A DNA stretch of 64,000 bases. It comes from Octopus vulgaris. Taxonomy: Eukaryota. The stretch lies in NCBI GenBank assembly GCA_951406725.2, contig OX597831.1:38068001-38132000 (forward strand), in the 5' to 3' direction. Position 1 is the stretch's first letter. Every line of letters starts with the position of its first letter. Both the position numbers and the translations under genes were made by a program. The notes under the pieces were generated by a model. It was not told the DNA's origin, did not search any database, and saw nothing but the letters and a program-made list of their open reading frames with translations. Shown here piece after piece: positions 1 through 64,000 of the stretch.

Positions 1-239
1 ATACTTCGAATTATATCTATATTCACATCGTTAACACTTTTCAAATTAGATAACGTTGTTCATAGTTTCCGGAGGAAAAGTAACACCACATCATACGGTA
101 ACCTCTTCAAATATAAATCTCGTTGTTGAACGTTCTAATGCAAGGCTAAACCATACACAAGCACATAGGACCTCTTTTCATACATGATTCTGGTATTCCT
201 TATTGAAACAATAAAGTGATTATAATAATCATTGTCATA

Positions 240-447
240 CTCATCATCATTATCCCTCTTCTTCTTCTTCTTCTTCTTCTTGTTCTTCTTCTTCTTGTTC
301 TTCTTGTTCTTCTTCTTCTTCTTCTTCTTCTACTTCTTCTTCTTCTCCTCCTCATTCTTCTTCTTCTTCTTCTTCTTCTTCACCGCCTCCTCCTCCTCCT
401 GCTTCCTCTTCGTCTTCTTCTCCCTATCATCATCATCATCATCATCA

Positions 448-484
<37 letters not shown>

Positions 485-495
485 CATTATTATTA

Positions 496-577
<82 letters not shown>

Positions 578-600
578 TATTATTATTATTATTATTATTA
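240..600. repeat. Compound trinucleotide microsatellite (CTT)n-(CAT)n-(ATT)n
   Basis: Directly visible runs; they explain the poly-L/F/I/N ORFs. Confidence 0.95.
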
Positions 601-601
601 A

Positions 602-757
602 GGCAGTGAGCTGGCAGAATCGTTAGCGCACCGGGGGAAATGCTCAGCATTAATTTCGTCTGCTGTTACGTTCTGAGTTCAAATTCAACCGAGGTCAACA
701 TTGCCTTTCATCCTTCCAGGAGTGGATAAAATTGGTACCAGTGACGCACTGGGATCC
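602..757 (+). mobile_element. tRNA-derived SINE, family A (diverged, 3'-truncated)
   Basis: GGCAGTGAGCTGGCAGAATCGTTAGC...GTTCTGAGTTCAAATTC...GCCTTTCATCCTT; same sequence as the copies at 31197, 45847 and 48559; B-box-like GAGTTCAAATTC. Confidence 0.75.
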
Positions 758-789
758 AAAAATACACTAAATGTTTGAAAAACTTTCCC

Positions 790-1140
790 TATTGCACCCA
801 GTTTGTGGCGGGCATGAATGTTACAGGAACAAGATTTCAGTTGTATATAAACCACTATATGAGCCAAGTCACCTCTATAACAAGATATAACAGAATCTTT
901 GAGATTTATGTAGAATGTGAGACATGTAAGTATTGCCAGTCGTTGTGTGCAGAGGAATGCACCAAGCACAATATGATTTATGTTGGTTGCACGACAGAAA
1001 AGTAAAATAGAAGATACAGCGTGGATAGGATTGACGTCAGTCACCATGGCTGTACTTCGACGGAATTTACACAACTCTTTACATCGAACGGTGAAACATT
1101 TGCGAATCAGCTTTAGTACACATTCTCATAAAATATTGTA
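790..1140 (+). pseudogene. Degenerate GIY-YIG endonuclease remnant of an older Penelope-like element
   Basis: Translation contains AEECTKHNMIYVGCTTEK*NRR, resembling the C-x(n)-YVG-x-T...R motif of PLE endonucleases; broken by a stop. Confidence 0.45.
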
Positions 1141-2901
1141 ACTCTACAGCACTATCGTTCTTCCTGAGACAAGATACGTACGTCACACATTGGTTGAAAG
1201 AACAAGAATATGACAAGAGAATTGCATATTTACAAAACAGTTTTGACTAAGTATTCTCTTTCCATTTTTTCTATTTTCTTCTTTCTTCTTAAAATTAATC
1301 TTCTTTTTACCAGTTGTGAAAAGCCAAGACGGATAACATTCTTTTGTCTAAAAAGGAACACCGGATATTTCAGTTCGAATTTTGAATTTCTGTATTCTGA
1401 CATAATTATAATTCGCTTTCAATTTTGAGCTCTAACAGGACAAACATGCTGTCGAAATTATTCAATTCATAACAGAAGCAATCTTTTGTTATTATATACC
1501 GTGTGGCCATCTTTTTACTGTGTAACAATATCAATAATACTTATACTTGATTAAGTAGAAGATCAGTAATTTAAAAATGAATAGTTGGTAGTTTATATTA
1601 CCGAATTGCTTTGAATGGAAGGCCGAACTTAAGGCAACGCAAGAGAGACTGAAAGCACAGCTTTCGAACACGCAAACAATTCTGTCAAACATGACCAGTG
1701 TTTTCTTGTTGTTAGTGATCTTGATGACTACGATGACGATGATGATAATGGTGTTGATGGGGTGGTGGTGATTTTTATCGTAATGCTGACGGTTGTAATA
1801 GTGTTGATGATAGTAGTGGTGATGAATGGTGGTGATGATGATGATGATGATGATGATGGAGAGGAGGAGGATAGTATAAAAAAGATCGAGGAGGAGGAGG
1901 AAAAAGAGGAGAAAATGGAAAGAGAAGATTATGGAAAAGCAACAAAATAAATTATTTTCTCACAAAAACAATTCAAATCCATTTAAAAATCGCGAAAAAA
2001 ATATATATAACGGTTAATTTTCAAAAAAAAAAAAATAAAAAGTGACTATTGAAAAATATGAATTGAAGTAAGAGAAATCTTAGAAAAAATATTTCTTGAA
2101 TTACGTGGAGAGAAATTGTATCTAACCAATTTCGAATTGGTCTGCCGAAGATATATTAGCAATTTCATGGTTTCATGGCTGCTTAATTTATAACTAACTC
2201 ACTTGTGCAAATTCTTGCCTCATCTCATCATTCTTTACATCTGGTTACAAACACAATTTCATATATATATATTTATATATATATATACATATATATACAT
2301 ATATATATATATACATATGTAGGATATATATATACACACACATATATATGTCTACTGTCTGCACCTGTGTTTGTACATGAATGTTTGCGTATGTATATAT
2401 GTGTGTGGATGCATGTGTGTCTGTGTGTGTACATGTATATATCGTCATCATCACCATCATTATCATCATCATCATCATTATACAACAGCGAAAACAAAGC
2501 AACCGATCAATGGACTCTACATCATACGTTGATTTGGAAGTGAATATTAGTCAAAGCAGTGGGCAAAATGTTTTGAAAAACATGTACAGGATCCTGGCGA
2601 ATTAGGAGGAAGCAAGGAAGGAAGGAAGGAAGGAAGGAAGGAAGGAAGGCAAGAAGGGGTGAATGAGAAAGGAATTTAACAGAGAGGAAAGGAAACCGAA
2701 TGGAACATACAAATCAGAAAATTCATAAACATTTCTTTGCGTCTGCATCAACCTGCAGAATTATATCTAAAAATGGAATCTTGACAAATACGATAAATAC
2801 GCAAATGGAGAACATAAAGTGTTAGCCAGATGAAGATTTTTAGGGATATCTACCTATCAATCTATTTCTATTTCTCTCTCACCCCTCTATCTCTCTCTCT
2901 T

Positions 2902-2942
<41 letters not shown>

Positions 2943-2982
2943 ATGCACCTATATATACACATATTATATATATATATATATA

Positions 2983-4228
2983 CAGGAGTTGGACAAAGTA
3001 ACGGAATTATCTTAAAATTTCAAACCAATGTGTTTTAATATGGGTTAGGACCGCCTTTGGCAGTAATTCCAGCATCAATTCTACGTGGTATGGACTCGTA
3101 CAAAGTTTTAATTGTTTCCAATGGAATTTTTGTACATTCTTCAGCGAAAACAGTTTCCTGTTCTTGTAGTGATGTTGGTGAAGGATATCGACTCCTTACT
3201 TGTTTTCTTCTAAAATGCACCATAAATTTTCAGTAATATTAAGATCTGGGGGCTGTTGTGGCCAGAGGTGTTCAACTTCATTAGAATGTTCCCCGTGCAA
3301 TTCAATAACAAATTTAGCTATGTGAATTGATACCTTATCATCCTGAAATATTGCGAATACGCAACCATAGGATTTTACCAGATAAAATACTTAAATAGAC
3401 TTAACTATTAATTCTGCCATGATGGGAAACCATTGGGCCGGAGGATTTTGAAGATATACCCCCACCTCTAAATCATCACAGATACTCCTCCATGTTTAAC
3501 AGTTGGAAGAAGGCACTCTGGGTCAAATGCTTCTTTTGGCTGTTTACACACGTATACTCGGCCGGGGGGCGGAAATAAGGAAGACTCATCCATGAAAATA
3601 ACATTTTCCCACTGCTCTGGGTACCAATTTCTGTAGGTTTTTTACTCCACTCTAAACGCTCTGCAACGTTTGCTTTTCAAAGTAATGATTTTCTGATTGC
3701 AATTCTCCCAAGAAATCCAGCTTTGTGCAGCTCTCGGTGAACAGTTTTTGAGGAAGCTGGTTCCTTGAGGTGGCATAAGCTCTTCGATCAATTTGGGCGC
3801 TGTACTTTTGTGATCCTTTCTAGCAATTCGCATAAGATTCCGACGGGCCTACCTGAAAGTTTTGGTTTTCATCCGGGGTTTTGTTTCGAACAGGAGAATT
3901 TCCCCACTTCCTCCAAAGCTGTCATTGCTTTCGAAACAGTACTTCTTGATACACCAAACATTTTGACTGTTTTCTTTACGCTAGCGCCTGCCATAAGAGT
4001 GCCCAAACTTTGACTTCTTTGAAAGTCCGATAGATCTGTCATTTTAATGAATTTTAATTACATTTTTGTGATGACATCTGAAAACCAACAGCAATTTTAG
4101 CAAAACGTATTAAACAACACTGATAATAAATCAAAAAACATAAGGCTAAACAAGATTTTGACGGTTTTATTGATATTACAAAATTATGATGCTATGATGC
4201 GAGGTGTTTCCATTAATCTGCCCAACCC

Positions 4229-4231
<3 letters not shown>
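2983..4231 (-). mobile_element. Tc1-family DNA transposon, decayed, about 1.25 kb
   Basis: Imperfect TIRs CAGGAGTTGGACAAAGTAACGGAA and TTCCATTAATCTGCCCAACCCCTG, TA at both ends, inserted in (TA)n; transposase remnants inside. Confidence 0.85.
3035..4042 (-). pseudogene. Tc1 transposase pseudogene
   Basis: N-terminus MTDLSDFQRSQ...FGVSRSTVSK (HTH-like) from the ATG at 4042; C-terminus IPLETIKTLYESIPRRIDAGITAKGGPNPY* typical of Tc1; multiple stops and frameshifts. Confidence 0.85.
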
Positions 4232-4308
<77 letters not shown>

Positions 4309-4396
4309 GGGGCGGGTTACGAAAAAACAAAAGACGAAGACAGGTGATGTACAAAACAAACAGATGTATTAGTATAACGCTCAGGAATTGAAAATG

Positions 4397-4433
4397 TCTT
4401 TTACGTTTCGAGCCTACGCTCTTCAACAGAAAG
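4397..4433 (-). ncRNA. Minimal hammerhead-like motif (A6 substituted)
   Basis: Minus strand CTTT CTGTTGA A GAGC-GTAG-GCTC GAAA CG TA AAAG. Confidence 0.4.
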
Positions 4434-4495
4434 GGACACACACACACACACATCTATATATATATGTAACATATATGTATATATATATATATATC

Positions 4496-4560
<65 letters not shown>

Positions 4561-5293
4561 GTGCAAAGAGACAATATTTAATTACAAGACGGATGGATAC
4601 ACGCTGTTCGAATTCTAGAGTTGGACTTACCTTGCCACATATATGCACTACACTAACGAACACCCATCACTCCTACCTACGCCCTAAAGAAGACGAAGAA
4701 ACGTCATATCGTAGCATTTACATTCCTGGTTCTCTAGAAAAGACTTATTAATGCAGCCTTATTAATAAGTTGTTTCTAGATTTTCCTTTTATTTTCTTTC
4801 TTTTTCTTGTATCAATTATTATTTTTTTCCTTTTTGCTCTGAGTGTGCTTCAGGTAATTTTTCTTCTTGTGACAGATCTACGTCCAGTTCTTTATAACAC
4901 ATTCTCTTTCCACTGGAGCTTTAAGCCAATGACCAACTTACTGAGATTTGTTCTGCTTTGTCTCCGTATTTATTGTTTATTGTCTTCAAGCTGTATGTAG
5001 CCTTCTTTCAACACTCGTTCCCCTTACATTTTAATAACAAACGCCGGAATTTCTTTTGTGTCTTACTCATTGTAGCCTCAAGGAATCCAGTCGTTTAGAT
5101 CGGATTGTGTAGCAATTTCTCATTTTTTTCATCCATCGTGTCTTCCCATCTATTCCGAGTTCGTTTCCATAATCACAAGTAATAATATCTAAACCTGTTG
5201 TAATTGTCTTGGCATTTCGAGTAAACCATTTTCTTACTATTCAAGTCGATTATTTCCAAAAATAGTGTATATATACCTATATATAATTTTGTA

Positions 5294-5391
<98 letters not shown>

Positions 5392-5627
5392 ACTGATTAG
5401 AAGATCGAAAATCTACCTGAAGATTGTCGGAGCAAACATGAAACATTTGTAGTGGCGGTTTATTTAATTTATATTAAAATTTTATGTATTGATTAAGTCT
5501 TTCCTTGTTTGGTTTTAAAATAGTGGTTTTGTCTCGAATTATATTATATAATATTTTACTATAAAATTGGATTTAACCCTAAATCTGATTTTTCCCTGTA
5601 ATTTTGGATTCATTCCCTAATATTTAT

Positions 5628-5688
<61 letters not shown>

Positions 5689-6661
5689 CACGCACATAAA
5701 TATAAATATAAATATAAATTCATAGGTATATATATATATATATATATTGATTGATCGATTGCCAACACATGTTGTTCTGGAGATGTAGATATGAATTGAA
5801 TTGATTATATATTTGAGTACCTTAACTGATGCGATGATAGCCAGTTGGGGGAAAAATTTAGTCTTATATGTGTGCTTGCATGTGCGTATGCACGAGCGCT
5901 TGTATGTGTGCGTGCGTTATATATTAAATATACGTATATATGTGTCTCCATGTACTTTCAGAGAATGACTTGTAAAAGTACGTATAAACGTGATGCTATC
6001 GAGAGAGGGGGTCGACTTACATGTACATAGGAATGTACATATGTAGTTATTTATTCTGATATACATACAGGTATATATAAAAGCTAAATACATATTCATT
6101 TATTTACATATCCATGCCTACAAATGCTCACATAGTGCTAATGCATATGTATATATAGTTTTCATATGTTTGTGAGTATGTATGTGTCCGTGTGCATATA
6201 CATAAATACAAATATATATTTGTGCATATTTATATATACAAATATATACATATATATATAAATGAAAATTTACATCCTTCTACACATAAGCATGTATGAA
6301 TGTGAACATACACACGATACAGCATATGTGTACCGTTACCCAAATTGAGAGTCAGTGCTGGGAGATGGCTGAAGATTTTTCAATCAATTGTTTGAAGAAA
6401 TGGAAAGTAAGTGTTTATGAGTGAAAGAAACAAATGTAAAACAGAAAGAAACAACGAAAAAATTTTCTAAATCTTGTAAATAAAACGAAATTTCTTTGTT
6501 CGGTTTTTTATTGTAGATATTTCTTTATCCTTTATTCGCTTTATCTTGTCTTCTCTGCTCGCACCCACTCCCCATTTGATATGATTCTTCCGAAAATTGC
6601 TATATAGTACTTTATCAAAGATAAATACGAATAAATTCATAGCAAAAGATAAAGAAATAAA

Positions 6662-6695
6662 CTTAATAATAATAACAATAATAATAATAATAATG

Positions 6696-6771
<76 letters not shown>

Positions 6772-6822
6772 TAATAATAATAATAATAATAATAACAACA
6801 ACAACAACATCAATAATAATCA
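6662..6822. repeat. (AAT)n/(AAC)n microsatellite
   Basis: Directly visible. Confidence 0.95.
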
Positions 6823-7284
6823 TATCCATAGAAATTTTAAAAAAAGAAACAAAATATATTAAAATGCATTTTAACATGAAATGAAATTAATTTTCTTTCC
6901 CTCTTCTCAAACATTTAGCGTTGAAATATCAACAAAAAATTACGAATAAAAATAAGTATACAAACAAAACATTGTGTGTGTGTGTGTGTGTTTGCGTGCG
7001 AGCATAAGTGCGTGCATACGTACACACATATATATATATTTAGTTTAGTGCATGCATAAACACACATATGGATAATACGCATGCACACATATATGTATAT
7101 ACGTAACTCAATGCAAAGCTTGTTTATTGCATGTGATATAAATTTATTTTATATATATGTAGATAGATTATCTATATTCATTGTGAAAATTATACACATC
7201 CACTGACATACATACGGACATAATGACACGTATACGCAAAAAAACGTACATGAATACATACACACATACACATATGTGTGTGTG

Positions 7285-7332
<48 letters not shown>

Positions 7333-7657
7333 GTGGCAACGCATATATGCGCATGTTTATATGTGTATGTATACTTCTGTGTGTATGTATGTATGTATAT
7401 AAGGAAATAAAAATATATTTCTTCATAATCTTATTTCTGTTCACTACTTCATCATACATACATACATCGCATTCTTATTCTTTCTCTCTAATTATCGTAT
7501 ATATTTTATGCTGTTTTATGTATATGTATATATATATATTGTTATATTTCGGAATGGTCATATTGCCAGTTTAGCCAATAAAAACACACGCACTATATAT
7601 TTGGTGTTATTTTGCTTCAGTGATATTTATTTTTTACATTAATCTTAATCTTATTTC

Positions 7658-7702
7658 GGCCAAAGTTCTTTCGTCACACTCCTGTGACCGAATCAGTGGT
7701 CC
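7658..7702 (-). ncRNA. Hammerhead-like motif in the inverted pLTR (core variant CTGATTCG)
   Basis: Reverse complement of the motif at 9626-9670 with a G8-to-T change. Confidence 0.4.
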
Positions 7703-8221
7703 TTTGTTTTCTTCTCACTTACTTGTGTCTCTCCTTACTAACCGTCAGCCATTTTGTATTTCTATTGTATGTCTTCATTTGCGCATGCTTATATCTCTAT
7801 GTGCGTCTATGTTTATTTAGTGTGTTGGGGGGGGGATCTCTGTAATATTTGTATCTTCTGGTTACATACATTCTTGTAATTTGTATTTTGTTTTTGTTGT
7901 TGTTGCTTTTGTTCTAATTTTGTTCATGTGTTTACATCCACCCATTATTATCATTACATATGCTTGTATGTATGTATAACAACAATATTAGTAATAATAA
8001 TAATAAATCTAATCGAGAAAAAAAAAAAAAAAAAAAGAATATACATATACATATATATATATATATACATACACATACATATACATATATATATATACAT
8101 ATATACACACATATATACACATATACATATACATATATATACACATATACATACACATAGATATTCATTTCTATTTCTTTAATTACCTGTGTATTTATTA
8201 TGTTTGCAGGATCCACTATTG

Positions 8222-9317
8222 TCATATGTTGTGGTGTGCGCTATTGCTCCATTCTAGTTTTCTATTCAGGCTAGGTTTATTTTCTATTATATGTGTAGCT
8301 TCTGTAATTTGTCTAATTGTTGCATCTGTTCTATGTGTGGACAATATCTTAATCTCTATGTTATTGATTGATCCCCCGTGTTCTTGTTCGGCGTGTTGGT
8401 ACAGAATCGATGAGCTTTTACCTTCATGAGTTGTCTCCAATGTTCATTCACCCGCTCAACAATGCTTCTTGCAGTTTCCCCTACGTATGTTACTGTCTTG
8501 TTACTGCATCGTCCCTCTATACATCTTATACTATAGACCACATTTCTGGCTTTACAGTTCGTTTGTGGGCTAAATCTACATACAGTGCAATAATTATCCG
8601 TACAGAGAGTTCTACTAAAAGGATAGGTTCTACCAATTATAGATCTGATAGGGTTGCCTGGCTTTTCAACAACCTTAATTCTTAGTTTAAGTTTATCTAG
8701 GGTCCTTCTAAAGCGGTACGCTAGTTCACCTCCAGGGGTGGTGTCAACGAACATGACACTCTGGTATTTATGGCTATCATACCAAGAGTTGGCCTTCCTT
8801 ATTTTCTTTTTTGTCCTTTCTATAGTGTTCCATGACTTGTTCCTATAGAGTGGGCAAATCCCATTCCTATCATTACATAATATATTATCAAATTTCTTCA
8901 TGGCTCCTTTGTATACTCTGATCCTTTCTTTATGGCTGTAACCTGAGAACTGCATGCGGTGAATGAAATACTGTATGTGTCTCTTTAATTCTGTAGGCTC
9001 GCACATGCGTGACACATTTCTCATTATTCTGACGAGGTCTGCCATCAAAATATTGAATTTGGCATTGCCCGCAATGGCTGAGTTCCGGTGGATCAGGTAT
9101 TTTGAGGCCATAGGTTTTGCATAGTATGAATGAAGGATTTGGGTTTTATTTTTCACAATTTCTAGCCAGAGTTCAGTGTCTAGTACTGGTAGTCTATGGT
9201 TGGGGTGTTTAGTGGGGTAGTCTATTGTGACCTTAATACTCTGGTGGATGGAGTTAGCTATTTGCTGGATGCTCTCCATAGTATTAGTTTCTATTACTAT
9301 ATCAACCGTACTCTCTT
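8222..9317 (-). pseudogene. Truncated, frameshifted PLE RT-thumb/GIY-YIG coding region
   Basis: ORF 8356-9279 is almost identical to the C-terminal part of ORF 12011-13687; 1-nt frameshift near 8427 (CAACTCATGAAGG vs CAACTCAAGGAAGG). Confidence 0.9.
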
Positions 9318-9848
9318 ATTATTATTATTATTATTACTAATATTGTTGTTATACATACATACAAGCATATGTACTGATAATAATGGGTGGATGTAAACAC
9401 ATGAACAAAATTAGAACAAAAGCAACAACAACAAAAACAAAATACAAATTACAAGAATGTATGTAACCAGAAGATACAAATATTACAGACATCCCCCCCC
9501 CAACACACTAAATAAACATAGACGCACATAGAGATATAAGCATGCGCAAATGAAGACATACAATAGAAATACAAAATGGCTGACGGTTAGTAAGGAGAGA
9601 CACAAGTAAGTGAGAAGAAAACAAAGGACCACTGATGCGGTCACAGGAGTGTGACGAAAGAACTTTGGCCGAAATAAGATTAAGATTAATGTAAAAAATA
9701 AATATCACTGAAGCAAAATAACACCAAATATATAGTGCGTGTGTTTTTATTGGCTAAACTGGCAATATGACCATTCCGAAATATAACAATATCTGTTTCA
9801 ACACACGACTTCACATAAAAAATCTTACACAACAAATATTTAAACGTA
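9318..9848 (+). repeat. 5' pseudo-LTR of the PLE (direct repeat containing the ORF start codon)
   Basis: Near-identical to about 13908-14434; the ATG at 9767 lies inside the repeat, as expected for partial-tandem PLE organisation. Confidence 0.92.
9626..9670 (+). ncRNA. Minimal type I hammerhead-like motif in the 5' pLTR
   Basis: GGACCA CTGATGCG GTCAC-AGGAGT-GTGAC GAAA GAAC TT TGGCC: stem I, near-canonical core, 5-bp stem II, very short stem III. Confidence 0.5.
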
Positions 9849-11956
9849 CTAACGTGAGCCACAGCCAGGCTTGCAAGATGCTGAAGAACACTATATTTTG
9901 TTGCCTAAAGAAAACTGTGACAACGCAACAGCTTCGTTTTATAAAACAATGTGTCTCGTCCAGGATATGTATCAACAAGGTCACAGCCAACGTTAAACGG
10001 CTTGACCTCACTAACGGACAAGCGGAAAGACTAAAAAGGACGCTAATGGTAAATATTAGAAATAGAATATACAGAGAGCTGAGCGAACAAGAGAAGCGTA
10101 AACGTATATTTTTAAAAGAAATTAAAAGTATCACCACACGAAAGGAGAAAACCTTAATAATGGATATAATATATGAAGAAAACAGACATGTAATACACCA
10201 ATGCAATATCCATTTTAAGAGGAAGTTATCGTGGTTGAAACAGAAACGTCAATATGAGCTCGCAAAGGAAGAAAAGCAGAAGTATCCAGATACAATAAAT
10301 GGAATTATTATGGAAGATGTGCTACTACCAGAAGAGTTCAATAAAGACAATGAAGCGAACATCTATGGGGGAGTAACAACGGACCCAGATGAAATATCGA
10401 TACTTCAACTACCACCAAAGTATGCAGTGTATAGTAAAGTGAATACCATCAAATGCCTGTCCGAGATTGAAAAGTCGTTCACAAAAATACGTTGGAATTT
10501 AAATAGATACTATGACAACACTTGCGACAACAACAACAACGCGAAAAACACTAACCGCAGCAACAACACAAACAATAATGACCGCAACAATAACAACCGT
10601 AGCAACAAAAGCAACACGAACCCTAACAGCGGCAACAACAACAACAACACGAACCCTAACAGCGACAACAACAATAACAATAGAAAAAATGTATGCATAG
10701 ACACAAACAATAGATACAAAAACAAAAACACAAACAGAGAGAGAAAAATCGTATACAACAGCAACAACAACAACAATTATAGGGAGAACCGACACACAAA
10801 CACACACACAGATAGCCATAGTCACAAAAACACGAATAAAAGTTGTGTCATAGGGGTCACGATGGAGAATAAAGTTGAATGCAACAGGATCCTTGGACAG
10901 GGAGTCAGCGGACTTGAAACAGATAACAATATTCATAGGAACAAAAATAACGACCGCAACAAGGGGATTGACAGGGACCAACAGACAGACATAAAACCCA
11001 ACACTAATATAAACAACACATACACCAGAAACAGGAACAATGAATATATCACTAGCGATGATAGTAATAATGGCAATGGTAGGAATAAAGGTAATAACAA
11101 TAATAGTGGTAGTAGTAGTGGTGATGGTAACAGTAGAAGTAGTAATGAGGATAGTAGTGATAGTTGTGGTGGTAATAGGAATACTAGTAGTAGTAGTAGT
11201 AGTGGTAATGGTGATAATAATAATAGGAAGGCTGATGTTGGAAACAGTAACGATAATGAAGATAACCCTAGAGAGACCATTGACATGTATACCCATCCCT
11301 TTGACACTCAATTCTTCAATGTATGCGACAAAACTTACTGCATGAACCGAATTTATCCAACAACATTACCCTTCAACAAAAGGGTATACATCCCAAGACG
11401 TACTAATGACCACATGGAAGCACAGTTCACTATAGCTAGGACCAAACTTAGACAGATTTTAGGTTTATACATTAAGAGACAGAGACAGAATAAGACAGAT
11501 GCCCAACAACTAGGGATTAAACCTGCATGTGGCCTACAGAAGCTCATTCAGCGCACGAGGAACGGAGAGGTGATATGCCTTCCCACGGATAAGTCAGGCA
11601 GGATGTCAATAGACAGCTTACCGAACTACATCCAGGCAATGCAACCTCATATCGCCAATACAAAAGTAACAACTGTACAGGCGCATGAGGAGAGAGAAAA
11701 GGTCCTCAATGCCCACATGATGATGTGGACAATTGTTCTGGGACCTCAGAAACGTACTGCAAAGAATTTCCAAGCCTGGAACAATGATATCCCGGCACTG
11801 TATGGACTTCGCAAGGACCATAAAGGTTTTACTGACCCTATAGCAGGACCACCAACAAGACCAGTCTGTGGAGCGAATATCGCTAGCAATTACAGAATCT
11901 CCTACTTCCTCTCAATGATCATACGCCCTATAATCAGGATGTCACCTGATGTATGA
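9767..11956 (+). CDS. PLE polyprotein, N-terminal part (N-terminal domain, low-complexity insert, first RT motifs); ends at an in-frame TGA
   Basis: 729-aa ORF with PLE motifs LPPKYAV, PTDKSGR, PALYGLRKDHK and RPVC; the same frame stays open after TGA 11954-11956. Confidence 0.85.
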   Translation: MTIPKYNNICFNTRLHIKNLTQQIFKRTNVSHSQACKMLKNTIFCCLKKTVTTQQLRFIKQCVSSRICINKVTANVKRLDLTNGQAERLKRTLMVNIRNRIYRELSEQEKRKRIFLKEIKSITTRKEKTLIMDIIYEENRHVIHQCNIHFKRKLSWLKQKRQYELAKEEKQKYPDTINGIIMEDVLLPEEFNKDNEANIYGGVTTDPDEISILQLPPKYAVYSKVNTIKCLSEIEKSFTKIRWNLNRYYDNTCDNNNNAKNTNRSNNTNNNDRNNNNRSNKSNTNPNSGNNNNNTNPNSDNNNNNRKNVCIDTNNRYKNKNTNRERKIVYNSNNNNNYRENRHTNTHTDSHSHKNTNKSCVIGVTMENKVECNRILGQGVSGLETDNNIHRNKNNDRNKGIDRDQQTDIKPNTNINNTYTRNRNNEYITSDDSNNGNGRNKGNNNNSGSSSGDGNSRSSNEDSSDSCGGNRNTSSSSSSGNGDNNNRKADVGNSNDNEDNPRETIDMYTHPFDTQFFNVCDKTYCMNRIYPTTLPFNKRVYIPRRTNDHMEAQFTIARTKLRQILGLYIKRQRQNKTDAQQLGIKPACGLQKLIQRTRNGEVICLPTDKSGRMSIDSLPNYIQAMQPHIANTKVTTVQAHEEREKVLNAHMMMWTIVLGPQKRTAKNFQAWNNDIPALYGLRKDHKGFTDPIAGPPTRPVCGANIASNYRISYFLSMIIRPIIRMSPDV

Positions 11957-12010
11957 GACAGCACAGAAGATCTCCTAAGCAGGATCAGTGACTGTAACAA
12001 AACTTGTGAC

Positions 12011-13687
12011 TTGACAGGATGTATAGTAGGTAGCATGGATGTGGTATCCCTATACCCATCGATTGACGTAGATTTTGCAGTGGAGAAGTGCGTGGAGATG
12101 ATCAACGAGAGCCAGGTGGAGTTCTGTAATGTCGACACAGAAGAACTGGGCCTCCTACTTAGACTGACATATAATAGTGAATACTTAGATAAACATAATC
12201 TTAGTAGTTTCTGCCCCAGTAGATGTTTAAGAGGTAGACCGCCTACAATTACTTCTATGGCTAGGAAGACACATATAGAAAGATGGCGCGGATGGACCAG
12301 AGCCATACGGAGCCCCGCAAATGTCCATCAGGTAAAGAAAATGATCGCACATGCACTAGGAGCTAGTATAAGAGTTACCCTAAAAGGCCACACATTTAAA
12401 TTTAATAATAAAATATATGCCCAGGACGAGGGGGCAGCCATCGGTGTTAGTATCGCTGGTGATGTGGCCAACCTCTTCATGGTATGGTGGGAAAGAAGGC
12501 TTAAAGAATGCCTACTGCAGAAATCCATACTCGTAAACATGTACTCTCGCTATGTTGATGATATCAATATAGTAGTAAAGGCACCCCCACAAGAGAGTAC
12601 GGTTGATATAGTAATAGAAACTAATACTATGGAGAGCATCCAGCAAATAGCTAACTCCATCCACCAGAGTATTAAGGTCACAATAGACTACCCCACTAAA
12701 CACCCCAACCATAGACTACCAGTACTAGACACTGAACTCTGGCTAGAAATTGTGAAAAATAAAACCCAAATCCTTCATTCATACTATGCAAAACCTATGG
12801 CCTCAAAATACCTGATCCACCGGAACTCAGCCATTGCGAGCAATGCCAAATTCAATATTTTGATGGCAGACCTCGTCAGAATAATGAGAAATGTGTCACG
12901 CATGTGCGAGCCTACAGAATTAAAGAGACACATACAGTATTTCATTCACCGCATGCAGTTCTCAGGTTACAGCCATAAAGAAAGGATCAGAGTATACAAA
13001 GGAGCCATGAAGAAATTTGATAATATATTATGTAATGATAGGAATGGGATTTGCCCACTCTATAGGAACAAGTCATGGAACACTATAGAAAGGACAAAAA
13101 AGAAAATAAGGAAGGCCAACTCTTGGTATGATAGCCATAAATACCAGAGTGTCATGTTCGTTGACACCACCCCTGGAGGTGAACTAGCGTACCGCTTTAG
13201 AAGGACCCTAGATAAACTTAAACTAAGAATTAAGGTTGTTGAAAAGCCAGGCAACCCTATCAGATCTATAATTGGTAGAACCTATCCTTTTAGTAGAACT
13301 CTCTGTACGGATAATTATTGCACTGTATGTAGATTTAGCCCACAAACGAACTGTAAAGCCAGAAATGTGGTCTATAGTATAAGATGTATAGAGGGACGAT
13401 GCAGTAACAAGACAGTAACATACGTAGGGGAAACTGCAAGAAGCATTGGTGAGCGGGTGAATGAACATTGGAGACAACTCAAGGAAGGTAAAAGCTCATC
13501 GATTCTGTACCAACACGCCGAACAAGAACACGGGGGATCAATCAATAACATAGAGATTAAGATATTGTCCACACATAGAACAGATGCAACAATTAGACAA
13601 ATTACAGAAGCTACACATATAATAGAAAATAAACCTAGCCTGAATAGAAAACTAGAATGGAGCAATAGCGCACACCACAACATATGA
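12011..13687 (+). CDS. PLE reverse transcriptase core plus C-terminal GIY-YIG endonuclease (same frame as the upstream ORF)
   Basis: [13 protein letters not shown] (motif A), [20 protein letters not shown] (B'), YSRYVDDI (C), LPVLD, linker [11 protein letters not shown] motifs NVVYSIRC...YVGETAR...EH...H...EA...PSLN. Confidence 0.92.
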
Positions 13688-13907
13688 CAATAGTGGATCC
13701 TGCAAACATAATAAATACACAGGTAATTAAAGAAATAGAAATGAATATCTATGTGTATGTATATGTGTATATATATGTATATGTATATGTGTATATATGT
13801 GTGTATATATGTATATATATATATGTATATGTATGTGTATGTATATATATATATATATGTATATGTATATTCTTTTTTTTTTTTTTTTTTTTTTCTCGAT
13901 TAGATTT

Positions 13908-14431
13908 ATTATTATTATTACTAATATTGTTGTTATACATACATACAAGCATATGTAATGATAATAATGGGTGGATGTAAACACATGAACAAAATTAGAA
14001 CAAAAGCAACAACAACAAAAACAAAATACAAATTACAAGAATGTATGTAACCAGAAGATACAAATATTACAGAGATCCCCCCCCCCCAACACACTAAATA
14101 AACATAGACGCACATAGAGATATAAGCATGCGCAGATGAAGACATACAATAGAAATACAAAATGGCTGACGGTTAGTAAGGAGAGACACAAGTAAGTGAG
14201 AAGAAAACAAAGGACCACTGATGCGGTCACAGGAGTGTGACGAAAGAACTATGGCCGAAATAAGATTAAGATTAATGTAAAAAATAAATATCACTGAAGC
14301 AAAATAACACCAAATATATAGTGCGTGTGTTTTTATTGGCTAAACTGGCAATATGACCATTCCGAAATATAACAATATCTGTTTCAACACACGACTTCAC
14401 ATAAAAAATCTTGCACAACAAATATTTAAAC

Positions 14432-14434
<3 letters not shown>
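13908..14434 (+). repeat. 3' pseudo-LTR of the PLE
   Basis: Direct repeat of 9318-9848; ends AAACGTA and runs into (TA)n. Confidence 0.92.
14212..14256 (+). ncRNA. Minimal type I hammerhead-like motif in the 3' pLTR (putative CUA cleavage after 14251)
   Basis: GGACCA CTGATGCG GTCAC-AGGAGT-GTGAC GAAA GAAC TA TGGCC. Confidence 0.5.
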
Positions 14435-14487
<53 letters not shown>

Positions 14488-14557
14488 ATATATATAAATA
14501 TATTCACAAGCTTCTTTTAATTTAATTTTTATCACCATCATCCTGTTGTTATTACTA

Positions 14558-14625
<68 letters not shown>

Positions 14626-15322
14626 GTTACTGCTTGAAAATCTTTTTGTTAATAATTTAGCATTCAGTTTGGAATAAATAATCAGTGGCTACATAAATAT
14701 ATTATGAATGCAATTGGCAACATGTAGCTGTTTAATTCAACACATTATGTATTAATTTAGATTTATTTTTCTCCCCACAAGGAATTCACAAAGAGAAAAT
14801 GAATACTGCCACAGGTATAGTAAAGTTTGGAGAGTTATTACTTTCTATTTGTTTTAGTGCTATAATTAGACGAGAATTGCTACAGTCATTTTTTTAATAA
14901 AAAATTTTTTCTTCTCTTGATATCGCCCCACGCGTTTGCTTAATTCATTATTAATGAATCTGAAAAATATGGATCGCTGAGGTATATTACTGGAAGTGCT
15001 AAATACGTTTTGCCTTTTCAAGTAGTCTGTATACCAACCGTTGGAGTGTTTCGGTCGGTTTCATATCTCTTCTTGTTTCTTTCTATCGTTGAGAATTTCG
15101 TTTTTGCTCTAACTGTTATTGGTGTTCCTCACACGCATACACACACCCACGCACGCAACACGCACACACACACACACACACACACGCATACACGCACATA
15201 CTCAGCCTAACATTAACATTTGATTTTAGAACAGAAAATCATTTGGCTTAATTGATATACATGTATACATACATATATATTCATACATATAAATACAAAC
15301 ATATATATATATACATATATGC

Positions 15323-15355
<33 letters not shown>

Positions 15356-15599
15356 TATATGTTGTGTGTGTACACATATACATTATAAATATTATTGGAA
15401 TACAATAGTATTATTTCGCTGCTAAATAAATCACCTTGAATATAGAATTACAAATATAAAATAATGCTATAATTAGGCACCAACGTCTACTGGAAATATC
15501 AGTCGATAACTGATTTCTGTTCTGCTTATGGCTAGGCGATCAAACGAATATATTGGCGTTGATGTAACGAATATTCAAAAATTCCGTGTTTGGTGAATG

Positions 15600-15666
15600 T
15601 AGCTGATGAGGACTAACCGAATTTACGGTAACAAGCGTATAAGAGAAGTCCGAAACTCGAGTACTA
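15600..15666 (+). ncRNA. Type I hammerhead ribozyme motif with canonical core
   Basis: TAG CTGATGA GGACT...AGTCC GAAA CTCGAG TA CTA: intact CUGAUGA/GAAA/GUA, 5-bp stem II, palindromic stem III (ACTCGAGT), 3-bp stem I. Confidence 0.7.
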
Positions 15667-15849
15667 GATTATCCACTCTAGGTTATTCATCTATCCGGTG
15701 ATCTTACTAGAGGTAAGACGTAAACATTTGTATTCGTTGCCTACACACATCTTTGTCAATATATATTCAGTGAAGCTTACATAGCGTCGTACTGTTAACC
15801 ACTACTATTTCCAGCAAACATTTACCATGTTGTACTACTATTTTATGGG

Positions 15850-15891
<42 letters not shown>

Positions 15892-16892
15892 TGTGTGTTA
15901 CGACAGAAGAAGCAGTCAGAAGTTTGGATAATTCTTTATTAATTCTTTCGTTCGTTTAACCGAATTCTACAAGCCAAAACAAGACAATAAATCAGAATCT
16001 TTTCTTAATATACAATATCTGTACACCACTTCAAACACACTACGCACACCACACACACACACATAAATATATTTATTTATCATTCAATGTTCAACAAAGA
16101 AATATGAACAATAGGGACAAAGGGTAAAGTCAGTCACTGTCCGAGAGTTTATTAAGGCTTTCCCCACATTTTCATCTTCAGACGCAAAAACTGTTTCATT
16201 GAGTGACTTACCGCAGTCTGTCCGAATCATACGGTGATAACTCGTTCTTGATCGTTTCCTCCCGTGTTTTCCATCTTGTGAGTTTTAAGCAGCAAACACT
16301 GTTGATAGTATTCATTGGATGCATGTTGCAGTTGCGGGCAAATTCATCTCAGTTGGTGTTCCTATATGCTTCTGCTCATTAGCTTTTCTTCAACCGTCTA
16401 CAGATATTTGTCTCTTTTCTCTTAGTCCCATAGAAACACGGGACTACTTTACCGTGTGATATGAGAAGCAAAAACCATGGTGCTAGAAATAAACGAATCA
16501 AAGACAGAATACATCACCATTAATATAAACACAGAGGAAACAACGTGTGTCCGGGCAAATGAAAAGCAGCTAACCAGTGTTGATACATTCACTTAACTCG
16601 GATCGAATAAAACTAATCTCTCTCATAACAAAGTCAGTGACATCATAGACAGGAGAAGAGCGACATGTGTAGTAGTGTCACAGTTTCAACACCTCTGGTC
16701 GTCTGACATCAATAGAACAACGCAGAGAAGAATGTACAAAAACCTATTTTCTGATTTTCCATATTAAGGCGAGACATGGTAACAAGTGCGAACCGGCAGA
16801 GGGGCCATGAGGAAAGCTTTTCACACAAGAAATCTGAGGAAAATATATCACATATCCTATGTATATAATTACGATGTGATACAACAATATAT

Positions 16893-16954
<62 letters not shown>

Positions 16955-17844
16955 TATATATATATCCTCCCCATCTACCCACCAATTACACACAGAAATA
17001 GCCGCATAACTTAATCACCTTCGCACTGACCAAAAGGGATAAACATCCCACTGTTGTTCATCAACTAATGATATATATCCTGAAGAGATGAATCCATGAA
17101 GATATCAACCCGATCCCCACGGATGTTATCCTCCCAGGGATACACAACATGATCTTAAGTGACATATGATGGGTGGAAACGCGCGTATAAATTCCATTCA
17201 AGTATGGAATTTATATATTAATGTTTGAAGATGTCTGAGGCTTGAAAATATGGCTATAAGGAAAGAAATATATAACAAAACGGGTCTAGGGTTGACTAAG
17301 TGCTAATTTTCCGTGCGGTAATCGAACACCATTTAAAAGTTATTAGAAATATATAATATTTAAGATGCAATCCGAGAATACAACAACGTGACATATATTA
17401 CCGCTTTTATATAATGGAATATTCGACAAAATTGAAAATTATTTTCTGGATAAAAATAGAGAATTTTCAGGAGAAATGTTGGAAGCTGAAATCATGTCAA
17501 CAACTTACTCAAAATAATTGCATTTAAACATATATATAGATCATCGGCACGTTGATAAATTTGACATGCAACACTGCGTGTATATGTATTTCTATGTTTG
17601 AGTTTTCTCTGTATGTGTTTGAGGGAAATCTATTTAAGTGGAGATGCAGTGGTATAATTATTCATATGTACTCGTATATATAAATATATACGCATACACA
17701 TGTATACAGAAAACGAAACTAGCATGCAGAAGATGCACATGTTGTTTTCTGTACATTTGTGAATATAATTGTATTTTTAAATACATGCAGTGAATGCACA
17801 CAGCTTCCAACGTCTCTAACATATATGTATATATATGTATATAC

Positions 17845-17887
<43 letters not shown>

Positions 17888-17894
17888 TACATAC

Positions 17895-17959
<65 letters not shown>

Positions 17960-17986
17960 ATATATATATGTATATATATAAATATC

Positions 17987-18020
<34 letters not shown>

Positions 18021-18036
18021 CTTGTACATATCTATA

Positions 18037-18073
<37 letters not shown>

Positions 18074-18280
18074 GTCCATAGATGCATATAAGCATTGGTA
18101 AGTCTCATAGCATAGGATGCATAGTGTGCGTGCATATAAGCAAGGTGAGTATGCAAATAGGAATAACCGACTATTTAAATACCTGAACATAAGCAGAAAC
18201 ACAAGCGAATATACGTAAACATATGCAACTATTTGGACATGCTGGCACAGAATATGCGTATGTACTTTTGTATATACATG

Positions 18281-18379
<99 letters not shown>

Positions 18380-18380
18380 A

Positions 18381-18417
<37 letters not shown>

Positions 18418-18452
18418 GTCTATCTGTCTGTCTGTCTGCCTGTCTGTCTGTC
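18281..18452. repeat. (TATC)n/(TGTC)n microsatellite
   Basis: Directly visible. Confidence 0.95.
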
Positions 18453-18634
18453 TGTAGATTTTTTCTCCCTCTCCCCCTTTTTTTAAAAAATCCTCCCCTT
18501 TTTTTGTCCTCTTTCTTTCCTTTTACGATTCCTTTTGATCGAAAACCAACCCCCCTTTTTTACCCCCAAAAGAAAAGCTCTACCTTGTAATTTGTTCTGT
18601 CTGTGTGCAGCCCTGTGTGGCTAATAAAGAAACA

Positions 18635-18683
<49 letters not shown>

Positions 18684-18685
18684 CG

Positions 18686-18718
<33 letters not shown>

Positions 18719-19029
18719 CATATGTATGTATGTATGTGTACAAACACATATATATTTGTGTGTACGTAACATTATATTTATGCAAAATGACACAAACACT
18801 AAACTTCTAACACACATACAGACATAAGCACCGTACAATTGCATTTAAATATATATATTCACATAATGACATCAGATACGGCCGAGACACGCGCCAGTGA
18901 AGGCACATTAATATAATGAGATGGCTGTTGCTTGTTTACGTATAGTACTGCCTATGCCTGTTTGTATATAGGTATGTGCATGATAAATATATACATACAT
19001 ATGTGTACACACGCATTGACAACGACACA

Positions 19030-19109
<80 letters not shown>

Positions 19110-19546
19110 CATATATACATATGTCATCATGCAATTGCTAAATGATATGGAAGAAATGAAGAAAGTGTTATTGCTATTTCGTTGGAGTCTTTTAAAATCT
19201 AAAATATTTCAGACTCTTCAAGACGTATTTATTTGATTGAATTTCAAATGCCGGTAAATGAATGTAGTAAATTAATAATAAAACTGAACAAAAAATATAA
19301 TTATAATGAAGTACAAAATAACAAAAAAAATTTGAGTTGAAAATCATTAAATCAATATTCGTGCGCATATGTAAATTTACACGATATAAAAATTTACATC
19401 GTACATAAGCATACATGCATACAGGTGCGCACACAAGCATATTTTTGTACACACACACACACACATATATGTATATATATGTGTGTATATGTGTATATAC
19501 ATGTATATATATAAATACATATTTATATATATAAATGTATATATAG

Positions 19547-19938
19547 GGCGCAGGAGTGGCTGTGTGGTAAGTAGCTTGCTAACCAACCACATGGTTGCAG
19601 GTTCAGTCCCACTGCGTGGCATCTTGGGCAAGTGTCTTCTGCTATAGCCCCGGGCCGACCAATGTCTTGTGAGTGGATTTGGTGGACGGAAACTGAAAGA
19701 AACCTGTCGTATATATATATTTATATATATATGTGTGTGTGTGTGTGTGTCTGTGTTTGTCCCCCTAGCATTGCTTGACAACCGATGCTGGTGTGTTTAC
19801 GTCCCCGTCACCTAGCGGTTCGGCAAAAGAGACCGATAGAATAAGTACTGGGCTTACAAAGAATAAGTCCCGGGTCGATTTGTTCGACTAAAGGCGGTGC
19901 TCCAGCATGAGTAAAAGAGTAAAAGAGTAAAAAGAGTA
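19547..19938 (+). mobile_element. tRNA-derived SINE, family B (internal TA/TG microsatellite, GAGTAAAA tail repeats)
   Basis: Head GGCGCAGGAGTGGCTGTGTGGTAAG...GGTTCAGTCCC with A/B boxes, CORE-like CTTGGGCAAGTG; several homologous copies in the window. Confidence 0.8.
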
Positions 19939-19986
19939 TATATATATACATATATATGAAGATTAAATTATATGTCTATATATATA

Positions 19987-20173
19987 GTGGAGGCACATGG
20001 CCTAGTGGTTAGAGCAGCGGACTCGTGGTCTAGGGATCGCGGGTTCGAATCTCAGACCTAAGCTACATGCGGCTCCGGTAGAAGATAATGGCGAACTTCT
20101 GCTGACTCTTTCGCCACAACTTTCTCCCACTCTTTCCTCCTTCATCTTGCCAGACATGGCACGAGAAGGAACA

Positions 20174-20175
<2 letters not shown>
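19987..20175 (+). mobile_element. tRNA-derived SINE, family C (internally deleted)
   Basis: GTGGAGGCACATGGCCTAGTGGTTAG...GGGTTCGAATCTC has clear Pol III A and B boxes; homologous to 47665-47949. Confidence 0.75.
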
Positions 20176-20210
<35 letters not shown>

Positions 20211-20997
20211 CTTATATATATGCATATATCGGTGTGTGTATACATACAAGTGGATATATACGTATACATATAATTGTAGATAGATGATAGATATATAAAT
20301 AGATATATATAGATCAATCTATACATTCACACATACACACATGCACACTTGCATAGATACATACACTCATCTATGCATACATGTATATATGTATATTTAG
20401 GCAGTGTAATATAAGGGCATATATTACCAACTGTTCAACAGTATATTATGCAGTGGTATTGTATATTATTTTACCACGAAGAGTACTGAACATGTATGCT
20501 CAATTTAATTGGAAAATTTGAAATGTAGATAAATTATTTGCTAAACGGAATTGTACTTGAATTGAGTGAAAGAGAGAAAGAGAGAAAGTGTGTGTGAGAG
20601 AGAGTGTGTTAGAGAGCGTGAGAGAGAGAGAGAGAGAGAGAGAGGAACAATGAGAAAACGACAGAGATATCTAGTCACATCTACTAATGTAATACTTGAA
20701 TACATTGTAAATGTCCTACCCAGGTGTGTTAAATATCCGAAATTTTAAAATGTCCACCATGATACTGACAATCTATCCGTCATGATCAGGCCTAGATTTG
20801 CGACGAGGGCTACATTCTACTGGCTCCACCGATCTCCTCTTTTCAGTAAGAGTCATATAGATTCGTACGTTGCACCCTGCACGTTATTTTGCTATACATT
20901 CAATCTGTACATGCTTAGCTATTTCATCTCGCTGTTTTTATATATCTAAGCATATGTCTTTTTATCCCCTATCCATTCCTCTCTCTCTCTTCCTCTT

Positions 20998-21028
<31 letters not shown>

Positions 21029-21559
21029 CTATCGATCTATCCACCTGTTTACATCTACAATCTGAAGATATAGCAATGGCTGAGCATTAAATCTTGCAAT
21101 AACAACTAAAATTATTTTTATTATCTTTCGCAATATCCTAGTAAACTGCGTCTAAAATCATGTAACTGCTTTTAAGTCAATCATCACTCACTCGCTTGAA
21201 CTATACCACATACTCCTACACTTACCTGGTTATATATATATATATTTTTTTTTTCTAGTTTCAGCTCACGAGCTGTGGCCATGCTGGGGCACCGCCATTT
21301 TATATATATATCCCTCTCCCTTGAATGAATCCCCAAAGGGAGTCACAAATTTGGTCGTTGCATAATAACTATTACTTTCCCCCTATCACACGTCACTAAT
21401 AATTCTCGCTCCGTCTGTTTTCTCCGATCTTTGAATTTTCTTTTTAGTTAACCACGTAACGGCGTAACACATTTAACCTCAGCTCATCAATATATTGATA
21501 ACATTCCTGGCATAAGTTCTTAAATTTTGGGTAAGGGGACAGTCAAATTCACTATGCCC

Positions 21560-21705
21560 CAGGAATCAATTGGTATTTATTTTAGTTCCAACGAAAGGAT
21601 GAAGGGCAATTTTCACCTCGACGAAATTTGAACAGAGAATATAAGACTTGAAAATATGCCGCTGAACTTTTTGTCTGGCGCGTTAAGGATTCTGCCAGAT
21701 CACCG
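21560..21705 (-). mobile_element. SINE family A, diverged
   Basis: GAAAGGATGAAGGGC...AAATTTGAAC...TTCTGCCAG is the reverse complement of the family A sequence. Confidence 0.55.
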
Positions 21706-21743
21706 AATCTATGATGATGATAATAATAATATTCATAATAATG

Positions 21744-21819
<76 letters not shown>

Positions 21820-21834
21820 TGGAAATAATAATAA

Positions 21835-22243
21835 TAACAAAATAACGATAACAATGATGAGAAGAAAGATGATGTCGAGGACAATAGCGTCAATAGAGAA
21901 GAAGAAGAAGAAGAAGAAGAAGAAGAAGAAGAAGAAGAAGAAGAAGAAGAAGAAGAAGAAGAAGAAGAAGATAACTGAGTTGATGTCCATGATATAATAA
22001 TAATAATAACAAAAATAACGATAACAATGATGAGAAGAAAGATGATGTCGAGGACAATATCGTCAATAGAGAAGAAGAAGAAGAAGAAGAAGAAGAAGAA
22101 GAAGAAGAAGAAGGAGAAGAAGAAGAAGAAAAAGAAGAAGAAGGAGAAGAAGAAGAAGAAGAAGAAGAAGAAGAAGAAGAAGAAGAAGAAGAAGAAGAAG
22201 AAGAAGAAGAAGAAGAAGAACATAACTGAGTTGATGTCCATGA
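21835..22243. repeat. Tandem duplication of a (GAA)n-containing unit
   Basis: AATAACGATAACAATGATGAGAAGAAAGATGATGTCGAGGACAATA...(GAA)n...ATAACTGAGTTGATGTCCATGAT occurs twice. Confidence 0.85.
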
Positions 22244-22792
22244 TGATGCTGATAAAGAAATATGATAATAATCAGGAGGACCGTGAAGATAATGACGCCG
22301 ACAACCCGAGAAAGAATGATTAAAACATTGCAATTTGGAAGTCTTAGAAGAAAATAAAACGTAATTAGAATTACTGTATTTATTAAAATAAATTGATTTA
22401 TATTCATAAAGCAAATAACAAATTCATTAAATATTTTATTAATTTCATGGTATCTTTCTTGCTACTACTTCAGAAATTGCAACTAATATGTTATATCAGC
22501 GACTGTTAAAATATATTTGTCTACACCTTTTCATGTAAAGAAATAGACGAAATACAAAATTTCATATAAATGGACAACGAACGTTACGACGAATCCGATA
22601 ATCGACAGCATAATACTGTATAATATAAGAATTCTGGGATTGTTATTGTCAAATAGACTTCAGGATTACTTACGTAGCCATTTTATATTTGATGGGGGAA
22701 TATGGGTGTGTATATATATTTGTGTGTTTGTGTGTGTGGGTTTCAGTATTATATGCGCGTATATTAGTGTTTTATATAGAGAGAGAGATTCA

Positions 22793-22850
<58 letters not shown>

Positions 22851-22954
22851 CGTGTGTGTGTATAGAATGTATGTTAGTATTTCTAGATTCTTATATATAT
22901 ATATTTATATAAATCTACGGATACTCTGAAATTTTCAGCTATCTATGTATCTAT

Positions 22955-23013
<59 letters not shown>

Positions 23014-23614
23014 CCACTCTATCTCTTTATGTATATATCTAAATCTCAGGCTCAACACATACACACGCAGGCACAGAAACGCACACACATGTACATACAA
23101 GCATTTATGTTAATCTCTCAGTTTCTTCGAATGAATATATGTTTATTTTTATCGAATCATTTGCGTAAAAAAATCAAATTCGGAAATATCCTTTTGTAAT
23201 GTTACGCGCACACACACTCATACACACAAACACTCGTATAGAACACCATTGTACTTTTCCTGCCAAACAGTTTTCCTTTTTATATGATCTGTTACATTTC
23301 CATATAAAAATCAGTGAAATATAAAATAAGTCAATGAAAACATTTAAAAAAATTAGTCGATATTCGTTTTTGTGAAATGAAAATCGTTTCGATAATATGA
23401 CATTTATATTCTATATCAATCTTTACAATCGCCTTGTGTATAGTTTGTTTGCTTCGCTATCGTATTTTTTTTTTATGAATGAACGAATGCCTGTTGGTGT
23501 GTTTTCACGGTTGTGTTTTTTTTCTGTGTGGGTGTACGTATGCGTGTACGTGCATGTGTACATGTGTGTGTGTGTGTTTGTATGTGTTCCCGTGTGCTTG
23601 TGTGTTCGTGCCTC

Positions 23615-23661
<47 letters not shown>

Positions 23662-23844
23662 ACTGCGTGTAGATATGTGTTGAAATGACGCGTGTTCGAA
23701 GAGAAAAGCGGAGTGGGAAAGGAAATGGAATACATACTCACGTATATATGTACATATATATACATATCTATGTATACATTCATGCGTGTATGTGTATCTA
23801 TATATATAAGTATGTATATGCATATATGTATATATATGTATATA

Positions 23845-23915
<71 letters not shown>

Positions 23916-23939
23916 GTGTATACACACACAAAGACACAG

Positions 23940-23988
<49 letters not shown>

Positions 23989-24506
23989 GGTATTGTTAAT
24001 ATCCCAGTTGACTCACACCTCTTTCTCCCAAACATAACAATATGAATCTTCTACATTTAATTCTGCTCTATTCTTTCTCAATTTCAGTGAAATTTTGCTT
24101 AGAGTTCCTCGACTGAAGAGTACAATGATATATATAATTCAATTAACTTAATTAATTTAATCTAACTCAATTCAGTCATGAATTTGCATTATTTTTTCAA
24201 TCTCAATACGAAACGATTGCCTCCATGAATTAAAATTCTCGCATATTTTAATAATTTATCTTCTCTATTTTTAATTAAATTGAGTTATATGGGTCTTCTT
24301 TCCATAAATTCAGCACACATCATATACAAGAAGTACTCTCATATCTTCGGAAAGTTACGCCTTTAAACTACGAGCAAAATATGAAAAAATAACATTAGAA
24401 ATCTTTTGGAGAAACCTCCAAATTAAAGGACGAATCTACATTCAACATTTTTACACCTATAGTACTATACGTATATATATATCTATGTATATATGTGTAT
24501 ATATAA

Positions 24507-24564
<58 letters not shown>

Positions 24565-24856
24565 ATATATGTGTGTGTGTATGTGTGTATGTATATGTAT
24601 ATATATGTATGTATGCGTATAGAATATGCCCGTTTTAGTTCACTAGTGATCTAAACGAATTGATACGATAGGTAAGTTATACAATTAGTCTTCCGTTAGG
24701 TTCCAAGTTCACAGCTGAGACCGGAGTTAGGGACCTGTATTAGTCGTCCATCTCAATAGGTATATATTAGTGGAAAACGGGAACAAAATCCACAGCGGGA
24801 CGAATATCTCAAGTTATTTATAATAATTTAGAGTAATGTAAATTTGAAGTCTTACA

Positions 24857-25188
24857 GTGATAGGTTAGCATGTCCGTACGCTGGTTATTCTATCATTAGA
24901 GACAAGGTGAGTATTTATGAAAGTTCCAGGCAGGGAAATTCCAAGTTTATAAGGAATAAAATAGAAGAAAAAAGATTAAAAGTAAATAGAATACAGACAG
25001 GAGAATAAAGTTCATGAAAATGATGAACTCTGACCTTTATTCTCATATCTATATTCTCTTTACGTTTACTCTTTATTCTTCTATTTTATTCCTTATAAAC
25101 TGGGAATTTCCCTGTCTGGAACTTTCATACATAATCACCTTGTCTCTGATGATGGAATAAGCAGTGTAAGGACATGCAAGCTTATCAC
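24857..25188. repeat. Imperfect inverted repeat / long hairpin with arms of about 150 bp
   Basis: GTGATAGGTTAGCATGTCC...AGAGACAAGGTGA...GGAATAAAATAGAAGAA is mirrored by TTCTTCTATTTTATTCC...TCACCTTGTCTCT...GGACATGCAAGCTTATCAC. Confidence 0.85.
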
Positions 25189-25502
25189 ATCATTCATCAT
25201 CATTGTTCGACCGTGGTCGAGACAATGGAATTTACTATGCTACGCCAGACTTCGCGGTCGATCATGGCATTAGGGAGGTCCTGTTGCTGGATGCCTGTAT
25301 CCATGGAGATTACATTAGGGTTGGAGAGTGTGCGCCCTCTGGCATTGCGAGTAGATGGCTTCCAGAGGAGGAGAGTAGAAATTACCGCTTTTTCAGCTCT
25401 ACAACAATGTCCAGCAAACTGGGCTCTCCTACCTTTCACAAGAGATGACACATGTGGTAGTTTCCCATATATTTGCATTTTGGTTGGATGAGAGCCTATC
25501 AC
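25189..25502 (-). mobile_element. 3' fragment of a LINE (RTE/RTE-X-like) ORF2 with (TGA)n-like tail
   Basis: QIYGKLPHVSSLVKGRRAQFAGHCCRAEKAVISTLLLWKP...RGR...AMIDREVWRSIV is a typical post-RT C-terminus; the stop is followed by a short tandem tail. Confidence 0.8.
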
Positions 25503-25879
25503 ATAGGATATCCCAGGAACAGCTTACTCTAAATTATTATAAAATGATTATTAATGTATATACATATATACATATACATACATATATATATATATATGTG
25601 TTGTATCAAGAAACAAGTACTAATTAATGGCTAATTTATAAGTCATGGGGCTGTATGGATATATTTACATTTCACATTGTACTATTTCTATTCAATGAAC
25701 GATTTTGGCTAATATACTTATAATCGTTTGTCCATCTATGAAAATATTGCTTCAAAACGGTTGCAAAACGCTGTTTTCCTTCTTATATTTCCATGTGTTT
25801 ATCATTAAATTCACCTAACCAACCGTAACGAAATATTTTTCCAGATATGGACATAAATCATATATATATATATACATAG

Positions 25880-25950
<71 letters not shown>

Positions 25951-26420
25951 AATATATATATATATATAAACACACACACACACACATAAGGGGGAGAAAT
26001 AGAGAGTAATTCGCGGAGAGAGAGTAAAGTGAGACACAGATAAAGTAGGAGAGAGGGGAGAGGGAGAACGAGAGAAAAGGGATGAGATGGAAGTGAGTTG
26101 GAGAATGTCACATGTTGATATGTTAGCTGGATAGAGGTCAGCGATCTCATTTACATCATGGTCATTATATAAATATCTGTTGTTCACTGATCTGTATTAG
26201 CAGTGTCATGGAGAGGCAGAGTTCATCACTCATATCAGTAGGAACTTTATATAATGGATTTTAAACGGATGGGGATTTCTTAAATATATTCTGGTAACTC
26301 AATATACAATATATTTCTCATTTGAAAACTTGGATGCAAGCAAGAAACTATGTATGTATGCTCGTGTTTATACATACACGCATACATAAATGCATACACA
26401 CTCATATACACTCATATACA

Positions 26421-26518
<98 letters not shown>

Positions 26519-27165
26519 ACAAAATAGATAGAGTACTATTTGTTGATTTTTCTGTCACGGAACAGTGCATTGTGTGTGTGTGTATGTGTGTGTGTGTGTT
26601 TGTTTCTGTGTATATATGTACAATTTTCTTTCAATACAGGTTGTTTAAGGCCTTTGAATGAAACACGCATGTTTCCACAGGTAAATTATTCAACCATGCC
26701 TGGAACTCAGAGTACCATGGAATCCCAATCAAGCTGTTATATATGCATATATATATATATACCAAAATAAACTCATAAACTCGGATAGAAGGTGGGGAAA
26801 AAGAGTACTGGAATACCGGAGGTAGAGTAATATGCTTTATTATTATTAAAGCTGCAATAGCATCACAAAAATATCCTAATAAACTGCTACTAAGAGTTTA
26901 TTTTGATCCATTCTCAATCTAAACCATCTGACGAATGGGAATATGAAACTCTGAATAAGTGTATGTATCTATTATGTTTTTGCTGTATTAATAATAATAA
27001 AGTATACATATAAATATCCATGGCGGTGCCCCAGCATGGCCACAGCTCATAAGCTGAAACTAGAATCAATCAATCAATCAATCAATCATACATATGCATG
27101 TATACACATATACATATAGTAGAAACAATGGTTACGGAAGATAGAGTATACTGGAAAGTTTATTT

Positions 27166-27267
27166 ATCACGACGATCGTTTCGACACGTCCTGCATCGGT
27201 CACTTGCGGGTGTGATACAATGCAAATAATTTTCGTGCAAGGGGGAGGACGCATCTTTTCAGGTGAT
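27166..27267 (-). ncRNA. Type I hammerhead motif with a G8-to-A core substitution
   Basis: Minus strand ATCAC CTGAAAA GATGCGTCCT...AGGACGTGTC GAAA CGATCG TC GTGAT: 5-bp stem I, 10-bp stem II, palindromic stem III. Confidence 0.6.
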
Positions 27268-27409
27268 GTAACGCAGTATTCCGCTACATAAGTAATATTT
27301 GATTTTAGTCTAAACTACACAATGTTGAAAGTAGATGTATCTAGAATGCATTGAGAAGTGCCAACGCACGAAAATCTCGGACCTTCAGTCGCTCAGTTAC
27401 TCCCGGTAA

Positions 27410-27459
<50 letters not shown>

Positions 27460-28533
27460 ACAATTGTCCTTATACGATAAGTATATTTTTTCTCTAGCAT
27501 TGATACGACTCTTGATCTGTCTCTTTCTCTCTCTCTCTCCTCCCTTATCCCCCTTCTTTCTTTCTTTCCCTCTCCATCCGTTCCCCCTCCTTCCCCCCTT
27601 CCACGTTTCTCTATCTCTCTTACCTCCACTCCCCTCGATATGTCTCTTTCTTCTCCTCCCTCGTCCACCTTCTCTCTCTCTTCATCTGTCCCTTTCTCCT
27701 GTGTTTTGTTCTCACGTGACCGCTAGCCACTGCTGGGCGCCCTTTTCGTTCCAGCAGTCGTCGAAACAACACGTATTTGTTCGTCTCCCTGCGGCCATTA
27801 GGCACTACTTCATTAGCCAGCCCCAACTCAACTCGTCCTGTCGAAAGACCCTTGTCCTACGTCCTGGTTTTGTTTTGTTTTTTATCTTTACCGTTATTGT
27901 TTTTACGTTTTTGTATTCTTATTCGTGCTTTCCTTATTGTTGTCACGTATTCTGTATTTTTTTTCGTGTACTTCGTTCGTTTTCCGTCCTCGTGTTGTAT
28001 ACATTCGAAGCTTTCTTCCAAGGGATCTAATGCGCTTGTCTTAGATTTTCCTTTGGGGGCTGCCCAGATCGGAGCAATCTCAAGATTAATCAGCCGAAAT
28101 TGCGAAGATGATCTGGTTCTTGACTGATGACTGAGGGCTTCGAATGTCCCGTCCTGTGGTTCTTGTGTCGTCTCTTTGGTGTTTCATGTTCTTGTCCATG
28201 TCTGTATTTATTTTTTACTGTTTACATATATATATATATATATATATAAATTCAGAGAAAAACCACTATTATGCAATTCAAACAATGATATACATAAATC
28301 AAATCATAAATAAAAAATAAAATATATTTTAAAACGCATAACTAGAAAAAAAAAGTACAAAAATGAATTAACAATATATAATAAGTAATAAGTATAATAA
28401 GTAATATATAATAAGTATACCGGAACAAACGCATAAATGTGAGACAAGGAGGAAAAAGAGTACTGAAGTACGAATGGGAACGTGAAACTCTGAGTAACAG
28501 TTTTTGTGATATTTCTGCTACTTGTATATAAAG

Positions 28534-28594
<61 letters not shown>

Positions 28595-28853
28595 CAATTG
28601 TTATATTTATATACTTACTCGCTGACAATTTTCTCTTTTCCACTAGGCCGTTGGTAGCGATAAATTTCTATTGAATTTTTTTGCTACCCTAAATTGACTA
28701 ATTGATAATTTTCTGAATAATTCTGAGATTGAATCGGCAGTTTATATTTACTGCTGATAAGTTTGGCGCGAATACGTCAGTCTTGAAAATTTTAAGACAG
28801 ATATTCCCTAGGCATCGATACAGACGCCTCGTGTATATTTGTCTCTCCCAGGT

Positions 28854-28953
28854 TTTTTACTGATGAAATGTAACCTATGGTAGATTAGCTTAATTTAATT
28901 TAATTAAGCTAATTTAATCATTAATGACACAGAAACGTTGCAACGTCTAAAAG
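28854..28953 (+). ncRNA. Type I hammerhead motif, array unit 1 (GUC at 28945-28947)
   Basis: TTTTA CTGATGA...long hairpin...GAAA CGTTGCAACG TC TAAAA; the base of stem II has a G-to-A change in this unit. Confidence 0.7.
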
Positions 28954-29327
28954 ATGAATTAGGGTAAATGTTTTTGAATTTTCACCTAATTTTTGAATTA
29001 CTACTACTTGGCGGTGTGAGTTATGGCTGCTCTTTCTGGTGGACGAATGACCTGTTAGGGTCATTCCTAAATTGTTATATTTATATACTTAGTCGCTGAC
29101 TATTTTCTCTTTTCCACTAGGCCGTTGGTAGCGATAAATTTCTATTAAATTTTTTTGCTACCCTAAATTGACTAATTGATAATTTTCTGAATAATTCTGA
29201 GATTGAATCGGCAGTTTATATTTACTGCTGATAAGTTTGGCGCGAATACGTCAGTCTTGAAAATTTTAAGACAGATATTCCCTAGGCATCGATACAGACG
29301 CCTCGTGTATATTTGTCTCTCCCAGGT

Positions 29328-29427
29328 TTTTTACTGATGAAGTGTAACCTATGGTAGATTAGCTTAATTTAATTTAATTAAGCTAATTTAATCATTAATG
29401 ACACAGAAACGTTGCAACGTCTAAAAG
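29328..29427 (+). ncRNA. Type I hammerhead motif, array unit 2 (predicted cleavage after 29421)
   Basis: TTTTA CTGATGA A GTGT...ACAC A GAAA CGTTGCAACG TC TAAAA. Confidence 0.78.
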
Positions 29428-29801
29428 ATGAATTAGGGTAACTGTTTTTGAATTTTCACCTAATTTTTGAATTACTACTACTTGGCGGTGTGAGTTATGG
29501 CTGCTCTTTCTGGTGGACGAATGACCTGTTAGGGTCATTCCTAAATTGTTATATTTATATACTTAGTCGCTGACTATTTTCTCTTTTCCACTAGGCCGTT
29601 GGTAGCGATAAATTTCTATTGAATTTTTTTGCTACCCTAAATTGACTAATTGATAATTTTCTGAATAATTCTGAGATTGAATCGGCAGTTTATATTTACT
29701 GCTGATAAGTTTGGCGCGAATACGTCAGTCTTGAAAATTTTAAGACAGATATTCCCTAGGCATCGATACAGACGCCTCGTGTATATTTGTCTCTCCCAGG
29801 T

Positions 29802-29901
29802 TTTTTACTGATGAAGTGTAACCTATGGTAGATTAGCTTAATTTAATTTAATTAAGCTAATTTAATCATTAATGACACAGAAACGTTGCAACGTCTAAAA
29901 G
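29802..29901 (+). ncRNA. Type I hammerhead motif, array unit 3 (predicted cleavage after 29895)
   Basis: Same motif as unit 2. Confidence 0.78.
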
Positions 29902-30276
29902 ATGAATTAGGGTAAATGTTTTTGAATTTTCACCTAATTTTTGAATTACTACTACTTGGCGGTGTGAGTTATGGCTGCTCTTTTCTGGTGGACGAATGAC
30001 CTGTTAGGGTCATTCCTAAATTGTTATATTTATATACTTAGTCGCTGACTATTTTCTCTTTTCCACTAGGCCGTTGGTAGCGATAAATTTCTATTGAATT
30101 TTTTTGCTACCCTAAATTGACTAATTGATAATTTTCTGAATAATTCTGAGATTGAATCGGCAGTTTATATTTACTGCTGATAAGTTTGGCGCGAATACGT
30201 CAGTCTTGAAAATTTTAAGACAGATATTCCCTAGGCATCGATACAGACGCCTCGTGTATATTTGTCTCTCCCAGGT

Positions 30277-30376
30277 TTTTTACTGATGAAGTGTAACCTA
30301 TGGTAGATTAGCTTAATTTAATTTAATTAAGCTAATTTAATCATTAATGACACAGAAACGTTGCAACGTCTAAAAG
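30277..30376 (+). ncRNA. Type I hammerhead motif, array unit 4 (predicted cleavage after 30370)
   Basis: Same motif as unit 2. Confidence 0.78.
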
Positions 30377-30980
30377 ATGAATTAGGGTAAATGTTTTTGA
30401 ATTTTCACCTAATTTTTGAATTACTACTACTTGGCGGTGTGAGTTATGGCTGCTCTTTCTGGTGGACGAATGACCTGTTAGGGTCATTCCTAAATTGTTA
30501 TATTTATATACTTAGTCGCTGACTATTTTCTCTTTTCCACTAGGCCGTTGGTAGCGATAAATTTCTATTGAATTTTTTTGCTACCCTAAATTGACTAATA
30601 TATATATATATATGTATAATTGATTAGAGAACGAACATTACACTCGGACCAACGACTTTATTTAACCCCACGCTTCTAAACATTCCATCATATATAGAAT
30701 ATATTTTGTATTTTTATATGTGCACATATATATGTATATATATTTAGCTTCGGTGTTTTTATATGTATTCCTTTCAGATGTTGATGAAATGTATGGAAGC
30801 GTGGAGTTATATAAAGTGGCTTGCCTCAATTTGATGTTTATTCTCTAATCAATGATTTTTTGTCTCTGTCTCAATTTCACTTGAGCACATCCTTTTTGGA
30901 CCCCTATATATCTTTTTTTGGTTTCCATAAAAATAAACGAAAATTATTTCTCTTCATATATATATGCTTACATGTATATA

Positions 30981-31170
30981 CAGTAATCCTTTGGCTATCG
31001 CGGGTGGTACGTTCTAAAACCACCGCAATAGGTGAAAATCCGCAAAGTAAAAACAGTACTATACTGTATATCGTTTTAATCATTTTTATAATCTGTATAT
31101 ATTTATTTTATTATAAATGCAAAAGAACACCACGGAGGAATCGACATAAGCTTAAATAATAAATCGCGAT
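30981..31170 (+). mobile_element. Possible pogo/Tigger-type DNA transposon or MITE left end
   Basis: TA|CAGTAATCCTTTGGCTATCGCGG...TTCTAAAACCACCGC resembles Tigger-type termini; matching right end not found. Confidence 0.4.
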
Positions 31171-31196
31171 ATATATATATATATATTCATATATAT

Positions 31197-31613
31197 AAAT
31201 ACCTATTTCTTTACTACCCACTAGGGGCTAAACACAGAGAGGACAAACAAGGAGAGGCAAACGGATTAAGTCGATTACATCGACCCTAGTGCGTAACTGA
31301 TACTTAATTTATCGACCTCGAAAGGATGAAAGGCTAAGTCGACCTCGGCGGAATTTGAACTCAGAACGTAAAGCCAGACGAAATACCTATTTCTTTACTA
31401 CCCACAGGGGGCTAAACAAAGAGACGACAAACAAGGTCAGACAAACGGATTAAGACGATTACATCGACCCCAGTGCGTAACTCGTACTTAATTTATCGAT
31501 CCCCCGAAAGGATGAAAGGCAAAGTCGACATCGGCGGAATTTGAACGTAACGGCAGACAAAATACCGTTAAGCTTTTCACCCGGCGTGCTAACGTTTCTG
31601 CCAGCCCACCGCC
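31197..31613 (-). mobile_element. SINE family A with tandemly duplicated 3' module (period about 184 bp)
   Basis: AAATACCTATTTCTTTACTACCCAC...GAAAGGATGAAAGGC...GGCGGAATTTGAAC occurs twice; the head ends at TTCTGCCAGCCCACCGCC. Confidence 0.8.
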
Positions 31614-32061
31614 TTCAGTTTTAACCTAATAATAAACACAATTAAGCATTTCTGCTCGCTGTCATTAAGAGTGGTGATATATATATTGTAGACACTCCAC
31701 ATTTTTCATTTTCACTATGATACTTCTATCCTTCTTTTACGTTCAGCCCCTCCTCTATATCTATCCCGCTATCATGATGTTTGTTAACGGATGAATATTT
31801 AATCTTAAGTATCACGTGGACAATAAAACTAAAATGAAATGACGCACGACCCCTCCTCCCCAATAAAACACGTATGTAATATATATAATATATATTATAT
31901 ATATATACATATATATAGGTGTGTGTGTGCTTGTGTTTATATATATATGCATTTATATATACATGCATATCCATACACACATATGTATACACATATGCAC
32001 ATACATGCATATATGTGTGTATGCATCTATGTATATATATGTATATATATGTATATATATA

Positions 32062-32101
<40 letters not shown>

Positions 32102-32472
32102 CATCTCTATTCGGCCTTGCTTATATTAATAGGAATATGAAAGGGGTATTTAAATCAGATGCACTTTAACGTCGTTTTTAATTGTTATATGATATAAAGT
32201 TACAGAATAAAATAAAATTAATCAGCATAGGGAATAAATGTAATTATACATTTTACGACATAATGCCGAACTGTTTAGCAAAATTTTAATAGCTTTATTC
32301 ATACTTCAATGAGAAAATAATTATGCAGGCTGGCGAAAATATAGCAGCTGGTTACGATATGATGAGCCTTTGAATGGATAGATATGCTACCCGCTACGTG
32401 ATGCACGAATCACTTTGGATCAAGTGAGGAAAAAAAATGACGGCTCATATATTAAGGAGCTTAACATGTACA

Positions 32473-32640
32473 GGCGCAGGCGCGGCTATGTGGTAAGAAG
32501 CTTGCTTCATAACCACATGGTGTCTCGTTCAATGTGGCAGCTTAGGCAATTGTCTTCTTCTATAGAATCTTCTATAGGATCGTGCCGACGAAAGCCTTGA
32601 GAATGGATTTGTTAAACAGGCAATGAAAGCAGTCCGTCGT
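32473..32640 (+). mobile_element. SINE family B, 5' part
   Basis: GGCGCAGGCGCGGCTATGTGGTAAGAAGCTTGCT...AACCACATGG matches the copy at 19547. Confidence 0.65.
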
Positions 32641-32652
32641 ACACAGACACTA

Positions 32653-32686
<34 letters not shown>

Positions 32687-32918
32687 GTAATGTTAAGGAG
32701 AATTCAAATAGGTTTAACAATAAATGTAAACATATATTGCGCCATGGATCGATGTATATTAGTTTTTAAATATACACAAATATCAATCATTACAATATCA
32801 AAACCTACCGAAAATCTATGAACACATAAATATATAAAAATGTAATATACATATATGAAAAGACGAATGGGATTAAGTTATATAAATATACATGTATAAA
32901 AGTATAACTGTATAATTA

Positions 32919-33135
<217 letters not shown>

Positions 33136-33706
33136 ATAACAATCGCATTAAAAGGCGTTGTAGAAAATATTTTAAAATAAATATGCTCTTACGAGAAGGC
33201 GAATAAGATAAAGTCTAGAAAATTACGACTTTTAAATCTCACAACGAAATATATTCAGCAACAGTACTTTGGAGTAAAAATGGTTTGCCAGCATAACATA
33301 GCAGTCCTGGTTTAGGACGAATGTTGCTGTAATTTATCCCCAGGAGACATCGTCTCCAGCTGGCTATACGACAAAATATCTGTCCTTATATTTTTGAAAA
33401 TATATGAACATCTGCATGTTCATAAGCGCATCTTTTAACGTGCTTCCAAATGGATAATACTAAATATAACTAAACATACTAATCATCCAAGCAGGTGGGT
33501 ATATGTGTGGCGTATTTGAAAGCGCTCTTCGATTTCAGGTTTTTCATCGATTTTTATAATAGGATGAACTTATGTTTAATTCGTTTATTTTCTTTATTGA
33601 ATGCTTAAGACCGTTATTTGAAAGGACCAATGAAACAAATCCATTTTTAAAGGTGTATCCTTTAACTAGTTTTGATCATATCGTTATTTCTGTTCTATTT
33701 TAACAA

Positions 33707-33853
33707 AACTGTCCGGCGAACGGGAACGTGAAACTCTGAGTAACAGCTTTTGTTATATTTCTGCTACTTTTAAATAAAGCATTTAACTCTTCCTCTGGCA
33801 TTTGAGTACTCTCTTTTTTCCACCTTGTTTCCCATTTACATGCTTACTCCGGT
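33707..33853 (+). mobile_element. Short repeat carrying a degenerate hammerhead (probable PLE pLTR relic; related copies near 26770-27000, 28418-28525 and 57858-57998)
   Basis: AACTGT CCGGCGA ACG-GGAA-CGT GAAA CTCTGAG TA ACAG followed by TAAAGCAT...GAGTACTCT...CCACCTTGTTTC...ACTCCGGTATATA, shared among copies. Confidence 0.6.
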
Positions 33854-34546
33854 ATATATACATATACAGAGAGAGAGAGAGAGAGAGAGATGTTTGTATG
33901 AATACACATTTATATGTATGTGTATGTGTATATATATATATATACATATATATACATATATATACATATATATACTCATAAGTAACCATTTATATCCATT
34001 CATAGAGACATAGAGAGAAACAGAGAGAACGTGTGTGTTTGTTGGTGTAAAATACAGCTATACACAAAAGCAGAAAATTATGAATAAATCAATAAAGGCA
34101 TACTTACAAAACAGCATCCACATACAAACACGCACAAATATGAACATCGTACACTTCTCTGCAGTCATCAAAATCCACCATGGCATATACACGAACATAA
34201 ACATGTACGCCAAGCACGCAAAATCGTGGAGTAAAATCACATAAAGTCATACATTGATATATACATATATAAGCGAAAATTACTAATAAACACGAACATA
34301 AACAAAGGAACACCCATGCACACCTCTTCACACGATATATGTGCCCTCAGGTTTACTGCGGGCAACAAGGTTGACTTTGTTCGTAAACATACACATATAT
34401 TTCCTCGGATACACACACTCACTCGTTCTCACATTCACAATTACATTTTTACACATGCACACTCGTATCTGTGCACCTATACATTCAAACATACATAGGT
34501 GTATATATTATACATATATGTATATATGATATGCATATGTGTGTGC

Positions 34547-34580
<34 letters not shown>

Positions 34581-34698
34581 TACATTACCTATCATACACA
34601 TGTTTTTTCTATAATAAGAAATAGGAACCGTCAGAATTTTGGATAATTCTTTATTTAGCGGTTTCGTCCATTCGTGGGGACTCTTCTATTTCTTGTAC

Positions 34699-34729
<31 letters not shown>

Positions 34730-34731
34730 CG

Positions 34732-34772
<41 letters not shown>

Positions 34773-34793
34773 ATGTGTGTGTGTGTGTGTGTC

Positions 34794-34828
<35 letters not shown>

Positions 34829-35282
34829 ACAGACATATACATAACTGTGTGTGAGTCTATGTCCATTAATGTTTGTGTTAATATAACATACCGAGCGAGT
34901 TGCACCAAAGGAATGAAGATATACATTTAGATTTTGAGGCAGAAATCGCAGTAAAAAGCAATTTTTTTCTGCTGTTTCAGCCCAAAGCTAGCTTACTTGC
35001 AGTTTTTGTTTACGTTGTATGAAATGTGTTTACACAATATTTTCTAACCATTGGTTTCAGTTCAAACACGTGTTTTTATGTTCTTCCGTGTCGGTGGAGG
35101 GGTCTGAGCGAGAAAGAAATGCAAGGTAGACAGTATATTCAATACATCCGAGATTGTGGAGAGGAAAGGAAATTGTTTTTTTCTCAAACTGGGAACTGTC
35201 TCAAATCTTTCTAAGATAGTAGACCCAGCTAATGGCAAACAAGGGCCGCACACCGATGTTAAACCATGCGATGAATCAAATG

Positions 35283-35360
<78 letters not shown>

Positions 35361-35995
35361 CCTCAGACAGATCTACGGCATTAAGTGGGAGGACCGCATC
35401 AGTGATCTTGAAATATTGGAAGGCTCTCGGTGTGAAAGTATAGAAGCTCTTGTGTTAAAGCAAAGGCTCAGATGGAGTCGTCATCTGGTCAGAATGAAGG
35501 ATTCAAGGATGCCAAAACAACTCTTTTATGGAGAGTTAGCTAAAGGAGAACGACCTCCACATAACCAAAGAAGAGGTATAAGGACTTGCTGAAGGCTTCC
35601 TTAAGAGATGCTTGCATCTCTCCTGACACATGGGAAGGCATAGCTATTGATCGTAGCAGGTGGAGAAGGACTGTGCATGAGGGGACAGCCACTTTTCAGA
35701 AATCTCGAGTTGCACATGAGAAAGTAAGGAGGGATGTCAGGAAGCGCATCGCTGTTACACTTCCAGAAGGAAGGGTCTTCCTTTGATTCTGACATGCAAC
35801 ATCTGTGCAAGAGGCAGGAGGACTTAAACGACATGCAAAGGTACATGAAGCCCAGTTACAACTACAGCCGGCTATTACCAGTTTCAGTTGCCAATTTTGT
35901 ACAAGACATTGTAGATCTATAGCTGGGCTTAAAAGTCACATTCGATCAGTTAAGCTTCATGCAATGGCCATACTCGATAACGAGGGGGCAGCCAT
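35361..35995 (+). mobile_element. 3' fragment of an RTE-clade LINE ORF2 with a C-terminal C2H2-like zinc finger (frameshifted)
   Basis: LRQIYGIKWEDRISDLEILE...QRLRWSRHLVRMKDSRMPKQLFYGEL / WEGIAIDRSRWRRTV / FSCQFCTRHCRSIAGLKSHIRS. Confidence 0.85.
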
Positions 35996-37684
35996 AATAT
36001 ATATATATATATATATACAGAAATAACAAAATGGAGGGGATCAAGTGGTGGTATTCAGCATCTTTTAGACATAGTTTTATGTCTATTTATTAAAAAAAAC
36101 AATTATAACACTATACATACATGTATAACATATGCTTTACATATAAAAAATATTAAAATACCAGTAATTATTAAAATATATAACGTAAAGCATAGAAAGT
36201 AGGATGGTATCTTATAACTGTTTCAGCCAAGATGCCATAGTACCCCACTCTACTTCCATCCCTACATGTGAACTGAAGCATAAAATAATCGGTTCCTTCC
36301 ATAAAATCCTCAAACTTTTACCTACTTCTTTTTCCTGTTTTCTCGGTCTGCCTTCGACAGTCGCTCAATTCTGGCACTATAATTATTTTGATATGTACAC
36401 GCTTTCTAAGGTATGTTTGCGTCAACAGAAATTTATTCTTAAGAGCCTTTTATAAAATACAGTTAAGATATCTATACACGTTCTGATTGAGTCTCTCTTG
36501 CTGAATGTTCAAACACACCATCTATGTTTCATGTAAACTTTACAGAATTCTTGTCAAAATGCACCTACACGTTCCCCGTTAATATTTTCTCTTCCAGGAA
36601 TAAATGCATACTTCTTTCATTATTGGTTTCAAATTTGCTCCTCCGATGTCGACTTTCCCTTTCATCCTTTCGTGGTTGATGAAATAAGTACCAGTTACGC
36701 ACTGGGATCGATGTAATCGACTATCCCTCTCTTCCAAATTTTCAGGCCATGTGCCTATATGAGAAAGGTTTATTGGTTTCAAATTTTGGCACAAGCCAAG
36801 CACGTTCGCAGAAGGGAGCTTGTTGGTTACATCGACTCCGGTGGTACTTTATTTATCGACCCCGAAGGGAAGAAAGCAAGAGTCTACCTTGACAGATTTA
36901 GAGTTTTGATTCTGGCAGCTCATCGCCGTCATTCTTTCGGTATTGGCAACGAAAATATAGGAACAATAACTAAACGAATAGACCGACTGTGCTATTCATG
37001 TTTTCGGATCGATAAAATAAAGACCACTTGAACACGGAGATCGATTTGTCCCTCTTCAAAACTGCGGATCTTGTACCAAAATATGGAACCAATAATTAAA
37101 TGGAAAAGACTTATAAACATTGGCATTATTATAATATTGAAACTTGAAACATCCTCTCTGAACACATTTACATATCCGTGTGTTCTATATTTATGGTTGT
37201 CACGTAATCTGGAAATTCATGGCCACCACTAATACATCTGAACCTAAGAAACATTTTGTAAACTGTAAATCTTCCATTCCTTCTAAACACTATTGACGGT
37301 TAGCTTAATTTTCATAATCTATTTTGACAAATATTATGACATTTTTCCACTGAAATCTTTTCAGATTGTCACTTTATAAAACACATTTAAAATATAGATT
37401 TTACTGCAACATTTTTACTGTCATTCGTATCAAACATATGTTTATTACTTCAGTCATTATGTCAATTTTTTTTTTCATTATGCTACGGCAATGACGGTGA
37501 AAACAGTGACGGCGCTGTCTGAGAATGTACAGATACATTACCTGTTGAAAAACTACAAGACTCAAAATGTGAAAGCTAAAACTTGTTGATTTCTTCATTA
37601 TAAAGTTCTCAAGTAGGAATTATTTATATAACTGTTTACATGAATTTCTAATTTATGATAGACAGCGTGTATCCATATATATAT

Positions 37685-37938
37685 TTCTCGGTTTCTATGG
37701 CCCATGTCTTTCCCCAGCTGGACGAGACGCCAGTTCATCGCAGCCTTACTCAAGAAAGATTGAGGGAAAGTTGGAGCAAAAGAGAGAGTACAAGAGGGGT
37801 CGCCACCATCCCCTGCCGAAGCCACATGGATCTTTAGGTGTTTTCGCTGAATAAACACACACAACGCCCGGTCTGGGAATTGAAACCGCGATCCTCCGTC
37901 CGCGAGTCCACTGCCCTAATAACTGGGCCATTGCACCT

Positions 37939-37941
<3 letters not shown>
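37685..37941 (-). mobile_element. SINE family C
   Basis: Reverse complement of the 47665-47949 family; tRNA-like head ends at CATTGCACCTCCA. Confidence 0.78.
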
Positions 37942-37980
<39 letters not shown>

Positions 37981-38098
37981 CTATGTATATATATGCATAT
38001 GATATGTATGTGTGTTATAATATATATATATATATATTATATATTATATAATCATATATATATAATCATATATATATATATACATTATGTATATATAT

Positions 38099-38179
<81 letters not shown>

Positions 38180-38247
38180 TATGTACATGCATAACTATCT
38201 ATTCATCAAACTCACTCTCTATCTCCCTCTCTCCCTCTCTCTATACA

Positions 38248-38334
<87 letters not shown>

Positions 38335-38792
38335 TTCTGGAACGGTTTGTAGGAAGGTATGAACAAAACATGATGCATATACACACCTGTAGAAATCGAC
38401 AAAATTTGTACCAGATAGTAATAATTACTCTGGAGTTACGAACGAGTAAAACCATGAAAACTTGGCTGCTGTACGATGAGAGATATATGTAAAAGAGTAA
38501 AATAATTTACGTGCCACTGTGAATGTGTTCGTCTCAGTATATTTATATTCAGAATACTTTGGTCTGAGAAGAGAGATAGAAAATGAGAAAGAGTACTTAT
38601 GATGGAAATGTTTGCAAATATTTAGCAAGTATGTCAAGGTTACTCATCCCTTTTGACTGTAGAGAATATTGAGGGAAGTATTATCTTCTACATCCGGTCA
38701 ACCATTGACACAGAGATGTGAGCCAAATTAAAATAAAAAATGATAATAAAAATAATATTAACAACACCAACAATAATATTAATAATAATAAC

Positions 38793-38868
<76 letters not shown>

Positions 38869-41800
38869 CCATGAATGTATTGTGTCTATAAAATGGGTGA
38901 GAGGAGGTTGTTCTCGAAGGGAAAACAGAAATTATGTGAAGAACGTGTATGATTGATTGAATAGCAAAGTCATAGTGGCAATGGGGAATGATAAGGAATT
39001 ACAAACGGGGGGAAGTTGAGAAGAAACAAAAAGAAATGTTAGTATTTTGGATATTTTCAATACAAAGGTTCACATGACTATTTTCTTGTTTTCTTTTCTT
39101 AATATTAGAGTTTGTTAGAGGGAAATATATTTCAATAGAAAGTACGTCGTATGTTTTCGTTTCTATAGTCCATACTGGCATAAATTAAACAATTCATCAC
39201 GCTAATCTATGAAGATGCTGGAAATGATAGAAACAACAGCAAAATCCCTCAACCAAAACAAGAATGTTGCATTGAAAAATTAAGTCCTTTTCGCCCGAAA
39301 TATGTTGTAATCCAGGCTCATATAGTTTCCGTCATTGGCCTGCTTGATTATAAATAATTTATGGCGAAAAATTTCCAAACTGACACTCGTCATAAGTATT
39401 AATATATATTCCTGTGATCACACTAAATATTTCAGAGCTATTTATTTGGATACTTCTCCTCCTAATGTGATTGTATTAAATTTTAAATATTCAAACCCTC
39501 TTTTGGCATACACACTCACACACACGTCCACTACTACATTCTTCCAGGTATCTCAGATTCTCTTTGACAGTCGCTCTATTCTGCCACTAGAGATATTCTA
39601 ATACACACATATTTGAAGATGTGGTGTGCATTTGCTGAATTTTGTAAAATAAAATTATAAATGAAAGGTTGGCGAATTTAGACACTCAGATTCTACATTA
39701 CTTACAGAGTGTTTCTTTAATATTTGCTTCGGTTCATATACCTACTATGTGTTTGTATTAAATCCTGGAGTAGTTCTCTCATTAATCAACTATACTACTT
39801 AATTGTCTATGTCTATCTGGAATCAAATCAACACATTCTTGCTGCCATTATTAGGAACGATGTTTTTCGATATTGAAGATTGATTCATTCTGTTCAAACT
39901 CTATGACGTGCTATGCCTGATGCATAGGCATTATCCTTGATCCACAAATCACATTATAACGTATTCTAACAGGAAAGAATAATGTAGTTTGAGATTCCCA
40001 AACAAAAGATGGGACGATTGTATTTGAAATGCCTTAGATCAAAGATCAGCTTGATCAGGATTCACTTGTGATTAAAAACAAAAAGATCAACACCGTCAAA
40101 TTATTAGACAAACACCGAACACAGAAGTAATGTATTTTTATACCAACCGGCGCGTTCACTATGAGATATTATAAAGCTATCATAAATGTATTGTCATTAC
40201 TGGAAATCAGATTCTGCGCCATTAATTCAAAAATTTTCTCCCATCATCAGAATTTAGTCTATTCTCAGAATCTAATGCACAGCAACTGATCCAGACTCGT
40301 AGAAAAAAAAATTGATAAATTGACTATAATTTTTTAAACTAATAATATTCAATAAAGAATTCTGTAACATTCTTCCTGAAATGCCATATAACACATCAAT
40401 GATTAAAAGTAACATTGCACAATTTATTTCCGGGTATTAGTTAGTTCTGCTATTAAAATTTTATATGCGACTCAGTCTGAAGATTTTACGAGAAGCATAA
40501 TAGGAAAAAATAGTGAAAAAATAAGAAAGTCATGAGAAATGATGACTTCGTTGAGAGAAATAGAAAATAACTTCTACAAATCTTCTACGAATTTCAGTCC
40601 ATATTCAAAGATTATGGTGAAAGAGAAAGCATTGATGTAATTTTGTTGCTTTCTTACTGACATTCAAATTTCCTCTCAGACTTTGAATACACATATGTGT
40701 TCTGAACATTCACAGGATGCATAGAAACACACATAGGCACGTGTATACACATTCATGCATACCTTGGATCATAGCTTATGCAACACCTGCAAATTTCTTG
40801 ATTTTTAGAAAGCAGTGTAGAAAATCATTGTGCAATTCTCTCTTTATGTGTACGTGTGTGAGTTTGTCCGTGAGTGTGTGCGAGCGTGTGCGTATTACAT
40901 TATTTTACTCATTTTCTTTCTACATTCTTGAAACTATTCATATGCTTGTTGTCTTTGTACTTAAATTTCAAAGAAGTTATTTTCTCTTTCTCACAACGCA
41001 ATTTTGTAATTTCACTCTCTGCGTTTTCGTAAAATTTCAATACAAATTTATTTTTCTTCATGTTTGTTTTGTTCCTATATCTTTAATTTTTAAAAACAGT
41101 TTTTGTTTCGTTTATAAAATTTATCTCTGTAATTATACGGAACCTCATTACATTGGGAATTATTTCCTTTTAAGATGGGTGATAAAATTACCGGATAAAA
41201 TACTGGAACAAAGGAAATTAGAGATTGTATTACCCTTCATAGAGATAATGGTGAGCTATGCAGAAGAGCAACGACTACAAGACCCAGCAGGGAAACAAAG
41301 AAATTAATAGTAAAAGGCTTTCAAAAATTAGTCTGTTATTTTCCTTATCAAAACTCTTCCTCTTAAGTTCCAGTTAAGTTGTGCATAGATGTCCTGTTCA
41401 TGTCTAATCATTTGTATAGATTTAAATCCGGTGAATGACCTGCTCTTTGAATTTATGGGTGAAGTGGAAGAGTGAATCATGGATGTAATTCTTAGAGAAA
41501 CTCAGTTTGACACTGTGTGGTTCAAACTTCGTATGAAATATACAGTCAATCCAATTGGTTTTTTTTTTAAATTGTCGATCATTTTCTGCTCAAAAGTCTC
41601 GGATCAAAATCTGGTGAACGACATTTGCCTAAGTTCCCATAGCGTGTGATCAAACCTTGGAGCTCATGTTTACCAAGCAAACTTCAAACATTTCCTCTAT
41701 GGTGCGTGCTTAAGCAACACATGTAATATAAATACCTCCTTTGAAAGTTTCTTACACAATCACTTATTCGTTCTCGCTTACGTTACTACAGAATTAATGA

Positions 41801-43545
41801 CTGGAGTACTAACAACATCATCTATATATTTCACTGAATACTTATCATTTAATGTAGAGTTCTTAACCTTTTATCAGTGTCGCAGACATTCGTAGGAAGT
41901 AGGAATTGGGCTACCTTCAAAGTAGGGGATAAAACCTTGACCAAAAAATCACTGAGGCATGATGTCTTCTCAAAGCATTCAAGATCCCGATTGTAGAATC
42001 AAAGGCGTATTAAATTAGCCAAGAAATCGGGATGGAATTAGCTGGAATGTACATCACAAATCTTCTCGTCGGAAGTTCTAACGATTCCACCAACTCACTG
42101 CCCTGAAGGTCTGTACTTTAATTCTATTGCGCTCAAAAGAATGAAAAGCAAAACTAGTCGGCACTGTATTTACATCATAAAGAAATTGTGATGTACGTCT
42201 CTAAAAGCTTTCTACAATTTCCATTTCAGAATATGCCTTCGTTAAACTAAGAAATTTAGTCAACATTTACATTTACAGTTTGGGAGTTTAGCTTGCACAT
42301 AGAATCTCTGGATGACCTCTTATAAATTCGTGGAATTTAAACACATGATAAGAAATATTTTATGGCTCGCGATGTACTGATGACAAAGAAAGAAATTATG
42401 AACAGACATTTAACTTTAATATAGTAAAGGGTTATCAAAATTTAATAAAATTTTAATTGTGATTAATTTTAAGTATTCTAATTATTTTTCTCTTTCATGT
42501 ATGTATTTTCTGACATACCCCTATTTTTCTCCTATATTTTTCTTATACTAATTTCCTAACCCTTTCGAAATTGCATCTATTTTACTCCCAATCGAGTTGT
42601 GTATTTCCCCTATCTTTGCACCATCCACCCTTCTACACTCTCTGTTCCTTTTTCTTCCATATATATATTCTTCGTTTCCACCAAATACGTTCTTAAAATA
42701 TTTCGCCATGTCTTCTAAAATTATCTCATTCGCTGATAGAATACACTGTTCACAAAATTAAATATCTGTTAAAATTCTCCTCACGACAAAGTAACCTTTA
42801 ACACCAAAAACCACCACCAATCTCTTAGAATTCTAATGATTATATTTAATCTTGACAATCGTTTGGTTCATTCTATTGATCTGATATCACCAGGTAAAAA
42901 TTATCTATTAATTATTATTTTGAACAAGCGAGAATTTAAACAGTCTGTAGCTCATACTTGATATATTGGCGTCACTAACAAGGGTTATATTTCTATTAAA
43001 TATGTCATAATTTATTGAACCATGTCATTACAAATTCTATCACTCCTTGACTCTCTGTTTCTCTTCCTGCTACCCTCTTATTTTCGATATATTTCTCACA
43101 CACTCAGAGACACATACACGCTACACGACTACATTATGTTGTCATACTTACGCACACAAACGTTCACTGCCTTTCAAATTCTTCAGCTAGCCAAGCATTG
43201 AGCCAGAACAAATGTTCTACTTGCAAATAAAACTCCATTTCTCTATCATCTTTTCTATATTTTCCTTTCTTTCTTTGCTTCTTTGCTTCTTTCTTTCTTG
43301 CTTTCCTCTTCACTTCAAGAACTTTATAAACTATTCACTGATCATGAAGTGGAAATTCCTCGTGTCAATTCTAATATAATTTCGACAAGTCACTGCAATA
43401 AATGAGGGATATTTAATCTTTAACAATAATTCTATAATGGCCTTCATTTTGTTAAATAGAAAGACCACGCACGCACATTTCAAATATTAATAATAGTGAT
43501 AATAATTACATATAAATATATGAATACGTATATATCTATTATATA

Positions 43546-44622
43546 TCGGAGGACTGATCAATAAATATCCGTACTGTTGCCATAGTAAAATAAAATAAAT
43601 GCGCCCTTTTAAAGCCTAGCCAGGCTCATGGCCCCGGTTTCCAGGTTTCCATGGCGTATGTATTCCCCAGCTGGACGGGACGCCAGTTCATTGCAGCGTT
43701 ACTCATTTTTGCTAGCTGAGTGGACTGGAGCAACGTGAAATGAAATGCTTTGCTCAAGAACGCAACGCGTCGCCCGATCCAGGAATTGAAACCACAATCT
43801 TACATTCAGGGTACTGACACCCTAACCACTAAGCCACGGGCCTCCACCTGTTGCCATATTAACGAAACTAAAGTACGCAGAGTGGAGTCACTTGACAACG
43901 ATTGGCTTTGAATTCTGCTGGGAAGGAAAGTGTAAAAGGTGGTGAACGTCGCAGTGACCATGAATGTGCATCAACTTTTGCTCAGGGGCCTACGCAAAAT
44001 TGAAAAAAGTGTATGGAGAGGAGTGTAAGAGCCGAAAAAGTGTCGATAGTGACGGACGTTTTGGGGTCCCGTACCCAACAGAACTGAAATAAATATCGCA
44101 TATCTTATTGCAGCTGTAATGAAGAATCGTCTAGTCTCCATCCGTGAGTTATGAGAGGATGTGCAAGGTATTTACGGTTCAGTTCAGTCCATTATCACAG
44201 ATTTGTGTAAGAGATGCATGTCTGTCAATGTTGTGTCAAGACAGCTTTCAGCTGAAAACGTACCGTCCCATTCGGCGCAGCTTGTGCAACAGTTTTGACT
44301 AAGCACAGCAACCCTCAGGTTCGACAGACACCATATACCCCAGACAACGTCCCTTGCGACTTTTCCTCTTTAAAAAATAATCAAATCCTGCTTGAAAGGG
44401 AGAAAATTTCAGGACGTCGAAGAAGTCAAAGCGAATGCGACGAGGCAGCTGCTATTATCCCAGACAACGAGTTGGAGGGATGCTTCCATCAATGGAAACA
44501 GCACTGGACGAAATGTGTAGCTTCCGAAGAGGACTACTTTGAAGGAGATTAAATGCGAAATTGCTACGCGCTATAGTTCCGATTTAATTGCCTCTGTCCG
44601 GATGCTTGTTGATCAGACGTGG
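43546..44622 (+). mobile_element. Mariner-family DNA transposon, internally deleted and interrupted by a SINE
   Basis: TIR-like ends GGACTGATCAATAAATATCCGTAC and GTCCGGATGCTTGTTGATCAGACG; remnant QTPYTPDNVPCDF (compare HPPYSPDLAPxDF) and C-terminus CFHQWKQHWTKCVASEEDYFEGD*. Confidence 0.8.
43589..43847 (-). mobile_element. tRNA-derived SINE (related to family C) nested in the mariner, 15-bp TSD
   Basis: TSD CTGTTGCCATAGTAA (43574-43588) and CTGTTGCCATATTAA (43848-43862); tRNA-like head on the minus strand. Confidence 0.8.
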
Positions 44623-44828
44623 TATATATATATATATATATATGTATATATACGCACACATTTCCACACACACACACACACACATATGTATATATGGAGG
44701 CGCATGGCCTAGTGGTTAGAGCAGCGGTATAGCCCTCAGATTATGTAAAGAGTCAATCTCTGTAATTATAAGCTCCGGACAATACACGCATACACACGCA
44801 CACGCATACACACACATAAATATATGTA

Positions 44829-44945
<117 letters not shown>

Positions 44946-45046
44946 GTAAATAATTATTCATTTTAAAAAACAACATTTATTTCCGGGTAGATTTCGGTAT
45001 GGAAATATAACCATTATCGGTAGGAACTTTTTTAAAAAGTTCTATG

Positions 45047-45248
45047 TATATAAATATATAAATAAAAGTGCAAGTAACAGGTTGCTTAGCCACATACCGA
45101 AAAATTAGGAATAGCAGTCAAAGACCGCTTATTTCTATGTTGTATGTGGAGTTATATATGCAGAAAATAGAAATAATCGGTCTTTGACTGCTATTTCTAA
45201 ATTTTCGGTATGTGGTTAAGCAACCTGTTGTTTGCCCTTTTATTTATA

Positions 45249-45258
<10 letters not shown>
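45047..45258. repeat. Inverted repeat with arms of about 90 bp and a spacer of about 30 bp, between TA tracts
   Basis: AACAGGTTGCTTAGCCACATACCGAAAAATTAGGAATAGCAGTCAAAGACCG is mirrored by CGGTCTTTGACTGCTATTTCTAAATTTTCGGTATGTGGTTAAGCAACCTGTT. Confidence 0.88.
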
Positions 45259-45318
<60 letters not shown>

Positions 45319-45430
45319 CTCGAAACGTCAATCCATCTTTCTTTCCTTCCCTGAGCGTCTGCTAATACTCTACATGTTCCACGTATTCACGTTGTTGTTT
45401 TTGTGCTCGTTCTTCGTTTTGGGGGATTTA

Positions 45431-45470
<40 letters not shown>

Positions 45471-45846
45471 TTATATATCTGCACTCACACATTCAAGTGT
45501 CCGCGTTAAAGAAAATTATTTCTGCCACGAAAGTAACATTGACACAACATTTGTCTCTGCACAGCAAAGATAAGCGTAGGCACGTAATGCATAAACAAAT
45601 AATTCTCTTGACAGTAGAATGACGTGAAGTATTGTAAAAAAAAATAAAGCTATATTTTAAAATTCTAAAATAAAAACAAGTCTATCTTTTAAAATTAGAT
45701 AAAAAATATTGAAGCATTTCATAAAATTTCAGTATATATAGTGAAGACATTTGTTGAAATAGTATTGGTATTGTAATTTATCGTGATGTATTTGGATTTT
45801 AAAAAAAAGTCTTGATTTACAAGTGCGTAAGTTTTGCTATTCTGAA

Positions 45847-46183
45847 GGCGGCGAGCTAGCAGAAACGTTAGCACGCCGGGCGAAATGCTTAGCTGTATTT
45901 CGTCTGCCGCTGCGTTCTGAGTTCAAATTCCGCCAGTGCGTTTGTCTGACCTTGTTTCTCGCCTTTGTGTATAGTCGCTTGTGCGTAGTAAAGAAATAGG
46001 TATTTCGACTGCTACTACGTTCTGAGTTCAAATTCCGGCGAGGTCTACTTTGCCTTTCATCCTTCCGGGGTCGATTAAATAAATACCAGTTACGCACTGG
46101 GGTCGATATAATCGACTGAATCCGTTTGTCTGTCCTTGTTTGTCCCCTCTGTGTTTAGCCGCTTGTGGGTAGTAAAGAAATAG
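45847..46183 (+). mobile_element. SINE family A with a partly duplicated module
   Basis: GGCGGCGAGCTAGCAGAAACGTTAGCACGCCGGGCG...; CGTTCTGAGTTCAAATTCCG occurs twice. Confidence 0.8.
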
Positions 46184-46260
46184 GTTTTGATATTTTTGAG
46201 ATGTTTTGATATTTTTGAGATGTTTTGATATTTTTGAGATGTTTTGATATTTTTGAGATG
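46184..46260. repeat. 19-bp minisatellite, 4 copies (GTTTTGATATTTTTGAGAT)
   Basis: Four exact copies directly after the SINE tail. Confidence 0.9.
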
Positions 46261-47096
46261 TTTTTTTTTTTTAAATCTCAGTACCGCCTCTCTCTCTAAC
46301 ATGCTTCCTCTCTCTTCCCTTTATTTACTATGCCTGAATTTCTTTTGAACTTTTTTGTTTATTGCGTTTCCTACCTACATTTGCAACACTAGCATATATT
46401 CTGAACGCAGTGAAACGAAGGAGTGCGATATTTAGCAGATTTAAAATGTCTTTTATTCCATTATATTCAAGTAGACAATCAAATAATGTCTTGCCTGGAA
46501 TAGCTAATAGAAATTAACGAACGCGTACAGACAATTGTTTAAGAACGTCGCCTTAAAAACATTACTTATTCGGTTTACAATCAGAGGGCATCATTTTTAT
46601 AGAACATCATTTATTAAATACTGTGTTTTGGCTGACGTTAGAGAGATGTGGGTTGCAGATGAGGCGGTCTTTAAACCAAATATTGGAGTAATATAAAAGA
46701 TATGGTTTGTGTATGTGTTTTCTTTGTTTCATCTACAATAGGCGCTGAAGACATTAACTCTGTATTATAGCTATTAGAAAATTTATCTTGTAAACAAATA
46801 TGCATTTATTTTCGTCTTTCGTCAAAGTACATTTTTAAATGAGTAATTGTGTGTTAAACAGCTTTAAGCTATTGTCAGTCTCGTAAATGGAAAGTAATTA
46901 CAACAAAAATTTTAACAACAAACATGACAATAACTAGCGTTTGATATTTGTAAAATTTGAAACAGAAATCATTAAATATAACTTAAGAAAAAAAAATGTT
47001 ATTTATTTTAATAAGTAATATTAACAAAGAAATGGAAAATTTTACAACAATTTTTGTAATAAACTTAAGCAACTAAGGAAATTACAAGTAGACATA

Positions 47097-47209
<113 letters not shown>

Positions 47210-47231
47210 TATATATATATATATATATATA

Positions 47232-47293
<62 letters not shown>

Positions 47294-47664
47294 TTAAAAC
47301 ATCTACATGTAAATTTATAATATACGGGGATGGTGAAACTTGAATAGTTATTATTTCCGTGCTTCTTAGTTTATATATGTATATTATTATTCCGCTTTCT
47401 TTCAAGATATCTTCCCAATGGATATGGTATAAAGAAAGAAAGAAAAAAGAGAGAATGAGAGAAGGAGGGAGAGTTTTTAACTTAGACCCGAGGATCTCTC
47501 GATGAAATTTCACCAACATTAACACGGTAGTTGCGTGTATGGGGGCAAACATTTGTTGTCACTGCAGGTATACTTATACCTACTGTTGTGTTACTAGATG
47601 TGCATATATGCATGTGTGCGAAATATAGCTGTCTGATTTATTTATCATTGTATATGTACACAGC

Positions 47665-47949
47665 GTGGAGGAGCAATGGCCCAGTGTTTAGGACAGCGGA
47701 CTCGCGGTCGGAGGATCGCGGTTTCGATTCCCAGACCGGGCGTTGTGTGTGTTTATTGAGCGAAAACACCTAAAGCTCCATAAAACTCCGGCAGGGGGCA
47801 CCCCTGTTGTACTCTTTCGCCCCAAATTTCTCTCACTCTTTCTTCTGGCATCCCGTCCAGCTGGGAGTAACACGTACGCCATAGAAACCGGTAAACCGGA
47901 CCTATGATCCTGACTAGGTTTGAAAAAGGCGCGTAAATAAATAAAAAAA
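47665..47949 (+). mobile_element. SINE family C with a 13-bp TSD
   Basis: A box TGGCCCAGTGTTTAGG, B box GGTTTCGATTCCC, A-rich tail; TSD ATATGTACACAGC at 47652-47664 and 47950-47962. Confidence 0.88.
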
Positions 47950-48558
47950 ATATGTACACAGCAGGTTCACATATTCACTTACATAATTAGATACTCATAT
48001 ATACACATATAAGCACATATTGATCTGAAGTATATACTGGTAATAGTCAATCAGCTTCTCTCATTTCATTCTAAACACAAATTGATCTCAGTAGATAGGA
48101 ATTTAAAAGTCCGGTATTTATTTCATCAACTCTTTTGCCAAACTACTAAATTATGTGAACATATGCAAATCAAAAACTGATGTCAAACGTTGGACTGATG
48201 AATGTATGTGAACAGCGGCAAATCAAAAACTGATCAAAAAAATTTTGACTGATGAACGCGAAGATACTCTCTCTCACACACACACGCACACATACACACA
48301 CCTACACACAAGCAACACTCACACAAACACACACATGCAAACAGACACACATACATACATTCACATACGCACGCATACATACATATATGTATATACATAC
48401 ACCATGAGCATCCTCTGTATCGTGTTAAGTCACAAGAAATTCATCTGCCCCGGGCTATAGTAGAGATCATTTTGCTTTAGGTGCCTTAGAGTGGGACTGA
48501 ACTGGAAAACCACGTTGCTGCTAATCAAATGTTTTCACCACAGAAACGTTTGTGCCTT

Positions 48559-48789
48559 GGCGGCGAGTTCGCAGAAACCTTAGCACGCCGGGCGACATGC
48601 GTATTGTTATTTCCTCTGTCTTTATGCTCTGAGTTCAAATTCCGCCGAGTTCTACTTTGCCTTTCATCCTTTCGGGGTCGATAAATTAAGTACCAGTTAC
48701 ATACTGAGGGCGATATAATCGACTGAATCCCTTTGTCTGTCCTTGTTTGTCCCCTCTATGTTTAGCCTCTTATGGGCAATGAAGAATGA
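48559..48789 (+). mobile_element. SINE family A, full length, 15-bp TSD, apparently nested in an older family B copy
   Basis: TSD AGAAACGTTTGTGCC at 48542-48556 and 48790-48804; central GCCTTTCATCCTTTCGGGGTCGATAAATTAAGTACCAG, which resembles the MetaSINE domain (from memory, unverified). Confidence 0.88.
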
Positions 48790-49842
48790 AGAAACGTTTG
48801 TGCCCTGTTAATACTTTTTGGGTATTCATTATCGTATGTATGTTTAAAGTATTTAAAGACATGATCCTCATGTAAATCCGAGTAGCCACATAATATTTTT
48901 GTTTTTCCTGCCTCATCTGTTTATAATTTGAATAACTACCTTATAAGTAGTCATAAAATTATATTCAAGAAAATATGTGGAGAATTTCAGAACGAACGCG
49001 AATTCTTTTGTTTAGCGTAAAAGCCTTGAGTTTTAACGTAAGCTGATGGAAAAACATTATCCTTCTATGAAAACATGCTTACAATATTAAGAGTTAACAA
49101 GGGCGTTCAGGTTGCAGATAATGTTCAGGTGCTGCAATTAACTTTTGGAGGTTACAATTTCAGTAAGAATGATGTGTCAGTGTTCAGAAATCTTAACACT
49201 GAGACGTACGTAATTATATCTATCCTGATAAGTAATTTGTCAATGCTCTTACAGAAATGGCTATTTATCACTCAAGCTGTGCTGATTATTATAATAACTG
49301 TGATAATGCAAACGTTATATAAATGTGATAAAGCTTTCAGGTCTATAGTTAAGTCACTATAATTACTTAGCTTATCAGCTTGATCTGCACAACCTGATTG
49401 TAACTTGACATTAGCAACTGCGCAATCGTCATTTTATCCTGGAAAATGATTTCCGCTTATAACATAGTAATTTATACACTACGCACAAAGGAAAATTCCG
49501 TAGCATTTTTACAATTTCATTTTCTAAGCGGTTGGATTTTCTTAAGGGTTCGAAAGAACAACTTAAAGCTGTTCATTTGCCAGAAGAATATACAGCTGCT
49601 CTTCTGCGCTTTCGAAACTCCGAATTTATCTTATAAAGAGTCACATAAGACATTCTGATACGACGTTCGGTATTTACCCAGGAATTGCTCTACGCAAACG
49701 ATATTAGTTACCATATGGTAAATGTTGCGCCACTTGCAAAGCCACAAATCAAGGTAACGATGAGGTAAATATAGGCATCAGCCTCGTAATTATTTACATT
49801 ATTTACATTCGGCGGATATTTGTCCTCATCTTGTTTGTTGTT

Positions 49843-49888
49843 AACACAACGTTTCGACGGAGATACCCTCCAACCTTCTTCAGGTGTC
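49843..49888 (-). ncRNA. Minimal type I hammerhead motif (GUU site)
   Basis: Minus strand GACAC CTGAAGA AGGTTGGA-GGGTATC-TCCGTC GAAA CG TT GTGTT. Confidence 0.6.
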
Positions 49889-49932
49889 TGGGGAAAATTT
49901 CATTCCTAAGGTATTTTTCGATGTTATTATTA

Positions 49933-49992
<60 letters not shown>

Positions 49993-49995
49993 GTG

Positions 49996-50027
<32 letters not shown>

Positions 50028-50076
50028 TGTTGTAGTAGTTGTTGTAGTAGCAGTAGTAGTAGTAGTAATTGTTGTT

Positions 50077-50112
<36 letters not shown>

Positions 50113-50835
50113 TTTATTTATTATTATTATAAACTTTGTATTAAGAGACAAGATGACGACAAATATCCATCGAATGTAAATAATGTACGTAATTCCTCAT
50201 CTCTTAAATATAGAACTGTATCAGCCTTGTAAGTTCTGCATTCAGTCATTTTCAAGGATGATTTTGGGTTAGGTGCAACATGAGTGTTGCTAGAGTAATT
50301 TGCATCTGGCTAGGTCTCATTCCCATCCCCATCTTGTGATTTACAATTATGAGGCGTGGCCGGCGAGAGCGGCAGAATAACAGGAGCTGAATATATTTGG
50401 CCGATTTTGAATCTGAAAATATTTCAAATAACTACTTGGCTGATGTGTATTAACGATGCTGGATATTTTCTACTCAAAAAAATTATTTTTGAAGCAAGCT
50501 TACATGGAGTTGGATATATCATATATATCGCCCAGATATAGGACTCATCCAAGATACACTCACGCCCTAGTACGTGCACGAATGACGTAAAGAGAGGCGA
50601 GGGGCACAGACTTAACACATATTACTAGCACGTTCAGTTTGACTTCTAAGTAATATCAAATCATTTATGTGACGTAAGATTGGTTCACGATTGACTATGT
50701 CTGTAGCGAAACCGGTTCAGAAATCATCTCCCATTAAAATTACAACCAGAATATACACACACAAACACGCACACACACATATATACAAACATACACACGC
50801 TCACAACATCAGACAAACACACACTCATATACATA

Positions 50836-50866
<31 letters not shown>

Positions 50867-50867
50867 A

Positions 50868-51090
50868 CTCTTTTAATCCTTTACTTGTTTCAGTAATTTG
50901 ACTGCGACCATGCTGGAACAGCGTATTTAGTCGTGCAAATCGGCCCCGGGACTTATTCTTTGTAAGCCCAGTACTTATTCTATCGGTCTCGTTTGCCAAA
51001 CCGTTAAGTGACGGGGACGTAATCACACCAGCGTTGGTTGTCAAACAATGTTAGGGGGACAAACAAAGACACACAAACATACACACAGAT

Positions 51091-51122
<32 letters not shown>

Positions 51123-51266
51123 ATATATATATACGATATATATATATATACTCGTATATATATACATCACGAGGCTTTGGTCGGCCCGAGGCTATAGTAG
51201 AAGACACTTGCCGAAGGTGGCACACAGTGGGACTCAATCTAGTTACCACACAACCACTCCTGCGCC
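50868..51266 (-). mobile_element. SINE family B
   Basis: Reverse complement of 19547-19938, including both modules. Confidence 0.8.
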
Positions 51267-51269
51267 TAC

Positions 51270-51311
<42 letters not shown>

Positions 51312-51781
51312 ATGTGTGTGTGTGTGTGTGTGCATGTGTGTGTGTATGTATATGAATATATATGTCTCAGTGTGCATCTCTGTGTACGTTTGTGTGCATG
51401 CATGTATGTGTGATGGATCAAAATATAAATACAATGAAAAGTATAATTTTGTAATATAAATATCATATAGTTTTAAACCCAGCAATAAGAAGTAAACAAG
51501 ACGATTATTAGACAAGCTTTTGTCTACGCATGAAAGAAACCTGAGGACAGATTCGACTACGTTTCAGTTTTTTAATACGTAATAATTGATTTCACATGTA
51601 TATATATATATACATATACGTATGTATGCATACATGTGTAAGTTTGTATGTATGCATCAATGTATGTATATACATATGTATAAATATATATACATATATA
51701 TATAAATAAACATATATGTATAGATGTATAAATACATATATATATATATATATAAACATATATGTATAGATGTATAAATAC

Positions 51782-51822
<41 letters not shown>

Positions 51823-52056
51823 TGTGCATATATACATATATATATACACGTGTATGCATGTACATCTGCATGTACGTATATACATTGAGTGAAACGTGTG
51901 GTTATCACAACAGAAGATAACTAGACAGAATTATATTTTAAAATAATTATCACGGAATAAATACTGAAATATCTATTTTTATACATACACGTTTACATGG
52001 TTATATAAATATATATACATATATATCCTATATATATACATATATATATATATATA

Positions 52057-52107
<51 letters not shown>

Positions 52108-52114
52108 ATATATA

Positions 52115-52156
<42 letters not shown>

Positions 52157-52337
52157 ATGCATCGATATGTATATACGTATATCACATTCACACAGACACT
52201 CACATATAATATATATATATGTATACGTACATATATATATATATATACATATACCTATATATATGTGCATATTATGTATGTACGTATATCACACACACAT
52301 AATATATATATATATACACACACACACAAACACACAA

Positions 52338-52420
<83 letters not shown>

Positions 52421-54040
52421 CTCACACACATTCAGAGACTCTTCGAGTATTACTTTGTTTCCTTCTCTCTCTTTCACTAGTCTGTTTCGTTGTTTATTTG
52501 CTCCTCACCTTTTTTATTTATCTCTATTCGTCTACCTATCTCCATCTACCGCTTCCCTCTTCCCCCCTCCATGTTTATATACTCACTTGCGCGCACGCAC
52601 AGCCGCGTACAAACACACACAAACACACACGCGCACTCACGCAGATATATCTAGGCATTTAGAGAGCGGGTGAGAGAGAGAGAGGGAGAGGGAGAATGGA
52701 AAATTGAAAGACAAAAACATAACCACATAGAGAGGCCCATATTTATTTTTTTTTTTTCTGTATTTATTGATCTGTTTGTGTATCGACTTTTCTGTTGTTA
52801 TAAATGTATCTCTTCGTGTTTTTGCGTTCCTTTATGATTCTGTTGGCGCCAGACATGTTAAGCAATGTTGTCGGTCTGCAATATTTTTTTATATACCAGA
52901 TCTCAACTGTCAATTTCTATAATATGATGGGCTTATTTTTTAATTAATTATTGTTTTTTTAAATTTCTTTTTTCTTCATATGCGATGTTTTCAAAAAAAA
53001 TTATTTAGTGCTTTTATTTCTATTGTTTAAATTTTTTAAATACGACAAAAAAATATTCATAAGTGATATAAAATATACAATGAACCAAAAACTAAAAGAT
53101 TCTATTGTTTTTATGAAATGTCTCTTTTATAATCTTTTTCTTTCTTTTATTTTCAACGTTAGATATCTCTCATGCTGAGATTCTTTTCACTCTTATTATC
53201 ATGGTTACATTCGTCATTACTTTTGCTGGTTTTAGTGACGTTGTTTCTTTTGCGTTGCTGTTGTTTGTTTTTTTGTTATTTTTCTTTTGCTGTATTAAGC
53301 AAGCAAAGCAAATATTCATGAGTGCATAACTCATTAACTTCAACGAAATGAGACAATAAAATACTAACATGAAAACTCAGACTTCGCCCACGTATAAAAA
53401 TATTCGAAAGCGAGAGACATAAAATCAAATAAACCAAAAGAAAAAAAAAACAGCGAAAGAATTTGTAACTAGAAGCATTATGGAAACATATTTAGCTCTG
53501 GTAAATTTCTTTATCCTAATTATCGATAAATACAATTATTTTGTCATGCTAATTTCTCTTCATTTACTTGCTGGTTTATTTTCTGTTTACATGGACCCTT
53601 CTTTTCTTTAATAGTTTTAAAATAAAGCATTTGAAGAAAATATTTCTCGATGAAATGAAAAATAAAAGAAAAAGCAGAAAGTTCTACAAATGAATAACAA
53701 TAATACTGGATTTAAACGGTATTGAATACGAGAAGCAAACGGAAATAATAATCGATTCGGTACCGGATAACCAGCTTGTTGTTTGCGCCCATTTATCGTG
53801 AAAACATCAGACCTGGAGCCAAGGCAATTAGGTTTTGAAGCCCACTACAAATAAACAGGCTCATTTATGAGGTTATGTAGTTACGTTGCTTGATTTGCAA
53901 TCAGGTAAGTCTCGGTTCAATTTCATAACGGAGCAATTTGGACAAGTAAATTTCACTATCACCCTGGGCCAACGAATGCCTACAGGGCAGAGGTTGTAGA
54001 TGGAAGCTGTGGCAGCCGTCATACATACATACATACATAT

Positions 54041-54347
54041 ATCACGTGATCACGTGACCGACCAGACCATCAGAAGTTGTTACACATCGCTGGTCACAAT
54101 GCGTTCGCATTGTTTTAGCCTTCGTATGACGCCACCCCGCTGGCTAAGCGAGCAGGCCAACAGAAGAAAGAGTGAGAGAAAGAGTTGTGAAAGAGTACAG
54201 CAGGTATCACCACCCCGTGTCGGAGCGTCGTGGAGCTTTTAGGTGTTTTCGCTCAATAAACACAGACAACGCCTGATCTGGGAATCGAAACCGCGATCCT
54301 ACGACCACGAGTCCGCTGCCCTAACCACTGGGCCATTGCGCCTCCAC
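54041..54347 (-). mobile_element. SINE family C variant with a different 3' tail
   Basis: Head CCCTAACCACTGGGCCATTGCGCCTCCAC and body shared with family C; the tail differs. Confidence 0.75.
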
Positions 54348-54352
54348 ACACA

Positions 54353-54395
<43 letters not shown>

Positions 54396-55147
54396 ACATA
54401 CATACATATAGATATATAGAGAGATACATATATATAAACAAGTATATATATGTATATATACATATGTGTGTATGTTTGTATGTATACATATACATATGTA
54501 CATACATATATATATATGTATATTTGTATATAGGCAACTTTGCTGTTGAAAATGCTCCTACATTTGAAAAAACGTTGTTTTCTTCAACTCACCTATATAT
54601 TGCGTCCAGCTCACATTGCAGATGCACAACTTCTCTAGGGTTCTGTACTGAGAGCATTAGATTCATTGGAAGAAAGCAGCGAATGTATACGAAAACAAGG
54701 ACGAAAAAAATACGGAAAATGTTACACGAATACAAATAACAGGACATAACAACAGGTGTCTTTCGACTGCGGACGGATTAAATTGAGCTGGCATGTGAGG
54801 AAATATAGCCTTACGGCAGGGATACAAGATTTCACAGGTACAGGGAGGAATATAGATGTTGCACGGACGACGATCGAAGCAAGAAAGAAAGATCAGTTTT
54901 CGCCGAATACCAGTCATGTGGAGAGAGAAGAGAGAGATAGTTAGAGGTAGAGGGACAGAAGAATTAAGGAGGGGCAATAAAAGAATGACAGGAACACAGT
55001 GAAGTGAAAAGAGGAGGGAAAGTCAGCAACAAGAGAAGGCAGGGAAATGTTAGAGAGGCGGAACGAAAGAGGGAGGAGTGGAATGAAGGAATAAGCGTGA
55101 AAAGGCTGATAGAAAGAAAGAATAGAGTCGTATAAGATTTAAGTAAA

Positions 55148-55188
55148 ATATATACTTGCATATAAGAGACTAAAGTGCACGTACGCCG

Positions 55189-55230
<42 letters not shown>

Positions 55231-55263
55231 CGGCGTACGTACACTTTAGTCTCTTATATGCAA

Positions 55264-55271
<8 letters not shown>
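55148..55271. repeat. Short palindrome (arms about 40 bp) centred on (TA)n
   Basis: TACTTGCATATAAGAGACTAAAGTGCACGTACGCCGCT-(AT)n-AGCGGCGTACGTACACTTTAGTCTCTTATATGCAAGTA, one mismatch. Confidence 0.93.
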
Positions 55272-55314
<43 letters not shown>

Positions 55315-55320
55315 CATATA

Positions 55321-55466
55321 TAGGAGTAACTGTGTGGTAGTTAGCTTGCTTACCAACCAAATGGTTCCGGGTTCAGTCCCACTGCGTGGCACCTTGGGTA
55401 AGTGTCTGCTAATATAGCCTCGGGCCGATCAAAGACTTGTGAGTTGATTTGGAAGACGGAATCTAA

Positions 55467-55498
<32 letters not shown>

Positions 55499-55733
55499 GT
55501 TTGTGTGTCTGTGTATGTCCCCCCAATATCGCTTAATAACCGATTCTGGTGTGTTTGCGTCCCCGCGGCCTAGCGATTCGGCAAAAGAGATCGATAGAAT
55601 AAGGACTAGGCTTACAAAGAATAAGTCCTGTGGTCAATTTACTAGACTATAGGCGTTGTTCCAGCATCGCCACACTCAAATGACTGAAACAAGTAAAAGA
55701 GTATGTTTATAGACGAACACAAACTATATATAT

Positions 55734-55802
<69 letters not shown>

Positions 55803-56083
55803 CATATATGAACATACTATCCCTCTCACAACGCATAACGTCGAAGTAAAAATACGTACTTATATAATATTTTATACAAAGGATTAAAACATGTCCAAAA
55901 TGTGACTTGACCTACACACACACACTTACACTCATACATCTATACACATGCACCCCTCCCCAGGCACGCACAGATATGTTTCATTGAAATGACTTGTAGG
56001 CACGAGCTTGTACTTGTGTGTCTGTGATGTTCGTGTTTGCACCGCGTAACTGTCTGGATGTTTTGTGTTCTTGTCCCATTTTG

Positions 56084-56129
<46 letters not shown>

Positions 56130-56425
56130 GTATATATATGTATAATACAAAATGGGACAAGAACACAAAACATCCAGACAGTTACGCGGTGCAAACACGA
56201 ACATCACAGACACACAAGTACAAGCTCGTGCCTACAAGTAGACATTTCAATGAAACATATCTGTGCGTGCTTGGGGATGGGTGCATGTGTATAGATGTAT
56301 GAGTGTAAGTGTGTGTGTGTAGGTCAAGTCACATTTTGGACATGTTTTAATCCTTTGTATAAAATATTATATAAGTACGTATTTTTACTTCGACGTTATG
56401 CGTTGTTAGAGGGATAGTATGTTCA

Positions 56426-56509
<84 letters not shown>

Positions 56510-56907
56510 GTTTGTGTTCGTCTATAAACATACTCTTTTACTTGTTTCAGTCATTTGAGTGTGGCGATGCTGGAACAACGCCTATAGTCTAGTAAATTGA
56601 CCACAGGACTTATTCTTTGTAAGCCTAGTCCTTATTCTATCGATCTCTTTTGCCGAATCACTAGGCCGCGGGGACGCAAACACACCAGAATCGGTTATTA
56701 AGCGATATTGGGGGGACATACACAGACACACAAACATATATATATATATATATGTATATATTTAGATTCCGTCTCCCAAATCAACTCACAAGTCTTTGAT
56801 CGGCCCGAGGCTATATTAGCAGACACTTGCCCAAGGTGCCACGCAGTGGGACTGAACCCGGAACCATTTGGTTGGTAAGCAAGCTAACTACCACACAGTT
56901 ACTCCTA
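55321..56907. repeat. 1.6-kb palindrome (arms about 770 bp, TA-rich centre of about 50 bp); each arm contains a family B SINE
   Basis: 55321-56090 is the reverse complement of 56141-56907 apart from several substitutions, a small indel and TA-length differences; mirrored ORFs appear in the ORF track. Confidence 0.95.
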
Positions 56908-56913
56908 TGTATG

Positions 56914-56965
<52 letters not shown>

Positions 56966-57791
56966 GTGAATTCAAATAAAGAGACAACTAAAAAGCAGAG
57001 AAAAAAAACAATGTGAGGACGTGCACAAAAAATGTATGTGTTTGACCCTCGTTGAACGGAGAGGGTAGGTGTAAACATTTCGGACATAGCCCTTCGTTGG
57101 AAACAGGAAAGTCCAAAGAAAGAAAGGAATTATCGCCAACGGTTCACGCGCGGTTACCTTTCTGAAAGCATATATATAGTCGTTAAAGTGGTTCAGCTTT
57201 AAATTTAAGGTCATGTTGGAGCACTATTTGAAACTTCAGATATATGTCATTTGGTGAAAGAGGCAGTTCAACGCTGCTGCCCTCATCTGTGTTTCCTGTC
57301 GTGGGGTAGGCTCATATGTAAACTTTGCCAGAATATATATGAATATATATATACGTTATAAATTAGAACAACAGTAAGTCGTAATTATAGTACTTGGAGT
57401 ATCAAATGCCGTTCCGAAGATCTACGCTACATTCACGTCGGCTATTAACGGCAACAGACTATGAAAAACCGTTGAATCAAAGGGAAGTTACTCTAATTGG
57501 TAGAAAAGAAGAAAAGAAGAAAGATAAATACACGCAACCGTATTCTCACCATACATTGACATAAACATCCTGCGTTCCTAACGTCCAATTACGTACACAC
57601 AAAAACATATATACGTACATGCACATACACATACAAACATATATGTCCATGTCCGTACACATGCATACACACATATCCACACACACACGCACATATATAC
57701 ATGTATATATATATACACACACATATATATATGTATATATATATATGTATATACACATATGTATATATATTTATATTTATATATATGTGTG

Positions 57792-57854
<63 letters not shown>

Positions 57855-57995
57855 CAAAAACTGTTCGATGAACGGCAACGGGAAACTCAGAGTAACAGGT
57901 TGAATTTTCTGCTGCTTTAAATAAAGCATATTACTCTACCACTGGTATTTGAGTACTCTTTTTTCCACCTTGTTTCACATTTATGTGTTTACTCC

Positions 57996-58064
<69 letters not shown>

Positions 58065-58376
58065 AAAGGTAGGATAACATTTTTGTCGAAAAAAATTTTA
58101 TCAATGGCCAGCATATTATAAAATACCTTTAAAGGTTTAACTATAAACAACTTATAAATAAGGGCAAACGAAAAAATTCCTAATGCCAAATTTGCTGAAA
58201 ATTAGACATATTGTCTCTATACCATATAACTTTTTTTTGTCTCAGTACGCACACTACTCGAAAAAAAGTCGACAGAAATCTCTAAAAAAACTCGATTATT
58301 ACCATATCGGACCGAATTCAGGGTTAGTTCAAAAAGAACCCTCCCTTCTTCAGTGATACAAGTGATTTATAAGTTG

Positions 58377-58430
<54 letters not shown>

Positions 58431-58564
58431 ACACAGGGAGGATTGTGTATTCGATACCTTTGGCAACTCGATGTCCAAAATTTAAAATGTTTGTTGTAAT
58501 AGTTACTGCTCTATTGTTTAGAGTGGTTTTCTTGTCTGATATATGCTTTATTGACTATGTGTAT

Positions 58565-58615
<51 letters not shown>

Positions 58616-58666
58616 CACTAAAATAGAGAAACGGAAAGATTAAACCTCTATTCGTAAGACAGTAGT

Positions 58667-58697
<31 letters not shown>

Positions 58698-59760
58698 CTA
58701 CATATATATGTGTGTATGACTGCTTTCTTATGTATAGACCTGTAATCTTCCCGCTCCTCCGTTTGTGTGTTTGTCTGCATAAGTGTATTTGTATTTGTAC
58801 CTGTTATGTTTATGCAGACGAAGGCAAATATCACTGTGGCTTATTTTTACTTCGACGTCATATGTTTATATCGGAAGAACTTAGTGCGGTCATATGTTAC
58901 GTACTTTGATCTCTTATAACATTGTGTAGTTCTAACAACATACTTAATTGCTTATCAGTGACAATACCTGCCAGCTATATTCCGTTCTAAGAGTCAACCG
59001 TTTCTCGTTAAAAGCTAAGTGAATAAGAGCAACGATGGTCTCTGTGTGTGCGTTAATATACATATATGTATGTGTGTGTTATATGTATGTATGTATGTAT
59101 TGTATGTGCACAGCACAGTAAAATTTACTGTGTCAAGCAGCTGTTTTTAGATAAGTATAAGCGAGTAGGCAAATAGATTGCATTAGATCTTTACATTTCC
59201 CATTGTCGTTATAAGCTAAAGCTACATTGTTAAGAAATCTGTACTTTTATTATGAACATAATTAATGCAATCCAGTGATTTTGCATTTCACTAGTTGAGC
59301 AATTTTATCCCAATTTACTTAGATTACATCAACGATTAATACAAACATGTAGATAGAATCTCTCGCCCTCAAGCACACAAACACTGACGCTCTTAGACAC
59401 AGGAATACATACAGAAACAGACACATACACATACATAAATACACACAAAAACTCATTGGCAAATACATTGCCAAATGCAGTTATGAAGCATTTTGACCTA
59501 CTTTATCAATTGAACTAAGCCACCACAGTAAATGCTGTCTTGTTTTTGAAACTTGATTGTATATGTATGAACGTGTGTATGTATATAGACATGTATGTAT
59601 ATAGACAAAAATAAAGGAACAAAAAGACAAACAGCTGGTTTCAAGTCATGACATTTGTATATGTATGATTCGATATAAATTTAGCCATGGAAATAAATGT
59701 TACAGGAACTAAAATAAGAGACAGGATGAGAATTAAGATAGGTAGGATTCCACCCGCAGA

Positions 59761-59793
<33 letters not shown>

Positions 59794-60144
59794 CAATAAA
59801 TATATGTGTGTATATGTGTGTGTCTGAGTATGTATGTGTGTATATACATATATTTGTGTGTGTATATACATATATACATACACACATGTATATCTGCAAT
59901 ACATATCAATATTTATGTACATATTCATCTATATGTGAGTAGGAAGCCGAGTATGTCTTCTCTGAGGAGCGATCAAGAAACACTGAAACTATCCGCCAGG
60001 AGACATTCATCTTTTGTCCGCACATCAAATGCACGCAAAGAATGTACTTACATTTCTGTTTTACTCCCTTTCTAATATTCACATTTATTATAGTCAGGAT
60101 TCTCGTTGCATTTTGCATTAAAATATTTGCTTCAAAACATAATT

Positions 60145-60471
60145 ATTTTCTTTTCTTATTTATGTTCCCTTTTCAAGCCTAGCCAGTCTCATGGGCCTGG
60201 TTTCCCGGTTCCTATGGTGTATGTGTTCCCTCCCAAGCTGGACGGAACGCCAGTCATTTGCAGCATTACTCAAGAAACAGGAAGAAAGAATGAGAGAAAG
60301 TTGGGGTGAAAGAGTGCAGCAGGAGTCGCCACCACCCGCTGCCGGAGCTTCGTGGAGCTTTAGATGTTTTCTCTCAATAAATATATACAACATCCGGTCT
60401 GGGAATCGAAACTGCGACCCTCTGACCGCGAATCCGCTGCCCTAAACACGGGTCCATTGCGAATCCACGTG
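60145..60471 (-). mobile_element. SINE family C with an 11-bp TSD
   Basis: TSD AAAACATAATT at 60134-60144 and 60472-60482; homologous to 47665-47949. Confidence 0.82.
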
Positions 60472-61008
60472 AAAACATAATTGCTTTAGCTATATATTGT
60501 TATTCACTTGTTGTCTGTAACATGACAACTTTGCACATTGAATACCTTCTACAGTATAGCTACTTTATGGCTGCTTTATCAATACCAGTATGACGTAGAA
60601 AATATCCCATTGATAAAGAAGGATATTTTGTCTAGTGTATCCTGCACATTAAAGTCCTATTAAACATCAATGCCATTCTTATGTTGTTCAATGTAAGCGT
60701 TTGTAATATTTACGCTTATACGTGTATGTTAGTGTGTATGTATGTGTATGTGTGTCCGTGGGCGTGTGTGTGTTTATGTATATGTGTATGTATATATATG
60801 TGTGTGTGTGTGTGCGTGCGTGAGTTTATGTGGAAGTCACGCTGTTAGGATGTTGCACATACGATAACTGGATAGTGGATTCGATGGGCAGACCAAGAGG
60901 TGCATTTTGTTCTTGAGCAAAACACTTCATTTTATTTTGTCAACTCCCTAGATAGATAGACGGACAGCAGGCAGGCAGGTAGACAGTCATACTGACAGAT
61001 AGATAGAT

Positions 61009-61051
<43 letters not shown>

Positions 61052-61363
61052 GATAGATATCGAATCATGGTAAATGGCATTGACTGTGCATTATCCGTTC
61101 GGACTCTGTTCGCAACGAGATAATGATCGAAATGCGAGTTCAGTTTGACTTTTATTGCAAAATTTGAGGTGAGATCATGGGCTGTCGCAATATGCACTGG
61201 AGTGACGGTATGTAGCAAGCAAGTGTCCATCCATCAAGAATGATATTTGGAGTTCCGAAGAAGATTACATACCATTTTAATTTCTTCCGTGTCTGTTTAG
61301 GTTACCTATTGCTAATTCAGTGCAGGAAACCTTAGTCGATATAGACAGGTGCGTGCATGGTTC

Positions 61364-62615
61364 TACTGGGTGTTCTCACAAATAATGCAGGTTTTATTTT
61401 CTAATTGCATGAACTAAAAGTCGGAGGCGGGGCGAGATAAACTATTCGCATCAATTTGTTATAAAAATAGGTATTAATTTTACATTGTCCTTATTCTTAG
61501 AGCAAGTTTTAAAGAGTGCAGTTTGATACCAATGGTTATGTTTTCAAAGCTATAATGAAAATGACAAAGCGGCATATTCGGGATATTTTGCTTTAAGTGT
61601 TCAATAAAGGAAACAATGCAACAGTAAGTGCGAGGAATATTGATGCAGTACATGAGGATCGGGCAATAAACATAACCTAGTGTCAACAGGGATTCCACAA
61701 ATTCCAAGCCGCAAACCACAGCCTACGGGACGAGCATCATCCTGAAAGATCTCTAAAGATCGACGAGGACGTACCGCAAGCTTTGGTGGAGCAAAATCCT
61801 ATCGTAACTGTTGAGAAACTAGGAGAAAATTTTGAATTTGGTGATTCAACCATTCATGGACACCTACGTGCCATCGGAAAACCGGCAAATTGGTTCAATG
61901 GCTTCCTCACACTTTCCGAGTCTAATCGCGCATAAAATGTGAATGTGTGTGCTTCTTTGTTGTCACTTTTCACAAATAAACCTTTTGTGGACCGAATAGT
62001 GACTGATGTCGATAAATAAATTCTCTATAAACATGTCAAGCACCCAAGACAATGGGTAAGGAAAGGAGAAACACCGGCAACCCAGGCTAAGAAGGTCTTC
62101 GCACACGTAAGGTGTTGTTATGTTTGGAATGAGATGAAAGGTTTAATCCACTTTTAACATTTAAACACAACCCAACCGATAACAAAGGAGTTATGCTGCG
62201 AGAAGCTTGAGCGGTTTAAGTCAAAGCTAGAAGAAAAAAAATGGCCATCTTTGGTTTCAAGACGAAAAGTGTCAACTTAATTATCCATCAGGATAATGCT
62301 TGGCCACTTACAGCAGGGATGACATTCTAAAGGCTGGAGCAGTTTGAATTGGAAAAGAGGTCACCCACCATATTCACCAGACATTGCCCCATCTGATTAT
62401 CATTTATTCCGCTATCTTCAAAATAATTTGGATGGAAAAAATATGAATTCTGTAGATGAGGTCAGAACAGTGCTGGAGGAGTATTTTTCGTCACGGACAA
62501 CTGAATTTTGGAAGAGGGGCCTTGCAAGTCTACCAGATAGATGGAAGAACATTGTAGATAATGAAGGAGAGTATAGTTTAGATTAAAAAATAACTTTGTT
62601 CGTCTTAATTTTGAA
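61364..62615 (+). mobile_element. Decayed mariner element (boundaries approximate)
   Basis: Transposase remnants from about 61550 to 62586; right TIR not identified. Confidence 0.7.
61550..62586 (+). pseudogene. Mariner (DD34D-type) transposase pseudogene
   Basis: HPPYSPDIAPSDYHLFRYLQNNLDGK...FWKRGLASLPDRWKNIVDNEGEY; upstream remnants QWLPH, DRIVTD and HQDNA with many stops. Confidence 0.88.
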
Positions 62616-63594
62616 GATGGGTGTCAACGTTTGCTACGTTTCTGCTTCTGTTCCCACCAGTTACACATCCTTGTTATCATCTGTGCCCCGATTTTCTACC
62701 AGTTTTTTTTTTTTTTCTGGTCACTATAATTGTCTTTCACTACCTTCGTTTAGAACTGTTTTCTCTGTACGACACTCTCTTTCAAAGATTCTATATTTGT
62801 AGCGATGCAAACGTTATGAGAAATTGAATTAGTTGAAAATATGATGATAAATATTATGTAAATAATTTTGTATGTTAATGCATAGATATTTATAACATAT
62901 GCACAAGAAAATATAGAGATATTTCACTTCCAATACTGTTAATCTAAACATAGTTGTAAATGAATGAACATGGATTTTTAGATATTTGTAGGTCGATATC
63001 TTATGATTTAAACATATTATATTTTAGAATTGCTTTGATTATAGTCTGTTATGTGAACGAATAAAGAATTTGGTATTAACATTTGCGGAATTTCAAATTT
63101 AAATTTTGCGATGCAATGATAAATGTAAAGCTTTTATTAGCTGGTTTTATCAAGAGTCCATTAGCAAAATAAATGTTAATTCTTTGACGATAAATCGGGA
63201 AATTTTAAGCTGGTTAATAACCAAAGATATTTCTGTAAGAGCTTGAACTCTACATTTTTGCCTTTGACTTTCGTTGATTTGCATATCTTGTATTGAGTTC
63301 TGCATTGATGTCAGTTCTTATCAATCACTATATTCCGGATACGTATAAACAGTCTGTGACATACGTACAAACACACGCATACTTGTACAGATACATACAT
63401 ACATACATACATACGTACATGCATACATACATACATACATACATACTTGTGTGTGTGCACGCGTGTGGGTGTCTGTGAGTGTATATATATATATGTGTGT
63501 GTGTGCGCGCGTGTGAATTTCTGTGAGTATATATATGTATGTGTGTGTGTACATATAGATATATACATACATTTATATATATACATATATACCA

Positions 63595-63625
<31 letters not shown>

Positions 63626-64000
63626 CGTTTGTGCATATGAATGATTGTGTGTGCCTCTGTGTGTGCGTGTGTGCCTCTCTGTGTGTGTGCCTCTCTGTGT
63701 GTGTGCTTCTCTGTGTGAGTGTATGTCTCTGTGTGTGTGTGTGTACATATAGATATATATACATACATTTATATATATACATATATACCAATATATATAT
63801 ATATGTGTGAGTGCGTGCATATGAATGCTTGTGTGTGCCTCTGTGTGTGTGTGTGTGCCTCTGTGTGTGTGTGTGCTTCTGTGTGTGAGTGTATGTCTGT
63901 GTGTGTACAGAGATACAGAAAAGCAGACGGAGTATAAAGAAATGGGTAATTATGCATTTTGACGTTATGAATCAAACTAGAAAGGAAGATATAAAGTCGT

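Follow-up and report, generated by a model that had tools for sequence, protein, structure and literature searches.

Among the repeats of the Octopus vulgaris genome, a short tandem array on contig OX597831.1 raises the question of how a non-coding sequence came to be multiplied head to tail within a TA repeat. The window, the whole stretch of 64,000 nucleotides analysed (positions 38,068,001 to 38,132,000, forward strand), carries the array at 28596-30599 of the plus strand, where Tandem Repeats Finder reports a period of 474, 4.2 copies and 99% matches. Units start at 28596, 29070, 29544, 30019 and 30493, measure 474, 474, 475, 474 and about 108 bp, and differ from one another in six columns across the four full units and the partial fifth. 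They are low in GC, are bounded on both sides by TA runs (28525-28593 by repeat call, 30598-30617 by sequence) and hold no stop-to-stop frame longer than 55 aa, making the array non-coding. Repeat finder and frame check are therefore in agreement with the initial annotation, which had described four 474/475-bp units and a partial fifth, lacking an ORF and lying in (TA)n. By structure, the array is classed here as a non-LTR retrozyme; the reading favoured below, held to be rather more probable than its competitors taken together, is that it represents one insertion of a young non-coding hammerhead family, copied by the enzyme of a Penelope-like element (PLE) from a circular RNA monomer.

Each full unit comprises CTGATGA, a 65-nt stem II domain, GAAA, a 12-nt palindromic stem III, GTC and an AU-rich stem I, providing the CUGANGA, GAAA and NUH core with stems I-III. 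The motifs occupy 28852-28955, 29326-29429, 29800-29903 and 30275-30378 (all plus strand), with CTGATGA at 28860, 29334, 29808 and 30283, matching the claim of one type I hammerhead per unit, while the GTC ends at 28947, 29421, 29895 and 30370, the positions after which cleavage had been predicted. Stem III lies at 28935-28946, 29409-29420, 29883-29894 and 30358-30369 on the same strand, and a paired double change within it separates two subfamilies. A purpose-written type I hammerhead descriptor, run over both strands of the 64 kb window, matched units 2-4 only, unit 1 being missed owing to a G-to-A substitution that disrupts the following stem II pair and leaves an additional mismatch at 28868. 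The Rfam hammerhead search that had been proposed as a check gave no match at E up to 10, a likely reason being the 65-nt stem II domain.

The genome (2.8 Gb, 227 contigs) was searched for further copies. The unit gave 1484 first-look candidates, 39 of which were scored. A 22-nt core-plus-stem III pattern matched 121 times in the window's subfamily and 197 times in its second-subfamily variant, giving 318 exact hammerhead 22-mers across both, with no genome match for the reversed 22-mer controls. Seventy loci were mapped, composed of the window, 37 of the first-look candidates and 18 plus 14 from the 22-mer searches; these were the best-scoring or first-listed among the 318 exact matches and 1484 candidates and form a non-random sample. 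Copies are spread over more than 25 contigs, and in the mapped loci the insertion consists of unit sequence throughout, from TA run to TA run, unlike an LTR element. The genome search suggested in the initial annotation thus recovers dispersed arrays in (TA)n, and a duplication restricted to a single locus is not borne out. The monomer had also been considered unusually long, whereas 474 nt falls within the 51-972 bp reported for retrozyme consensus sequences by Li et al. (10.64898/2026.07.22.740005).

Four sister families share the layout of the window's family, referred to as family A. Family B (471 bp, 71% identical to the unit) has 2540 first-look candidates, family C (489 bp, 73% identical) presents a long array with an inverted arm, family D is a fragment and family E is distant; B, C and E possess paired stem II bases (loci of the four families: L086-L115; L176:6112-9158; L156:2829-3078; L058:5300-6700). 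Further hammerhead-like motifs occur in repeats at L041:4380-5430, L075 (about 7050-7520), L057, L119 and L171, with tandem spacings of 593 in L041 and 476 in L075, and several of these combine a long stem II with a palindromic stem III. Many hammerhead repeat families seem to reside in this genome.

Conservation of the hammerhead fold is borne out by paired changes across families. With unit positions numbered from window position 29070, positions 343/348 of stem III read T-A in 43 loci and A-T in 26, with no intermediates, an older subfamily has one stem II pair swapped, and families B, C and E retain core and stems with different letters. In a 10-sequence alignment, two-sided changes are present at 9 of 14 hammerhead pairs, and 86% of cells pair, compared with 37-47% in slid controls. 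All three stems covary across four related families, constituting support rather than a p-value because the sequences are related; with 9-10 such sequences behind the counts, significance is overstated by the shuffle control. Alignment A1 misregisters family C stem II and family E stem III, lowering the pair counts, and anchored pairs were compared separately. The A-A mismatch previously noted at the base of stem II is real in the sequence. A 10.1-11.1 pair at this position is a usual hammerhead criterion and is absent from family A, which has A at 10.1 in 64/65 loci and at 11.1 in 69/69, while the sister families have G-C or A-U. As A-A is fixed in family A down to copies of about 86% identity, it is likely a tolerated variant. 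An axolotl hammerhead with U-U at 10.1-11.1 is reported to cleave (PMC7229834).

The predicted cleavage-to-cleavage monomer, 474 nt at 29422-29895 (plus strand) and the putative circle, has a predicted fold of -127 kcal/mol when closed (z -6.8 against 60 shuffles), and monomer structure is predicted to be strong in three families (z -5 to -7). Stem I probability in ViennaRNA is near 0 in both circular and linear context. Only the isolated motif folds near the active form, predicted at 0.7 kcal/mol above the minimum; in its sequence context the ribozyme is predicted not to fold. Stem III-mediated dimers or protein help could rescue such misfolding, dimeric hammerhead folding via a palindromic stem III having been described (PMC4209133). 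For the Poseidon PLE in vitro, insertion was unimpaired by hammerhead mutants and the main substrate was unprocessed RNA (PMC11167929), and 8/9 frog retrozyme dimers showed no cleavage (10.64898/2026.07.22.740005).

The mapped insertions share a distinctive architecture. Their 3' ends fall at two fixed sites approximately 97 nt apart, site A near unit position 8-11 and site B near 105-107, with site A alignments extending to 18 because the unit there resembles a TA repeat. Inverted arms arranged back to back are found in 38/70 loci, of which 34 combine one A with one B end, none A with A or B with B, and 4 have one odd end. A further 28 loci are single-armed (18 A, 9 B, 1 other) and 4/70 are otherwise arranged. 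The A and B ends meet (TA)n in 102/104 cases, a target in which duplications of the target site are masked, being unreadable in TA runs. Inner 5' ends are variable and scattered round the unit; a 5'-end cluster just upstream of the hammerhead was considered and rejected (largest 30-nt cluster, p 0.64). The annotation had expected dispersed arrays in (TA)n with differing start phases, and the dispersal stands, while random phases give way to two fixed 3' sites.

In the window, the main arm (28596-30599, plus strand) comprises 4.23 head-to-tail 474/475-bp units and ends at start site B. Its last portion, 30501-30599 (plus), is a PLE-type tail of about 97 nt running from site A (about 30500) to site B (about 30597-30599) and containing a hairpin at 30550-30585 (plus). 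At the opposite end, 28592-28599 on the minus strand is a stub, probably left by a second, inverted arm that terminates at start site A and overlaps the main arm via a 4-nt palindrome. Only about 3 bases of this stub depart from the TA repeat, which makes it weak evidence when taken alone; the left end of the array would then be the remains of that arm, probably, rather than an arbitrary start phase. Comparable stubs, of the complementary kind, occur at L038, L077, L080 and L081, giving five single-arm loci with a stub of the complementary end as judged by eye, window included. A conserved RNA structure surrounds both putative reverse transcriptase (RT) start sites at 30447-30600 (plus) and is repeated at each unit junction; 11/38 consensus pairs near sites A and B display two-sided changes (9 sequences, four families), and this fold is likely a recognition element.

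This layout corresponds to that of PLEs. Craig et al. describe PLE insertions as partial tandems with an inverted 5'-truncated copy and a tail of 30-40 bp, frequently at one end only (PMC8557442). Frangieh et al. demonstrate in vitro that two internal RT start sites delimit the tail, which they term unique to PLEs, and that the PLE protein cuts and extends both target strands (PMC11167929). From the match of layout and tail to these descriptions, the family is inferred with high confidence to be PLE-mobilised and non-autonomous, and the PLE link claimed at the outset gains the hallmarks of such elements in a dispersed, non-coding, hammerhead-bearing (TA)n tandem family.

The arrays also record what was copied. 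Across 38 multi-pass loci, subfamily-diagnostic sites were mixed in 4/1430 tests. A private variant is present in every pass of 8 loci, extending across both arms in 5, and L060 has two variants outside the masked region in 9/9 passes. Within-locus polymorphisms are singletons in 52/55 cases, and minor variants recur as minor in a second locus in 0/45. Arrays of one haplotype over both arms indicate that the units were most likely born together and that both arms were copied from one template. Arms reach 6.8 units, and 41/104 run through at least two predicted cleavage sites, where 5' ends show no enrichment (1 seen, 2.4 expected). At unit positions 340-361 no indels were found in 178 passes, one pass being a duplicate; the overall figure is 192 indel columns over 79,630 positions, chiefly within homopolymers. 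Single copying of a cleaved linear monomer is ruled out, because multi-unit arms pass scarlessly through the cleavage sites. Reduction to a single monomer and renewed expansion upon insertion is the pattern that a circle would provide. The rolling-circle proposal had initially been linked to the non-integer copy number. Copying of one monomer past unit length finds indirect support here, but copy number alone does not demonstrate it: 3' ends occupy two fixed internal sites, and variation is limited to the inner 5' ends. At L035 the two arms share a period-two alternation of one variant in matching phase, and at L133 such an alternation is seen on one arm, as expected from a dimer template.

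An RNA circle as template is accordingly regarded as reasonably probable, and a fuller scheme, judged slightly better than an even proposition, would have two RTs priming at two fixed sites on the same circle, one per target strand, and completing several laps each, with dimer circles as occasional templates and the A-A variant tolerated. The array would first be transcribed, its hammerheads releasing the 474-nt monomer and occasionally a dimer, possibly after pairing through the stem III palindrome or with protein help, and the monomer would then be ligated into a circle. A PLE RT/GIY-YIG protein acting in trans would bind the structured region near the unit junction and nick both strands of a (TA)n site, allowing the two target ends to prime on a single RNA molecule, one from site A and one from site B. 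Each RT would then keep circling its template, copying as many as about 7 units, and joining of the two cDNAs head to head would generate a pair of inverted arms, just one of which carries the tail. In the window, the product would be a B arm of 4.2 units with a stub of an A arm.

The most serious competitor retains PLE mobilisation and alters the template, which would be an uncleaved linear multimer or a linear monomer copied by template jumping, with the hammerhead weak or serving another step. The A-A mismatch, AU-rich stem I and predicted misfolding favour it, as does unprocessed RNA being the main in vitro PLE substrate (PMC11167929), and a linear multimer would likewise be scarless at the cleavage site. 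Copying a linear multimer, however, could only keep or shorten arrays and should transmit unit-specific variants, whereas subfamily variants are fixed in all units, with the four mixed tests as the exception, and minor variants are not common to loci (a comparison of little power if the parents are very young). Template jumps might leave scars, and none was seen in the 178 passes. A linear template is therefore viewed as unlikely, though worth serious consideration.

A second possibility is that recombination releases a 474-bp DNA circle, whose rolling transcription yields a multimer RNA for the PLE enzyme to copy. This route would fare no worse than an RNA circle in accounting for the single haplotype of each locus, the absence of scars at junctions and the period-two patterns, but it gives no reason for hammerhead stem covariation across families of approximately 70% identity, nor for the strong predicted structure of the monomer, and is rated improbable. 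More doubtful still is the insertion of single PLE-derived monomers later expanded by unequal crossing over, a local-amplification model of the kind discussed by Li et al. (10.64898/2026.07.22.740005). At L048 a variant is present in 2/7 passes of one arm and 0 of the other, a partial pattern unexplained by a single circle and suggesting some DNA-level duplication. Divergence is also nominally lower within arms than between them (0.0014 vs 0.0019 in 18 loci, p 0.17, not significant; 0.0014 and 0.0020 when pooled). Against such expansion stand the predominance of singletons among within-locus variants, the lack of significance of the arm difference, the extension of private variants over both inverted arms, and the presence, at loci still 99% identical to the window unit, of arms as long as 5.3 units. 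A pLTR belonging to an autonomous PLE, with arrays as its truncated copies, or an ordinary local duplication, alternatives the annotation had itself raised, can be dismissed as barely credible, since the PLE architecture, the resemblance of frog retrozymes to pLTRs (10.64898/2026.07.22.740005) and the reading of only 70 loci from 318 exact matches and 1484 candidates are outweighed by strictly head-to-tail units, copies on many contigs and continuation of the unit into a PLE ORF in 0 of the 70 mapped loci.

Returning to the circular RNA reading, a PLE acting in trans would be expected as a partner. Family A as an autonomous PLE was rejected, an ORF with RT plus GIY-YIG being absent, and none of the ORF-bearing PLE loci sampled in the genome has significant similarity to the unit. 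The window itself contains a separate PLE at 8359-13750, with RT and GIY-YIG matches and TA flanks. Its main copy (plus strand) has frames at 9758-11953 and 11957-13684 with one stop between, an inverted 5'-truncated copy accompanies it, both outer ends look alike, and the hammerhead descriptor finds no match in it. This element was discarded as partner, showing no similarity to the unit, and no significant similarity was found in 30 decayed Hydra-like loci, 20 loci of another PLE RT family or 8 stretches around GIY-YIG/long-ORF matches. Unit-like matches beside PLEs at L156 and L166 proved to be separate sister-family insertions in TA. Two more young-looking RT families with long open frames (L198, L199, L200, L201), one frame of 781 aa with GIY-YIG and ending in TA and another of about 1100 aa, likewise lack similarity to the unit.

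A young Hydra-like PLE (L206-L209; G000:C1:119.51-119.53 Mb and others) is the best partner candidate by behaviour, a matter of resemblance and not of assignment. Its open frames of 867-899 aa look intact, with a DKT motif present, RW but not RWK, and a degenerate linker; no Pfam match was obtained. Units of 3623 bp are arranged head to tail, with four EN matches at 3623-bp spacing on C1, and insertions in (TA)n targets have two fixed ends 157 nt apart, one of each kind in 3/3 inverted loci. It also has a hammerhead in which stem II is long and stem III palindromic. DNA similarity to families A, B and C is not significant (best E 0.9, for A).

At the RNA level, none of the sequencing runs containing the unit is recorded as RNA. 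Two runs guessed to be RNA, X1 and X3, each give one closed 504-nt (474+30) contig over the unit, which fits circle and tandem equally, as contigs cannot separate the two. Run X3 also has 9 A-to-G changes among 10 listed differences at window 29945-30006, in one low-depth contig on the hammerhead-sense strand, and 7/9 of these positions are never G across 68-69 genomic loci; this cluster gives a faint hint of A-to-I editing of a hammerhead-sense transcript. A donor-like site at 29912 and an acceptor-like site at 30069 bracket start site A at each unit junction and are partly kept in the sister families. PLEs are known for retained introns. An intron at 29912-30069 was nevertheless rejected, no spliced joint being found in the runs and a covarying helix also explaining the acceptor-like bases.

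The retrozyme kind is already known, and copying of retrozyme circles into tandem DNA by PLEs was proposed earlier (PMC7229834, PMC4209133), with the link backed by co-occurrence and pLTR similarity (10.64898/2026.07.22.740005). Evidence at the level of single insertions, namely the tail, the use of a separate start site by each arm, and arrays that are clonal, was not found in the literature covered, though supplements and subscription papers may contain more. No cephalopod retrozyme paper was found either, and the supplements of PMC7229834 and 10.64898/2026.07.22.740005 may list one. The value of the octopus family lies in being young enough for single insertions to be read, revealing tail, start site per strand, one template and several laps. 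If the circle reading is true, the working of a Penelope-type enzyme is recorded in these genomic arrays, which would directly attest the circular RNA route, with copying past unit length, that has long been proposed for retrozymes and PLEs. A 474-nt RNA, together with an intact candidate enzyme from the same genome, brings the circle model within reach of direct tests, and the family bears on the role of hammerheads in PLEs.

The family can be compared with several known systems. Like the metazoan non-LTR retrozymes (PMC7229834; 10.64898/2026.07.22.740005), it consists of non-coding, low-GC tandem units of a few hundred bp with one type I hammerhead each, dispersed in a genome that also houses PLEs, with a monomer predicted to be strongly self-paired. 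It departs from them in the 65-nt stem II domain, the A-A base and the 12-nt palindromic stem III. Its hammerhead is predicted to be blocked in the circle, while those of metazoan circles are mostly predicted free (PMC7229834), and circular expression, part of the description of metazoan retrozymes, is putative in the octopus family. No mention of inverted arms, of two fixed ends or of (TA)n targeting was found in the text of these two sources: "tail" is absent from that of 10.64898/2026.07.22.740005 and "inverted" appears once, in a reference title, while the text of PMC7229834 contains neither "inverted" nor "microsatellite". Those features are instead shared with EN+ PLEs (PMC8557442, PMC11167929), which have a tandem plus an inverted 5'-truncated arm, a tail at one end only, fixed internal start sites, AT-rich or (TA)n targets and a hammerhead upstream of the start sites. 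Unlike EN+ PLEs, the octopus family lacks an ORF, has a tail of about 97 nt in place of 30-40 bp and builds arms of up to 6.8 whole units. Its one-A-one-B rule is strict, whereas PLE start sites in vitro show no strand difference (PMC11167929). Non-autonomous Chlamys PLEs, for example MRC1, are similarly multicopy, head-to-tail, PLE-made insertions, yet their 3' end generally resembles an autonomous family, and most Chlamys lack canonical hammerheads (PMC8557442). The Hydra-like PLE of the octopus genome differs in its ORF of at least 867 aa and its 157-nt tail, and is alike in being young, head-to-tail and inserted in (TA)n, in its long stem II and palindromic stem III, and in its two fixed ends, of which end A resembles end A of the retrozyme.
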